12,359 nt of DNA from an uncultured bacterium (GTDB lineage: Bacteria > Zixibacteria > MSB-5A5 > UBA10806), in contig CBEUCH010000031.1 of assembly GCA_965541585.1 (NCBI GenBank), positions 1-12,359 on the forward strand, given 5' to 3'. Of this stretch, positions 1 through 12,359 are shown in pieces (position 1 is the first letter of the stretch; each line of letters starts with the position of its first letter). The notes beneath the pieces are model-generated. The model was not told the origin of the DNA. It did not search any database and saw nothing but the letters and a program-made list of their open reading frames with translations. The position numbers and the translations under genes were made by a program.

Positions 1-3000
1 CGTCGCTGATAGCCAGCGTTGAGAATGGCCTCCGGGCGATTAGGGCCGACGAGGTCTGGGCCATGGGTTATACCGGCGCCGGACGGCTCGTCAGCCATCT
101 CGATACAGGCGTCGACGGTAATCACCCGGCGTTGAGCAATCGCTGGAGAGGTCTCGATTCCCGTTATGCCGACAATCCCGAATGGGCCTGGTTCGATCCC
201 GTAACTAATACCCAGTTTCCGTTTGATGCCGGTTCGCACGGAACTCATACCATGGGGACCATTTGTGGTCTTGGTGAGGGCACCGGCGATACCATTGGCG
301 TCGCTTTCGGTGCAGAGTGGATCTCCGCCGGTGTGATAGATAGAGTCTCGATTCCTCGCACAGTTGCAGATGCAATACTATCGTTTGAATGGATTGCAGA
401 TCCTGACGATGATCCCTCAACTGTCTGGGACGTTCCTGATTGCAACTCCAACTCCTGGGGTGTGGGGACCTTCCATGGCTACGAACATTGCGATCCGATA
501 TTCTGGGATGTTCTCGACGGTTGCGAGGCCGCCGGCGTATTCGTGGTCTTTGCAGCAGGTAATGAGGGACCCGGAGCGCGCACTTTAAGGAATCCTGCTA
601 CCAGGGCGTCAACCGATCTTCAAAGTTTTGCAATCGGTGCCCTCAATGGCAACGATCCTAACCTGCCGATTGCAGGTTTCTCGTCTCGCGGGCCAACGGA
701 GTGCACGCCCGACGAAACCGATACCATCAAGCCTGAGGTTTCGGCTCCCGGCGTAAATGTCAGAAGCTCCGTTCCCGGCGGCGGCTACGCCGGCGGCTGG
801 AGCGGGACTTCCATGGCCTGCCCGCACGTGGCCGGCGTTGTAGCGCTCATGAGAGAAGCCAATCCCAATCTTAGTACCGATCAGATAGGCGAGATCATGC
901 TGGAAACGGCTGCGGATCTCGGCCAGGAAGGCGAGGATAACGCTTACGGCATGGGTATCGTCGATGCCTACGAAGCCGTGACCATGGCCTTAGCCTATCT
1001 CGAGGGCTGGGGAACGTTGGCTGGCTATATTACTGACCAGGCCTCCGGAGATCCTATCCAGGGCGCTACTGTCAGCGTGATCGATCGTCCCTGGAGCGCC
1101 ACCTCCAATGGCATCGGTTATTACAGGGTTTTCATGCCTGCAGACACCCTCTGGGATATCAGGGTTGATAATTCACCGACCCACCTGCCTGTATTCGACC
1201 AGCAGATGGTTGCGGAAAGCGAAACTCTGTGGGTCGATTACGCACTTGAGGGTAAAGTTACCGTCACTCTCATGGCATCATTCGCCAACCCGGAGGATGC
1301 TTCATATCGAGCCTTCTATCTCAAGGGTAGCTGGGACAACGATGGCTTCTATGATGCCGGCTGGTCCGGTGATTACATTGCCGTCTATGACGATGGCGTG
1401 GCGCCGGATGAAACTGCTGAAGACGGTGTTTATACCGGTACCGTCATGCTCGCCCGCGATCAGGCTAATACCTATAGCTGGGCAATATACAGTGAGACTT
1501 ACGGCGACGAAGATGCCCGTCTCGATGACGGTGCCGATTTCGATATTCCCGATCTGAACCCGCCGGATGTGGCCACGTTGGTCGTCGATCCGTCCGGTTC
1601 CGATAACAACTGGGTCATCTCGGTGGAAGGCGATAACGGCCTCTCGCTCGATCTGGTGCAGGGCATCGATAACACCCCCACCAAATGGGGAGCGGCTGTG
1701 GCGCTGGATGAAGGAATCACCTATACATTCCGGTTCCATGTCATGCATTCCGACGTTGCCAGCTACGGCTCCGGCGGGATAGGCGGCGCTGATCTGTCAT
1801 ATACGCCGACGGTAGACGGTTCCTACGATTTCATATTCAATGACGCGGACGACAGCTACATAGTGCAGTTGACCGGCACGGAGGGTCCGCCTACATATCT
1901 TTCAGCTCAGTCCGGACTTGATGGACATATACCGGTTGGCTGGTTGCCTCCCGGCACCGTTGAATCACAGGAGATGGCATACGATGACGGCCAGTTGGAG
2001 AATGGCTACTACTACTTCGCCTATGAAAATCTGATGGCTACTATGTTCGTTCCTGAGAGCCATCCCGTTACGATTGACTCGGTCAAGGTTCACGTCCTGA
2101 CCGAGGGCGATCCGTTCTGGCCATGGCCGGACGGTACCCACGATCCCGTAGGCGTCTCGATTTTCCTGGATAACGGTTCAGGTTCCCCTGAAAACGATCC
2201 TGTTTTCTACGAAGAAGTCGTCTGCACTCCCGGAGAATGGATCAGGGTCGATGTTGATGAAATATTGGTGGCTCAGGGTAACTTCTGGGTTGCCATGAAC
2301 AATCTGGAGGGAGGCGGCGAGGATGGTATGGGCCTGGATGCCAATACCGATTATCCCGCCAACAAATGGGCTCGCGAAGACGGCGTTTGGGGTATGCAAA
2401 ATCTATATAACGGCGACCACATGATTCGAGCCATGGTCTTCGGTGGTGGAAGATTGGCCTGGATGGGTTACGATTCTTCACCCGCTGGGGAAGTTGCGGG
2501 CAATACCCCTGTGTTTACAAACCCTGAGGGGACAGCAGGTCTCTCTAGTCCAATCGGAGTCAAAGCCGCCACTGATATGCGGCAGCCGATCGAGCTGATG
2601 GCCTACCATCCAAACGTCTCGCCCACGCATCCGCCGGTGGGATTGGATATTCAGGTTCTGGCGGGGTACAACTTATATCGCGATACCTCTCCCGCACCTT
2701 ACGATCGGAGTTTGCAAATAAACGCTGAGCTAATCACCGAAACCAGCTATGATGATTGGGGCGACGATCCTTACGGCCCAATCGTCAATGGCATAACCTA
2801 TTACTACCAGGGGTCGGCCGTTTACGATATAGGCGGCGGCGAGTTTGTCGAGGTTGGGCCGTCAAATGAAGCAACAGGAATGGCCGAGAATCATCCTCCG
2901 GCCAATCCCCAAAATCTCGTTGGTTCTTCGCTCGCCGATACCGTGTATCTATCATGGGATACCAACACAGATTACGATATAGCTCAATACAGAATCTTCA

Positions 3001-6000
3001 GACGGGATTACGGCGAACAGGAATACAACCTGGTCGGAACTGTGGATCATCCGACGACGGACTACAGTGAGATTATCACGCTCGACGGGATCTACAGGTA
3101 CAGAGTAGCCGCCGTGGATGCCGAAGATATGCAATCTTCAGGTTATTCTAACCATGTCGATGTTGCTATTGGAGCCATTCCACCGCGGCAATTAACCGCC
3201 ACCACCGATCTGGAGTTCCAGATCAGGTGTGATTGGCGGCATCCGGGAGGACGGCCTCTGGTACCGAACATGACCGTGCTTGTCATAGCGGCCGACGACG
3301 CCAACATGTTCATGAGTGAGCTTGCCGGATTTGAAGACGTTGAGCAGGCCGATTATTTCGATGCCAGAAACGGCACGCCCTCCCTTGAACAGCTATCCGA
3401 CTATAACATAGTTGTCGTCTGGTCGAATTATCAGTTCAGCGATCCAGTGGGCATGGGGAATGTCCTGGCCGATTATGTCGATGAAGGCGGCGGTGTTGTT
3501 ATGCAGCAGTTCTCCTTCGGCGCCGGATGGAATATACAGGGCCGTCTCATGGATGAATATTCGCCCTTCAATGCGGGGCCAATTCAATACACGAACCATG
3601 ACATTGGCGATTACGATGCTTCTCACCCGATCATGGATGACGTCGGTCCCATAAATGGATTCTATATGTCCAGCGTCTCCATTGTAAATGATGGCGAGTG
3701 GGTGGCGTCCTGGGCTGACGGAACTCCGTTTGTCGCTTACAATCCGGAAGTTAATGTGGTTGGGGTCAACGGATACATCGGCGATGCCCGCCAGTTCACA
3801 GGCGATATGATCGTTCTGGTGCATAACGCCATGAACTATGCTCTCGGCGGCGCCGAAATAATACCGGACAACTACAGGCTATATAAGAGTGACGATCCCT
3901 CGGGACCGTTCAACGTTCTGGTCGAGTTGCCGGGGGATGTCAGGACCTATCTGGATACGCCCCTTCCCAATGACTTCGATTACTACTACTTCGTAACGGC
4001 GCTATATGCGGGGCCGGAGGAATCAGATCCCTCTAATGTTGCTAATGGCCGCGGTATGAACTACCCGCCGAACCCACCGGAAGATCTGGCGGCGGTGGTG
4101 GACAACCGCGACATAAACTTGACCTGGACTTTCGATGACTTCATTGGTGATTTTGATCACTTTAACATCTACAAGAAAATTGTGCCGGGTGGGGATTTCG
4201 AGCTCGACGGGTCATCGTTCGAGACCAGTTACGTAATAACGATTCCGGACGGCGAAGACGGTACCTACGCCGTCGTGGTAACGGCTGTCGACGATGGCGA
4301 TCCAGAGTTGGAGTCCGATTACTCCAATCAGGCTTTCGCCCCCGTCGGTAATCTGCCTCCTATCAATCTGAGGGCGACTTCCGATCAGGACGAGGTCGTT
4401 CCGCTTGATTGGAGTGAGCCCGGCTTAAGGCCCACCACGACCATCATATATGATGATGGAGTACTGGCTAACGGGTATTACTACTTTGCATACGAAAACA
4501 TAATGGCCAATCGATTCGTTGGCTCATCGCCGGTGGAGGTTGAAACTCTCTGGGTGCACGTGCTTACCGAGGGTGACGAGTACTGGCCGTGGCCGGACGG
4601 CAATCACGATCCAGTGGGTATCTCCTTATGGGATGACAACGGCTCCGGCATGCCCGGCGACCAGGTCTATTACACCGAGGTCGTATGCGTGCAGGGCGAG
4701 TGGATAATTGTCCCGATCGAAGGCGGCATTTCTCTCGACGGCCCTAACTTCTGGATCGGATTACAAAATCTCGAAGGCGGTGGCGAGGATGGAATGGGCA
4801 TCGATTCCTTTACCGACTTCCCGGAACATAAATGGGCCCTGGAATCAGGCGTCTGGGGGATGCAGGATCTCTACACCGGCGATCATATGATCCGGGCCAC
4901 CATCATAGATAGTGGTCGACGGCTGCTGCTCAGTGAAAATGCGCCAACCGTGAAGCTTGCATTGCAGGCGGAAACCGGTGAGATTGCCGGTTCCGCAGTT
5001 CTACCGCAAGTAGCGTTGGGAGCCGCGGATGTCAAGAGCGATGCAGTTCCGTTATCGGTCTCCGGGGCAAAGACAGCGTCACTGGCGCTTTTCTCCGGGG
5101 ACGGCATTTCTGAGACGCTCGATATCCTCACATTGTTGGGCTATAACGTGTATCGCTCGGAAACGGCCGGCGTTCCCACTGATCCGGAACATCTGGTGAA
5201 TGATGATTATGTCACCGATTCTGCTTATGATGATACCACGGTGGTCAACGGCACGACCTACTACTACGTGGTAACGGCCGTATACGACAATGAAGGTGAG
5301 ATTGAAGAATCGCCGCCTTCCAACGAGGTTGACGCCACTCCGCTTATGGGTGCCATGATGGTTCTCGATCCGACTTCGTTCACGGTTTCAGGGGCCCCTG
5401 GCGAGATCGTCACAGAGAACCTCAATATTGCTAATCCCGGCGGTCTCGATCTTAGCTTTAGCATAGTGGCTGAAACTGATGACCGCAGGCGTTCGAATCC
5501 TGGTGGAGACATCCCCGATTGGACTTTCGAAGCCAGATTCGCCAGTTACTCCGGTGAATTCGATAAATCCGAGGACTCGGACGAGGGAACCAATCCACCC
5601 GTCATTCTCGATAGAGGAGGTCCGGACGAGTTCGGATACATCTGGGTCGATTCCGATGAACCCGGTGGACCGGCATACCAATGGGCCGACATTGTTGATC
5701 GCGGAAATCAGCTCTATATGTCCGATGACGATAACCAGGGACCCTTCCAGCTTGACTTTAATTTCCCATTCTATGGCAATATGTTCAGCAGCTTCAGGGT
5801 CTGTTCCAACGGTTGGATCTCGTTTACCAGCACCAATGGGAACTACTTTAATGAGCCGATTCCGGATCCTAATGTAATGGAAAACCTGATAGCGCCCTTC
5901 TGGGATGATTTCAATCCATCCGTGGGTGGCGAAGTCTGGGTCTATACAAATCAGGATTCCGCGGTCGTTTCCTGGATAAATGTCCCGCATTATGGTAGCG

Positions 6001-6683
6001 GTGGACCGTATACCGTGCAGGTGGTTCTAACCTCATCAGGAAGGATATATTTTAATTATCTCGATATCAATTCTCCTGATAATTCAGCCACAATCGGTAT
6101 CCAGAACGGCAATGGCACCATCGGTCTCCAGGTCGCTTTCGACCAGACGTATGTCCATAACGAACTCACTGTCATGATAACCACCGGCTGGCTCTCCGCT
6201 GAACCGAGTGCGGGTATAGTAGGAGCAGGCAGTGATATGGATGTCAATATCCTATTCGACGCCACCATCATGGACGAAGGCACTTACACCGGCCAGTTGA
6301 TAGTCACGGGTTACGATATCAACCACATGGTCGATGAGATCATCATTCCCTGCATCTTTATCGTCAGTCGGACGGCAGTCGATGGAGAGGAGATCGATCT
6401 TCCGACGGAATTCGCTCTCTCGCAGAACTATCCGAATCCGTTCAATCCTGCCACCGAGATCAAATTCGCGCTTCCTGAAAACGCGCATGTGAAGATCGAA
6501 ATCTTCAATGTGCTCGGGCAGAAGGTGCGGACGCTGGTCGATACCGATATGGATGCCGGATATCAATCCGTAACTTGGAACGGTACTGACGGTAGCGGAC
6601 AGAGCGTTTCTACCGGAGTGTACCTGTACAGGATGCAGGCCGGAGATAAGATGTTCACCAAGAAGATGTTGATGCTGAAGTAA
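1..6683 (+). CDS. Giant multidomain S8 (subtilisin/bacillopeptidase F-like) serine peptidase with CarboxypepD_reg-like, FN3, GATase-like, NIDO-like and C-terminal FlgD-Ig/T9SS type A-like domains; 5'-truncated
   Basis: Frame is open from nt 3 (SLIASVENGLRAIRADEVWA) into the ORF-track Met at 63, so the true start, signal peptide and propeptide lie upstream of the window. Intact triad: DTG (Asp 102-104), HGTHTMG (His 237-239), GTSMACP (Ser 810-812), plus oxyanion AAGNEG (Asn 561-563). WRG..WFDPV and NSWG motifs are typical of Bpr-like S8. Stop TAA 6681-6683. Confidence 0.95.
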   Translation, partial: SLIASVENGLRAIRADEVWAMGYTGAGRLVSHLDTGVDGNHPALSNRWRGLDSRYADNPEWAWFDPVTNTQFPFDAGSHGTHTMGTICGLGEGTGDTIGVAFGAEWISAGVIDRVSIPRTVADAILSFEWIADPDDDPSTVWDVPDCNSNSWGVGTFHGYEHCDPIFWDVLDGCEAAGVFVVFAAGNEGPGARTLRNPATRASTDLQSFAIGALNGNDPNLPIAGFSSRGPTECTPDETDTIKPEVSAPGVNVRSSVPGGGYAGGWSGTSMACPHVAGVVALMREANPNLSTDQIGEIMLETAADLGQEGEDNAYGMGIVDAYEAVTMALAYLEGWGTLAGYITDQASGDPIQGATVSVIDRPWSATSNGIGYYRVFMPADTLWDIRVDNSPTHLPVFDQQMVAESETLWVDYALEGKVTVTLMASFANPEDASYRAFYLKGSWDNDGFYDAGWSGDYIAVYDDGVAPDETAEDGVYTGTVMLARDQANTYSWAIYSETYGDEDARLDDGADFDIPDLNPPDVATLVVDPSGSDNNWVISVEGDNGLSLDLVQGIDNTPTKWGAAVALDEGITYTFRFHVMHSDVASYGSGGIGGADLSYTPTVDGSYDFIFNDADDSYIVQLTGTEGPPTYLSAQSGLDGHIPVGWLPPGTVESQEMAYDDGQLENGYYYFAYENLMATMFVPESHPVTIDSVKVHVLTEGDPFWPWPDGTHDPVGVSIFLDNGSGSPENDPVFYEEVVCTPGEWIRVDVDEILVAQGNFWVAMNNLEGGGEDGMGLDANTDYPANKWAREDGVWGMQNLYNGDHMIRAMVFGGGRLAWMGYDSSPAGEVAGNTPVFTNPEGTAGLSSPIGVKAATDMRQPIELMAYHPNVSPTHPPVGLDIQVLAGYNLYRDTSPAPYDRSLQINAELITETSYDDWGDDPYGPIVNGITYYYQGSAVYDIGGGEFVEVGPSNEATGMAENHPPANPQNLVGSSLADTVYLSWDTNTDYDIAQYRIFRRDYGEQEYNLVGTVDHPTTDYSEIITLDGIYRYRVAAVDAEDMQSSGYSNHVDVAIGAIPPRQLTATTDLEFQIRCDWRHPGGRPLVPNMTVLVIAADDANMFMSELAGFEDVEQADYFDARNGTPSLEQLSDYNIVVVWSNYQFSDPVGMGNVLADYVDEGGGVVMQQFSFGAGWNIQGRLMDEYSPFNAGPIQYTNHDIGDYDASHPIMDDVGPINGFYMSSVSIVNDGEWVASWADGTPFVAYNPEVNVVGVNGYIGDARQFTGDMIVLVHNAMNYALGGAEIIPDNYRLYKSDDPSGPFNVLVELPGDVRTYLDTPLPNDFDYYYFVTALYAGPEESDPSNVANGRGMNYPPNPPEDLAAVVDNRDINLTWTFDDFIGDFDHFNIYKKIVPGGDFELDGSSFETSYVITIPDGEDGTYAVVVTAVDDGDPELESDYSNQAFAPVGNLPPINLRATSDQDEVVPLDWSEPGLRPTTTIIYDDGVLANGYYYFAYENIMANRFVGSSPVEVETLWVHVLTEGDEYWPWPDGNHDPVGISLWDDNGSGMPGDQVYYTEVVCVQGEWIIVPIEGGISLDGPNFWIGLQNLEGGGEDGMGIDSFTDFPEHKWALESGVWGMQDLYTGDHMIRATIIDSGRRLLLSENAPTVKLALQAETGEIAGSAVLPQVALGAADVKSDAVPLSVSGAKTASLALFSGDGISETLDILTLLGYNVYRSETAGVPTDPEHLVNDDYVTDSAYDDTTVVNGTTYYYVVTAVYDNEGEIEESPPSNEVDATPLMGAMMVLDPTSFTVSGAPGEIVTENLNIANPGGLDLSFSIVAETDDRRRSNPGGDIPDWTFEARFASYSGEFDKSEDSDEGTNPPVILDRGGPDEFGYIWVDSDEPGGPAYQWADIVDRGNQLYMSDDDNQGPFQLDFNFPFYGNMFSSFRVCSNGWISFTSTNGNYFNEPIPDPNVMENLIAPFWDDFNPSVGGEVWVYTNQDSAVVSWINVPHYGSGGPYTVQVVLTSSGRIYFNYLDINSPDNSATIGIQNGNGTIGLQVAFDQTYVHNELTVMITTGWLSAEPSAGIVGAGSDMDVNILFDATIMDEGTYTGQLIVTGYDINHMVDEIIIPCIFIVSRTAVDGEEIDLPTEFALSQNYPNPFNPATEIKFALPENAHVKIEIFNVLGQKVRTLVDTDMDAGYQSVTWNGTDGSGQSVSTGVYLYRMQAGDKMFTKKMLMLK
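1980..2432 (+). repeat. Internal domain duplication, copy 1 (~151 aa, YDDG...GDHMIRA)
   Basis: Shares NGYYYFAYEN, VHVLTEGD, WPWPDG.HDPVG, GEWI, NFW, NLEGGGEDGMG, GVWGMQ and GDHMIRA with 4449-4898. Confidence 0.9.
4449..4898 (+). repeat. Internal domain duplication, copy 2 (~150 aa, YDDG...GDHMIRA)
   Basis: Near-collinear protein repeat of 1980-2432; synonymous positions have diverged. Confidence 0.9.
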
Positions 6684-6706
6684 ACCTTAAATCAGAACGC
6701 TGATGC

Positions 6707-6739
6707 AATGCCCCCGCTCTCAGGAGCGGGGGCATTTTT
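6707..6739 (+). terminator. Rho-independent terminator after the S8 gene
   Basis: Perfect 13-bp stem AATGCCCCCGCTC / GAGCGGGGGCATT with a TCAG loop, running into TTTTT, 23 nt after the stop. Confidence 0.9.
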
Positions 6740-6974
6740 AATGTAGTTAAATTCAGCGATGATATGGGTAACTTGCTGCCATTGCGAACGAGGTTTCAGG
6801 CAATACAGATAATCTGAACGATCGTCGAATTTCGATGTGAAAGCCTGCCGAACGCCTCTGCATAGGTTGTGAAGCCTCATGCACAAAAAAAATCAGAAAG
6901 GTGGGGAACAACTGTTCTGCTTGATTGTAATTATACTGGAAGCAGGAGGGATGGTGAGGAGGAATATATGGGTC

Positions 6975-6987
6975 TAAAGAGTTGATT
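6975..6987 (-). promoter_or_regulatory. Putative IHF binding site
   Basis: TAAAGAGTTGATT; its reverse complement AATCAACTCTTTA matches WATCAANNNNTTR exactly and lies upstream of the sigma54-like motif. Confidence 0.4.
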
Positions 6988-7059
6988 CGCAAGAGGATAG
7001 GACGATTCTCCCCATATTCCTGATCTGTTGACAGGCGGTCGGCGAGGGCGACATCCGGC

Positions 7060-7075
7060 GGGCATGGCATTTGCT
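7060..7075 (+). promoter_or_regulatory. Putative sigma54 (-24/-12) promoter
   Basis: GGGCAT-GGCAT-TTGCT versus consensus TGGCAC-N5-TTGCW. GG at 7061-7062 and GC at 7073-7074 are exactly 10 nt apart. Predicted +1 is near 7086, about 30 nt before ATG 7117. Confidence 0.55.
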
Positions 7076-7102
7076 GGAATAGGCAGACGAACGTAAGTTT
7101 AC

Positions 7103-7109
7103 AAGGAGG
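7103..7109 (+). promoter_or_regulatory. Shine-Dalgarno site
   Basis: AAGGAGG, 7 nt before ATG 7117. Confidence 0.8.
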
Positions 7110-7116
7110 CAAGCAG

Positions 7117-7494
7117 ATGAAGTGCTTCTATCAAGGCCGACAGAGAGAGTCAGAGGGTATCACCGGCGGCAACGGTTTCGTGAGCTTTGCCATCCCGGAT
7201 ATAGGAATTACCTTTAGAGCGCAATTCAGCGGCACCAAGGATGAATGCGATTATGCGAGTCTCCTTGCACTTCTGGAGTTTGTGGAGTTAAACCCGCATC
7301 TCTTTAAAAACAAGCGGATCGAAGTATTCGGCGATAATTTCAAAATCATCAGCCAGGTCAATCAGAAAATCAGGCCGTCGAAGGAACTCGAGCCATATCT
7401 GAATATGGCGGTTGGATATAAGAGTAAAATACCGTTTATTCTGAAGTGGATTCCCGATTCTGAAAATCTGGCGCAGGATGGCATGCCCGCTTAG
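7117..7494 (+). CDS. RNase HI-fold (RVT_3/'reverse transcriptase-like') protein with degenerate active site
   Basis: Matches the archaeal/Ty3-type RNase HI pattern: T..E.DY.SLL..LE (cf. TNNxAEYxALxxGL), RIEVFGDN..II.QVN (cf. lev.gDSqlvv.qv.g), KWIP.SEN...D (cf. hvpReeNkxAD). Strong RBS and a downstream terminator. Confidence 0.8.
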   Translation: MKCFYQGRQRESEGITGGNGFVSFAIPDIGITFRAQFSGTKDECDYASLLALLEFVELNPHLFKNKRIEVFGDNFKIISQVNQKIRPSKELEPYLNMAVGYKSKIPFILKWIPDSENLAQDGMPA

Positions 7495-7517
7495 AGTGTA
7501 ATTGCTATGATAAAGGC

Positions 7518-7553
7518 GAAAAAGGGGTCGTGTCTGCTACCGGCCCCCTTTTC
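7518..7553 (+). terminator. Probable intrinsic terminator, possibly bidirectional
   Basis: GAAAAAGGGGTCG...CGGCCCCCTTTTC: imperfect GC stem flanked by an A-run and a T-run, 23 nt after the stop at 7494. Confidence 0.65.
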
Positions 7554-7571
7554 TATAAGCTGACATGTTCA

Positions 7572-7600
7572 TTGACAAAATACAAATCCGGCCTTATTTT
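7572..7600 (+). promoter_or_regulatory. Putative sigma70 promoter of the M14 gene
   Basis: TTGACA (7572-7577), 17-nt spacer, TATTTT (7595-7600). Confidence 0.6.
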
Positions 7601-7667
7601 GATTATGTGCAAGAATTGGAACCGATACCCTCTTGTTATCGGTTTTAGGTAGAAAAAGGAGATTTTG

Positions 7668-9935
7668 ATGCGAAGGTACATTTGGCTTCTCTTTGGTGTG
7701 ATAATGATTTGGAGCTTATCGTCCATGGCGGCTACGGAAGAGCGCCCGATGCTTCTCAGGGTCGGTCTTCAGGATAGGGGAGTAGTCGATTTTTTGCATA
7801 AGGGTGGATTCGATATCGCTTATATATCCAGGGGAGATTTTGCAGAGATCGTCGCTGACGATAACGACTATAATAGACTTCAAGCAGCCGGATTGAATCC
7901 GCAGATAATTCACCAGGATCTGGTGGCATTCTATCAATCGCGATTCCCCATTGGCACCGATATGGGGGGATTCCCGACATTATCTGAGGCTCTGGCATTT
8001 ATGGACTCGCTTCATGAACTGTATCCGGATATTACCACTGCTCGAAGTCCCATCGGCTATTCGATCGAGGATAGAGCGATCTGGATGATGAAGATTTCCG
8101 ATAATCCGCAGGATGATGAAGACGAACCCGAATTCTTTATAAATGCACTGATCCACGCCCGGGAGCCGATAGGTCTTGAGTCGTCATTGAGGTTTATGGC
8201 GCACCTTTGCGAAAACTATGGTACCGATCCCGAAATTACCGAACTCGTCGACAACCGCGAATTTTATTTTGTGCCGGTTATCAACCCCGATGGTTACGAA
8301 TATAACCGGCAGACCAATCCCAATGGCGGCGGCATGTGGCGAAAAAACAGAAATGCCACCGGCTATGTCGATCTTAACCGTAACTGGGGATACATGTGGG
8401 GCTATGATGATGACGGCTCCTCACCAGATCCAGGGGACGAAACATACAGGGGCATGGCACCCTTTTCGGAGCCTGAGACCTCATCATTGCGCCAGTTCAT
8501 TAATTCTCGAAATTTCAATCTGATAATGAACTTTCATGCCTATGGAGATATATTGTTATATCCCTGGGGATATCACGATGGCTACACTCCGGATGATGGA
8601 ATATTCCGCGCCTTATCCGATTCGACCTGTGCTGAGAACGGCTACGGGTTCGGCACGCCCTGGGAGCTTTTATACAACACTAACGGCGATGCTACGGACT
8701 GGCAGTACGGCGAGCAGATTGAGAAACCGAAGATATTCGGCTTTGTTTTGGAGGTTGGAAGCGGGTATGACGGTTTCTGGCCCGAACCATCGAGAATCCC
8801 GGAACTCTGGAATGATGTACTACCGGCACTCCTCTATCTCTCCAGGGCAGCTGATAATCCTTATCTTCCCTCGGCTCCTCAGGCGCCGGTGTTAAATCCC
8901 ATCGGCGATGTTTACGCCGACTCGTTCTTCGTCACTTGGGAGTCTTCCGATACGCTGAATCCTGCCGTTGCATTTGAGTTAAAAGAGTTGATTGGTCTTG
9001 AGAGAGTCGAGGATGATTTTGAAGATGGCGTATCGAACTGGGATTTGGGCGGTTTCTATCGCAGCACCATCCGGTCACATTCCGGCTATTATTCTCTTTA
9101 CTCCGGATCGTTCAATAACTATAACGGTTCGGCGATTCTGGCCAATCCCGTATCTGTCGGTGAGGATGAGGTGCTTAGATTCTGGACCTGGTATAATATC
9201 GAACTGGACTACGACTATGCCTATGTTCAGTTGTCAACCGACGGCGGTAGCAGCTTCATAAACCTCGAAGGCAATATTACTACCAATTATAATCCGCACG
9301 GCGGCAACCAGGGCAATGGGATTACCGGCAATTCGGGCGGATGGGTGCTTGCAGAGTTTCCTTTAGACGATTATACCGGTCAATCTGTTATGCTGGGGAT
9401 GAGATACGTTACCGATGGCTGGACTACCCGCGATGGTTTCTTCGCTGACGAATTCTATCCGGTTGAGACATTCGATGAAGAAAATACCCTCGCTTCCGAT
9501 ATCGTCGATACTTTCTACCTGGTCAGTGGTCGCGCGCCCGGGGATTATTATTACCAGGTCCGGGCAGAAGATGCTGAGGGTCAATGGTCGGTTTTTTCCA
9601 ATATGGAAGCAGCCCGTGTCCACCCGCAAACCGGTATCGATGATAACCGATTGCCGGTATCGCTGGCATTGAAGCAAAACTATCCTAATCCGTTTAATCC
9701 TCAAACCGCCATATCATTCTCGATTCCACATCGGGGGTTGGTGGATCTGACCGTATACAATATTCTCGGATCGAAGGTACGGACTCTGGTCAACTCTGAG
9801 GTCGAGGTCGGCGAGCATCTGGTAATATTCGATAGTATAGACGACCATGGCAGCCCGGTGGCTCCTGGAATCTACTTCTATAGACTAAAGACAGAATCTA
9901 TCGCTTTGACTAGGAAAATGGTTCTGATAAAATAA
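7668..9935 (+). CDS. Secreted M14 zinc carboxypeptidase (carboxypeptidase T-like) with FN3 / immune-inhibitor-A MAM-like domain and C-terminal FlgD-Ig/T9SS type A-like tail
   Basis: AAGGAG RBS (7656-7661) favours ATG 7668 over TTG 7665. Signal peptide MRRYIWLLFGVIMIWSLSSMA. M14 motifs IHARE (His 8154), NPDG, WRKNR, VDLNRNW, PFSEPET, NFHAY, TDWQY, LEVG. Then WYNIELDYDYAYVQLSTDGG..GITGNSGGW..RYVTDG (InhA MAM-like) and the NYPNPFNP tail. Confidence 0.93.
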   Translation: MRRYIWLLFGVIMIWSLSSMAATEERPMLLRVGLQDRGVVDFLHKGGFDIAYISRGDFAEIVADDNDYNRLQAAGLNPQIIHQDLVAFYQSRFPIGTDMGGFPTLSEALAFMDSLHELYPDITTARSPIGYSIEDRAIWMMKISDNPQDDEDEPEFFINALIHAREPIGLESSLRFMAHLCENYGTDPEITELVDNREFYFVPVINPDGYEYNRQTNPNGGGMWRKNRNATGYVDLNRNWGYMWGYDDDGSSPDPGDETYRGMAPFSEPETSSLRQFINSRNFNLIMNFHAYGDILLYPWGYHDGYTPDDGIFRALSDSTCAENGYGFGTPWELLYNTNGDATDWQYGEQIEKPKIFGFVLEVGSGYDGFWPEPSRIPELWNDVLPALLYLSRAADNPYLPSAPQAPVLNPIGDVYADSFFVTWESSDTLNPAVAFELKELIGLERVEDDFEDGVSNWDLGGFYRSTIRSHSGYYSLYSGSFNNYNGSAILANPVSVGEDEVLRFWTWYNIELDYDYAYVQLSTDGGSSFINLEGNITTNYNPHGGNQGNGITGNSGGWVLAEFPLDDYTGQSVMLGMRYVTDGWTTRDGFFADEFYPVETFDEENTLASDIVDTFYLVSGRAPGDYYYQVRAEDAEGQWSVFSNMEAARVHPQTGIDDNRLPVSLALKQNYPNPFNPQTAISFSIPHRGLVDLTVYNILGSKVRTLVNSEVEVGEHLVIFDSIDDHGSPVAPGIYFYRLKTESIALTRKMVLIK

Positions 9936-9966
9936 GCCAAAACTCGAAGATTTAGCATCAACAGGA

Positions 9967-10004
9967 CGGGGATCATCTGGAGATGATCCCCGATTCTTTT
10001 CTTT
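9967..10004 (+). terminator. Rho-independent terminator after the M14 gene
   Basis: Perfect inverted repeat CGGGGATCATCT / AGATGATCCCCG (9967-9992) followed by ATTCTTTTCTTT. Confidence 0.85.
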
Positions 10005-10367
10005 ATTAAAGCCGCGATTTATCTTGACAAAACTATGATTTGGCCATTCATTGCGGGTGAGATAATTCGTATTAGCCAAACTGACAACGCACGAGGGAAG
10101 ATATGTTACCTTTTGGTGTGGACATATTTATCTTTTGGACCCTAAGGTGGCCGGATATTTACCGCATGCCTTCTCGATAATTGAAGGTTCAGAGGGTCTT
10201 CGAAATTGTGCTTGCTGTGCGACACTTCGTAACATGCAATATCATGCTTGTTCGCGCGCCCCCCCTTGGCGACTCTTATATCTGCCCAAGACCGGGGACC
10301 CTACATTTAGGGCTCTAAATGTGAATGTTTTGGCGAAATGGAGAAGGCAGGCAAACTGGAGGTATCA

Positions 10368-12347
10368 ATGAAAAAATACGGCATTCTTGATCAGAAGTGT
10401 CACTTGTTCTTTCTGACTAACTTTTTTCGACAGGCGGTCAAAATTATGTTTGGCAGGTTCGCTTATTCCGTCATCTTGTGCACACTGGTGCTCGGGGGCA
10501 GCAGGACGGCCTCGGCGGTATCTTATGGTGTTTCTTGCAACACACAGGAGATTTACGAACAGGATTACCTCAGCTTTTTTGGCTATCTTCCACAGGACGA
10601 TTGCTACAATGGTGATTGTGATGATCCGGAGGTCCGCGATTTGTGGATCCCAGGTCCTAACGATCCAATTAAGTACATTAGGATCTATTTCCATGTTTTC
10701 AGAAACGACGATGGAAGCAACCCGGCAACAACCGAGCCTTATGTAGCGGAGCAAGTTGCGGTTATCAATTCCGCTTTTCTGCCGCACAGAATTCAATTCG
10801 TATATGACATGCGTTTTGTCAATTCCACTGAGTATCGTCACTTGGAAAATCTCGATGAAATCTACGCGATGAGAAGTGCGTACGCATTATATCCACATCT
10901 GCAACTCAACGCTTATGTAACCGATTCCGGCCCCTCCAGAGGCACCCTCCCTTGGGATCAAGTCCGAGATCCACTGGGCAATCAAGGTGGTGCTATATTA
11001 GACGACTCTTATTTTTTCCCGTGGCGTACAACCGTTGCGATACATGAGATAGGACATTGTCTCGGCCTCTGGCATACTCACCACGGTGTTTCAGAGGTTG
11101 AGGAATGCGGTGTATGCTGGGAACGGGCAGATGGCCTCGACTGCGACATAACGGGAGACCTTTGTTGTGACACGCCCCCCACACCTTCTAATGCCTATTG
11201 TAATGATCCCGGGGGGATCGATCCATGCAGTGACACGCGTTGGGGAGACACTGCCCCAGAAAACTACTTGAGCTATGCGATAGGCGAGCCTTGCCGGTCA
11301 GAGTTTACCTCCCAGCAGTCTGGACGCATGCTCTGCTGGTTTAACGATGCGTTAAGGACTTGGGAGGAAGGAACCGGACACTACATTTCCCCCATTTCTT
11401 TCAATGTTTATGCTTACCATCGTGGAGATGTTGTATATAGGACCTTGACCATTACTAACTTGAGTAGCCAAGATATTACATTTGCCTTTAGTTCAAGTCC
11501 TCGCTGGCTCTCATTCGTGCCGTCGAGCGGTATTGTGGACGCAGACGGCGAAATCGATATAGAAATCGGTTTTGATCCGATAAATTATGCTATCGGCCAG
11601 ACATTATCGCATGACGCACAATTGAACACCTCAGATCCTCTAACTCCGCTGGATATAATACCGTGCATCATGTCCATTCTTGATCCCAACGAAGGGCCGC
11701 CTCTTATTGTATTCGATACCGACCCAATCTACCTTACAAAATATGCTTTTGACAATCAAGGTACGTTGATTCAACGCCTGGTATCGAACGATGGTGGCAA
11801 TGTTCTCAACTTCACCTTTACGAACAACCGGTTCTGGATATCCGCTGCTGATCATGGAAGCCTTACAGGCGGGCAGTCTTCGAACGCGCTCATGAAATTC
11901 TTCTCAAGAGATTTGGACATCGGCTACTACACGGGTCAGATCCTTGTCCGTCACAACGAAAGAGGACGTGAAAATCCCTTGGTAGTTCAAGTGAATATGA
12001 CCGTTGTTGACGGTGGTGGGTGGCTGCTTGGCAAAACCAACGAAAATGATCACAAGGCTCTACTTCCCGGTAAGTTAGTTGTTTACCAGAGTTACCCCAA
12101 CCCCTCAAATCCCGCAACCACTATCAGATTCGGCTTGCCGGAGAAATCAAATGTCCACCTGGAAATCTTCGACATCCTGGGCCGGCAGGTTGCCATCTTA
12201 GCAGATAAGCCGATGGAAGCAGGGTATCATGAGATCATCTGGGACAGCAGGAACCGCTCCGGCGGCGAGGTGTCTACGGGCGTTTACTTCTACAGGCTAA
12301 AGGCCGGCGAGTTTAACTCGATAAAAAAGATGCTTATATTGAAATAG
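10368..12347 (+). CDS. Secreted M43 (pappalysin-family) zinc metalloprotease with two BACON/ASH-like Ig domains and C-terminal FlgD-Ig/T9SS type A-like tail
   Basis: HEIGHCLGLWH zinc motif (11043-11075), GD.C.DTPP, NYLSY (Met-turn position) and FT.QQ..RM. Start is uncertain: ATG 10368 has GGAGGT 4 nt upstream, ATG 10446 gives a cleaner signal peptide (MFGRFAYSVILCTLVLGGSRTASA), and the ORF-track start is 10338. Stop TAG 12345-12347. Confidence 0.9.
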   Translation: MKKYGILDQKCHLFFLTNFFRQAVKIMFGRFAYSVILCTLVLGGSRTASAVSYGVSCNTQEIYEQDYLSFFGYLPQDDCYNGDCDDPEVRDLWIPGPNDPIKYIRIYFHVFRNDDGSNPATTEPYVAEQVAVINSAFLPHRIQFVYDMRFVNSTEYRHLENLDEIYAMRSAYALYPHLQLNAYVTDSGPSRGTLPWDQVRDPLGNQGGAILDDSYFFPWRTTVAIHEIGHCLGLWHTHHGVSEVEECGVCWERADGLDCDITGDLCCDTPPTPSNAYCNDPGGIDPCSDTRWGDTAPENYLSYAIGEPCRSEFTSQQSGRMLCWFNDALRTWEEGTGHYISPISFNVYAYHRGDVVYRTLTITNLSSQDITFAFSSSPRWLSFVPSSGIVDADGEIDIEIGFDPINYAIGQTLSHDAQLNTSDPLTPLDIIPCIMSILDPNEGPPLIVFDTDPIYLTKYAFDNQGTLIQRLVSNDGGNVLNFTFTNNRFWISAADHGSLTGGQSSNALMKFFSRDLDIGYYTGQILVRHNERGRENPLVVQVNMTVVDGGGWLLGKTNENDHKALLPGKLVVYQSYPNPSNPATTIRFGLPEKSNVHLEIFDILGRQVAILADKPMEAGYHEIIWDSRNRSGGEVSTGVYFYRLKAGEFNSIKKMLILK

Positions 12348-12359
12348 AATACGGATTAA

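Follow-up and report, generated by a model that had tools for sequence, protein, structure and literature searches.

The window, that is, the whole 12,359-nt stretch of DNA that was analysed, contains an intact ORF of 125 amino acids at 7117..7494 on the plus strand. It lies between the gene of a 2206-aa S8 peptidase on one side and that of a 756-aa M14 peptidase on the other. The three other long ORFs of the window all code for secreted-type peptidases: S8 (63-6683), M14 with a MAM domain (7665-9935) and M43 (10338-12347), with T9SS/FlgD-Ig tails. The S8 peptidase has two apparent internally repeated blocks, recognised by eye at about residues 640-800 and 1470-1620. A hairpin is present 3′ of the M14 gene (9967-9992), and a 400-nt intergenic region (9936-10337) lies 5′ of the M43 gene. 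Pfam and NCBIfam searches of the window yielded no match to a reverse transcriptase, integrase or transposase, as the initial annotation had stated for the surroundings of the short gene. The features are:

6707..6736, plus strand: terminator-like hairpin, 13 pairs and a T run; closes the upstream S8 peptidase gene
6859..6883, plus strand: predicted enhancer TGCA-N5-TRTGAA-N6-TGCA, ~200 nt 5′ of the −24 box; top-scoring site of the genome
6975..6984, strand not assigned: weak match to the IHF core, in the interval from the enhancer to the promoter box; enriched across the family
7061..7074, plus strand: sigma54 −24(GG)/−12(GC) promoter box; present at 71/71 short-paralogue loci
7103..7109, plus strand: ribosome binding site AAGGAGG
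7117..7494, plus strand: short-paralogue RNase HI-fold protein, 125 aa; no acid at the Asp10 position, C-terminal helix absent
7515..7556, plus strand: terminator-like hairpin with A and T runs on either side; −17.7 kcal/mol, z −2.48
7572..7600, plus strand: sigma70-like promoter of the M14 carboxypeptidase gene, 10/12 matches; outside the short-gene unit

The hairpin at 6707..6736 sets the regulatory region of the short gene apart from the S8 peptidase gene. The site at 6975..6984 was compared with the IHF consensus. The initial annotation had assigned an intact frame, a ribosome binding site and its own terminator to the short gene. Frame and binding site are as described. As for the terminator, the hairpin 7515..7556 folds, with 4/200 shuffles folding equally well, but the consensus terminator scan does not list it. 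The hairpin suggests that the short gene may be transcribed monocistronically at this locus. Rfam found nothing but sub-threshold matches in window positions 6650-7700, and these lay on the upstream terminator.

The short protein was modelled by AlphaFold2 with a pLDDT of 91. The model has the five-stranded sheet and the helices A, B and D of type 1 RNase H. Foldseek retrieved the Sulfolobus tokodaii RNase HI (2ehg) at E 2.2e-7, and structure comparison with 3aly gave a Z score of 16.4 with an rmsd of 2.1 over 115 aligned residues. A profile of 142 family sequences found the Sulfolobus RNase HI at E 1.7e-7. The RNase H fold, read initially from the letters alone, is thus confirmed by structure prediction. 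The curated models PF00075, PF13456 and NF041175 did not recognise the protein: it had no Pfam match, and its NCBIfam RNase HI matches were weak, with NF041175 at 17.8 bits (cut-off 140). An alignment with canonical RNase HI of Sulfolobus and of related genomes placed Q6, D45, D73 and D121 at the positions of E. coli D10, E48, D70 and D134 and T40-K41-D42 at the position of the TNN motif, all as in the initial annotation. The first catalytic aspartate at the end of strand 1 is therefore replaced by Q6, and D45 and D73 occupy the Glu48 and Asp70 positions. The C-terminal helix, described before as cut short, is missing: the model has no helix of at least four residues past strand 107-111, with a pLDDT of 94 up to residue 120. 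D121 aligns with Asp134 without the helix that carries the latter, in a terminal stretch (121-125) with a pLDDT of 50.

The columns of 281 distinct family sequences reveal the fate of the active site. According to PMC8900815, Asp10 of E. coli RNase HI ligates both metals. The Asp10 column holds Y in 95 sequences, Q in 46, H in 31, S in 28, G in 15, F in 12 and T in 11. Neither Asp nor Glu occurs among the 271 members with a residue there, and a single family sequence has an acid anywhere at positions 5-7; canonical RNase HI rows have Asp in 14/17. The Glu48 column has E in 198, D in 37 and Q in 26 of the 281 sequences. At Asp70, D occurs in 184 and N in 71 of them; at Asp134, D occurs in 110. 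Invariant or near-invariant residues are found elsewhere: C3, F24, I26, P27, F33, G39, Y46, L49-L53, F55, N59, F63, Q80, N117 and A119. Judged by the states of these four columns, the active site is therefore eroded or erased family-wide, with no fixed new pattern in place, and not rewired. The initial annotation had proposed an uncharacterised family with an active site rewired by Asp-to-Gln and Glu-to-Asp exchanges. The conserved family, its purifying selection, its RNase HI fold and its most likely non-catalytic nature stand; the rewired pattern does not. Gln (46) and Glu-to-Asp (37) are minority states, and the column drift across 281 sequences rules them out as a family signature. Close homologues with a canonical DEDD set, the counter-case raised along with that proposal, were looked for in the Asp10 column and did not appear among the 271 members. 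By these residues, the family most likely lost cleavage and became non-catalytic. Measured on the first catalytic aspartate, its sequences fall outside RNase HI. Descent from the archaeal-type RNase HI lineage, which lacks the basic protrusion, is the best explanation for the fold.

Homologue searches yielded 162 proteins, represented by 61 sequences at 50% identity. Public records sometimes label family members as ribonuclease HI. Two of the 162 bear Zixibacteria names, and Zixibacteria make up most of the top clusters in the ESM Atlas. According to their titles, 71 named loci comprise 41 from Zixibacteria, 22 from uncultured Ignavibacteria/Ignavibacteriales, 6 from unspecified bacteria and one each from Latescibacterota and Acidoferrum. 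The Ignavibacteria rows are mixed among the Zixibacteria in the tree, so we suspect that these titles are depositor labels. In the phylum of the window, the family was present in 150/151 genomes: 118 with two copies, 31 with one, one with three and one with none. The short gene does not stand alone: the genome encodes a second, longer paralogue of 165 aa (C11:7066-7563, L001:1273-1770), and the two genes are part of a larger sigma54 regulon. The long paralogue has a Pro-rich tail where the last helix would be; it was not detected in the families f10, f11 and f14, which have one copy each. Upstream of it lies a gene for a Lys-rich HC2-like protein with a Cys-rich end. A branch with 99% SH-aLRT support separated the family from 12 canonical RNase HI rows, and most short forms clustered in a 94% fork. 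This quick tree had 80 rows after removal of near-duplicates and of rows with fewer than 100 aligned positions; its short and long labels follow protein length, which misplaces a few N-extended or fragmentary rows.

Purifying selection was strong, with a dN/dS of 0.027 in two independent pairs (versus L072 and L073); a third row duplicates the counts of the first, and at greater distance another five pairs had reached saturation. Close relatives keep the Gln codon via synonymous change. The gene is not decayed, as had been stated initially. The short form has a median pI of 6.2, whereas 17/20 long paralogues have a pI of at least 7.9. Prediction of a complex of the short and long forms reached a score of 0.17 versus a mark of 0.32, with no controls folded, and is taken as evidence neither for nor against a complex. 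No relative of the family was found on viral contigs. Longer or fused forms were not seen among 8000 candidates of 245-2000 aa, which is weak evidence. Neither fusion nor adjacency to a reverse transcriptase, integrase or transposase was found, the hallmark of retroelement- or integrase-associated RNases H. Gene neighbours vary: peptidases here, elsewhere holA, a dGTPase-like gene or an ECF sigma factor. The short gene is directly followed by holA at 40/71 loci and directly preceded by a dGTPase-like gene at 19/71, which could hint at a link to DNA metabolism. In this genome, the holA linkage is lost and peptidases adjoin, with the sigma54 promoter kept. Membership in a holA or peptidase operon was rejected as the defining context.

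A separate canonical rnhA, for which the initial annotation had recommended a search, was not found: in the genome, which is 98% complete, PF00075 was without a match and RVT_3 matched the long paralogue only. It encodes RNase HII and RNase HIII, the latter above the TIGR00716 cut-off. Hybrid cleavage is probably performed by RNase HIII. The enzyme of this genome has 220 aa (L003:1456-2118, G000:C8) and lacks the first ~80 model positions; this N-terminally short form appears to be typical of the phylum. RNase HIII (rnhC) was matched in 146/151 genomes, in 139 of them above the cut-off, and a strong canonical-type RNase HI in 15/151 (PF00075 at E<1e-20 or RVT_3 at E<1e-8). All three f9 genomes (L059-L061, G072, G135 and G035) lack RNase HIII; as members of one genus (g30), they count as one event. 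They encode an E. coli-type RNase HI (E ~1e-50) plus two family copies each. Two of their short copies were read and have Gly at both the Asp10 and the Asp70 position. That RNase HIII was lost and a canonical RNase HI gained with both family copies staying speaks for a function of the family other than that of an RNase H.

The sigma54 promoter, suggested as a candidate by the initial annotation, is a constant of the family. The box GG[CT][AG]-N6-TTGC is present within 120 nt upstream at 71/71 short-paralogue loci, compared to 1/203 in eight clusters of neighbouring genes and a mean of 0.36 after shuffling. It is also present upstream of the long paralogue at 20/20 loci, picked among the better-scoring matches listed. 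The promoter remains constant across loci while the gene neighbours change. Alone, the box is uninformative on the genome scale (136 matches). Specificity comes with the enhancer TGCA-N5-TRTGAA-N6-TGCA, which sits about 125-225 nt upstream of the sigma54 box. Its matrix scored above 11 at 33/60 non-redundant short-paralogue promoters and at none in five shuffles. The half-site was present at 48/71 short and 9/19 long promoters; the long paralogue of this genome scored just 6.7 in the enhancer matrix. The exact enhancer had 125 matches in 50/151 genomes versus 2 for the reversed control, unevenly spread over families (3/55 in f3, 0/11 in f7). An IHF-like core was located upstream at 34/71 loci (shuffled mean 5.9, maximum 13). 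The genome contains rpoN and 17 matches to the activator domain. GG/GC box, enhancer, rpoN and activators together define, computationally, a sigma54-dependent unit.

Other genes share this control. We examined 70 enhancer sites: 30 loci from the search output and 40 picked by hand away from known loci of the family and of GGDEF genes, which biases the counts of gene classes below. A sigma54 box followed the enhancer in motif direction at 61/70 sites and in the other direction at 2. Downstream genes encoded GAF-HisKA proteins without ATPase domain (14), GGDEF-degenerate proteins (9), the RNase HI-fold family (8), a ~210-aa family of unknown function (6) and SbnI/SerK-like proteins (4). An EPS sugar transferase, a PEP-CTERM protein, a lipoate-ligase-like protein and an Ig-like protein were single cases, and at 13 sites a structured RNA followed. 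Targets of the EPS and PEP-CTERM type are rare, with one each among the 70 sites in addition to the sugar transferase encoded in this genome. This EPS priming glycosyltransferase gene (G000:C33:2117-3013, L182) is preceded by an enhancer-like site and a sigma54 box; a CpsD-like kinase gene lies upstream of it and two pilin-like genes lie nearby. GAF-HisKA proteins of ~250-280 aa without ATPase domain are encoded behind the same enhancer at L219, L257, L281 and other loci; for the homologue of this genome (G000:C17:36239-37429), no sigma54 box was present in the stretch checked. The ~210-aa protein (G000:C4:115764-116417; L230, L231, L265) has a sigma54 box upstream, an enhancer at six loci and no Pfam or NCBIfam match. 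The SbnI/SerK-like proteins occur behind the enhancer in family f16 (L263, L268, L270, L275).

A candidate for the activator is the AtoC-like protein (G000:C17:47511-48899) that shares an operon with two GAF histidine kinases; a GGDEF-degenerate gene follows the operon, and the region as a whole is G000:C17:46784-52337 (L181). The second-best enhancer of the genome is located directly 3′ of the kinase/activator operon and 5′ of the stand-alone GGDEF-degenerate gene. Among 30 loci of this gene, the C-terminal part of the activator was matched next to it in 28, a sigma54 box was present in 19 (260 nt searched) and an enhancer as well in 17. None of the encoded proteins has a GGDEF motif. Each of 61/61 genomes had one match to the activator at E<=1e-120 (60-69% identity). 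From this adjacency we infer that the AtoC-like protein may be the cognate activator of the enhancer.

The structured RNA is predicted to have ~70 nt and to form a three-way junction that is closed by a stem of 10 bp and carries two hairpins. A C-rich stretch is left unpaired; it is complementary to GGAGG and resembles an anti-Shine-Dalgarno sequence. The RNA was located at:

G000:C5:138974-139042, minus strand: ~70-nt RNA of this genome
L184:3967-4047, minus strand: ~70-nt RNA at locus L184

The RNA core was found in 112/151 genomes, with no control matches. A sigma54 box was located upstream in 90/100 loci, a count that omits eight further loci without the 5′ anchor, and an enhancer half-site in 51/86. 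Compensatory changes were observed in 6/18 consensus pairs. Rfam assigned none of five RNA loci to a family at threshold; two sub-threshold matches were both on L261. The fixed pattern found no core in f7 (0/11), f9 (0/3) and f15 (0/2), where diverged copies may escape it. Hfq had no match in the 98% complete genome; CsrA is present. The predicted three-way-junction RNA is apparently undescribed.

The lost catalytic residue, the retention in 150/151 genomes and the shared sigma54 promoter and enhancer suggest that the RNase HI-fold protein probably works as a regulator and not as a nuclease. Our leading interpretation, held at even odds (about 0.5), is that of a protein-binding, non-catalytic adaptor in a phylum-wide sigma54 programme for surface or lifestyle. 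Metal-dependent cleavage would have been lost before the sampled phylum diversified. The ancestor would then have been duplicated into the long and the short form and recruited into the sigma54 programme. As the operon layout suggests, the two GAF histidine kinases may phosphorylate the single-copy AtoC/NtrC-like activator. Bound to the TGCA/TGAA enhancer and assisted by bending through IHF, the activator would start sigma54-dependent transcription; the motifs are seen in the DNA, and binding is expected from them. The shared motifs predict co-induction of the GGDEF-degenerate protein, the GAF-HisKA protein without ATPase domain, the small RNA and some EPS and PEP-CTERM genes. The RNase HI-fold protein may act as an adaptor or modulator by binding a protein of the circuit, presumably not via the old catalytic cleft but via the conserved segments F-x-I-P-D-x-G-I-x-F-R and L-L-E-F-x-E-x-N-P-x-L-F, which are specific to the family. 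A likely output would be a switch of cell surface, biofilm or lifestyle; PMC3162934 argues that sigma54 is linked to the cell exterior. Against an adaptor speak the acids often kept at Glu48 (198/281) and Asp70 (184/281), the small number of direct EPS targets, the presence of the exact enhancer in only 50/151 genomes, the low enhancer score of the long paralogue of this genome (6.7) and the holA and dGTPase-like neighbours. With about 16 strong sigma54-activator matches in the genome, the pairing of activator and enhancer by adjacency is also less secure.

The protein may instead bind RNA without cleaving it, as a chaperone or effector for the ~70-nt anti-Shine-Dalgarno RNA or for RNA-mRNA duplexes. 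We regard this as a minority option. Its fold derives from a duplex binder, most long paralogues are basic and Hfq is without a match. The RNA is co-regulated in many genomes (112/151, with the box in 90/100 and the half-site in 51/86), its pairing has compensatory support (6/18) and its C-rich stretch could pair with GGAGG. However, the Asn-Asn motif, which contacts the hybrid in RNase HI, is lost from the family. The short form has a median pI below neutrality (6.2), the fixed pattern detected no RNA core in the families f7, f9 and f15, which all keep the protein family, and binding does not follow from co-regulation. An extended version is similarly doubtful: one sigma54 activator would drive two pseudo-RNases HI, a pseudo-diguanylate cyclase, an ATPase-less kinase fragment and the small RNA, with the pseudo-RNase H as partner of the RNA in an organism without detectable Hfq.

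A remaining enzymatic function is less probable. A weak or one-metal nuclease, or a new chemistry, could employ E43-C44-E45-Y46, D73 and N117, which are frequent (E43 in 233/281, E45 in 198, D73 in 184, N117 in 270), and variant type 1 active sites exist (LC9-RNase H1, PDB title). Against this speak the Asp10 column (0/271 acidic, with one sequence having D/E at positions 5-7), Asn in 71 sequences at Asp70 and Asp in only 110/281 at Asp134. In M. smegmatis RnhA, according to PMC5224475, E50Q or D72N abolishes activity.

An accessory subunit for the metabolism of DNA/RNA hybrids is improbable. It would load substrate for the short RNase HIII, which lacks ~80 model positions at its start, or bind R-loops at the replisome, in line with the position of the short gene directly upstream of holA at 40/71 loci. 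Yet the three genomes without RNase HIII retain both copies, and the gene order of this genome dropped the holA linkage and kept the sigma54 promoter. Enhancer-dependent control is unusual for a housekeeping replication factor. Recent decay of rnhA, or an error in sequencing, can practically be dismissed and is refuted by the dN/dS of 0.027, the Gln codon kept through synonymous change, the presence in 150/151 genomes and the conserved promoter architecture.

The two genes form a pair that is unannotated and nearly universal in a candidate phylum. The pair offers an entry to a conserved sigma54 regulon with activator, enhancer, degenerate signalling proteins and a new RNA with predicted structure; its components are accessible to tests in vitro or in E. 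coli, with no need for a culture of the organism. In the open-access literature, we found no description of the family, the enhancer and regulon or the RNA. RNase H pseudo-enzymes and inactive bacterial RNase HI homologues are already known.

The closest known proteins are archaeal-type RNases HI (2ehg/3aly, Halobacterium 4e19, LC11-RNase H1 3u3g; RVT_3 PF13456; NF041175). Fold and topology are alike (Z 15.7-16.4), 47/142 alignment members match RVT_3 at E<=0.1, and Glu48, Asp70 and the W-(I/V)-P..N motif located late in the sequence can often be made out in the family. Unlike these enzymes, the family is without the first catalytic Asp, the Asn-Asn motif and the C-terminal helix, which gives way to a short or Pro-rich tail. 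It forms a separate tree branch and is under sigma54/enhancer control.

Bacillus subtilis NP_390082 (YpdQ) belongs to the Firmicutes 'Group A' RNase HI. The group was described as without nuclease activity and as occurring in genomes with RNase HII and HIII, a three-gene combination that PMC1950709 reports for Firmicutes only. Both cases share an inactive-looking RNase HI homologue beside RNase HII and HIII, and the distribution of RNase HI and HIII in the phylum fits the exclusion and the inactive B. subtilis protein of that account. The exclusion pattern would extend beyond Firmicutes, with f9 as a natural replacement in which dead copies were retained. The likeness is one of description; the present family differs by lineage and is phylum-core, duplicated and tied to an enhancer.

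The PrsK/PrsR/PrsT PEP-CTERM regulon of Proteobacteria, as described in PMC1569441, has a parallel architecture: single-gene units, long upstream regions, an activator motif with a −24/−12 box and a link to EPS. One enhancer site found here precedes a PEP-CTERM gene. The characteristic elements were not found: the TTTACA motif 1 is missing, and the candidate activator, the only protein scored for TIGR02915, reached 390.8 bits, below the cut-off of 502.6, and matched AtoC better. The PrsR enhancer ends in TTTACA and is described at ~63 nt from the promoter, whereas TGCA/TGAA boxes at about 120-240 nt are used here. Unlike in the PrsK/PrsR/PrsT regulon, degenerate enzymes of the cytoplasm and an RNA make up the main targets.
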